The notes beneath the pieces were generated by a model. That model ran no database searches. It had not been told where the DNA came from and was given only the letters and a program-made list of their open reading frames with translations. Shown in pieces: positions 1-64,000 of a DNA stretch of 64,000 nucleotides. Both the position numbers and the translations under genes were made by a program. The DNA lies in the NCBI GenBank assembly GCA_951406725.2, contig OX597833.1:67704001-67768000 (forward strand), in the 5' to 3' direction. The DNA comes from Octopus vulgaris. Taxonomy: Eukaryota. The first letter of the stretch is position 1; each line of letters begins with the position of its first letter.

Positions 1-6
1 TTATTT

Positions 7-213
7 TTAAATGTTCATAAATGGTTTCAAATCTTCTAATTCCACGACCACTGGGAGCTCGTCCAACTCGACTTCAGCCTCCAGCGGGTCTATGAAAAGT
101 TCATACATCTCTCTTAATTTCAAAAATCTCTCTTTATCTACGACCATTCCTCTCGTGTATTCCGGGCACCTTCCTGGCGGCAGCCCTGCTCCCATGACAA
201 ATTTATATTTCAC
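7..213 (-). pseudogene. Possible C-terminal remnant of an ORF1/gag-like retroelement protein
   Basis: Non-repetitive 68-codon frame (..KYKFVMGAGLPPGRCPEYTRGMVVDKERFLKL..), loosely reminiscent by eye of the tail of the 30960-32170 relic; no diagnostic motif. Confidence 0.25.
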
Positions 214-494
214 ATCGAAGAAATCACAACCAACACCCAGTGGGAATCACCAGCTAATGATGAAAATTCACTCCACTCGCAAAATACTATATGCTTTCTC
301 CAGCGACAAACCGTCGCTGATCTCGAAAGAATAGAAATAAGCCAGGTGGAACAGAAGTCTTCTTGTGGCTATAAATGTCAGTAGTACTGTCCCGTATACG
401 ACGCCACACTTGGTGTATAAGCAAGACACCATGAAGAAGAATGGAGAAGAACGCATCTTCAAAATTTCGTTTATGACAGTATTATACTCATTAA

Positions 495-1272
495 GGCGGC
501 GAGCTGGCAGAAACGTTAGCACGCCGGGCGAAATGATTAGCGGTATTTCGTCTGCCGCTACGTTCTGAGTTCAAATTCCGCCGAGGTCGACTTTGCCTTT
601 CATCCTTTCGGGGTCGATTAAATAAGTACCAGTTACGCACTGGAGTCGATATAATCGACTTAATCCGTTTGTCTGTCCTTGTTTGTCCTCTCTGTGTTTA
701 GCCCCTTGTGGGTATTAAAGAAATAGGTATTTTGTCTGCCACTACGTTCTGAGTTCAAATTCCGCCGAGGTCGACTTTGCCTTTCATCCTTTCGGGGTCG
801 ATTAAATAAGTACCAGTTATGCACTGGAGTCGATATAATCGACTTAATCCGTTTGTCTGTCCTTGTTTGTCCTCTCTGTGTTTAGCCCCTGTGGGTTTAG
901 GTATTTTGTCTGCCACTACGTTCTGAGTTCAAATTCCGCCGAGGTCGACTTTGCCTTTCATCCTTTCGGGGTCGATTAAATAAGTACCAGTTACGCACTG
1001 GAGTCGATATAATCGACTTAATCCGTTTGTCTGTCCTTGTTTGTCCTCTCTGTGTTTAGCCCCTTGTGGGTATTAAAGAAATAGGTATTTTGTCTGCCAC
1101 TACGTTCTGAGTTCAAATTCCGCCGAGGTCGACTTTGCCTTTCATCCTTTCGGGGTCGATTAAATAAGTACCAGTTACGCACTGAAGGTCGATATAATCG
1201 ACTTAATCTGTTTGTCTGTCCTTGTTTGTCCTCTCTGTGTTTAGCCCCTTGTGGGTAGTAAAGAAATAGGTT
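495..1272 (+). mobile_element. tRNA-derived SINE family A, head-to-tail tetramer
   Basis: A-box-like TGGCAGAAACGTTAG and B-box GAGTTCAAATTCC; internal units restart at 542, 726, 900, 1084; 13-bp TSD TTATACTCATTAA at 482-494 and 1273-1285. Confidence 0.92.
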
Positions 1273-1329
1273 TTATACTCATTAAATTCCAATCCGGGCC
1301 GTGTCTCTGCTGTGTAAGTTTCCTAATGT

Positions 1330-1480
1330 CTTTTGATGTGCTTCGGGCCGTCCAAAGACAAGTCTTTGGACGGCCCGTGGCTTTAGTAGAAGACACTTGC
1401 CTTAAGTGCCACGCAGAGGGACTGAAACCGGAAGTATGTGTTTGGTAAGCAAGCTACTTACCACACAACCATGCTTGCAT
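1330..1480 (-). mobile_element. SINE family B (CORE-like), degenerate 5' part
   Basis: Reverse complement of TGTGTGGTAAGTAGCTTGCTTACC...GGCAAGTGTCTTCTACT, matching the full copy at 45052-45475. Confidence 0.75.
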
Positions 1481-1669
1481 CTATATCTCTATACGCCAAT
1501 ATCTCTATATATTTGCGTACATATTATAAAGAATCACTGATTCCAATATATCCGTATAGAAAGTATTAAAATACTGGAGTTACTCTGCTGAACACATAGC
1601 CCACTGACCCCCCACACAAGAAAAAAGGGTATAGTATATACATACCACTAAAAACAATAGCGAAATGAA

Positions 1670-1824
1670 AGCCTATATATATATATTCTTGAATCAATGT
1701 GTAATATATTGCTATATACATTTACACATAAATATATATATTCGTATATATGTGCTTGTATGTATGCGTGTGTCCATGTACATAAATAATATACGTCCAA
1801 ATATACATTTGCATAGACACATAC

Positions 1825-1881
<57 letters not shown>

Positions 1882-2066
1882 TATATATATATATACATGT
1901 GTGTGTGTGTATATATGTAAATATATATATGTATATATATACACACACACACATATATATATGCATATATATATAAATACATATAGATATATTTATATAT
2001 AGATACATACATATAGATATATTTATATATATACATATATATATACGTATATATTTATATATATAT

Positions 2067-2113
<47 letters not shown>

Positions 2114-2433
2114 CAAGCACACACACACACACACATATGTATATATATGTATGTACACTTAATGTATCTCATCATGCCATTAGTTTGATTGTTTTGCCGA
2201 AAGAAAAATTATATCGGAAAAACAGGAAACAATAAAGTATATATGTGCGAATATAAACAATAAGGAAACTAAAAGAGAGGCGAAAATATAGAGAAGAAAA
2301 TACATAAAAAGAAAAATGAACAAAAAAGATATTGGCAATGTATTATTATTTGGAAAAGAGTGATGAATGGTTTTTTCTTATATTTGTTTAATATTATCAT
2401 TACTATCACTATCGTTATTATTATTATTACTGC

Positions 2434-2489
<56 letters not shown>

Positions 2490-2917
2490 CTGCTATTACT
2501 GCTATTATTATTATTATCATTCTTATTATTATTATTATTATTATTCCTAGTATTATTGTTATTATTATTATTATTATTATTATTGTTGTTGTTCTTCTTC
2601 TTATTATTATTATTATTCGTATTTTTATCAGCAGCATCATTATTAATCATTATGTTTATCACCCTCGCCATCATCATCATCTTGACCATCAACATCATCA
2701 TCATTATCATTATCATCATCATCATCATCATCCTCTTCCTCTTCGTCCTCGTCATCTATTATTATTGTTTTATTGTTGTTATTATTATTATTATTATTAT
2801 TATATCATCATCATCATAATCGTCAACATTACCAATATTAGGATTATTATGTTATTAGTTTTATTGTGTTATTATTGTTATAATTATTTTCAGTATCATT
2901 CTTCTTCTTCTTCTAAA

Positions 2918-3011
<94 letters not shown>

Positions 3012-3397
3012 GTGGCGAAATGCACGCAGGACGAAATGCTTGGCGGTACTTCGCCCATTGTTCGGGGTTAAATAATGAAGTACCAGTTAAACACTGGAAT
3101 CTATATGATCAACACATTCCCTCACCTAATATGAATGCCCTTGTGGCAAAATTTGAAAACATTATTATTATTATTGTTATTATTATTACTATTATTATTA
3201 TTATCATCATTATTATTATTATCATCATTATTATTATTATCATCATTATTATTATTATCATCATTATTATTATTATCATCATCATCATCATTATCATTTT
3301 ATTGTATTTTTTGGTTTCCATTTTACTTTCCAAATTACTCTTTAATCAAAATTAAATCATTAAAGCGTAGTGGTTAATACAGATTATTATGTAAATC

Positions 3398-3466
<69 letters not shown>

Positions 3467-3490
3467 GACAACAACAACAACAAACAACAG
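1670..3490. repeat. Compound microsatellites (TA)n/(CA)n then (ATT)n/(CAT)n/(AAT)n
   Basis: Direct inspection. Confidence 0.95.
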
Positions 3491-3822
3491 AAAAAAGAAA
3501 TAGATACAATAAGAAAAAAGAACCAGAGCATCTAGAGAAAAAAGCAATATAAAATATTGTAGCAAAGACAGATTTTGATAGACGAGTATTAATAATTAAT
3601 CTATTTAAATCATAATTGATGTGACGTCATTGTGATTTCTCAGACATTTTTATATATTAGTCAAATGACACACGAACAAGTACTATATATAGCATAGTGC
3701 TGAATTTGTTGTGCTTGTTGTTGCTGCGGTTGCTGTTTCATGTATGGGAAACCTGTAAGAAAGGTGATTCATAATCAAAAGCCTTCTATAACAATATGTA
3801 ACCACGTGTAAACTAGCAGAGA

Positions 3823-4555
3823 AGGCGCGTGGCTTAGTGGTTAGGGTACTCGGCTCATGATCGTATAGATCGTGATTTCAATACGCAGCGGTACGTTAAG
3901 TTCTTGAGCAAAACATTTCATTGCATCTTGTTCCAGTCCACTGAGCAGGTAAAAACTATTTTTACCTGTAATTCAAAGGACCAGCCTTGTCACACTCTGT
4001 GTCATCCTGAATCTCCCCGATAACTACGTTAAGGCGAGCTGGTAGAATCTTTAGCATGCCGGGCGAAATGCTCAGCAGTATTTCGTCTGTCGCTACGTTC
4101 TGAGTTCAAATTCCGCCGAGGTCAACTTTGCCATTTATCATTTCGTGGTCGATTAAATAAGTACCAATTACGCACGGGGGTCGATGTAATCGACTTAATC
4201 CGTGTGTCTGTCCTTGTTTGTCCTCTCTGTATTTAGCCCCTTTGTGGGTAGTAAAGAAATAGGTATTTCGTCTGCCGTTAAGTTCTGAGTTCAAATTCCG
4301 CCGAGGTCAACTTTGCCATTCATCCTTTCGGGGTCGATTAAATAAGTAGCAGTTACGCACTGGGGTCGATGTAATCGACCTAATCCGTGTGTCTGTCCTT
4401 GTTTGTCCCCTCTGTGTTTAGCCCCTTGTGGGTAGTAAAGAAATAGGTACACGTCTCTGTGGAGTCCCCAGCCACTTGCACGTTAATTTCACGAGCAGGC
4501 TGTTCCGTTGATCGAATCAAGTAGAACGCCCGTCGTCGCAGTCGACGGAGTATCA
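3823..4555 (+). mobile_element. tRNA-derived SINE family C, interrupted by a family A dimer
   Basis: Head GGCGCGTGGCTTAGTGGTTAGGG; body ..AACTACGTTAAGG|GTACACGT.. is contiguous in the copies at 28230-28546 and 11160-11345 but split here. Confidence 0.85.
4033..4449 (+). mobile_element. SINE family A dimer nested in family C SINE
   Basis: Two units joined at AAAGAAATA|GGTATTTCGTCTGCC (about 4262). Confidence 0.9.
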
Positions 4556-4791
4556 GTTAGAACCTAGTAATATCTAATCCGATTAAATCAGAATTAATTG
4601 TAATCCGATAACTTATACAATCAGTTGAAGTTTAAAATTTTAGACGATTAACTTTCTAGTTTTCAGGTGTTTTTAACATCAAATTTATCATGAAAATAAC
4701 TGCGAATTCTGATTAAATTTCAACCGATATCATTTCTCATTTATGTTCTACTTTTCTTAGTCATTGGGTTGTAGCCATGCTGGAGCACCAT

Positions 4792-4969
4792 CTGGAGACT
4801 ATTTTAACTGAAGAATGGACAAAAATTCCCTTGGAAACAATTCAAACTTTGTACGAGTCCATAGATCGTCGAATTCAAGCTGTAATTACTGCCAAAGTCT
4901 GTCCTACCTCATATTAAAATATATTTGTTTGAAATTTTAAGGTGTTTCCATTATTTTGTCCAATCCCTG
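4792..4969 (+). mobile_element. Tc1-like transposon 3' fragment (transposase C-terminus plus right TIR)
   Basis: LETILTEEWTKIPLETIQTLYESIDRRIQAVITAKVCPTSY* (4792-4917) fits the Tc1 C-terminal pattern EEW..I...I..L..SM.RR..AVI.AKG..T.Y; ends CCATTATTTTGTCCAATCCCTG. Confidence 0.8.
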
Positions 4970-5848
4970 TGTATATATATGTTCTTATATTTGTGGATGG
5001 TTATATATGTATGATTCTCGAATGTTGCTAAATAAGATCAATGTTTACTAAATAAGATCAATCAAAAAGACAAAAACAGCCCAGCTCCGATGTCTGACAG
5101 AGTCAACATCCATTGACAAGTTTGAAAAAAAGCTACGAAAATTTTGAAAAAAAATAAATATAAATAATATACGAGTGGAAATTGAACTGATGATAGTGTT
5201 AGATATTAAGGCAATAAGGCAGGGCGACTCTCTCCAGACACAACAAGATCAATCATGTGTCATTAACTACATGACATTGTTCAAGTTATATTTCTTTTAT
5301 TTTAAATTTTACGTAGTTTTTAAGGAAATTTTCTTCAGAGTTAGTTTGTCAGAATATAGTTCTTAAAAGTATAATCGACCTTTCCATAGTTTCTCAGTCT
5401 TCTAACCGACAATCAACTACATTGGGCGTTAGTATTCGTTCTTCTATATTTGCTGAATTCGTGTAGACTTCCAACTACATTTTCTGTACTGTGAGGGTCA
5501 TACAACAGCAGTCACATATTAATTTCTAAATATACATCTCAAACTATTTTCTTGAAATATTTCCCACCTCATGAGATGTCCGTTGTCTATCTTTTATATT
5601 TTACATTTTATTTGTTTTAGTTATAAAACTGCGGCTATGCTCTAGTACGGTCTTGAAGAATTTTAATTCCATACCTTATTAAAACCTGGTGTATATATAT
5701 ATATATATATATATAGGAATAAAAAATGGAGTGAGTTAACGCAGGTTTAAACAAGTATTTTTTCTTTCTACATATGTTTCAAAAATTCCACTGATACTTA
5801 TTCAAAAGAATAAAAGGTATAAACAATGCAAGGTAAAATACACTCATC

Positions 5849-5903
<55 letters not shown>

Positions 5904-5905
<2 letters not shown>

Positions 5906-5982
5906 TGAGCGTTATACTGATACATCTTTTTGATTTGTACACCACCTATCTTCTTTTTTTGTTTCTTTTCGTAAACTCTCCC

Positions 5983-6013
<31 letters not shown>

Positions 6014-6140
6014 TTCATTTTTTCATTCTCTTATTTTCTTCTATTCCTTTCTATTGAAGAGCGTAGGCTCGAAACGTAAATGACTTTTTCATTTTCTCGA
6101 GCGTCAAACTAAAACGCTTGTTGTTCATACACCTGTCGTC
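5904..6140 (+). mobile_element. Hammerhead-motif repeat (Penelope pLTR/retrozyme-like), degenerate
   Basis: CTATTGA-A-GAGC-GTAG-GCTC-GAAACGT at 6051-6077; same family as 21276, 52205, 57395. Confidence 0.6.
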
Positions 6141-6299
6141 TACTCGAAAGACTGGTTGGACCGGGACTACTGTTTGAAAGCACCTACCTAAGCTTCCACG
6201 CAGTAAGAGGTACCTTGGAACCATGCGGCTGGGAATGAACTTCTCACCACATCACCACACCTCTTCTTATATCTCAAATGCCCACAAATGAACCAAGTC

Positions 6300-7080
6300 T
6301 CATTTAAAATGATCTTAGTTCCATTAATGATGCAACGAACTCGTCACACAAAAATATCAATGAATTTTTGAAAATTTTATCCAAATTTATGTTTCTGAAG
6401 TCCCGAATATTTTCAAACATTTGGGGACCCAGCACTTGACAATGTACTCAAAAGATGCAAGATTATGTCTATAAATTCTAAACTGATGTCATTCTCGAAG
6501 ACTTTTGGCTTAATGTAGGTTTGACTTGTTGTAAGAGTGAATGGTACCTTTGTCTTCGTGGAGCTTATCCCGAAACCAAATACAATACAGGCCGCTGAAA
6601 AATCGATTCATTATAAGCTGCATATCATTCTCTGTATGAACAAGAGAAATCGATGCTATATGCATGAAGCAGATCTCGTATCAATGCTTTGATTTCGATT
6701 CGAGTCACCTTAGATCAAAGGCCTTTCCTGTTATTCTAAATCGCAGGGGGGGTATACCAATATCACAATCATGAAAGCATAAATAAGAAGCATATCAAAG
6801 CATATTGAAAACATAGTAGAAGCTTGACCCCCCCAACACCCCCCACCCCGGATCAAGTCCATTGCCTATAACAATCTCATCTGTTTGTTGCCCCTTCAAT
6901 GCGAGCTGGGCTTCATGTTACGCTGTAGTTCCTTGAACAATTTCATAAAATCTGACGGCCACACCGACTTGCTAAGAAATATCTGCAATACCTCCATCTT
7001 ATCGGTGTTAAAGGCCTTGCTTAATTCATCAAGGATTTGATATGCATACGTAATTACATAGCGTCCAATAACACTATACT
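6300..7080 (-). pseudogene. Decayed RTE-clade LINE reverse transcriptase
   Basis: Manual translation gives DELSKAFNT, DFMKLFKELQRNM, LRFRITGKAFDLR, IRDLLHAYS, VHTENDMQLIMNRF, comparable to RTE/BovB motifs DLTKAFDT, RFRTDGKLFNLRRL, IRDLLFADD; many stops and frameshifts. Confidence 0.65.
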
Positions 7081-7129
7081 TGTTCCACGTTGTCGTGTTG
7101 TTGTGTTTTCTCTTTGTTCATGTTTAGAG

Positions 7130-7174
<45 letters not shown>

Positions 7175-7276
7175 AACTTATAAACGCAAGGTAATTTTAA
7201 CCTTTAAAGGTATTTTTTAATATGCTGGCCATTGATAAAATTATTTTTTTTCGAAAAAAAATGTTATCCTACATTA

Positions 7277-7315
<39 letters not shown>

Positions 7316-7318
7316 TTG

Positions 7319-7353
<35 letters not shown>

Positions 7354-7973
7354 GTATGTATATATATATATGAAGAAGTTTGAAAACGCCACTATATAAG
7401 ATAAATTTTAATTTTCTTAGAAATTTTACATATTTCGGTTCTTCTGGAATAAACGAACCTTATCAAAAATATTTTTAAAAGTTAAGTGTAATAAAAAAGT
7501 CCATAATTGTTTCTTACTAGTCTCAACAGAATCCACGTGTTGGTGTTTTTTTTTTTTTGTTGGGGAGGGCATAATAACTGCCTTGTGTGTTAACTAAAGT
7601 ACTGCCTAAATAAAATTATTTGTATATACATTGGCGATTCACTACAACATCAAATAAATTTCTATGATTTAGATGTATATGCTGAGAGTGATCGTCGTCC
7701 GGAATTAGCCGAGTTGAGCCGATCCCATTGAATAGGCTACTGTGAAAGCCATATCTGGCCGATCACTCTGGGAATATCTCGATCGCTGCTTTTCGGGCGA
7801 TTACGGCTCCTTTCAGCATCTATGTATGCAATTATGTGCTTTGACTGCAGTATTAGTGCGTTTAGCTATTATTTCTTGCAATGTAGGAGCTTATAACACC
7901 GTTAGTCATATAAAATGACGGTTATGATTCTCATTAATGGTACACATTTGCTTACTGCTGCTTAAATTATGTA

Positions 7974-8021
<48 letters not shown>

Positions 8022-8091
8022 ACATATAAAGGGTGAAATATAATTAATTTAATAAAATCAATGGAAAAGGACCATTTTCGGTAAAAAAATT

Positions 8092-8243
8092 ATATAATTA
8101 TAATAAAGGGTTTTTTGCAACAAGTTGCTTAAACCACATACCGAAAATATTAGAAATAGCGGTCAAATAGTAGCCCATTTGACTGCTATTTCTAATATTT
8201 TTGGTATGTGGTTTAAGCAACTTGTTGCAAAAAACCTTTATTA

Positions 8244-8253
<10 letters not shown>
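8092..8253. repeat. Long inverted repeat (about 75-bp arms, short loop) next to (TA)n
   Basis: ..TTGCAACAAGTTGCTTAAACCACATACC..GTCAAAT / ATTTGAC..GGTATGTGGTTTAAGCAACTTGTTGCAA.. Confidence 0.9.
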
Positions 8254-8289
<36 letters not shown>

Positions 8290-9179
8290 GTGTGTGTGTG
8301 TATGATCAAATTTGACCGAGGTCATCTTTGTCTTTGATCCTTTTGTGGTCGATAAAAGGCTTACCTGTCCATCTGTCCAGGACAATGGATTAATGGAACT
8401 GAAGGAATAACGGATTGGATGCCTCTTCGCTTTTTTTTTTTTGCTTCTTTCTTTTGTTCGGGCTCCCTGCTTTCTTAGTTGAAACCCTATCATATATCTC
8501 TTCAATGATTGACTTAATCCATCCCCTTGATTCGCACCCCTCACCTGACATCTTGAATGCATTCAGTGAGACTCAGAGTCTTGCAAGTATTTCGGCCATG
8601 TTTCTGAAGCCCTGAGAATGGACATGCGTCCTGCCTAATCTCACATGAATAAATCAAATTAAAAAAAAAAAAAAAACGAAAAAAGAAACGCTTTCTCAAA
8701 ATTCTGTTAATCCATTATTCTATTATTCTCTTAAGGGTTTCAGGCAGAGGTTGTGGCCATGCTGGAGCACCGACAATAATCACATAATGTTTGAATTATT
8801 TCGTTTTTTGGATTTGGTTTGCAAGATTCTTTATATGAGTTCGTGTGTTGAAGCATATTCTGTTGTGTCTGGGGAGAGTCATTATCTTTTTGTGCCTTAC
8901 GATGTAACACACTCACCGGTAAAATTTCCACTTATTTCATATTTTTATTCTCCTAAAATTTTCGTTGCTTCTTGCAACTTTTTCAATAGTCTTGACTCTG
9001 TAATGTCGATAAATGCATTTTTTCTAACCGGAAACACTTCTGTAACGGACTGGAAGAAACTACACTTCACGTTTCCGATCATTGAAACCTGCTTAAAAAA
9101 AAGATTCTGAAAAAAAATAACATGATGTAACACAGAACAAAGCAGACGATGGGTTTTCAAACCAACTAGAGAAGTCAAG

Positions 9180-10561
<1,382 letters not shown>

Positions 10562-10963
10562 GGGAAGTTTAGATGCGAGAACAGTTGGCAGCGCATCAAA
10601 GTGTATTCCGCTATAAAAGATAGCCCCTGAACGTTCGAGAGAAGATAGTTTGGGCAGAAGGTAAATAAAGCAATCACTTCTCGGACTTAAAAATTGCTTT
10701 AAGAAATTCCTGCCGAACGACTTTGGGTCGATGAAGAACGTAAATAATACGCGAATGGAGGGAGAGAGATAAAGTGTAATGTTTTTGCCAATAACATTTA
10801 TGTCAGATCTCTGGGGCGGTTGCAACACGGAGTCGAAGCTGTCACGTAATGTGGAAACAACTTCACGTTTGTTTCCAAAGTTCAAAGGTTAAAAGCGACA
10901 ACGAAAAGTGTGATTCTTTGTAGTAGTAGTAGTAGTGGTGGTGGTGGTGGTATTATTATGGTT

Positions 10964-11345
10964 GGTGGCGCAATGGCCCAGTGGTTAGGGCAGCGGACTC
11001 GCGGTCATAGAATCGCGGTTTCGATTCCCAGACCGGGCGTTGTGAGTGTTTATTGAGCGAAAACATCTAAAAGCTCCACAAGGCTCCGGCAGGGGATGGT
11101 GGTGATCCCTGCTGTACTCTTTCACCACAACTTTCTCTCACTCTTTCTTCCTGTTTCTGTTGTACCTGTATTTCAAAGGGGCCGGCCTTGTCACTCTCTG
11201 TGTCACGCTAAATATCCCCGAGGACTACGTTAAGGGTACACGTGTCTGTGGAGTGCTCAGCCACTTACACGCTAATTTCACGAGCAGGCTGTTCCGTTGA
11301 TTCGGATCAACCGGAACCCTCATCGTCGTAACCGACGGAGTGCTT
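10964..11345 (+). mobile_element. tRNA-derived SINE, family D head joined to family C body
   Basis: Head GGCGCAATGGCCCAGTGGTTAGGGCAGCGGACTCGCGG..GGTTTCGATTCCC; body from TACCTGTATTTCAAAGGG to CCGACGGAGTGC as in 28230-28546. Confidence 0.85.
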
Positions 11346-11360
11346 CCAAATCCAACTAAT

Positions 11361-11812
11361 ATGGTTATAGAAAAGCGGCGAGCTGGCAGAATCGTTATCG
11401 CGCCGGACAAAGTGCTTAGCGGCATTTCACACGTTTTTACGTTCTGAGTTCAATTTCGACTTTGCCTTCCGTCTTTTGAAGTCGATATAATCGCCCACCC
11501 CTACCCCACAAAAATTTCAGACTTTGTGCCGATAATAGCAAAGATTACCAACGTTGTTATGCTTTAGTGCAGAACGGTAGGATCCCGTATGTTTTACTTG
11601 CTTCCGTCATTAGACCGCGGCCCTGCTGGTGCAGCTCTTTCAAGAATTTTAGCCGAATAAATCGACCCCAGGACTTTATTTTGATTTTTAAGACTGGTAC
11701 TTGTATTATGGGAACATTTCTTGCCGAACCGCACACCTTTTTCTATTGCGGAGTCGGTAAAATAAGGACCTGTTGAACTCGGGATTGTGATGTATTCGAC
11801 TTGTCTCTCTCT

Positions 11813-11866
<54 letters not shown>

Positions 11867-13280
11867 CAGGACATTGCTTGCCTTTTGCCAAAAGATTTGA
11901 AATCATTATTAACAATGACATAAAGGCGGCGAGGTGGCAGAATCGTTAGCACGCCGGGCGAAGTGCTTAGCGGTATTTCGTCTGCCGTTACGTTCTGACT
12001 TCAAATTCTGCCGAGGTCGACTTTGCCTTTTATCCATTCGGGGTCGATAAATTAAGTACCAGTTACGCACTGGGGTCGATGTAATCGACTTAATACCTAT
12101 GCCTGTCCTTGTTTGTCCCCTCTGTGTTTAGCCCCTTGTGGGTAATAAAGAAATAGGTACTTCGTCTGCCGCTACGAATTACCCATTTCTTTAGTAAAGA
12201 AACAGGTAATTCGTCTGCCGCAACGTTCTGAGTTCAAATTCCGCCGAGGTCGAACTTGCCTTTCATCCTTTCGGGGTCGATTAAATAAGTACCTGCTACG
12301 CACTGGGGTCGATATAATTGACTTAATCCGTTTGTCTGTCCTTGTTTGTCTTCTCTGTGTTTAGCTCATTGTGGGTAGTAAAGAAATAGGTATTTCACCC
12401 GTGGGTACGTTCCGAGTTGGCAGAAACGTTAGCGCGCTGCGCGCAATGCTTAGCGGTATTTCGTCTGCCGCTACGTTCTGAGTTCAAATTCCGCCGAGAT
12501 CGATTTTGCCTTTCATCCTTTCGGGCTCGATACATTAAATACCAGTGAAACACTGGGGTCGATGTAAATGACTTATTCTCTTCCTCCAAATTTGAAACCT
12601 TGTGCCTATAGTAGCAAAGATTATTAACGTTGGTATTGGAGGGCGGTGACCTGGCATAATCGTTACTACTACGATCCGTCTTTACGTTCTGAGTTTAGAT
12701 GCCGCCGGGGTCGACTCTGCTTCTCATCCTGTCGGGATCGATAAAATAAGTACGAGTTAAGCACGGCGGGGTCGATATAATCGACTTCACCCTCTTTCAC
12801 CTTCAAATTGCCGGCCTTGTGCCAAGATTTGAAACCAGTATAAATAACGTGATTATAGAAAGGTGGCGATGTGGTAGAATCGTTACTGTGACGAGCGATG
12901 TGCTTAGCGGCATTTTGTCCGTCTTAACGTCCTGAGCTCAAATGCGGTCGACATCGACTTTGCCTTCCGTCTTTTGGAGTCGATATAATCGCCCACCCCC
13001 ACCCCACAAAAATTCCAGGCTTTGTGCCGATAATAGCAAAGATTACCAACGTTGTTATGCTTTAGTGCAGAAAGGTAGGATCCCGTATCTTTTACTTGCT
13101 TCCCTCATTAGACCGCGGCCCTGCTGGAGCAGCGCCTTCAAGAATTTTAGTCGAATAAATCGACCTCATGACTTTATTTGATTTTTAAGACCGGTACTTG
13201 TATTATCGGAACCTTTCTTGCCGGACCGCTAGGTTACGGGCACGTAAACACACCATCACCGGTCATAAAGCGGTGAGGTT
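11361..13280 (+). mobile_element. Cluster of family A SINEs (multimer 11925-12400 plus older copies) with family B 3' fragments on the minus strand
   Basis: Repeated GTTCTGAGTTCAAATTCCGCCGAGGTCGACTTTGCCTTTCATCC cores. Confidence 0.85.
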
Positions 13281-13352
13281 AGATCTTTTCTTTAACTGTG
13301 TTGGATGTTGTTTACATATACATGCATGGGGACACACAAACACAAACACTCA

Positions 13353-13396
<44 letters not shown>

Positions 13397-13434
13397 AATA
13401 TATATATACATACATACATACATACATACATACA

Positions 13435-13466
<32 letters not shown>

Positions 13467-13575
13467 AGTGAAGTTTTGTGAGGGGAGAGATGTCAACATC
13501 CAAGTCTTATATAATTGACAAAATATAAATAAATTGATCTTGCTGTGTTCAAATTCACCATTGTCTTTATGGTAT

Positions 13576-13628
<53 letters not shown>

Positions 13629-14448
13629 TCCCAGCAGAAAGTCCGCCCTCCAGGCGGTTTTCTATAGGCCACTTTATAATATTTTCACATTTGATTCCTA
13701 ATAATAATAATTATTTATCTGATATTGTCTACCATCGTGCCTTTGATGCTAAATGTTTTTCAGTCGCATAGTTTGGCATTGTTTCGGTTGAACCCACAGA
13801 AATGCTAAAATGAACTGCTGTTTTTATTCGTAAATTTGTGTAAAAAATTATTTACTAGTTTCGTTTTAAAGTGAAAGAGGGGAGAAAGTGAAAGATGTAT
13901 GTCCGTTTATATGAAATTGACGTGTGCATGTGTGTGTGTCTGTGTGTGTGTGTGTGCGTGAGAGAGAGAGAGATTGAGTGAAAGGGTGTTTTGTCATGTA
14001 TACGTATATAAATGAATATGCATGCATCTTCTTTCTTTGTATGTGTGCTTGTGTGTCTGAGAGAGAGAGAGAGAGAGAGCGAGATTGCCACTTAGATACC
14101 ACTCTCTCTCACTCTCTCACTGTCTCACACACATACATGCACACATACATACAAAAAAGATGTATGCAAATGTATTTATGTATGCACGTATACATGACAA
14201 CACACCCCTTCACTCAGTCTCTCTCTCTCTCTCACACACATATAAATATGTACAAACATACATACAAAAACACACGCGTGCGTCTGTGACTGACTACAAA
14301 TACATAGAACTGAACTCGGTGCGCCAAAAGTAAATAAATAAAAAATTGTTACGGAAATTAACGAAGAATGCCCATACTCTTTTTGGACACCCCATGCTGA
14401 ATTTCAAAATTGTAATGTGATAGTTCTGTCATAACGAAATCAAACATG

Positions 14449-14499
<51 letters not shown>

Positions 14500-15364
14500 C
14501 AGAGAAAGTGCATGTGTTTAAATTAGAGGAACAATATGTTTGTGTGTGAGAATGAGAGAGTGGGGAGAGATGAGGAGAAAACATTGCAAATAGTGAATGA
14601 ATTAAACATGAAATGAAAAAAAATCGTATAAATGAAAGCTCGTAAAAAACTATCTTGTACCGAATATTTAAATTTGTGAACTTGAAATTTTTCAATAATA
14701 AAAGGAAGTACAGAAAGCAATTTTTCTTGAAAACTTCAATTTATAAAAAAATGCACTTGCTTAGTAAATATTTCTTTCAGTAATTTATTGTAGTTGTTTG
14801 CAAATAGCGAATGGAAAATTGAAGTGAAAACGTTATAATAGAGAGGGAGAGGTTTCACAAATGAAAACTGAAAATTGCGCCTGCAACAAATTAATATATT
14901 TTAGGTAGTTGCTACGTCAATACCGGAAGTTGACATTGAAAAACCTATTTAAAGTAGTGAATCATATATATATATATATAAGGCAATACTATTTCCTTTT
15001 AATGGGAAAAAAATAATAAAATGAAGACCCTATTATGTAAAATGAAAAACATCAATTTAAGTGCAAGCCATATTTTAGTGTATAAATATAAAGAAACATT
15101 TCTTTTCATAAGCGTCAAAATGTGTATTGAACGATACAAATAAGATGATGTTTTTTCGAATGCAGAATTGCCGTGAGAACAGCAGAAATACTGGGCAAAC
15201 TACGCTTAGAAGGGTAAAAATTTGTCAACAACCAGCCATGGGATTCGAATCCATATCGCTCAAACACTCCGGCTGACTGTTTACTATTAAACTATCACAA
15301 GGCCATTAGATGGGATAAAGAGTTATATAAGATTGGCAATGCATTTACTCTATGCTGCTGATTG

Positions 15365-15391
15365 AATATATATATACACATATATATATAT

Positions 15392-15458
<67 letters not shown>

Positions 15459-15469
15459 CATATATATAC

Positions 15470-15520
<51 letters not shown>

Positions 15521-15830
15521 TATATACATATATATATATACATATATACATATATATATATAGATATACATATATATATATACATATATATATATACATA
15601 TATATATATATACACATATATATATACATATATATATATACATATATATATACATATATATATATATACATATATATATACATATATATACATATATATA
15701 TATATATGCATATACATATACATATATATATATATATGCATATATATATGTATATATATATATACACACACAAACATATATATGTATATATATATACATG
15801 TGTGTGTACGAATGTATGTATGTATGTATG

Positions 15831-15889
<59 letters not shown>

Positions 15890-15930
15890 ATATATCTGTG
15901 GGGGTGTATGTATATATGTATGTATATCAC
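15365..15930. repeat. Long (TA)n/(TACA)n microsatellite
   Basis: Direct inspection. Confidence 0.95.
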
Positions 15931-16261
15931 CGAAATCTGGGGAGAATATACAAAAATATTAAGTGAGAGATTGTGAGATTGTGACGCAGATATATCTAAG
16001 GATAGATACATTGTAAGATAATGAGAGTAAGAGTGACGGAAAGTAGGAGAAAATGAGAGAGACAGAGAGACAGAAAGACAGAGAGACAGAAAGACAGAGA
16101 GAAAGAGGTACAGTAAAATGGAGAGATTATAAACTAAATAAACAAGCTTTGCCGAGCCTGGGATTAGTAGCTATTATAGAATAAACACACAGCCCCTCTT
16201 GTAAGAGTACAGGTGAAAATATTAAGCTTCTATGAAAACAATTACATATATATATATATAT

Positions 16262-16470
16262 AGTTAATCCAAACAAGAAAGAACGAAAAAACACAACAAT
16301 GCGAGGACGTGGAACAAATATAGTATTATTGGACACTCAGGAAAGAAGGAAAGAAGGAAGGTTTAATGTTTCGAGCGGAGCTCTTCGTCGGAAACATAGG
16401 AAAAGGAAAGATCCAGAGAAGGGAAGACGGAGGAAAAAAAATCGCCAACGGTACACACGAGGTCACATTT
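16262..16470 (-). mobile_element. Hammerhead-motif repeat (Penelope pLTR/retrozyme-like)
   Basis: Minus strand GTTT-CCGACGA-A-GAGC-TCC-GCTC-GAAACATT-AAAC at 16361-16395; close relative of 34020-34185; (TA)n on both sides. Confidence 0.7.
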
Positions 16471-16484
16471 TGAAAAGGATAGAT

Positions 16485-16536
<52 letters not shown>

Positions 16537-16684
16537 CACATAACATATACCCGTATGTAGGCGTATGCCTCGATCTATCAATATACATACATACTTTCAT
16601 GGATACATATATAGATATAGATATGGATATAGATATATATACGCACGCACACATACACACACATATATATATATACATATATTC

Positions 16685-17085
16685 TTTTATTCTTTTACTT
16701 GTTTCAGTCATTTTGAATGCGGCCATGCTGGAACACTACCTCTAGTCGAGCAAATCGACCCCAGGGCTAATTCTTTGTAAGCCTGGTACTTATTCTATCT
16801 GTCGGTTTTGCAGAACCGCTAAGTTACGGGGGTGTAAACACACCAGCACCGCTTGTCAAGCGATGGTGGGGGGACAAACACAGACACACAAACATATACA
16901 CACATATATAGAGAGACATATATACGACGGGCTTCTTTCAGTTTCCGTCAACCAAATCCACTCACAAGGCTTTGGTCGGCCGGGGCTATAGCAGAAGACA
17001 CTTGCCCAAGACGCCACACAGTGGAACTGAACTCGGAACCATGTGGTTTGTAAGCAAGCTACTTACCACACAGACACTCCTACGT
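16685..17085 (-). mobile_element. SINE family B (CORE-like), full length
   Basis: Colinear with 45052-45475 and 49432-49838. Confidence 0.9.
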
Positions 17086-17342
17086 ACATATATATCCATC
17101 CACGCCATCAGAAGATGATGAGAATATGATACAGCCATAATTTATTTAACGCTGAAGTACTTTGTTATATACGCACGTACACGCTGAGATTGGAGCAAGT
17201 CTTATTGTTCTATATTAGAAGCGTTACACAACCGTATGAAGTGTAATGCCAACTCATAATATATGGATAATATATAAGATCTAAGCTAAGTAAACTCAGA
17301 GATAATTTGCGATATATACTTACACACCAACAGACACACATA

Positions 17343-17383
<41 letters not shown>

Positions 17384-17386
17384 ATT

Positions 17387-17550
17387 TAATCAAAATAAGC
17401 AACAAGAATATCTTCGGTAATTTGGTACGATCGTTTCAGGCAACATCATTTTATTAAACATTGTAAGTATTGCAACAGTTTAATAAAATGATGTAGCGTG
17501 AAACGATCGTACCAAATTATCGAAGATATTCTTGTTGCTTATTTTGATTA
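17387..17550. repeat. Near-perfect inverted repeat (about 72-bp arms)
   Basis: TAATCAAAATAAGCAACAAGAATATCTTCG..TTTTATTAAAC / GTTTAATAAAA..CGAAGATATTCTTGTTGCTTATTTTGATTA. Confidence 0.92.
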
Positions 17551-17818
17551 TGATCACCCCATGGATTTATAAGGATAACACCATACAAAATTCTGGTGCA
17601 TCTAACTTAAGTACCATATTCATTTGAATCTAAATTTAGCTGAATATATATATATATATAAGAAGGTTTTGAGATGATGTACAGGTATTTTATATTAGAA
17701 GAAATGAGGTACTCAGAGATTCCAATGATTTTATATTTACAGATATTTATTTGTATGTTACATCTTTTTATACATCATATCTCATATATATTAGCGCCTT
17801 CGTCCCTTCTCACACTTA

Positions 17819-17870
<52 letters not shown>

Positions 17871-18049
17871 TACATATACATATAAGTGTGTGTGTGCATA
17901 TATATATAATTTTCAAAATTTGTTTACGGGAATTGCTTTGAATATGGAAACAAACCTCCTATTCCATTATACCGGCTACAATCCAATGATGTTGACTGGT
18001 GAACCAGGCTTTTAGGCGTTGCATCGAGCTGTACCGATATGTTGTTTTT

Positions 18050-18327
18050 GGGTTGTTTGTTCCTTCTCGAGCTACGCCTGGCTCATAAGGGCCGGTTTCT
18101 CGGTTTCATTAGTATAGGTTTCCAGGTGAGCTGCTAGATGCAGAAGGAAAGTGTGAGAGAAAGTTATGGCGAAAGAGTCAGCAGAAGTTCGCCATTACCT
18201 TTTGATTGAGCCGCGTGGAGCTTAGGTGTCTCGCTCATAAACACACACATCACCCGGTCTGAGATTCGAACCTGTGATCCCTCAACTATGAGTCCACTGC
18301 TCTGACCAGTAGGCCATATGCCTCCAC
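18050..18327 (-). mobile_element. SINE with family D-type head and a different 3' body
   Basis: Minus strand GGAGGCATATGGCCTACTGGTCAGAGCAGTGGACTC..GGTTCGAATCTCAGACCGGG..; ends ..GGCTCGAGAAGGAAC. Confidence 0.75.
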
Positions 18328-18974
18328 TGTACCTATATAATGTAGGATAAATATAGCAATAATAGCAATAATCCGTGGATGGAATTTATAAATATTTTAA
18401 TGCATCGTTACGCACGTTTCCACAAATCACATGTTTCTTATGATCATAGTCCATATTCCTGAGATGATTACAGTGTAGTCCGTGGTATCTGTGGGCATAG
18501 GGTAGATCATCTTTATGGATTCATTTCATCAGGCGATATATCATTAATGGATATTTAACTGAGGATTACTTATTCCTTTGGACCAGTGCAAAGCTCGATT
18601 CATGTGGGTATTTCTTTGTGTTTTTTTTTTTTGTTGCGAAGGAGAGGAAAGTGATGGAAAGAGAAGAAGGAATGGTAGTTATATGGGGAAGGAAGTGTGT
18701 ATGTGGTGATGTTGGATATCTTCTGCTATTCAGTCTGCAGATGTCGGGGATGGGTAGTATTTTCTGACGAAAATTTTGCGTTTCCTCCTTTTGAGGGTCG
18801 ATAAAAGAAATTAGTTAGCAAGCACTGGGATCGAATGTACGGACTAACCCCCACTTCACATCTAAACTATTGTTCTTATGCTAGAATTAGAAACTATTCT
18901 ATGACCTCTCACTTTCCCCAAGTCCATACAAGTATCTGAACAGAAACATTCACGGCATGGAATAATACATTCTG

Positions 18975-19916
18975 TTCTACTCTAGGTACAGGGCCCGTAA
19001 TTTTTGGTGAGGGGGTCAGTCGATTACATCGACGCCAGTACGCAACTGGTCCTCAATATATCGACCTGGAATGGATAAAAGGCAAAGTCGACATCGGCAG
19101 CATTTGAACTCAGAACGTAGACAGACGAAATACCTATTTCTTTACTACCTACAAGGAGTTAAGCAAAGTAGGGACAAACAAGTACAGACAAACGGATTAA
19201 CTCGATTACATCGACCCCAGTGCGTAACTGGTACTTAATTTATCGACCCCGAAAGGATGAATGGCAAAGTCGACCTCGGCGGAATTTGAACTCAGAACCT
19301 AGCGGCAGACGAAATACCTATTTCTTTACTACCCACAAAGGACTAAACACAGAGGGGACAAACAAGGACAGACAAACGGATTAAGTCGATTACATCGACC
19401 CCAGTGCATCACTGGTACTTATTTCATCGACTCCGAAAGGATGAAAAGCAAAGTCGACCTGGCGGAATTTGAACTCAGAAAGTAGCAGCAGACGAAATAC
19501 CTATTTCTTTACTACCCACAACGGACTAAACACAGAGAGGACAAACAAGGACAGACAAACGGATTAAGGCGATTATATCGACTCCAGTGTGTAACTAGTA
19601 CTTAATTTATCGACCCCGAAAGTAAGAAAGGCAAAGTCAACCTCGGCGGAATTTGAACTCAGAACGTAACGGCAAACGAAATACCTATTTCTTTATTACC
19701 CACAATGGGCTAAACACAGAGAGGACAAACAAGGACAGACAAACGGATTAAGTCGATTATATCGATCCCAGTGTGTAGCTAGTACTTAATTTATCGACAC
19801 CGAAAATATGAAATGCAAAGTCGACCTCGTCGGAATTTGAACTCAGAACGTAACGGCAGACGAAATACCGCTGCACATTCCGCCCGGCGTGCTAACGTTT
19901 CTGCCAGCTTGCTGCC
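18975..19916 (-). mobile_element. SINE family A pentamer
   Basis: Five units of about 184 bp joined at GACGAAATACC|TATTTCTTT (plus-strand reading); single tRNA A-box head at 19870-19916. Confidence 0.9.
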
Positions 19917-20209
19917 TTAGTAGTTGGAAATATTATCAACTAGAAACAAGTGCTGTAAATATATTTAGATAAATTGGCAATGCGATACGTGTCAAAAGAT
20001 AGATATATTGTACACAATAAATAAATAAACTTGGCGAAAGCCGGAATTAAATACTATTGTTTTATTACAACTTAAACATGGACTTGTGGACTTTGTTTGC
20101 TCTACGACTATATTTGATCTTTTATGTATACATAATATTATGACAGTCTATATAGATTGCCTCCCGTGTGTGGAACGGTATTGACTGGCATGTGTGAACG
20201 GGTAATCAT

Positions 20210-20215
20210 AGATAT

Positions 20216-20294
<79 letters not shown>

Positions 20295-20475
20295 TGTATG
20301 TATGTATGTATGTATGTATGTATGTATGTATGTATGTATGTATGTATGTATGTATGTATGTATGTATACATATACATACATATATATAATATTATAATAT
20401 ACATATATATATATATACATTATGTATATATACATGTATATATATGTATACATATACATACATATATATACATGT

Positions 20476-20510
<35 letters not shown>

Positions 20511-20576
20511 TGTATGTACATATATACATACACATATATATATATATATTATATATATACATATATATATACGTAC

Positions 20577-20611
<35 letters not shown>

Positions 20612-20617
20612 TGTATG

Positions 20618-20715
<98 letters not shown>

Positions 20716-20850
20716 TACATATACATATATATATATATACATATATATACATATACATACATATATATTCACATAGAAATGTATGTCTTCCAGATACACT
20801 CACACTCTTACACACACACACACACACACACACAACACATACAATCATCA
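20210..20850. repeat. (CA)n/(TATG)n/(TA)n microsatellite
   Basis: Direct inspection. Confidence 0.95.
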
Positions 20851-21275
20851 CATAGTAGTGCATATCAGTTGGTGCTTCGCTTTCGAAACATTCAAAGCCA
20901 AATAAAAAAAAAAAAATACGAAAGAAAAAGTAAAACAGAAACAAAAACAAACAACAACAACAAGAAAAAGGAAGGCAAACTAGATTAGGAATTGATTTCT
21001 GTGGATTCTAATCACTTCTCAACCATTATTGTATTTGTGCCAGTTCGCACTGGTTTAGCATATGGGAGCGCCAGCCTCTCTGACGATGATTAAGTGTGAT
21101 AGACCCAGCATCCTATCCGACTTGAAATCTATCTCTCAGCGCTTTTGCGGAGAGAACGAGATCAGGCGATGATCATCTCAGAAATGAAAACGATTCTTAC
21201 GTATCTTGCACACACACACACACACACACATGCATGCATGTATGTATGTATGTATGTATGTATGTATGAATGAAT

Positions 21276-22014
<739 letters not shown>

Positions 22015-22249
22015 ATATGTATATATATATATATATATATGCGTTTTTGTCTTTATGTCTGTGTTCCTTCCCTCCACTTGGCAGACGGTGTTAGTAAGTT
22101 TACTCGCCGTAACTTAGTGGTTCGGCAAAAGTGACTAATAAGATAAGTATGAAGCTTTAAAGCGAAAATAAGTCATGGAGTTCATAATACACTTATCTGA
22201 TGGAATATAATATTCTTCTTACTGCTAATGACCTAGATTCAAACTCACC

Positions 22250-22760
22250 GCCTGGACCAGATATTTTTCCCTTTAATACTGCTACAAACGTGCAAAAACT
22301 GCCTCGGGGAAACCATTTAAGATCATATTTAAAAAGTCTTTAGATACCGGCGAATTCCCAGAACTATTGGCAGACACAATAGTAACACCTGTACACAAAG
22401 GAATGTAGCGAGGCCACCTGTAGACAAAGGAAGGTGGAGGGGCTGAAGTCTAAAACGACAGAACTACTTCTCTCACATCTCACACATCTAAATTCATCAA
22501 ACATTTTGTCCTAAATAGATTTATTACGTTCCTTCTGTAAAAGAAACCTCGTAGATAATACAGAGCATGGTTTTGGGGCTGGACGAATTTGCCTTTCACG
22601 ACTATTGCAGCTCCATAACGCTATTCTTAATAGTGCATCCGGTCTCATAGAAGAAATTGAAGGGTTACGAAGAACGTTCACCAGAAAAATTCCTTTGGTT
22701 AAAAGCCTTAACTACTGGGAATATTTGAAAGCGTTGCGTCTCTACTAACTTGAATGGTAA
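22250..22760 (+). pseudogene. Decayed, internally deleted CR1-group RT
   Basis: RTTSLTSHTSKF, HGFGAGRICLSRLLQ, IEEIEGLRRTFTRKIP..LNYWEYLKALRLY, matching two separate parts of the 42421-44007 protein. Confidence 0.75.
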
Positions 22761-23474
22761 ATTCTGTTCCGTTAGAGAAAATTTCAATGCATGAATCGTT
22801 AGATACTCTCAGCTTCCGAATATACCTATTTCTTTACTACCCACAAGGGGCTAAACACAGAGGGGACAAACAAGGACAGACAAACGAATATACCACCTTC
22901 GAAATCACCGGGAGGTAGCACTTCCTTCCCCAGCCTCACTTTCGTTTTCAAATGAAACTTAAAAAAGTAGATCAGAGCTCGACCGAAAAGGAAGAGACCT
23001 ATCCTCAATCATTTCAGCCACCGTCCATCACACCGCCTCTTTCCCCGTTGCTGCTAGACAGAGGAACGCCGTCAGCTCTGCCTTATTAAAGGTGGGTGGT
23101 TGTAGGGGATGGAGCCACGCGATCGATTCGGCCCATAATCGGATTCGTCCTACCCTCGATAATAGCTACTCGACAAAACTCCATTAGTTAGCAATTCTCG
23201 GACACTGCACGAATGCGTGCAGGAGGGTCACGGGATCTTTTCCTTTTGAACGGCAGTTTGTAACAATTTTTAGGTAACTAAAAAGTTTCAAACTTCGTAT
23301 ACTGGTAGAATGTGTTTATAAAACATCATTTTCTCTTGGTTTTATTGAGAAAATTCTATAGTTTGTAAGATATTTCGTCTGAAAATCCGAGCATTTCGGC
23401 AATTTTAACCAATCGATTACCTCCATTCAACTAAAATCATTTGCTGCGTCTAAAACTGAGACAACATCCTGTCA

Positions 23475-23502
23475 CTAACCCTCAACCTAACCCTAACCCT
23501 AA
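23475..23502 (-). repeat. Short telomere-like (TTAGGG)n tract inside the TIR element
   Basis: CTAACCCTCAACCTAACCCTAACCCTAA. Confidence 0.75.
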
Positions 23503-23619
23503 TTTTCTTTCTTAATTGTTAAATTAATTTAATTGTTACGCATGTAAAAAAAAGCGAAAGCAATGGAAAATAATTTAAACAATTAACAAACAAAATAATT
23601 CTATAATTTTATACACACG

Positions 23620-24185
23620 CTTTCCGTACGTATACGGCGTGCGGTCGAGGCGGCGGCGCGCTCGCGCGTCGTCCGTCCTGGCCGTGCCGCCGGCGTTTCT
23701 CCGGCCGACCTTAGGCGGGCGTCGGCAACGTCAACTCGGCTACGGCTATCCCGTCCAGTACGAGAGGAACCGCGGGATCAGAGCAACGGTTTGCGCGCTC
23801 GCTCGATAGAGCGGTGGTGCCAGGCTGCCTCTGAGCGATAACGGCTGAACGCCTCTAAGCCGGAACCGTAGCCGGACCCGAGTTGTTTTCCAAAAGCGTC
23901 TCAACCTCAAGGCGCATGCCTTAGCTCGGCGTTCGCCGTCCGCCCGTCGCGTTCGCCCGGCGAGCGGCAGCGTCGCCGGCGGAATTGCCATTCGGGGACG
24001 CGGCGGCGGCTGCGGCGTTGGCGCCGTGGTCGTCTGCTCGTCGTCCCGCCCCGACTAGTTCGAAGAGATCGAGACGAAAGGGATCGCTTGCATACGACCC
24101 GACTTGCCGTTCGGAGTGACGTGCTTAGTAGAGCAGCTACCACACTGCGATCTATTGAGTCTCTTCTCGCGAACGACACGATCCG
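23620..24185 (+). rRNA. 28S (LSU) rRNA 3'-terminal fragment, dispersed copy and not a complete gene; probable 3' ETS to about 24375
   Basis: Sarcin-ricin loop AGTACGAGAGGAAC at 23757-23770 closed by ATCCCG/CGGGAT; CTGAACGCCTCTAAG at 23845-23859; AGTAGAGCAGC..CTGCGATCTATTGA at 24127-24158; canonical order with GC-rich expansion segments between. Confidence 0.9.
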
Positions 24186-24653
24186 CCCCTTCGAGGCGGA
24201 GAAGCGGGAGGAGGTGAGGAAAGATGGCGAAATTGTTGCGGCTTGGAGTCGGAGTTACGAAGTGTTGCGTTGTGTCTTGTCTTGTCTCGTCTCGTCTCGT
24301 CACGTCTTGTCTGCGTCGAACGACTCGGCGCGCGGTAATAGTCGTCGTCGCCGCCGCAACCGCCTTCGTGAGAGCATAGGATTGGTTAAATTTCGAAAAA
24401 TTAAACTGCGTTAAACAAACAAATTACAATTTTCTCAAGAAAGCCAAGAGAAGAAAATGTTTTATTTTGACACATTCTACCAGTATACGAAGTTTTAAAG
24501 TGTTTAGTTAACTAGAAATTGTCTGCTGTTCAAAAGGAAAAGATCTGGGTCACGTCGCTCTGCTCGCATGTTGGACAGTTCTACTTGGCAAGCGTGGTCA
24601 GCTGACACTTTACATCATACCCAGCTAAATAAGCTGAGCGTTTTTCATCAAAC

Positions 24654-24699
<46 letters not shown>

Positions 24700-24704
<5 letters not shown>

Positions 24705-24890
24705 CCTTCCTACTGTAGGCACAAGGCCTGAAATTTGAGGAAGGGGTCTTGTCCATTATATCGACTCCAGTGTTTCACTGGTACTTAATTTATCGACCCC
24801 CAAATGAATGAAAGCCATTTGGGGGTCGAAATACTGCTAAGCATTTTGCCGGGCCCGCAAACAATTCTGCCAAATCGCCGCCTTCTTTGC
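24700..24890 (-). mobile_element. SINE family A-related, internally deleted
   Basis: CTGGTACTTAATTTATCGACCCC..GAAATACTGCTAAGCATTTTGCC..CGCCGCC. Confidence 0.7.
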
Positions 24891-25034
24891 TATAGGCACA
24901 AGGCCAGCAGTGATGTTGGTGGGGAGCAGGAATTCGACCCCATTGCTCAAATAGTTCTTAATTTATCGACTGTGAGAATTTGAACACGGAACCTAAAGTG
25001 CTAAGAATTCTAGTAGCAGCAACACGAATAATAG

Positions 25035-27130
<2,096 letters not shown>

Positions 27131-27264
27131 GAGAGAGAGAGATACATATATATTACATACACACACACGCAAGAGGGCACCAGGCGTGTTATAAAATGTT
27201 ATCCGTGCTGTTTTCTTCACGTGGAACTTTTAATAGCTGATAAAAATATATACCGTGTTAATGA

Positions 27265-27305
<41 letters not shown>

Positions 27306-27362
27306 TTAAATTTCTAAATCTATCGTAGAGATATGTACGGTGGTGGGGCGATAGAATGGTTT

Positions 27363-27521
27363 TATACTGTTAATCTAACATGAACGTGACAGTAGGGGGG
27401 TACACCACCGTTGTTTAGCCCTAGAAAAATGTGTCAAAGCCATCAGGAGGCGTCGATGCTTCAGGGCTAAACAGCGGTGTGTACCCCCCTACTGTCACGT
27501 TTGCGTTAGATTGACAGTATA
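27363..27521. mobile_element. Small MITE-like element with about 60-bp TIRs and TA flanks
   Basis: TATACTGTTAATCTAAC..GTGACAGTAGGGGG..TGTTTAGCCCT / AGGGCTAAACA..CCCCCTACTGTCAC..GTTAGATTGACAGTATA. Confidence 0.75.
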
Positions 27522-27526
27522 CAACT

Positions 27527-27559
<33 letters not shown>

Positions 27560-27572
<13 letters not shown>

Positions 27573-27875
27573 CCTTTCTGTCTGTCTGTGTGTGTCTTCT
27601 AGAATCTCGGGCATCCTCCATCCGATTGCAATCAAATTTGATATGTAGATACCGACGGTATCAGGGCGAGTATAAGTCTTGAAAAAATTACAAAAATCGA
27701 TTCCAGGTGAGAATGCGATTGATAAAGCGGTGGGAAATCGTTTCTCTTTGAAAAATAGAAACAAAAAATCTATCTTTATTTCTTTTTTTTTGCTGGTGTC
27801 TCAAATTTAGGTTAAATCAGTGTTTCTCAAAGGGGAGTCCTATGGGACGGTCGGACAAGTTGTTTTGAGAAAACA
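27560..27875 (+). mobile_element. Helitron-like non-autonomous element, 5' part
   Basis: ATAAAATCC..(GTCT)n..CCGATTGCAATCAAATTTGATATGTAG; inverted relative at 40090-40459. Confidence 0.55.
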
Positions 27876-27906
27876 TATACATAAATATATATATATATAT
27901 CACTAT

Positions 27907-27959
<53 letters not shown>

Positions 27960-28063
27960 GTATTTCTTTACTCGGCAGAATTTAAAATGAAATACCTATG
28001 TCTTTATATATATATATATATATACCACTAACCCTTCACTATATATATATATACATATATCTA

Positions 28064-28129
<66 letters not shown>

Positions 28130-28149
28130 GCAATCTATCTATATCTATA

Positions 28150-28227
<78 letters not shown>

Positions 28228-28229
28228 GA

Positions 28230-28546
28230 AGGCTTAGTGGTTAGGGCATTCCACTCACTATCGTAAGGTCGCTAGTTCAATTCCCGGTGGCGACGCGTTG
28301 TGTCCTTGAGCAAGTCACTTTATTTCACATTCCTCCAATCCACTCAGCTGGCAAAAAGTGAGTAGTACCTGTATTTCAAAGGGCCAGCCTTGTCACACTC
28401 TGTGTCACGCTGAATCTGCCTGAGAACTACGTTAAGGATACACATGTGTGTGGAGTACTCAGCCACGTGTACGCTAATTTCACGAGCAAGCTCTTCTGTT
28501 GGTCGTATCAGCTGGGACCCTCCTCGTCGTGACCGATGGAGTGCGC
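28230..28546 (+). mobile_element. SINE family C
   Basis: GGCTTAGTGGTTAGGG..AGTTCAATTCCCGG..GTGTCCTTGAGCAAG..CCACTCAGCTGG..TTTCACGAGCA..GGAGTGC. Confidence 0.85.
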
Positions 28547-28554
28547 CTTTATAA

Positions 28555-28596
<42 letters not shown>

Positions 28597-28909
28597 ATGT
28601 GTGCAGCTTTTGTATGTATTTGTGTGTGTTCGTACCCCACCTCGATTGATGACCGGTGTTGGTTTCTTTGCTCAATGTCTCATATTGGCATGATGCTGTA
28701 CATATGTAAGTACGAAATCCAATTTAACCCATAGACCCTACTTAGGGTTGGTTCCAGGTGTAGCGTACCTATAAAATAAACGAACGCAAACGGGTTTGAA
28801 AATTCGCGACATCCGTTTCAGTAGAATTTTTGTTGATGTATTCCTAGAGGCGAAGGCGTCAATGTGTGGTAAGAATCGTCATATATATGTATGTTTGTGA
28901 ATGCGTGTA

Positions 28910-28970
<61 letters not shown>

Positions 28971-28984
28971 TATATATATATATC

Positions 28985-29293
28985 ACCATGATCACTGTGA
29001 CCGACCAGGGTATCAGATGTTGCTACACATTGCTGGTCACAATGCGCTTCCCATTGTTTTAGCCTTCAAATGACGCCACCCCGCTGGCTAAGCGAGCAGG
29101 CCAACAGAAGAAAGAATGAGAGAAAGTTGTGGTGAAAGAGTACAGCAGGGATCGCCACCAACCGCTGCAGGAGCTTCGTGGAGATTTAGGTGTTTTCGCT
29201 CAATAAACACTCACAACGCCCGGTCTGGGAATCGAAACCGCGATCCTACGACCGCAAGTCCGCTGCCCTACCCACTGGGCCATTGCGCCTCCA
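28985..29293 (-). mobile_element. SINE family D
   Basis: Colinear with 59474-59753; tRNA-like head at 29220-29293. Confidence 0.85.
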
Positions 29294-29399
29294 CCATACA
29301 CACACATATATATATGTAGGCACACATGACAGGCTTTTTTCAGTTTACATCTATCATATTCACTCAAACGGATTTGGCCTGCCCGTATAGAATATAAAA

Positions 29400-29630
29400 G
29401 ACGGCGAGCTGGCAGAAACGTTAGCACGCCGCGCAAAATGCTTAGCGGTATTTCGTCTGCCGTTACGTTCTGAGTTCAAATTCCGCCGAGGTCGACTTTG
29501 CCTTTCATCTTTTCGGGGTCGATAAATTAAGTACCAGTTACGCACTGAGGTCGATGTAATCGACTTGATACCTATGTCTGTCCTTGTTTGTCCTCTCTAT
29601 GTTTAGCCCCTTGTGGGTAATAAAGAAATA
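29400..29630 (+). mobile_element. SINE family A monomer (231 bp)
   Basis: 16-bp TSD CGTATAGAATATAAAA at 29384-29399 and 29631-29646; inserted in a decayed family B copy. Confidence 0.93.
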
Positions 29631-29839
29631 CGTATAGAATATAAAACTGGGCCCGAGGTGCCATACAAACGGGAAGCAAGCTTCTAAACAACACACACAC
29701 ACGCCTGCGCTTCTATGTTGCAGATTATATTTTTATGTTACCTGTCTGTAAGATGGCCACGAAATAATCCAATAGAAACGTTGATTTTCAGTTTTAGGAA
29801 AGCGCCATAACGACGATTCTAAAGCAAACAAATTCACTC

Positions 29840-30580
29840 CTCAAATATATTATTGCATTTCCAGCATTTTTCATTAGCCAGCACAATAACATTATCTACA
29901 ATTTTAATCCCTTTCGGCAGTGATTTACGCTGGAATATGACATAAGCCGGCAGTTTCCTACCATTAGCCGTTATATCAGAGCATTACAGCACGACGCTAG
30001 TTTTCATAGCCATCTTTACGAACAGCCTCAATTTTACTCAATCAAGAATAGGATCAGATGCTTTTCCGAAATACAGTGGTTTTCGAACAAAATTCTCTGC
30101 TATTTAAATAAATGCAAGGTTTTTTTTTCTGTCACAAACCAATGATAAATCAATGGAATTGAATAGCTTTTCTTTATATTCTTTAGTCACACGTTCGTGA
30201 ACAGTGGTGTGCGACGTCAGAAGCTGATAGAATGATGATTCGTCAAATGTGTCTGCCAATTACGACACGGTTTCGAATGAGAATTAGGAATCAAACGCTG
30301 GTTCACTCTTAAAGCTTGAATGCGTTTCAATTTAGAGGAAACAGCACAAAATCGTTCTGTCGAAAATGGTGAAAATATTCTTTCAGTTTTTCATCCAATT
30401 CAGGAAATCTGCAATTTTTTCCACTAAAAGCTCGTCCACTTCTCGATTCAGTGCTTAATTTTTCCATTAGTTTATGGCATAAGCGAATGATGGATTCACC
30501 AATGCTAAATCGTCTGGCTGTTTTACAATTTCCTTTTTCTTCGGTTACTTTAAATAATTTCAGTGTTTCTCCGTACTGGA
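29840..30580 (-). pseudogene. Decayed pogo/Tigger-type transposase (HTH plus start of DDE domain)
   Basis: Manual translation: EEKGNCKTARRFSIGESIIR, RFPELDEKLKEY, RRTTV, ANGRKLPAYVIFQRKSLPKG..VIVLANEKCW. Confidence 0.75.
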
Positions 30581-30959
30581 CACGAGCGATGTGTCAGTTA
30601 ATATTTTGCTAACCTCTGGAGAGGAAACTACTCATTTCGTTGAGAAAAAATTAAGCCTGTGACTCAATTTCTGTATTTGTAAACTTAACCCCAAACCTCA
30701 ACGGGAAGAGCATACCACTACTAGCAATAGTAGTGATATAGAACAGCCAGTCAATCCATGCGGTAACACTTTGATTGCGTGTTAACACTGTCTGGGATTC
30801 AGTGTTTGATGCACTGCTGTTGTTGATATTTGGACAGGAATGGCTGTGTGGTAAGAAGCTTGCTTCCGGTATAGCGTTTGTCTGTGTGATTGTGGATTTT
30901 GAGGGTAATGCACGTGTATTTTTGGTTTTCCTGGTGGTGCAACGTTTTTCCTTTTGTTT

Positions 30960-32170
30960 AATGGAGGGGCGTCGGATGAGGAGCTGTGAAGGCTTGAATT
31001 GTTCAGACTCAGACTTTGTGACGTCTCAGGAAGAGATGGTGGAATGTTTAAAAAGAATTGATGAGAAAATGGAAAGAAAAAATTATGCTGCTGCAGCAAA
31101 AGAAATATGTGAAGACATAAGTCTGGAAGAATTAAGTAATTTTTTTTTTAAATGCTTTAAAGGGAAGGGAACAAAGTAAAGGTGTTCCTTCCCAAAGAAG
31201 TTTTGAAGGAGAAACAAGAAGGAACAATTATTTACAGAACGTATTATTATTTACAGGAAGTCATGTCGACGGTGCAAGTTGAAAAGGCACTTAGACCAAT
31301 CTGGCAAGGGATTTCCTACCTTTCCAGAGGAAAAATGTTTGGAGCGGTGGAGGCGCATATCCGGGAGATAGCTACCGCCAGGTTGCACTCACCTACACCG
31401 TTGGGAACAGACGAAGTGGTGCTTCTACCCGTATACTTTGGGAGACGTGCTTCCAGGGTTAGGGTAGAAGAAGTGCCCCCAGAAGTGCATGTAGCCTGGC
31501 TGGTAGCTGCCATACTAGGCATGGAGGAGAAGGTGGTGGTCCTCCAGGCCACCAGAACACCTCACAGTAACTGGCAAGGACAAAGACTCGATATGGTGGT
31601 ACAAGTTGCAGAGGAGGGTATTGAAAATATGGTCGAGACCATCACGGTCCGAGAGGCAGCACAGAGAGTTAAAATGTAAAGAAGGATGCCGTTGTGCTAC
31701 AAATGTGTCCTGAAAGGCTACATTGGAGGGACTGTCCTCCAGCACTCGTGAAGAATAAAGAGAACGAGAAGTAAATAGGGACTTCACCACCGACGAAAAC
31801 CAGTACCAGCGTCGAGGAGGAGGAAGTGAACGAGGAAAAGAATGGATGGGAAGCGGCTGGGAAGAAAAAAAGAAAGAGAAGAAAAAGAGTACACGTTGTA
31901 AATGACGACCCCGACTCTGCCGCAACCACTCCCTCCAGACACCAACCCTTTCCATGCCCCACCTGACATAAACGCAAGCACAAGCACACAGGAACCCCAA
32001 ATTTCCCCACTCTCGCCCGGCAATGAAATATATGTTATACTGTACGATGGAGAAAATGAAAAACTTGATAATGAGATAAACTCGTGGCATAGAATGATGG
32101 ATATAACAGAGGATATAACAAGAGTGAAGGGGTTGTCCAGGTACATACGCTGTGTGATGGCAGACCCGGG
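30960..32170 (+). pseudogene. Frameshifted ORF1/gag-like protein with degenerate CCHC knuckle
   Basis: Overlapping ORFs 30775-31179, 31182-31679, 31902-32204; CYKCVLKGYI..C at 31695-31735; aligns by eye with 46760-48070. Confidence 0.65.
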
Positions 32171-32184
32171 GTGCCTTTCAAGAT

Positions 32185-32622
32185 TAAAGGAGCACCACAT
32201 TTAGTCGAGCAAATCGACCCCAGGACTTATTCTTTGTAAGCTTAGTACTTATTCTATCGGTCTATTTTGCCGAACCGCTAACTTACGTGGACGTAAACAC
32301 ACCAGCATCGGTTGTCAAGCGATGTGGGGGAACAAACACAGACACACAAACACACATATATACATATACATATATACGACGGGCTACTTTCAGTTTCCGT
32401 CGACCAAATCCACTCACAAGACACACAAACTTATACACACACATACACACACTCACACACATATACGAGTGCTTCTTTCAGTTTCCGTCTACCAAATCCA
32501 CTCACCAGGCTTTGGTCGGCCCCAGGCTATTGTAGAAGACACTTTCCCAAGATTCTACGCAGTGGGACTGAACTCAGAACCATGTGGTTAGCAAGCAAGC
32601 TACTTACCACACAGCCACTCCT
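32185..32622 (-). mobile_element. SINE family B with internal duplication
   Basis: Colinear with 49432-49838; TTTCAGTTTCCGTC..AAATCCACTCAC present twice. Confidence 0.88.
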
Positions 32623-33329
32623 ATATATTATCGGATGAATGTGAGTATAGTTGGAGTAATTTCCCAAGATTTCTAATGTCTTATCGTCATACATTGCTTT
32701 TGAATTTACTTATATAAATTCGTATAGGTATGAAAATTTGTATAGAAATAAACAGTATATGATTTAACTTATTAAACACAATTCAACAAATTAATTCATA
32801 TTTACGTAATGGAGGGGATTAGATGGATTAGACGTTAAAATGGATTATAGTAGTTTTTTCTAAAAAAATTCTTAAGTCGATAGGATAATTGAAGGTTAAG
32901 TAAATACTAAATTCGTATTTCAAAATTCATTCAAATCTTTGTTTGGATTCCTCATCGTACATACAAATACAGATTGACTAGTAATATAATTCATTTAAGA
33001 AGTTTTAGATAGACACATATATAGGAAGTCATAGAGAAAATGTCAGATTTTTTTAATATTACGTATATTAACATCCATGTATATATTTTTTAGTCTTGGT
33101 TCAATTAGGCATGACTGCAAGAACGAATACCTGAATACAATATGATTACTTAAATATGATTACTATAACGGCGATGCTTCAGCATGGCCACAGCTACGAG
33201 TTGAAATAACAGATTTTAAGGGGCTGACAGAGTGCTTGCAGGCCTTCTCTATCGTCCTAAATCTGGCTTCTACTGATCCAAATTTTCTTCCTCTTGTAAC
33301 ATAACTTCTATATATACTTATATACTATA

Positions 33330-33846
33330 CTAGCAGTATCGCCCGGCGTTGCTCGGATTTGTAAGGGAAATAACTATATAAGCATTTTTAGAGAGTTACT
33401 TCCCTTATAGATTCCAATTCGGGCTTTCTTAGCCATTTCTGTTTTGGTGTCTTCAAGCCATGAAGTCGTTGTTCTAAAAGAACGTTGGTCTCCTTGACAA
33501 CGCATTACGACGTTGATTTCCTTAAACTCCCTTCCCCACAGCTTCACGAGGGAGGGAAGAAGGGGGAGAAGCAAACACAGGTGCAGATGTTTGAGCGTGG
33601 ACGCCAACTCCGCCGCCATCGACACACGAAAAATTATGCATTAAAATGGAATAAAAAATGATGTTAAATTATTTTTAAAATCGTAGACTCATCGTAGACG
33701 CGCGCTAATACTCAGACGGACTCGATATTAATCACGACTATAAGATACCCGAATTTGGTTAAACTGCACCGCAAAATGTGGGAGGAGTTAGGAATCAAAA
33801 TCGTAGGAGACAGACACTCACACAACTACAGTTTTATATATATAGA
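33330..33846 (-). mobile_element. Non-autonomous Helitron
   Basis: Minus strand begins A|TCTATATATATAAAAC and ends CCGAGCAACGCCGGGCGATACTGCTAG|T: 5' TC, subterminal GC hairpin, 3' CTAG, A/T target, no TSD. Confidence 0.8.
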
Positions 33847-34019
33847 TATACTTCTAACGTTTTCTTTAGTTTTTATACCAGCTATCGACGAGTGCAAATA
33901 TGACTATTACGATTTTCTATTTATGAATATCTGAGTCTTTTTGCGTGAAACAAATTGTATAGCAACAGTAAAAATAAAAACTATAATCCATTTTAATATC
34001 TAATCTCCTCCATTACTTA

Positions 34020-34185
34020 AAGACGAAATAACAAGTACAGTGTTATTGGACGCTCGGGAAAGGAAAGAAAGAAGGATGATTTAACGTTTCGAGCGGAGCT
34101 CTTCGTCAGAAACACAGGAAAAGGAAAGATCCAAGGAAGGGAAGACAGAGGGAAAAAAATCGCCAACGATACACACGCGGTCATA
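34020..34185 (-). mobile_element. Hammerhead-motif repeat with canonical core
   Basis: Minus strand GTTT-CTGACGA-A-GAGC-TCC-GCTC-GAAACGTT-AAAT at 34079-34113. Confidence 0.75.
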
Positions 34186-34494
34186 TATATACATATATTT
34201 CAGGTACTCTAGTGGTTTATTGGGGCCGACGGCTTTGGAACTTTTTCCGTATCGAAGTACGATAAACTAAAAAAAATTTGATATCTCACGGTGGGCAGCC
34301 AGGTTTGGCAAGTATGCAAATACAGACACGGGATGGAGTAGATACGGGATAGAGTAGATACAAGGAATGGAGTAGATAAAATTTGGGCTACATATGTTTC
34401 ATAGCGAGCGGGACTGCGGAAGTGGTAACTTACCCAAGTGAGGTATATACTGCAGGCTATCCTTCAGGGAAATCAATAAGTATATAAATATCAG

Positions 34495-34718
34495 TGATGA
34501 CTGACCATGTGATTGCACCAAGAAAGTTCCCCTCCGAGACACAGATCCGTGCAAAGTTGTTCTATGGAAGACCAGCTGTCGCCTATGCATACCAGCCTCC
34601 TCTTCCTACATCACTAATGTTATCCAAGGGAGAGGCAAAGGTCGATACAGCTTGGCACCTGTGACGTCGCAACCAGTTTCTACAGCTGAGTGAATTGGAG
34701 CAATGTGAAATAAAGTAT
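34495..34718 (-). mobile_element. 5'-truncated SINE sharing the family C central segment but with a different 3' body
   Basis: Minus strand ACTTTATTTCACATTGCTCCAATTCACTCAGCTG as at 28317-28350, then unrelated sequence. Confidence 0.6.
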
Positions 34719-35006
34719 ATATACATTTATTTATACTAAGGGCATTACTACACATGAATGCTTCACGCTAGGAGGGACTCTTAAAGTCAAAACTACCATA
34801 ATAAACATATTTTGTACCAAACGCGAGGGTATGTAACACTTGAAGCGAGCCTTCTAAAAACAGATTCTGCTGCAGATCATATAATTTCATAATTAGTGGG
34901 CAAAATATATATTTAAAAGGAATAATTAATAAATTTTCCCTTATGAGGTTTTTCACGCTAACTAATTGATAATTTCTCATTAAAATGTTATAGTTTTTAA
35001 ATTGTG

Positions 35007-35102
<96 letters not shown>

Positions 35103-35104
35103 TA

Positions 35105-35259
35105 TGAGAAGGGTTTCTTTCAGTTTCCGTCTACAAATTTCACTCACAAGGCTTTGGTCTCCATGAAGCTATAGTAGAAGAAACTTGCCCAAGTTGCCAC
35201 GCAGTGGGACTGAACCCGCAACAATGTGGTTAGGAAGCAAGCTCCTTATCACATACCCA

Positions 35260-35260
<1 letters not shown>
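35105..35260 (-). mobile_element. SINE family B 5' half
   Basis: TTCTTTCAGTTTCCGTCTAC..GCAGTGGGACTGAACCC. Confidence 0.8.
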
Positions 35261-35299
<39 letters not shown>

Positions 35300-35351
35300 A
35301 ATACACCCCTCACACATACACACACAGACACACACCCACCCACAGACACAG

Positions 35352-35389
<38 letters not shown>

Positions 35390-36662
35390 TGATATATACA
35401 TATATGCCTACACAGATGAGCAAATATATAAATGTACTAAGATTAACACATGCTTATACGTATGTAAACATCAGGAGTACACGCACATATAGATAAACAC
35501 ACACACACGCAGAAATATACACGGGAAACCACATGCATATTGATATACACTTATAGACACATGTAGTCAAACACATACACTCCAGTGCAGAGAAATAAAG
35601 AAATATATTGGAATACGCACACATTTATATATAGACGTAGAGATATACGTACATAGAAATAGAGAGAGATTAATACAGGCGTAGACACACATACCGATAC
35701 GCAGACACAGGGCCACACACACGCACACATACATTTCTATATCTAAGCATATATATATATATATATATATATATGCATATATATATATGCATATATATAC
35801 ATATGCATATATATACATATGCATATATATGTATACACATATATTTATACATACATATATATATATACATACACACATATACACACATATACACACATAT
35901 ATATATATACATGCATATATATATTCATATATACACATATATTTACATATATACATATATACACATATATATATATATATTGACATATATACATACATAT
36001 ACATATATACATACATATACATACATACATATACATATATATATATTCATATATATATATATATATATATATGTACATATATACATACATATGTGCACGT
36101 AAGATATACGCATAGAAACCCACACGTGAACACACGCACATGGAAACACACTCATACGCAGTCAATATACACACATATGCAAACACACACAAAGTCTCAA
36201 ACACACACACATAGCGAAAGAAACATACGCACACAGGCGCACAAAGAGAAAAACGTACACCTAACAGACATACAGACACACTCACACACACAGACACAAA
36301 CATAAGCATTCGACACACACACACACAATAATATACCGCACACACGAACACATACACACACACAGACACTCCCGCGCGCGCCCGCGCACGTAGACGAATC
36401 GACACGCGAACACACGTACGTACATATATACCCAAGACATGCATGATTGCATTTAGAGAGAAAACGTGGTTCCGGCTGCCTGATTGCAGTTGTAGCCAGT
36501 CACGCTTCACCTGGCTTCTTAACACCAATTCTAATATTTTCTCTCCTTGGCATTCAAACATTCGTCTTTTCCATTCTTCATTCTTACTTTCCTTCACACA
36601 CACACTCTCTCTTTCTCTTTCTCTGTCTTTATCTCTCTCTCTCTCTCAAGTTCTCTCTATCC

Positions 36663-36720
<58 letters not shown>

Positions 36721-36908
36721 GTCCGTTATTCATTTTCTTTTGACAATCTAACCCGTTTCTCTTCTCCAATGTCTTCGACTTTTTGTGTGCGTGTGTGCGT
36801 GTATTTATATATCTATAACTATATCTACATCTATCTAGCTACCGAGCAAGTTATCCCTTCTCTCCCATCCTCTTTCTGTCTATCTGTCTATCTATCTATG
36901 TATGTATG

Positions 36909-36943
<35 letters not shown>

Positions 36944-37023
36944 TAATCTATCTGTGTGTCTGTGTGTCTGTGTGTCTGTTTATCTTTCTATCTATCCATC
37001 TATCTATCTCTCTCGCTCGCTAT

Positions 37024-37076
<53 letters not shown>

Positions 37077-37570
37077 CACACACACACACAGACACACATA
37101 CCTATCTATCTACATATATATCTATCTGTCTGTCTGGTGTCGTCGATTTGTAAATCAGTCACTCAGTCAATAAATCAATCACTCACTCGATCAATTAATC
37201 AGTCAATCTCTCTCACTCCGTCTCTCTCTCTCAGTCTATCCATTTATGTATCTATCTATCTCTCCCCTCACTCATTCTCTCCCTCTCTCTCTCTCTCTCT
37301 AGCTTGCTATTTATCAAGCAAGCTGTGTCTGTTGAGCTACTAATCTGTCTGTGTTTCCATCGTTCTACCGATCGATCAATCGATGAGTCAATCTATTGAT
37401 TTGTCTGTATTACCGTGCATCTTTGTCTGTCTTTCTCTCTCTGTGTCTCTGTTCCACTCTTTCTTTCTTTCTCTCTCTCTCTCGCTCTATCTTCCTTTCT
37501 TTCCTCATTCTTTTCTCTCTCTCTCTCCTTCTATCTCTCTCTCTCTCTCTCTATCTTTCTTCATTCCTTT

Positions 37571-37644
<74 letters not shown>

Positions 37645-38170
37645 TCAGTAATCTCTTCTCCCTGTCACCTCTATCTCTTCTTACTCTCTCTCTCTCACTC
37701 TCTCTCACACTATCTCACTCTCACATTTCTTAGTATCCTCTCTCTCATCTTCCCACTTTCACTCCCTACCCCACCTCTTATATCCCCACCTCTCACCAAT
37801 TCCTTTCAACTTTCTTCTTCCTCTCGCCCTGACTGCTTTCTTCAATTTTATAGAATTTCGCCATCAGCACAGATATCACCGATATGTCTGCCAGTCTGAT
37901 CGCCTGTCTGTCTCTTCTTAACTCTCTCTCTCTCTCTCTCTCTCTCAAACACACACACACACACGCACACACGCACCATATATCTTAACCCCACCCCCAC
38001 CTATCCACGTACTCTTCTCTGTTTCTCACTCACACACACACAGGAAAACATACATACACTCACACACGTTTTTCCTCACACATCAACATTAAAACACACA
38101 TATTCACCTTTCTGCAGCCACATAAATATTTACATATATACATACATACACACATACATACATACATACA

Positions 38171-38206
<36 letters not shown>

Positions 38207-39178
38207 CATATATACATACATACATACATACACACATACATACACACACACACATGCATACATACATACATACATACATACATACATACATAGACACATA
38301 CATACACACATACATACACACATACATACATACACACACATACACACTCACTGCCATACATACATACACACATACATACATGCATACATACATACATACA
38401 TACATACACACATATATACATACATACATACACACATATATACATACATACATGCATGCATATATACACACACACATAATACATAGATACATACATACAT
38501 ACATACATACACACATATATACATACATACATACATACATACATACACACATACATACATACATACATACACACATACATACACATACATACACACATAC
38601 ATACATACACACATACATACATACACACACATACACACTCACTGCCATACATACATACACACATACATACATACATACATACATACATACATACACACAC
38701 ACATATATACATACATACATACACACATATATACATACAGACATGCATGCATATATACACACACACATAATACATACATACATACATACATACATACATA
38801 CATACACACATATATACATACATACACACATATATACATACATACATACATACATACACACATACATACATACATACATACACACATACATACACATACA
38901 TACACACATACATACATACACTCATACATACATACATACACTCATACATACATACATGCATACATACATACATACATACATAAGCATCTACGTGCATACA
39001 TACACATACACACGCATGCATATACACGCACACACACACATACTCTGGCAAAAACAAATATACAAGATGTCCCCCCCCTGCACATCTCCGCTTCGACTCT
39101 TTAACTTATTCACGTTCTTCCGTATCCTTCCCTCTTCTTTCATTCTTAACACACATTGCCCCGCTTTCACTCTCCCTC

Positions 39179-39217
<39 letters not shown>

Positions 39218-39262
39218 TTCTCTCTCACTGTCCCATTCTTTCTAGCATACATACACAAGCAG

Positions 39263-39330
<68 letters not shown>
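35260..39330. repeat. About 4 kb of compound microsatellites: (TA)n, (CA)n, (CT)n, (TATC)n, (ACAT)n
   Basis: Direct inspection; short unique islands only. Confidence 0.92.
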
Positions 39331-39331
<1 letters not shown>

Positions 39332-39332
<1 letters not shown>

Positions 39333-39925
39333 ATTTCTTTATTGCCCACAAGGGGCTAAACATAGAGGGGAGAAACAACGAGAGACAGAGGGATTAAATC
39401 GATTATATCAACCCTAGTGCGTAACTGGTACTTAATTAACGACCCCGAAAGGATGAAAGGCAAAGTCGACCTCGGCGGAATTTGAACTAAGAACGTAGCG
39501 GCAGACGAAATACCTATTTCTTTACTGTCCACAAAGGGCTAAACACAGAGGGGACAAACAAGGACAGACAAACGAATTAAGTCGATTACATCAACCCCAG
39601 TGCGTAACTGGTACTTAATTTATCGACCCCGAAAGGATGAAAGGCAAAGTCGACCTCGGCGGAATTTGAACTCAGAACGTAACTGCAGACCAAATACTTA
39701 TTTCTTTACTACCTATCACAAGGGGCTAAACACAGAGAGGACAAACGAGGACAGACAAACGAATTAAGTCGATTACATCGACTCGAGTGCGTAACTGGTA
39801 CTTAATTTACCGACCCCGAAAGGATGAAAGGCAACGTCAACCTCGGCGGAATTTGAACTCAGAACGTAGCGGCAGACGAAATACTGCTAAGCATTTCGCC
39901 CGGCGTGCTAACGTTTCTGTCAGCT
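39332..39925 (-). mobile_element. SINE family A trimer
   Basis: Three units, junctions near 39511 and 39695, single head at right. Confidence 0.9.
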
Positions 39926-40089
39926 GTCATATATCGTACCTAGCAATTCATGTTTTTTTTAAGTTATATAGATGAAAAAAGTAAAAAGAAAAACAATTTG
40001 ACATTAAGTTGAAAAATGACTTGATAGTTTTTTAATAGCATACATTTTAATTAGACACCAGCAAAACGCTCCCCGTCCAATGGACGGTG

Positions 40090-40459
40090 CTGAGTTGTCA
40101 AACTTTTAAACCAAATTTTCTCAAAAAAAAACTTGTCCGACTGTCCCCTGGGCCTCCCCTTTGAGAAACACTGATTTAACCTAAATTTGAGACACAAGCA
40201 AAAGAAGAAATAAAGATAGGCTTTTTTCTATTCCAAAGAAAAACGATTTTATTCACACAAATATGCAACCGAAGAGTTTAAAGTATCAGTAGTCGATCGC
40301 ATTCTCACCTGGAATCGATTTTTGTAATTTTTTTGAAGACTTATACACGCCCTTATACCGTCGGTATCTACATATCAAATTTGAGCGCAATCAGATGGAG
40401 GATGCCCAAGATCCTAGAAGACACAGACAGACAGACAGAACGGATTTTATCTAATAGAT
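40090..40459 (-). mobile_element. Helitron-like element 5' part (same family as 27560-27875)
   Basis: Minus strand starts A|TCTATTAGATAAAATCCGTT(CTGT)n; long match to 27565-27870. Confidence 0.6.
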
Positions 40460-40912
40460 TTGTAAAAAGTAGTAGGGTGACAGTAACTTCGAAGTTCCGG
40501 CCTGAAAGCCTTCATCGGTCTATCAATACGTATACACACACACATACATACGCATACAGACACATATATGTACACACACATATACACAAACGCTCACAAA
40601 CACATAAATAGACTTGGAAATGGATGTGTGGCGTTGGGAGAGAGAGGGGGAGGCGGGATGAGGGGAAGGAAGTAAGTATTGGGTTGAAGGGGATTTGATG
40701 ATGAATAAATTTCTGTCTGAAAAAAAAGGAAATGAAGGAAATTGGAGAAGGAAATAGTGAATTCACACACATTCACACACACACACACACACACACATAC
40801 ACGCGTATACACACGCATTCTCCCACACACGCTCGTATATGTGGTAGCTATGAGGTGCGTAAACGGGATGAATGTAGTACTAAATAAATAGTTTATAAAA
40901 TAGACAAGTAGA

Positions 40913-40971
<59 letters not shown>

Positions 40972-40972
<1 letters not shown>

Positions 40973-41284
40973 CATAAGATGCAGTGTATATTTAAACACA
41001 TGAGGAATCCACTCATAGGATTCAACACGCTAGAAAGAACAGCTACGTTCTATAACCACAAAAATTAGGGATAAAATTCGACAGGCGAGTTCTTTTACTC
41101 GCTAAACTAAAATCAGAAAACAATTTGTCCAGGAAGCTAGATGGTAAAATGTTTTTAGCTTTCATTTCGTTCCTATCGAATTTTATCCCTAATTTTTGTG
41201 GTTAAAGAACCTAGCTGTTTTTTCTAGCGTGTTGAATTCCTATGAATGGATTCCTTGTGTTTAAATGTACACAGTATCTTATGA
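40972..41284. repeat. Inverted repeat with about 120-bp arms and 80-bp spacer, abutting (TA)n
   Basis: TCATAAGAT..AACCACAAAAATTAGGGATAAAATTCGA / TCGAATTTTATCCCTAATTTTTGTGGTT..ATCTTATGA. Confidence 0.88.
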
Positions 41285-41377
41285 CTAAAATATAGTCTTT
41301 TGGACTCAGTTTTCACACGTTAGACCACTGGAAATGTAAATTTTAATTAATTTCCATTTCTCTTTGATATGATTAAA

Positions 41378-41456
<79 letters not shown>

Positions 41457-41500
41457 TTATATATATATATGTAGAGAGAGAGAGAGAGAGAGAGATAGGA

Positions 41501-41555
<55 letters not shown>

Positions 41556-41906
41556 GACAAAAAGATAGATAGATAGATAGATAGAGAGATAGAGAGATAT
41601 AGATATTCATGCGTTGTGCGCGTGTGCCTACGTAGTCACGCACATATTGATAAACCGATAGACGGGTTGAGAGATGTTATTGGGGCTGTAAAGTTAAGTA
41701 AGGGACTCAGGGCCAAGACTTTCGTGCATTTAGCTTTCGGTGCAATGCATGAAACACTCGGGTCAGAAGCTCACTGATGCAACTTTACAGCCGGACATAA
41801 ATGTACATATATATACATTTTTAATTCGTCTCATTCGCCATGAAATGTTTCTATCCGATGTGGTCTTCGCGCACATATTTTAAGACATTAGTCATTACAT
41901 TCCAAT

Positions 41907-42082
<176 letters not shown>

Positions 42083-42091
42083 CACATATAT

Positions 42092-42180
<89 letters not shown>

Positions 42181-42246
42181 CAATATATATATACACATAT
42201 ATATACAGTATATATATATATATATATATATACAGTATATATATAT

Positions 42247-42330
<84 letters not shown>

Positions 42331-42331
<1 letters not shown>

Positions 42332-44007
42332 TTTGATACTTTGATACTTTGATAGGTTTTGGCCATTATTGGCCCAGGCCATGTCTAACTTAATAGCACC
42401 ACCTGGTGAAGTCTTTCAAGTCAGAATTTGGGCACTATGGCCCACTCAAGTAGAGAGTTATTGTTTACAGAGACATATCCAGGTGTAGGGGGTTTATCCG
42501 GGATTTCTTGAAGGAATCTGTCCAAAGACTTCTTGAACCCTATAGGGTCAGTTTCTGTTTTAATGTGTTTTGGTGTAATGTTAAAGAGAGCGGGGCCAAT
42601 TGAGGTGAAATAATTGTGCCGTATTGTTGTTATGAGATGAGAGTGCGATTTTTGTTTTGGACGGATGGCACGGGGCCCAAGCCTTGGATGTACCTTAAAG
42701 GTGATACCAACATCATTTGGGCAATGCTGATGGAATATTTTCCACATCATGCAGATGATGTAGCGCTCACGACGACGTTGGAGAGAATAGAGTTTTAGCT
42801 TTTCTAGCCGACCCCAATAGTCGAGGCCTGTCATGCCATCTATCTTTTTTGTGATTGCCCTTTGAGGTGCTTCAACTTTTATGATACCTTGTATTGTGTG
42901 GGGAGACCACAGTGGACAACAGTATTCAAGGTGGGGTCGGGCAAAAGTGGAGAAGAGAAGGATAATGGTGTGGATATCTCTCGACTGGAAAGTTCTGAGA
43001 ATCCAGGAACACATTCTGCGGGCCATGTCAACTTTGGTGTTTATATGAGTGGCCCAGCTTACGTTGTTGTCCACAATTACTCCCAAGTCTCTGATGTTGT
43101 TGGACGCCGCGAGAGTTTCACCTGAAGGAAGGGAGTATGGGAGTTTCAGGGCATCCTCTTTTCCAAAGTGGATTAGCTCAAATTTATCCTCGTTCAGCAG
43201 CATATTGTTTTTTTCTGCCCATTGGATAACAGCCAGTAGATCTGACTGAAGGCATGTCCGGTCACTCGCCTCATTTATGACCTTCTGTAGCTTGGAGTCA
43301 TCTGCAAAGATTTTTATGTTGCTGTGCTTGATGATGTCATTAATGTCATTAATGTAAATGATGAAAAGAAGTGGGCCCAGCACAGTGCCTTGCGGAACGC
43401 CACTACTGACTTTGGCTGGGCTTGATTTTACCCCTTCAACTACAACATGTTGAGATCTGTCTGTCAGGAAACACTTAATCCATTTCAGTAACTTTCCAGA
43501 GACACCAATGTTGGATAGTTTTTTCAATAGGATCTTGTGATCGACCCTGTCGAAGGCCTTACTGAAATCAAGGTAGATGACATCGGTGTTGGAGCCCTCT
43601 CCCAAAGCTCTCAAAATGTCCTCAAAGTGATGCAGGAGCTGCGTTAGGCAGTCCCTTCCATTACGGAACCCATGTTGGTTGGAGATCAGCCGTCTGTTGC
43701 TTTCCAGAAATTGGGTTATTCGAGATCTCACCACCCTCTCAAATACCTTGATGATATGAGAGGTGAGTGAGATCGGACGGTAATTCACTGCAAGGGACTT
43801 GTTTCTCTTTTTGAAAACTGGGACAACAGACTGGGACAGAAGGTTTTTTGGAATATAGCCAGCATCCAGTGAGTTTCTCCACAGATTAGCAAGGGGAGAT
43901 GCAAGTTGGTGTCGACACACCTTCAGGACACAAGCAGGGAACCTATCGGGGCCTACTGCTGAATTGTGTTTTATTTCGTTTATCGCCGCTAAGACATCAG
44001 GGGCACT
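42331..44007 (-). mobile_element. 5'-truncated CR1-group LINE inserted in a (TA)n array
   Basis: RT ORF, 3' UTR with stem-loop GGCCA-ATAA-TGGCC and (TATCAAAG)3 tail at 42331-42354. Confidence 0.95.
42421..44007 (-). CDS. LINE ORF2 reverse transcriptase, 528 uninterrupted codons, no endonuclease domain or native start
   Basis: [64 protein letters not shown] motifs. Confidence 0.93.
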
Positions 44008-44034
44008 ATATATATATATATATATATATATACA

Positions 44035-44094
<60 letters not shown>

Positions 44095-44164
44095 TATATA
44101 TATACACATATATATACAGTATATATATATATATATATATATACAGTATATATATATATATACA

Positions 44165-44220
<56 letters not shown>

Positions 44221-44234
44221 TGTATGTGTATATA

Positions 44235-44270
<36 letters not shown>

Positions 44271-44689
44271 AAATTAAAGAAGGAAAATGCACACATTTTA
44301 TATAGTTTAAATTAATTTTTAATGAATCTTGTGTTGTGTTTGTCCGGTTTGGCTTTCGCTATTCATGATATTAAAGTTTATGTAAATAAGTATTTTAAGA
44401 AATTTTTTGGTCTATATTGTGTGTGGAACTTTTGAGTGAATGATTCAACAAGAAAAAAAACTAAGTGACGTAATTGTTTATCGTGATTATTGTGGGTAGG
44501 GGGGATAAATGTTCAGCTTTCTGTGGTGGGAGAGTATATATATATATATATATATATATACACAAAAATTCGAAAACTGGGTTAGTGGGGAGAAATATGT
44601 ATAGTGATGGGTATGTAATCATGACTTAAAATATGTAAAGTGATCAAAGTTGGTTATGCGTGCATTTTTAGACGTGTTCTGTATTTTTC

Positions 44690-45247
44690 GAATCGCGCCA
44701 CGAAATCAATTTTCTAGGCATCCTACTGAAACCCTTGCTGAAATACTCCAAAAGTTTTATTGGAGACGATTTAGTTAACAAAGAGGCATTATTGGTTTTC
44801 TTCGATATTATCAATCTTTACACCAACATCCCACATGACTATGGAATAAAAGCAATCAAATTCTGATTGGAAGGTACTCCCGGAACGCATAAATCAGATC
44901 TTTATTATTGAATCTTTAAAAATTATAGTTGAGAACAATTATTTCCCATTTGATGACACATACTATCGTCAAAAATGCGGAATTGCAATGGTACAAAAGC
45001 AACCCCTGTTCGTGCGAACCTGATAATGAATTGTTTTGAATTCACCATATAGGCGCAGGAGTGGCTGTGTGGTAAGTAGCTTGCTTACCAACCACATGGT
45101 TCCGGGTTCATTCCCACTGCGTGGCACCTTGGACAAGTGTCTTCTGCTATAGCCTCGGGCCGACCAAAGCCTTGTGAGTGGATTTGGTAGATGGAAACTG
45201 AAAGACGCCCGTCGTATATATGTGTATATATATATATATACATATTT

Positions 45248-45292
<45 letters not shown>

Positions 45293-46140
45293 TCCCCCAA
45301 CATCACTTGACAGTCGAGGCTGGTGTGTTTACGTCCCAGTAACTTAGCGGTTCGGGAAAAGAGCACGATAGAATAAGTACTAGGCTTGCTAAGAATAAGT
45401 CATGGGGTCCACTCGCTCGACTAAAGGCGGTGCTCCAGCATGGTCGCAGTCAAATGACTGAAACAAGTAAAAGAGTATATGAAGTGTTACTTCAAAAATA
45501 TGGTTATCCATTTCATCATTACGTAAGGGAAAGCTGGAAAACATACCTGGATGACCGTGTTATCGTTCGGAAGGAGACAGTGTCAAACGTTTCGACTTCA
45601 AATCAACGCTAAATGATATAAATAGTAACATTCAATTCACAGCTCCCATTTTTGGATATCATGATAAAAAAAAAGTCAACAACCAAATTATAACTGACAT
45701 TTATCATAAACCAACGGACTCGAAACCCTATCTTCTTTTAGCTCATGCCGCCCCAATCACATCAAAATAAATATCCCCTTTAATTTGGCAAAAAGGATTT
45801 GCACAATAGTGTCTGATTGAACTACACGGGACCTTCGTCTTCAAGACCTCGAAACAACGCTTACTGTAAGACAATATCCACCCTCACTTATAGATAATGG
45901 AATTAAACATGCCAAGAAATTAGACATAAAATCGCTTTGGTCAACAAAGCATAACACGACACCTCATCTTAAAACACTACTGTATATATCAACCCACAAT
46001 CTTAGAAACAATGATGCATACAACACTATTATGCAAAACCTCCCTTTACTAAGTAGAGACCCAAAAATGAAACAACATCCTGAAAACTCATAAGTTCATC
46101 AAATGCAAAAAGCAACACAAATCACTAAGGAGACTTCTTT
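44690..46140 (+). pseudogene. Decayed Penelope-like element reverse transcriptase, split by a SINE
   Basis: FDIINLYTNIPH, NNYFPFDDTYYRQKCGIAM, WKTYLDD, NIQFT, LPFLDIMI, DIYHKPTD, NIPFNLAKRICTIVS, QYPPSLI. Confidence 0.88.
45052..45475 (+). mobile_element. SINE family B (tRNA head, CORE-like segment, internal microsatellite, LINE-like tail), full length
   Basis: TGGCTGTGTGG A-box, GGTTCATTCCC B-box; TATA duplicated at 45048-45051 and 45476-45479; removal restores the Penelope frame EFTIYEV. Confidence 0.93.
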
Positions 46141-46374
46141 AATTTTTAATATATATTACAACTTACTACGCGGGATGATCGAAATTTCTCCCTTTCTGTT
46201 ACTGATATATATACATCCATTTTATGTGTATTATTTTTATGGCATTATCTTACTTATTGATGTATATTGTTTTATTCTGTTGGATTTGGATGTTCCTATT
46301 TAAGTAGTTAATAAATAATATGAATTGGTATTATCTGTAAGTCGATGATTGAAAGGAATCTGTTCCTCCATTTT

Positions 46375-46429
<55 letters not shown>

Positions 46430-46759
46430 CATACACAGACATGCGGGAACAAAAACCACATTAAAGGATGAATGTCAAATGAATTAAATTACAATGAAAA
46501 TGAGACGGTCATCTCGCTCCCGCTCCGAAATGAGACCGTGATTTACTTTTCCCTTTAAAACTTTACATTTTAAATGGCAATTTCCAGCCCCGATCCGAGG
46601 CGAAACCGCGACTTCCCTTTTCCTTTTCGCCTCATAATTAAAAAAAAGTTTTAAACAGGTGTTCATTCAGTAATTACAGGATTTACTTATTTTCTTTTTC
46701 TTTTTGTAAAACAAAAAAATTTAACCACATGTTTTCCTCTGCCCCCCTGGTGGATAATA

Positions 46760-48070
46760 AAGAAATTACATGTTTTCCTCTGTCTTCCATTGTCTTTAAA
46801 ATAAATTACGACTTACCACTTCACTTTTTCCTTTTCGTCCATATAATTCACCACCGAGGCGCGAGGTTCAAAATCGACCTCCGGCCCCAGTGAATTCCCT
46901 CTTTCATAATGTCTTCCAATTTTGAGATTCTTTTAACTTTTGGATGTCCTATATTTCACTAAAAACCTTACTTCTGTTTGTTTGTTTGCATGTTTGTGTT
47001 TTTTGTCTCTGTATTTCTGTAATTCTTAGCTTTCCTCTGCTTGTATCGGTGTCTGAGTATTTGTGTACTTGTGCGTCTGTGTGTCTATGCTTTAAGGTTT
47101 CTGTGATTCTAAGATATCTTGTATCTGTTTGTCTATATTTCTGTGAGTTTGTATGTCTGTGTGTTTGTGTGTCTGTGAGTCTGAATGTTTTTGTACTTGT
47201 AAGTCTTTCACTAGTGATCCTACTGAGGAATCTTCTCCGTTTCTTGTCCTAGGTTGGATTACCTCTTTCATTGCTTTGTACTTCTTCAGTTCTACTATCG
47301 TTGGTGATTCCCTTCTCTTTCTTTTTCTTGCTTTCACCTCCACAAAATTCCCATCTTGTTCTGTTACATGTCTCTGCTGTTTCTCCACCATTATATTCTC
47401 CTGAATATATCCTCTACACTGTCCACTGCTTCCCTAGGGCATTTCTTTCTCAAGTGCCCTCTTTCACCACATTCTTTACACTTTGAGGGTCTCTCCTCCA
47501 ACATTATCTCCAGCTTTTCTTCATCTGGTAGCTCCAACATTTCAGGTAATTCGTTGTAATATTTCGGGCTCACTGCACAAATAATTTCTAATCTGTAGCC
47601 CATCACTTCACTTGTTGAGTTCGGCCTATCATGTCCATCTTCACCTCTTCACTTTCCTTCCTTATCTCCGAATAAAAAATCGCCGCTATTATCCACAGTG
47701 GAATTCTAACCAACCTAATTCTAACAATTTGTTTATCCAAACAGTTTGGCATCAATGTCCATTTCTCTCCCTGTATCATCCTGTTGAAGGATTTTTCCGT
47801 CTCCACTCCTGACACAAAATTTACCACTGTACACTCATATCTTTTTCCGCTCGCAAAGAACGCTATTCTGTCTCCTATCTGTCTTTCAAAAATTTCTTCT
47901 ATCTCTTCCTGCGGCGCTTTTTCAAGTCTTTGAAAAATGTTCTGAATATGAACTTCTTCTTTTCCATTTTCGCTTTTTCCTCCTCTGGTAGAGTCAGTTC
48001 TATATTTGACCTTTCCTTCTGCACCATACTACTATATTTTTCCCATCAACTCACTTTTGCACTCTACCAT
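46760..48070 (-). pseudogene. Frameshifted ORF1/gag-like protein with intact CCHC zinc knuckle
   Basis: CKECGERGHLRKKC at 47439-47480; consecutive ORFs 47603-47827, 47391-47606, 47092-47391. Confidence 0.7.
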
Positions 48071-48393
48071 CTCTTGTTTTAGCACACTTGGGTCTAGAAG
48101 AACTCGATCTCAAGCACCTTCTGCATAACTTTTCATTTTTCTCAATTATTCACTACCACCCAACAATGGTGGATTCGGACTAAACAAATTCGGCTAAGCT
48201 AGAGTTCTTAAAAAAACAACGAAAAAATTGACTTGGTAGCTGTCGATGCTTATTCACCTTTGAAAACATACAAATTTCAAGAGAAATGCATTCAGTGATC
48301 TACAAAATTAGAAATATCGCATTTCTAAATAACTCAGAAATATTTATACAGTAGCAGCACAATAAAGTGATGGTTTGTTGTCAAATTAATGTG

Positions 48394-48424
<31 letters not shown>

Positions 48425-49029
48425 TATATTATTTCTATTATTATATGTTTGAACGCCACGCAACTATTCCCAGGTAAGTTTGTCTTCATAATTTTGATGC
48501 GACTCTACCCTGTACTGTTCTCTCTCTTCCCCTTTTCTCCTTTACTCTCTCTCTCATTGCTCATACGTGACCATCATCCATCTTTCTTTTCCTCACGCGA
48601 TGATCTTACTTTTCTTTCCGTCAGTCTTACAGACCAGACTCATTTTTATCTGTCTCCTCTTCTAACTTTTCTTTTGTCAAAGACAATATTCACCCAGCGT
48701 TCACTAACTTGCTTCAACTGGCGTAGCGAACCTCCATGTTTGTTTTAATTTCTTTTGTTGTATATCTCCCCTGTCATATTTTTGTTATCAACTCTGACCC
48801 TCCGCTAGTTCGAAATTTCATTTCGGCTTGAGGGAGTAATTGCCTTTCAGAGTTTCATAATGTCGTTAATTGCTCGGAATGAGGAATCGATGGACATCCG
48901 ACAACTGATGAATGGTCGTTCATTATGTTACTTGTCTTGTATGCCATATGTTTATCTCGTTGTTTGCATACCCATATTTATCTTCGTATTTCATGTTGTT
49001 TACGTTTTGTTACGTCCTGTACCCATATA

Positions 49030-49420
49030 TGAGGGGACTAATCGATTGTATCGTCCCCAGTGTTTCAGTGGTATTAAATTGATCGATCCGGAAACGATGA
49101 AAAGTAAAGTAGAACTCGGCAGAATTTGAATTTAGAAAAGGAAACCCGTACGAAGTGCAGCCAAGCATTTCGTCCGGAGCGCGCTAACGACCCCACCACT
49201 TATTCGTCGCTTCAGTAATGGTTCATATTTTGGCCAACAGTTTCGGTGGAAGGGTTAAGTCGCTTACTTCGACTCCAGTGTTCAACTGGTACTTATTTTA
49301 TCGATGCAAAAATTATGAAAGTTGAAGCTGACAAGGACGGAATCTGAACCTAAAGCCAGAAGAGATGCCACTAATCATTTCGCCCTGTGTGCTAACGCTT
49401 CTGCCAGCTCGCCATCTTAA
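49030..49420 (-). mobile_element. Two old family A-related SINE copies
   Basis: Degenerate CCCCAGTG..CTGGTAC..ATCGA..GAAAG..GGAATTTGAA; CTGCCAGCTCGCC head. Confidence 0.65.
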
Positions 49421-49431
49421 ATAATAATAAT

Positions 49432-49838
49432 ACTCTTTTTACTCTTTTACTTGTTTCAGTCATTTGACTGCGGCCATGCTGGAGCACCGCCTTTAGTCGA
49501 GCAAATCAACCCCGGGACTTATTCTTTGTAAGCCCAGTACTTATTCTATCGGTCTCTTTTGCTGAACCGCTAAGTGACGGGGACGTAAACACACCAGCAT
49601 CGGTTGTCAAGCAATGCTAGGGGGACAAACACAGACACACAAACATATACACACACATATATATATACATATATACGACAGGCTTCTTTCAGTTTCCGTC
49701 TATCAAATCCACTCACAAGGCATTGGTCGGCCCGAGGCTATAGCAGAAGAAACTTGCCCAAGATGCCACGCAGTGGGACTGAACCCGGAACCATGTGGTT
49801 GGTAAGCAAACTACTTACCACACAGCCACTCCTGCGCC
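49432..49838 (-). mobile_element. SINE family B, full length
   Basis: Tail (CTCTTTTA)2 CTTGTTTCAGTCATTTGACTGCGGCCATG; head CCACACAGCCACTCCTGCGCC. Confidence 0.93.
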
Positions 49839-50125
49839 TAATAATAATAATAATAGTAATAGTAATAATGGTTTCAGATTTTGCCAGAAGGGCAGCCATT
49901 TTAGGAGACGGAATGAGTCGATTATATCGACCAAATTATTCAACTTTTACTTGTTGAACTTTGTTATCGCACGAGACCCTTATTTTCTGCTGTTATTGTG
50001 TTTTTGCTGTTCTTTACTTCTCCATTTTGTGTGAAAAAGGAAACTTAGCCGTATTATGGCGAGCTACGCAAAAACCGCTGCGGCGGAGAAGAATTCGATG
50101 CGGATGATAGGCGTATTATGATACC

Positions 50126-50558
50126 GGGTCTTTTCGGTTTGAACGGCAGTTTTTTCTAGCGGTGTCATATGAAATTGTTACCCATAATTATGACCCTAGT
50201 ATCGATCTATTGCATTTCAATCTGGGTTAGGGTTAGTTAGGGTTGGTCAGGGTTAGGGGTGAGGGGAAGGATATCTTTTTTCTTCACAAATGTAAATAAA
50301 CCCAATCTGTTTCTTAAACGAGAGACATATTCATACGGCACAGAATGTTTTTTTTTACCTCAATAGACGTCATTGATTGGTTGAAATTGCAGAAATTGAA
50401 GAAAAAAACAATAAATATCTTACAAAATTTAGAATTTTCTCAATAAAGCCAAGAGAAAAAGATGTTTTATAAACACATTCTACCAGTATACGAAGTTAAA
50501 AATTTTTTAGTTACGCGGAAATTATTTAAAAATACTGCCGTTCAAACTGAAAAGATCG
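50126..50558. mobile_element. Merlin-like MITE (433 bp), relative of 23233-24546 without rDNA
   Basis: TIRs GGGTCTTTTCGGTTTGAACGGCAG / CTGCCGTTCAAACTGAAAAGATCG; perfect 8-bp TSD ATGATACC at 50118-50125 and 50559-50566; TTAGGG-like tract at 50224-50266. Confidence 0.9.
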
Positions 50559-52204
50559 ATGATACCCGATGAAAAGTTCGAGAGATTTATGGATGGTTTT
50601 TTTTTTTTGCGGGGGACACATGAAAGTGATAAAAGGGTTTTGGTTGTATGAGACTCTATCTTCAGTAGTTGAATACGATGTGTTAAAAAGGAATGTAGTT
50701 GTCAAAGTGAAGGATCTTTTAATGTGAAAAAGGGAAAGACTGGAAAATAATATAATAATGTGACTTTGACTGCAAAAAATGTAACCCCTCGACTTCGGGG
50801 ATCGAGTGGGCATCGTGCCTCATTTTCATTCTTTCATATTATCATTCGCTTCTTTTATTTTTCTTCTTCTTGTTTCATCTTCTTTTTGTAAATATTTAAT
50901 TCCCCGAGTTTGTGTTTTGTCTCATTTTGTATTGTCTTTATATTTTGTATTTGTCAACAAGCTTTTTTTTTATGTAGCCTGTATAGGTAATTAAAAAAAA
51001 AAAAAAATAAAAAGACTCCGAAAGAATGAAAAGCACAAAAACGACCTCGGTGGAATTCGAACTCAGCGAAATGACATTAAGCATTTCACCGGGCTTGCTA
51101 ACGGTTCTGCTATCTAGCCGCCTTACTCTTGCCTTAATAATAATTCCACCTTCAGCAGCAGCAACTTCTTAAGAAAAAAGAAGAAGATGAAGAAAAAAAT
51201 AGAGAAGAAGAAGAAAAAAAAAGAAGAAGAAGAAGAAAATGGAAGAAGAAGAAGAAGAAGAAGGAGAAGATAATGAAGAAATGGTTTATTCACACAAATT
51301 CTTCTATGCATTTGGTTTGCGAAAGTTGTGAGATTTGTTTCTTTTTGAGCTGTAAAAGCTCTTGGTCTAAACAAACGTAAATGAAAGATTTCTGTTCAAA
51401 CTTTTGGATTACTTTACAAACAAGGGATATACTTAACCATTGAATTTGATTTCTTCCGAAAACTAATAAGGTAAGTCTTTTATTATTATTATTATTATTA
51501 TTTTTTTTTTTTTTGTAGTTTGTTGACCTTGTAAATTTTTCCTTCTTGTTAAAACGTAAAAATGATGTCTACCACTATAACACACCGGAACGCCCCCATC
51601 CAAAATATTAAAAAAACCAAAAAAAAAAACCACTTTTCCACACAGGTATTTTTCTCATAAAAAATTATATGAAATTCATGTTCGTTTTTCTTTTTTTATG
51701 TGTGTGCGTGTTTTGTCACACAGCAAAATATATTGACTTAATAGAATTTTTTAAATGAATTTGAGAGTAGCAAGAACACGCTTGAATGTGTGCTCACACA
51801 CACACACACACACATACACACACACACAGACACACCGCTCACGTTAACAAACGAAAGCAATGCATTATTCGGAAAAATGTTAGAGACCCTCGTAAATTAA
51901 ACCCGAGTGAAATTGCGGAGACAAGATTACAATAGTTAATTGTGAGTCGAAAGAAAGGGCCGTTCTCTTTCTCGAACGATTTTTAGTAAGGGAAAAGAAA
52001 TGAGGGGAATTAATAACAGGTATCTGATGCATGAGACTTTCTGAGGTTTTCTCCTGATCCAGCGAGGTAGGAGTTAGGAGTAGCCCTACTCCACGCTCAG
52101 GTGTCTTCTACTATAACCCCAGGCCGACCAAATCTTTGTCAGTGGATTTGATAGACGGACACTGAAAGAAGCCCGCCGCTCATATATATATATATATATA
52201 TATC

Positions 52205-52378
52205 TATAACGGGAAGCTTTATGAAAATAGACAAAAGACGAAGGCAGGTGGAAAACAAACGAACAATTGTATTAGTATGGCGCTCAGGAAATATAAATAA
52301 AACAAGTCTTTAACGTTTCGAGCCTACGCTCTTCAACAGAAAGATACACAGAGAGAAAAAAAAACACAGAAAGAAGAT
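52205..52378 (-). mobile_element. Hammerhead-motif repeat inserted in the internal microsatellite of a decayed family B SINE
   Basis: Minus strand TCTTT-CTGTTGA-A-GAGC-GTAG-GCTC-GAAACGTT-AAAGA at 52307-52344; near-identical to 57395-57600. Confidence 0.7.
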
Positions 52379-52889
52379 GTGTGTGCATGTGTGTGTGTTT
52401 TTGTCCCTCACCACTTCTGTTGACCTCTGCCTGCATGTTTACGTCCCTGTAACAGCGGCTCGGTAAAAGAGTCTGGGAGAACGTTTCAGGGTTAAAAAAA
52501 TGTAGAGGTCGATTCGTTCCACCTAAAATTGCTCAAGGCGGTGCTCCAGCTTCGGCACAGTGTTACTGAAACCAGCATAGCGTATCTGGCCCAACCTATC
52601 ATTCATATAACTTCTTTCAACAACTCCTCGTGATTCTGTTTATTCTTTATTTCCATTCATTTATAAAAAGTTACAATGGTGGGTTTGGGGCTATAGTAGA
52701 CACCTGACCAAGGTGCCATACAGTTGGACTGAATCCGGAACAATGGACGTTCAATTGTTTGCAATCAATGTTGGATGTAATTTCCGTTATAATTCTTCTT
52801 CTTGATCAAGATTCCCATGTCACCGAGGTCGACTTTGCCACTTCTCCTTTCGGGGTCGATGAAATACGTACTAGTTGAGTATTTGTATC

Positions 52890-53275
52890 GTTATTCCCCA
52901 CTAGAGTCTTAACATAAAGGGGAACAAAGGGATTAAGTCGATTACATCGACCCCAGTACGTAACTGATACTTATTTAATCGACCCCGAAAGGATGAAAAG
53001 CAAAGTCGACCTCGGCGGTATTTGAACTCAGAACGTAACAGCAGACGAAATACCTATTTCTTTACTGCCCACAAGGGGCTACACACAGAGGGGACAAACA
53101 AACGGATTAAGTCGATTATATCGACCCTAGTGCGTAACTAGTAATTATTTAATCGACCCCGAAAGGATGAAAGGCAAAGTCAACCTCGGCGGAATTTGAA
53201 CTCAGAACGTACCGGCAAACGAAATACGGCTACGCATTTCGCCCGGCGTGCTAACGTTTCTGCCAGCTCGCCGCC
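52890..53275 (-). mobile_element. SINE family A dimer
   Basis: Junction GACGAAATACC|TATTTC near 53051. Confidence 0.88.
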
Positions 53276-54274
53276 TTAGCTGAGTATTGGGGATGATGTA
53301 ATGGTCTACCCGCCCTTCCCTTAAAAATTTCAGGATTTATGCCTCTCGTAGTAGAAAGTATTATTGTTATATTAACGCGGTGAGCGAACAGAAATGCTCC
53401 CTTCTAGGGTAAAATATTTAGCGGCATCGTTTCCAAGTTTGTTTTTAGCCCAAATGTACACACCTTTACATAAAGCAATGTTGATACACATTTGAATATC
53501 TAACAACGTAAATATGCTGTTTTAATAAATACATTCACAACATAAAATTCAGAAATGATTTTTACACACACTTACGCCCACAATATTTATTTAAATTTTT
53601 TATATCACTGAAAGCTATGCACAAATTGCGCAGGCTAATTTGCTCTTAACAGAACTGCAACAGAAAAAAAAATAGGAAATAAAAAAAAACATACAATGTT
53701 ACCAATGAAAGAATTACAGAACGGGTGGCGTTCTGTGGAGAGAAGTTACTCGCCAACATCTAAGTGTGATTAGTCGAGAAGCCTCCTTCAACGACAGCCT
53801 TGCTTCAGCATGTGATTGTAACGTTGCACTATTGTCTATACGGAGAACTCGTTATGAGAATTTTAATTGGGTGTTGTCCAAGCAGAAAAGATTGATTGTT
53901 TTGTTGAAGAGTTCAGTCAAGGCTATTCTTTCGTTTTAAGTATGGCAAGTGTCAAACTTGTGTCATCTGATTTACCGACATATGACGTCATTCTCGGCAG
54001 TTTACGCGGACAATTTTCATTTTTCCTTTTTATATTTTTGCGTCGGACAATGTCTTTTGTGTGCTGGCGATTAGCACACACACATGCATATACATATTTT
54101 TTGGTATTTTTAGGATATGCTTATATTTACGCACTTCCCGTAAACTGCCGACAATAACGTCTTATGTCGAGAAATCAGTTTGCACAAACTTTTCACACTT
54201 ACAGCTAAAGAATGCCTAGTCAAGCATAGTGGCATAGGCGCAAAATTTCAAGAGAATAATGATAATGATAATAA

Positions 54275-54445
54275 TCCTTGGTACTATAGGCACAAGGCCT
54301 GAAATTTTGGATAAGTCGATTATATCGACCCCAGTGTTTCAATGTACTTGATTTATCGACCTTCAAAAGGATGAAAGGCAAAGTCGACCTCGGCGGAATT
54401 TGAACTCGGAACGTAAAGTCGTACGAAATGCCGCTGAGCATTTTA
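54275..54445 (-). mobile_element. SINE family A-related, truncated
   Basis: AAAGGATGAAAGGCAAAGTCGACCTCGGCGGAATTTGAACTC. Confidence 0.75.
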
Positions 54446-54529
54446 ATAATAATAATAATGATGATAATAATAATAATAATAATAATAGATTAGCGCGCCT
54501 GTAAAAAGAAAAAAGAAATATTAGGTGGT

Positions 54530-54790
54530 ATTTAGAAACGCACCTAAGTCCCACATAACCACAAAATTTCCTCGACCTCTTGGGAAAGCAAATATGAGCA
54601 TACTAAAAGTTTAATTCCCACAAACCTCAGCTTCTTGGACTAAATTGGTCGTACTTATCATGGGTATATCACTTGAGCACTTCATTTCTGGGTCGAGGCA
54701 TCCATTTCTGCAATTAGTTTGCGGAGTAAGTTCAGAGACGTTGAGGTTTTTGACGCTGCAGCGTCCAAAAGGGTCGCATTAACCAGTTCC
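54530..54790 (-). pseudogene. Possible restriction-like endonuclease remnant of an R2/NeSL/Hero-type LINE
   Basis: Weak frameshifted similarity (SELTP; NLVQEAEVCG; FP..EV..GYVG) to the ELTVP..KY..L..G..PIEVG.RGF pattern. Confidence 0.3.
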
Positions 54791-55552
54791 TGCCATCTTA
54801 TCATTCACTCTGACCGTTTCCATTCTGGTGGTGTAGGGCGGAGGATCTAGATGGTACCGCCCTATCATGCAACAAAGACTTCGGTTTTGAAGGAAATATG
54901 AAGGAGTTTCTTCGATCGGCGAGAAAATATCGAGATAAAACCGAAACTATAAACTAACGTAGTCAGGCAAGAAATGACATTTCTGTGAAGAACTGCGGAG
55001 ACAAAGGAAAGCAAATGAAAAGCAGGAATATTTATGGACTTCAATAAATAAATATTTATTACCTGGCGACGAAGGTAACGGATCCTTAAAAATCAATGAT
55101 GATTATCTGCTCAAAAGAACACATTTGTGAGTGTTTGTATATGAATGAATGTATGACTGTTTGTGTGTAAGATTGAATGGGCGAATGATTGAAAGATTAA
55201 GAGGATGGATGAGTGAAACAATGAATGAATAATGAATGAAAGACCATGTTAATGGCGAATGAGTTAGTGAATCATTGTCTGACTGGCAGAATGAATGATA
55301 ATAAATAGAAAACTAGCCACGTCAGAACCACGTCATATCTCATGAACTAATGAGATTCTTGCCGACGTGATTATTGCTTCTCATACTTATGAAGAAATAT
55401 AATAATTAAAAACAGTACAGTTAATATCAGACATCAACTCTTTTACTGGTTTCATTCATTGGACTGCAGCCATACTGTAGCATCGCTTTCAGAAGTTTTA
55501 GTGGAAAAAAAAATTGACCCAATTACATATTAAATCTGGTGCATATTCTATG

Positions 55553-55824
55553 GGCGGAATTTGAACTCAGAACCTAAAGGCAGACGAAATACCTATTTCT
55601 TTACTGCCCACAAGGGGCTAAACATGGAGGGGACAAACAAGGACAGACAAAGAGTTTAAGTCGATTATATCGACTCCAGTGCGTAACTGGTACTTAATTT
55701 ATCGACTCCGAAAGGATGAAAGGCAAAGTCGACCTCGGCGGTATTTGAACTCAGAACGTAGCGGCAGACGAAATACTGCTAAGCATTTCGCCCGGCGTGC
55801 TAACGTTTCTGCCAGCTCGCTGCC
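55553..55824 (-). mobile_element. SINE family A monomer plus partial second unit
   Basis: Same fixed junction near 55590. Confidence 0.88.
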
Positions 55825-57034
55825 CTAATAATAATAATAATAATAATAATAATATATATATTCTTTGGTTCATTTATTTCTCCACTCACATTTTACAATG
55901 TAGACAGATGACCGATAGATTTATAGAAAAACAGATTAAGTTACAAGGAGTTGCCGCATCAGTGCACATCCTAAGCTTGATGGCAGGCAATGAGTAAAAG
56001 AACGTGAAATCTACATTGAGAGAGAAAGAAACATAGAAATAGAGAAGAGGTGTAAGATAATGATTAAATGAAAAAGTAATAAAGATGCACCTTTTGGAAA
56101 TTAATAATCGTTTCATCATACTGTATGAATATCAAGAAATTGATAAATTAAAATTGTTGTATGCTATTTCCTGAAATTTTCCATTATGGCGTAAGTATAC
56201 TTAACAAGCTGCCGGTCACATAATGGATAGCATACTAGCATGTGTGTATATATATAAGTGTGTGTGTGCGTAAGTGTCTGTATGTAGGTGTATCTGTGTA
56301 TGTATGTGTGTAAATGTCTCTGTATGTACATGAGTGAATGTATGTGTGTATGTATGTGTGTAAATGTATGTGTATAGTATGTGTATATATGTATATAGGT
56401 GTGTATATATGTATATAGGTGTGTAAATGTATGTGTATATATGTATATAGGTGTGTAAATGTGTGTGTATATATATATATGCAAGAGTATGTGTAAATGT
56501 GTGTGTATATATATATATATATGCAAGAGTATGTGTAAATGTGTGTATATGTAAATATATGTGAGTGTGTGTCTGCATGATGAATTACGAAGCTACTATC
56601 TACACTGCATTGTAGCGATCTTATTCCTCAAAAGATATTGTCTGGTGCAACTATTTGCTAGTTGCAAGTTTGTATCCTGGCAATATTTCGCTTGGTTAAC
56701 GAATTACAAAATTTTTGTTCTTCCAAGTAGTTCAAGGGTGAAATAATCTCGCAATATTCAAGGGAAACGGGATCCGTTGTGACGTCGAAACCACGTTGAT
56801 ATCCGTTAGGCAGCTGCGGAGAGTATTCCCGATTTTCTTAAATTTATTCTCTAGTTATTTATGTTCTTAAGTTTGAGATTAAGTACTGTATTAAGTTTAA
56901 ATGTTGGGCCCTCCACCATGGAGAAAAAAGACCTACTTCCTATGACCGCTAACAAATCTCGCTATTTTTAAGGTGAATCTACATTTTTATCATCTTTTAG
57001 TTTAGCAATGCTACGCTACCCAGGTATTTTGCTC

Positions 57035-57348
57035 CTTTACTTGTTTCAGTCGTTTGATTGCGGCCGTACTGGAGCACAGCATTGAAAAGTTTTATTCGAA
57101 CAAATCGACTCCGGGGTTATTTTTTAAGCCGAAAACATATTCTATCGGTCACTTATGCCGACCACTAAGTTACGGTTACGTAAACACATCAACACAGCTG
57201 TGAAGTGATGATAAGCGAGGTGGGGTAAAACACAGACACAAAGATACACATGGCTCGAAGCTACGGAAGACACCTGCGTAAGATGTTACGCAGTGGGACT
57301 GAATCCAGAACCATGTGGTTTGTAAGCAAGCTACTTACCGCACAGCCA

Positions 57349-57350
<2 letters not shown>
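57035..57350 (-). mobile_element. SINE family B, degenerate
   Basis: TTACTTGTTTCAGTC tail and CAAGCTACTTACC head. Confidence 0.75.
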
Positions 57351-57394
<44 letters not shown>

Positions 57395-57398
<4 letters not shown>

Positions 57399-57690
57399 CG
57401 GGAAGCTTTATGAAAATAGACAAAAGACGAAGGCAGGTTTACGGAAATAAACAAAAGGCGAAGGCAGGTGGAATACAAACAAACAATTGTATTAGTATGG
57501 CGCTCAGGAAATATAAATAAAACAAGTCTTTAACGTTTCGAGCCTACGCTCTTCAACAGAAAGATACACAGAGAAAAAACACAGAAAGAAGGAGAGAAAA
57601 AAAATATGCGTGCAGAAGCTAGCGAATCAACATGGCGATCTGATTTCGGCCAGAAGTCAAAGATCAAACATGAGACGCAAGAGCGAAATT
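57395..57690 (-). mobile_element. Hammerhead-motif repeat abutting (TA)n
   Basis: Core at 57527-57564 identical to 52307-52344. Confidence 0.7.
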
Positions 57691-58164
57691 AGGGGAGATA
57701 ATAGGGTTGAATGACCTCACTCCAACCTAAGAGTGTGTGTGTGTGTATGAGAAGAGTGTGCGTGTATGAGAGAGTATTAGTGCGTATGAGAGGTCTGGAC
57801 GTGTGTATGTATATATGATGTGATGTGTAAAGTCGTATGGTGTAGTGTAGAGAGAGGAGAAGAGGGGGAGGTGAGGGGGGAGAAGGAAAGGGGAGAAGAG
57901 GAGGGGGAATTATATAAGCTATAATAAATATCTGAACGAGATGTAAACAGTAACCGCTCGACAACGTAAAGTATACCAGCCATCTCAATATGGCTAACCA
58001 CTAAGGGTGGGTGTTACTGTAGCTTTTAGCCCCAGGAGATCATCGTCTCCAGCTGGCTTTAGGCACACTTTCTGTGCTCTTATGGTATTTGCAAAGGGAA
58101 GTCATCCCCTCTCGTAAACCTAAGTGATACGCCCGGACTGCAGTTTCGAGGTTTTTCCCTCTCA

Positions 58165-58209
<45 letters not shown>

Positions 58210-58744
58210 AAGAGAATGGAGTAAATATATTTATGTATACACAAACAGGCAAGGGGATGCTGAAAAGTTTTGGGGTTTGGATAGAAGAAAATACAGGAGG
58301 ATCAGTTATTTTATGGTTTTATTCAATATATCCCCTTCTAAGATTTACACATTTATTGCAGCCGTCCTTCAGTTTTTCTAAGCCCAGCAAACAAGAACTT
58401 TTCCGCACTCTCTCGTGTGTAGATATACACACACATATATATAAGATGCTGTTAAATTAGGTACTTAATCTGTGGTACCGCGTTAGGTCGGAATAATATA
58501 CACACACAACAACAATATTATGCAAATACCAGTCTTGGTACGTAAGCACCGGCCGATTGATAGTCTTGCAGTGTAAGTAGGCAATTAGACCCAGCTGAGT
58601 AAAGAAATCATCTCCTGAGCTATTCGGATATCTACATTGTATGAAATATAGAGTCCGCAATATTTACGAATGGCAGATTCTGAGACAGGTGAATAGAACA
58701 TAAATGAATAACTGTTGTATACTTCTACTGCTACTCATTTATAT

Positions 58745-59405
58745 ATAGCGGTTCAGCAAAAGGGACCGATAAAGTGCGAAGCTTACAAAGAATAAGTCCT
58801 GGGGCGATTTGTTCGACTAAAACCCCTTAATGTGGTTATATATATATATATATATATTATATAATATATTTATATTATATCATATATGATATATAGGAGT
58901 GGCTGTGTGGTAAGTAGCTTGCTTACCAGCAAAATGGTTCCGGGTTCAGTCCTATTGCGTGGCACCTTGGGCAAGTGTCTTCTATTATAGCTTTGGACCG
59001 AGCAAAGCCTTGTGTGTGGATTTGGTAGACGGAAACTGAAAGAAGCCCGTTGTGTATATATATATATATATATTCTTTTATTTGTCATGTTACTGCGGCC
59101 ATGCTGGGGCACCACCTGAAGCGGTTTTAGTCGAACAAGTCGACCACAGAACTTATTCTTTGTAAGCCCAGTACTTAATCTGTCGGTTATCTTTTGCTTA
59201 ACCATTAAGTTACTACGACGTAAACACCCCAACATCGGTTGTCAAGCGGTAATAGGTGGGGATGGGGGTGGAGACAAGCACAAACACACAACGACAGGCT
59301 TCTTTCAGTTTCCGTCTACCAAATTCACTCACAAAGATTTGGTCGGCCCAATGCTATAGTAGACACTTGCCCATAGTGCCACGCAGTGGGACTGAACCCG
59401 GAACC
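58745..59405. mobile_element. Cluster of family B SINE fragments in both orientations
   Basis: Head at 58895-59050 (+); tail-to-head copy 59080-59405 (-). Confidence 0.8.
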
Positions 59406-59440
59406 CTTATATATGCATAAATATATTTATATAAATATAA

Positions 59441-59473
<33 letters not shown>

Positions 59474-59475
<2 letters not shown>

Positions 59476-59753
59476 GAGGAGCAATGGGCCAGTGGTTAGG
59501 CCAGCGGACTCGCAGTTTCGATTCCCAGACCAAGCGTTTGTGAGTGTTTATTAAACGAAAACACCCAAAGCTCCATGGGGCTCTGACAGGGGGTGGTGGC
59601 GATCCCTGCTGTACACTTTCGCCACAACTTTCTCTCACTCTTTCTTGTGTTGGCCTGCTCACTTAGCCAGCGGGGTGGCGTCATCTGAAGGCTAAAACAA
59701 TGCGAAGCACATTGTGACCAGCGATGTGCAGCAACATCTGGTAGCCTGGTCGG
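59474..59753 (+). mobile_element. SINE family D
   Basis: Colinear with reverse complement of 28985-29293. Confidence 0.85.
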
Positions 59754-59818
59754 AGTAAACACATAAATGTGAAACAAGGTGGAAAAAAGAGTACTCAAAT
59801 ACCAGTGGGTATTCTAGC

Positions 59819-59866
59819 AAAAGCTGTCCGACGAACGGAAACGGGAAACTCAGAGTAACAGGTTTT
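59819..59866 (+). ncRNA. Putative type I minimal hammerhead ribozyme motif (second family)
   Basis: Stem I AAAAGCTGT/ACAGGTTTT; core CCGACGA..GAAA; stem III ACTC/GAGT; GTA cleavage triplet at 59855-59857; U4 to C substitution. Confidence 0.55.
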
Positions 59867-59912
59867 GCTGAATTTTCTGCTGCTTTAAATAAAGTATATA
59901 TATATATATATA

Positions 59913-60150
59913 TGAGGCGCAATGGCCTAGTGGTTAGGGCAGCGGACTCGCGGTCGCAGGATCGCGGTTTCGATTCTCAGACCGGGCGTTGTGTGTGTTT
60001 ATTGAGCGAAAACACCTAAAAGCTCTACGAGGCTCCGGCAGGGGGTGGTGATCCCTGCTGTACTCTTTCACCACAATGGCGGTGCCCCAGCATGGCCACA
60101 GCTCAAGAGCTGAAACTGGAAAAACAAAAAACAAAAAAACAAAAAACAAA
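59913..60150 (+). mobile_element. SINE with family D head joined directly to a family B-type stem-loop tail
   Basis: Head to ..CTTTCACCACAA then GGCGGTGCCCCAGCATGGCCACAGCTCAAGAGCTGAAAC and an (A6-7C)n tail. Confidence 0.8.
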
Positions 60151-60154
60151 CATA

Positions 60155-60177
60155 TATAATATATATATTTAAATAAA

Positions 60178-60218
<41 letters not shown>

Positions 60219-60225
60219 AAATAAA

Positions 60226-60265
<40 letters not shown>

Positions 60266-60270
60266 TAAAG

Positions 60271-60301
<31 letters not shown>

Positions 60302-60313
60302 TATTTAAATAAA

Positions 60314-60350
<37 letters not shown>

Positions 60351-60356
60351 AATAAA

Positions 60357-60393
<37 letters not shown>

Positions 60394-60400
60394 AATAAAG

Positions 60401-60431
<31 letters not shown>

Positions 60432-60443
60432 TATTTAAATAAA

Positions 60444-60483
<40 letters not shown>

Positions 60484-63400
60484 TGTGTGTGTATGTATTG
60501 CTCATATTTTATCTATGAAATTATTACTCGAGTCCCTACGGTTTTGTGAGAATCATTTAGAAAACCTGATAAGTGCCACTGAACGAAACTGTCGGTTCTC
60601 GAGTGAATTAGGTAACTTCACAGCTTATGACAGAAATGGATGCTCTTATTTACGTAGTCTGTGCTATTTTTGGAGTTTGCACCACCAAACCTATATACGT
60701 AAGAGGGTGTGTATATGCTCGTATGTATATGTGTGTGTGTGTGTGTGAACGTTTGTATACATGTGTGTAGGTCCGTGTATATTTGCGTGTATGTATACAT
60801 GTGTGTGAGTGCATTTATGGACATGTGTATGTGTGCATGTATATGGGTATGTGTGTATGTGTGTGTGTTTTGTGTGCTTATGTATGTGTTTGTGCGTGTG
60901 CGTGCGCATGTATGTGTATGTTTCCGTATGTATGTTTATACATGTGCGTACGTATGTGTGTATGCGTGTGTGTTTATGCTTCAGTGTGTGTCTGTGTATG
61001 TGTTTATGTGTGCGTATGTATGTGTATATGTGTGCGTATGTATGTGTATATATGTGTGTGTGTATGTATGTATATGTGCATGTGTGTGTGTATATATGTG
61101 TGTGTGTGTGTGTATGTTTCTCTTTCGACCTGCTCCTATTTATCTCTTCCGTCTTTCGCTGCTACATATTCGCATCTTCTCTCCATCTCTCTCGCTCTCC
61201 TCCTCTATTCCTGCTTCTCTCTTTCTTTCTCTCTCTCTCCATTTCTCTCGCTCACCTCCTGTATTCTGCTTCTCTCTCTCTCTCTCTCTCTCTGTCACTC
61301 TTTCACTTTCTCTCTCACAAACAATTACACTTTCTCTCTCTCGCACACATATTCTCACTCTCTCTCTCCATCTCTCTCGCTCTCCACCTCTATTTCTTCT
61401 TCTCTCTCTCCATTTCTCTCGCTCACCTCCTGTATTTCTGCTTCTCTCTCTCTCTCTCTCTGTCACTCTTTCACTTTCTCTCTCACAAACAATTACACTT
61501 TCTCTCACACACACATATTCTCAATCTCTCTCTCCATCTCTCTCGCTCTCCACCTCTATTTCTTCTTCTCTCTCTCTCCATCTCTCTCGCTCTTCTCCTC
61601 CATTTCTGCTTCTCTCTCTCTCTCTCTCGTCTCCTCTATTTCTGCTTCTCTCTCTCTCTCTCTCACTCTTTCACTTTCTCTCTCACAAACAATTACACTT
61701 TCTCTCTCACACACATATTCTCTCTCTCACATATTCTCTCTCTCACACACATATTCTAACTCTCTCTCTCTCTCTCATCCCCTACACATCTTTATGATGC
61801 GACACAGCAGCACAGTCAGCAGCAGCAGTACAAAGGCTCAACACCATTAATACGTCCATTGCTAACATCAGTACGGAACTAACACCATTAACAAAACATA
61901 GCAACAACCAGCATCACCACCGCCTCCACCACCACCGCCACCATTTCAGCAACAGCACCACCACCACCACCGACATCTTCGCTTCCACTACCACCACCAC
62001 CATTTCCATTAGCAGCAGCATCACCACCATCACCGCTGCCGCCACCACCACCACCACACCTGCAACTACATCACCGCCTTCACCACCTCCACCACCACCA
62101 GCACCACCACCACAGCCATTTCTGCGACTACGTCAACCTCCCACCCCTCCCCGACCCCGGCCCGCCACCATCGTCACTAGCAGCACCAGCATCACCAATA
62201 ACATCGTCATAAGCACAACACCGACAACACCACCAACAACAACAACAACACAACTACCGCCACCACACCACGCCGCCACAACACCCGCCAATACCATCAT
62301 CGCCTTCCCCACCACCACCACCACCACCCTGATTCCACCTCCGCCAGCAGGACCACCACAACCGCTCCTGCGACTTTACCACCACCACCACCACCACCAC
62401 CAACTACAACAACAATAACAACAACACTAGGGACACCACCACCACCACCACTAGTAATATCGGCATCACCAATAGCAACACCACCACGCCACTACTAGCT
62501 CCCCCACACCCACCATCGTCTCATCCTCACCATCATCTCACCACCACCATCACTATCATCATCGCTGTAAACACTAACCATACCACGCTGCTACCGGCAC
62601 CATACACACTACCACCGCAACCACCACATTTGGCTATTACCACTAACACCACAGCTACCATCGATAGTTATATACTACCACCACCACCAGCACCCTTAGC
62701 AGTGCCACAACCGCTACCACAATTACCAGCACTACCACCACTACCACCATCAGATGTACTACTGCCTATACTATTAACGCCACCACCACCACCATCACCA
62801 CCAACACATATACTAATACTCGTATTACTACTAGCACCGGTGCCGCTACCAATATTAACACCAACAGCATCTAGTACTACTACTATTACTACTACTGCTG
62901 CTATCGCATCAGAGACACCACCAAAACTGCCACCCATACTATTTATACTGCCACCCATACTATTTATACTGCCACACTACTATTCATTTCAACACAACCA
63001 AGAACAAAGCCGTCACTACTATTACTATTAGTACTACGACTACTACTACCTAAACTGTCACAATCGCTATAGCCACAACCCTCAGCGCTGCTACTACTAC
63101 TACTTCTACTACTACATGTAGTATCAACAAGAGTAGTACTATCAATATAAACAATAACAACGCCACCACCACCACCAACATTATCGTCAGTTCCACTACT
63201 ACGTATACTATCACAATCACCCCCACCACCACCACCACTACTACTACTACAACTACTATTTCTACTAGTACTACTACTACTACTACTACTAACAGCTGTA
63301 ACAGTTAGATGAATATCAACATTTCTGCTACTAAGTTGAATCGAAACACACCATAAACACAAACAGGCAGGTCCACACGTGTTAGCGCATACCTATACAT

Positions 63401-63829
63401 ACATACATATATACATACACATATACATATATACATACATATATATATATATATATACACATACACACATACATACATATATACATATACATACATATAT
63501 ATATGTATGTATATATACACACACACAAATTACAATACATGTAAACATATACAAGTAGCTTACATACTACAGTTACCTCATGTAAAGTAGGAAAAATATA
63601 CACATCGCCATATATATATCGCCATATATATATATATATACATACATACACACACACACACACGCTTATCCATTTCTCTCTCTCTCACTATATATATATA
63701 TATATATATACACATACATATATATATATATATATATATTGGTGATGCCAACGGGGAAATAGAACTCAAAATTTGAGTATATGTATGCTTTCGGACCTTG
63801 AGTCAGCCTGTTTCCTCTGCTAAATATAC

Positions 63830-63901
<72 letters not shown>

Positions 63902-64000
63902 ATGTCTTAAGCTTCACTCTCTCTCTCCCTCTCTGTCATACCCATGCACACACATATATTCATATATTCATGTATAATAAAATTCTAGAAAGATAAATAA
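60155..64000. repeat. Low-complexity block: (TA)n with repeated TTAAATAAAG, (GT)n, CT-rich minisatellite, degenerate (ACC)n/(ACT)n, (TATC)n
   Basis: Direct inspection. Confidence 0.9.

Follow-up and report, generated by a model that had tools for sequence, protein, structure and literature searches.

Host sequence replaces the interior of a transposable element both in Pack-MULE capture and in the filler DNA of transposon breaks, and an A-tail together with a target-site duplication (TSD) of its own are general features of SINEs. Among the elements that carry parts of the rDNA, SINE28 is a retroposon found at many loci that contains 28S 3' ends (PMC4994717). A DNA transposon of Daphnia, Pokey, carries internally repeats derived from the IGS and from ITS2 (PMC3849761), and Pokey and mPok are listed as rDNA-bearing elements in a 2024 review (PMC10946416). 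An earlier annotation of the locus described here (made from the letters alone; hereafter the first-pass annotation) had started from the premise that rDNA is not carried by cut-and-paste elements, which was therefore wrong. The review's table of rDNA-bearing elements includes no DNA transposon with 28S coding sequence (PMC10946416), and none was found in our literature search. Foreign DNA can also be acquired as class 2 templated sequence insertions, characterized by Onozawa and Aplan as copies of a few hundred bp from a distant template that may be RNA or DNA (PMC5110952). Merlin elements, in turn, are described by their 5'-GG termini, a TSD of 8 or 9 bp and arms that range from 24 to 462 bp (PMC8101967); recently active Merlin and R2 families have been reported in an octopus genome, in an account whose first part says nothing on rDNA cargo (PMC13282606).

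Here we describe a MITE that encloses a piece of rDNA in a 64,000-nucleotide window of Octopus vulgaris DNA (G000:C20:67704001-67768000), and its comparison with the 2.8 Gb in 227 contigs of the genome searched. The sequence GGGTCACG occurs in the window at positions 23225 and 24547 only, with 1314 bp between both copies (23233-24546), in agreement with the proposal that an 8-bp TSD encloses a unit of this length (Table 1). The unit interrupts an old dispersed repeat with 429 candidates in the genome at about 72% identity. In seven of nine homologues of this host repeat the left flank runs directly into the right flank through a single copy of the site, with no element (of the nine read-through comparisons, four exceed the 95th percentile obtained with random stretches). 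These homologues indicate that the TSD around the element is real and the insertion genuine. The GC content per 50 bp is 0.50-0.82 in the cargo, versus 0.16-0.46 in the arms.

Table 1. Features of the composite element and its surroundings (positions in the window).
Feature	Position	Strand	Evidence or remark
Old dispersed repeat, host of the MITE insertion; resumes after 24554	22897..23224	+	about 72% to relatives
Left target-site duplication GGGTCACG	23225..23232	+	window search; one site copy in host-repeat homologues
Complete left MITE arm (GGATCTTTTCC...), including hairpin loop CGTA at 23629-23632	23233..23637	+	91-96% to the 39 best other copies, 2844 candidates; hairpin folds
3-bp microhomology CGG common to MITE and rDNA, 5' junction of the cargo	23635..23637	+	
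3' end of 28S rDNA, 551 bp, sarcin-ricin loop 23757-23770	23635..24185	+	Rfam; 99% to array units
First 184 bp of 3' ETS with (GTCTY)n repeats	24186..24369	+	blunt 3' junction, no poly(A), no TSD
Outer 177 bp of right MITE arm	24370..24546	+	97-98% to the 39 best other copies, 1525 candidates; inner ~200 bp absent; last base C->T
Right target-site duplication GGGTCACG	24547..24554	+	window search
			

The cargo is rDNA, as had been suggested for a GC-rich stretch of about 750 bp, a size that we correct to 735 bp (23635-24369). Positions 23731-24184 match the Rfam model LSU_rRNA_eukarya (model positions 3006-3399 of 3401, 134 bits, E 2.3e-33, gathering score 50), and the three LSU landmarks reported in the first-pass annotation are confirmed in the correct order, at 23757-23770 (the sarcin-ricin loop), 23845-23859 and 24130-24158. 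The mature 28S end was placed from the Rfam match and from retrocopies that stop at the same base; the stretch with GTCTC and GTCTT repeats beyond it, previously called ETS-like, is indeed 3' ETS. No TSD or poly(A) belonging to the cargo itself was found at either junction. The cargo substitutes for about 200 bp of the right arm of the MITE, and its 5' junction is located 2-5 bp to the right of the hairpin loop CGTA (23629-23632). It does not include the rDNA promoter region and is probably inert. Many genomic matches cover query positions 411-1145, and a discrete SINE-like family was considered; this idea was rejected given that the common ends are merely the limits of the query.

Seven rDNA array units with an 18.35-kb period are assembled on the same contig, 44 Mb from the cargo, and dispersed rDNA copies also exist as distant donors. 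The cargo differs from the array units by six substitutions in 684 bases outside the microsatellite, four of its substitutions (in about 687 bp) are absent from all 23 other copies, and in its indels it agrees with L003, L015 and L016, which are dispersed copies, and not with the array as assembled. Over the 601 bases compared up to position 24235 it shows two substitutions, and none of 190 CpG positions has undergone a transition, versus up to 33 in old dispersed rDNA copies; judging from these few substitutions and the unchanged CpG positions, the cargo is young. The arms differ from the family majority at 13 of 581 bases and the cargo carries four private changes in 687 (Fisher p 0.013); when only private arm changes are counted, the comparison is 7 of 581 versus 4 of 687 and is not significant (p 0.36). 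These values are suggestive, though not proof, of a cargo younger than the arms and of a MITE that came first.

The MITE belongs to an abundant family, with 2844 candidates for the left arm and 1525 for the right arm, from which the best 40 for each (80 out of thousands) were scored. Intact copies are near-palindromes of about 790 bp without cargo, with arms of about 400 bp, that start with GGATCTTTTCC and finish with GGAAAAGATCC; their centre can be folded into one long hairpin, whose loop measures 4 nt in two of the three intact copies folded. The TSD of the family is 8 bp long, exact in 32 of 47 copies and with at most one mismatch in 41, and lengths of 7 bp and 9 bp were observed in three and two of the 47 copies, respectively. 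The family termini are GGATC...GATCC, and the right end of the window copy, ...GATCT, has its terminal base changed. The two arms of the window element are 82% identical over 137 bp. The inverted arms described previously as imperfect TIRs of about 170 bp are therefore present, but this is not the true TIR length, since the 177 bp on the right are the remnant of an arm of about 400 bp. Compared with the intact copy L082, the window copy lacks positions 402-614; its left arm is whole, and the outermost 177 bp are left of its right arm.

Both arms are present at 52 of the 55 distinct MITE loci examined; 47 of these loci were aligned, and eight were set aside (three without one arm and five with mis-set ends). 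Among the 47 other copies in the alignment, to which the check for cargo extended, none holds a foreign insert of at least 20 bp, and the insertions of this size in three of them are all duplications of the element's own centre. The centre is also where copies without cargo break: among 25 copies chosen because their left arm is intact, a choice that biases the tally, nine show an indel of at least 20 bp, and all nine indels begin at positions 390-417, five being deletions of 80-246 bp that extend into the right arm. The copies L099 and L083 show deletions of 218 and 246 bp that are nearly like the loss in the window copy, without filler. One deletion of 174 bp is common to 13 of 22 copies picked by their right arm, which indicates that internally altered derivatives can spread. 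Other members and relatives show further arrangements. An older relative of the same MITE, about 80% identical over 206 bp and with an apparent 8-bp TSD ATGATACC, is located in the window at 50123-50557. In L026 the family ends are flanked by an inverted, not direct, 8-bp repeat (CGAACTCG / CGAGTTCG), and in L041 an inverted 8-bp repeat (GAGGGCTC / GAGCCCTC) lies between two outward-facing family ends.

The element had been called Merlin-like. The family resembles non-autonomous Merlin elements in its GG ends, its 8-bp TSD and an arm length within the published range (PMC8101967), and this part of the label stands. At the 50 inspected of at least 150 loci with PF12762 (DDE_Tnp_IS1595), no transposase was found between TIRs of the MITE, nor was an autonomous Merlin with the same TIRs. 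Related TIR pieces are located near 12 of these 50 loci, never as facing pairs and across unrelated transposase clusters, and near none of the 30 inspected MULE loci (66 listed); the search for an autonomous partner covered Merlin and MULE loci. The clear Merlin family of this genome (L047, L048, L050, L051, L061), which has 8-bp TSDs and open frames of 305-320 aa in several copies, has GGCAC TIRs, unlike the window MITE. Taken from the GG ends and the TSD only, Merlin-like is plausibly a fair label.

We consider it fairly likely that the composite is a one-off patch left by break repair in a resident, abundant palindromic MITE, and the presence of 28S coding sequence and ETS inside it is probably an ordinary accident and not a new mobile family. 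The observations from which we start are direct: the family has 8-bp TSDs and no cargo, and the window copy, which occurs once, has rDNA joined beside the loop and has lost an arm segment. In the proposed sequence of events, the MITE would have inserted first, creating the TSD; the AT-rich palindrome would then have extruded a hairpin or cruciform that was cut at its tip, and the right end of the break would have been resected by about 200 bp. The left end would have joined rDNA via the 3-bp microhomology and the right end bluntly, the gap being likely filled by copying the 28S/3' ETS region. That the hairpin broke at its tip is suggested by the position of the junction beside the loop, together with the cargo-free copies broken at the centre and the missing arm segment. 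Several features of class 2 templated insertions are found at this locus, namely a distant intact donor, no TSD or poly(A), a deletion of about 200 bp and microhomology, which is restricted to the 5' side. Templates would be amply supplied, given the 154 candidates for the 28S 3' end among loose rDNA (best 40 scored), the large dispersed pieces and the copies that end at the mature 28S end.

Pre-rRNA contains the 3' ETS, so the extension of the cargo past the mature end is no proof of a DNA template, and the earlier argument that the cargo was captured from DNA for this reason does not follow. A free rDNA fragment and a reverse-transcribed pre-rRNA are about equally probable as the template. 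The ETS motif at the end of the cargo was found in 20 rDNA places, seven in the array and 13 dispersed, and two of the 13 stop at it, the cargo and L012, with ends within one base of each other. L012 (with L241 and L134; G000:C1:149683671-149696387) is a 12.7-kb rDNA piece flanked by a 266-bp direct duplication, and carries a 1.75-kb non-autonomous R2-site element. It begins about 150 nt downstream of a putative promoter motif, the promoter being placed from the repeat structure and the motif, and is a candidate for a near-full-length retrocopy of pre-rRNA; alternatively, since a CCGCCTT motif is present at both of its ends, it may stem from a DNA break linked to sequence. As the direct donor of the cargo, L012 was rejected by its different indel pattern and seven substitutions. 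The coincidence of the two ends, although noticed post hoc, keeps the RNA route open. The fuller reading, in which the cargo is a reverse transcript of pre-rRNA, cargo and L012 both record a fixed pre-rRNA 3' end, and a LINE or R2 enzyme copies whole Pol I transcripts into distant breaks, is rather unlikely when taken together. If their common 3' end marks the pre-rRNA terminus, transcript ends would be readable from genome sequence.

Reverse transcription might also have acted with the hairpin being irrelevant: a LINE-type reverse transcriptase (R2 or other) would have nicked the MITE and introduced a 5'-truncated pre-rRNA by target-primed reverse transcription, with deletion of the target. 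Microhomology restricted to the 5' junction, as in the cargo, fits LINE 5' truncation, and the end common to the cargo and L012, two of the 13 dispersed copies, points in the same direction, as do the R2-like elements with long open reverse transcriptase frames and the 28S copies that end at the mature 3' end, with A-tails in two of the three inspected. However, the cargo has neither a TSD nor a tail, the MITE site is unlike the R2 target, the promoter position used for L012 is inferred, and the 5' junction lies at the hairpin tip, which is also where the cargo-free copies break; we regard this origin as quite unlikely.

The survey of dispersed rDNA, in which the extent of each locus was mapped by BLAST to the array, also showed other elements and rDNA pieces outside the array. 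R2-like retrotransposons are located at or beside the 28S R2 target in L009/L149 (C20), L003 (C11), L010/L133 (C5), L013 (C2), L017 (C14), L015 (C33) and L020 (C18), whose open frames reach 1276 aa on C20 and 1311 aa on C5, with an RVT_1 match at E 1.6e-28. The R2 site holds an insert in one of seven array units versus 10 of 16 dispersed rDNA loci, several of the others ending short of the site. A second element of 1.64-1.78 kb without a long open frame occupies the R2 site in L011 and L012 (C1), L014 (C27) and L019 (C16), with copies 76-98% alike; it has a 3' motif in common with the R2-like elements and resembles the non-autonomous SIDE elements (PMC3414825). Large dispersed rDNA pieces include spacer DNA, and two are near unit-length and permuted (L010, L011). 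The first, within G000:C5:100.915-100.938 Mb (L133, L010, L143, L245), is a whole rDNA unit in non-rDNA. Its start coincides with the 5' end of a full R2-like element and its end with the R2 target of the next unit, as if cuts at two neighbouring R2 sites had freed it. The second (G000:C1:41.379-41.400 Mb; L146, L011, L137) is circularly permuted and covers the array unit from position 13376 round to 13370; part of its interior is inverted and its spacer is rearranged, and it is a candidate reintegrated rDNA circle. Simple 3' transduction was considered for the dispersed pieces with R2 plus 28S, and was rejected for most of them because upstream rDNA or spacer is attached. About ten of 40 scored copies end at the mature 28S 3' end, namely L177 (C5:7247002), L178 (C23), L179 (C7) and about seven more. 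L178 and L179 have A-tails, and L177, which has a short inverted 5' piece, matches the array without differences; these copies are SINE28-like processed rRNA retrocopies. The window itself contains, at 42421-44235 on the minus strand, a LINE-type fragment with a 604-aa open frame (RVT_1 E 4e-31). The R2-related dispersal of rDNA is probably a better lead than the MITE composite.

The first-pass annotation proposed a transposing family of Pack-type elements. According to this explanation, the element would have captured rDNA elsewhere and transposed here whole, its sisters being lost, polymorphic or collapsed in the assembly. Host sequence between TIRs inside one intact TSD that surrounds the entire composite is what such an element would show, altered derivatives of the family do amplify (the 174-bp deletion mentioned above), and the age gap between arms and cargo is not significant on private changes. 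Against it, each junction, searched as a 26-nt pattern with at most two mismatches, was found at one place in 2.8 Gb (reversed controls, none), so that repeated junctions with different TSDs are absent and there is no family in this assembly. A search with the whole unit, in the best 40 of 3522 candidates, recovered, besides the unit, 23 places in rDNA and 16 that show arms only; none of the 23 other rDNA matches is flanked by these MITE arms. Where the upstream flank is shown, all 22 rDNA matches continue as 28S and not as MITE, and with the downstream flank 15 of 16 continue as ETS. The changed terminal base at the right end is a further point against transposition of the whole unit, which seems to us improbable. 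The alternative already considered in that annotation, a secondary insertion into a resident MITE, agrees with the single copy and with the break-repair patch that we favour, but the TSD or poly(A) of the cargo that it implied is not present.

Support for the composite was also sought in other assemblies of reads. X1 and X2 each provide a contig that crosses from the unique left flank into the MITE and extends there for 26-28 letters, below the 31-letter threshold for bridging; these contigs show the left edge of the MITE at the site, and the interior is outside the contigs listed. Among the listed Logan contigs of X1, X2, X15 and X5 (32 of 564 pieces shown) none bridges the right junction, contig cover at 24354-24369 is absent in three of the four runs, and the contigs of X1 and X2 did not show the private alleles that the cargo has at 23957 and 24020. 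Logan contigs drop rare variants, so a missing bridge neither supports nor refutes the composite; those animals may lack the cargo, it may have been filtered from the contigs, or it may be an error of the genome assembly. The raw reads X22 and X23 are uninformative, with 2 and 26 reads placed and none on the unique flanks. A chimera in which reads of the rDNA array were stitched into a hard-to-sequence palindromic repeat, for which speak the unbridged right junction, the unseen private alleles and the fact that long palindromes are error-prone, is very unlikely in view of the four cargo substitutions found in none of 23 other copies, the indels like those of L003, L015 and L016 and not those of the array, the two clean junctions within a 73-Mb contig, and the entry of the X1 and X2 contigs into the MITE.

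As it stands, the composite matters little, being one more dispersed rDNA fragment; sister copies, if found, would raise its importance. The cargo differs from SINE28 (PMC4994717, as far as described there) in that it runs on for 184 nt beyond the mature end, lacks both tail and TSD, and is unique; the SINE28-like combination of an end at the mature 28S end, an A-tail and an own TSD is absent from it, and the copies L177-L179 are nearer to SINE28 than the cargo is. As in Pokey and mPok, a DNA-transposon shell holds rDNA-derived sequence (PMC3849761; PMC10946416). Pokey, however, is piggyBac-like, targets the 28S gene and, according to these sources, has its IGS and ITS2 repeats in nearly all copies (PMC3849761; PMC10946416), whereas the window composite is a single copy with 28S coding sequence and ETS located outside the rDNA. 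The class 2 insertions share with the cargo the lack of TSD and poly(A), a deletion at the site and microhomology (PMC5110952); unlike the cases described there, the insertion here is located at the tip of a MITE hairpin and has rDNA as its template. With Pack-MULE capture it has in common the replaced interior, without the later amplification. The locus neatly illustrates a palindromic MITE that behaves as a fragile site and catches filler sequence, which corresponds to the opening step of Pack-type capture with no subsequent spread.
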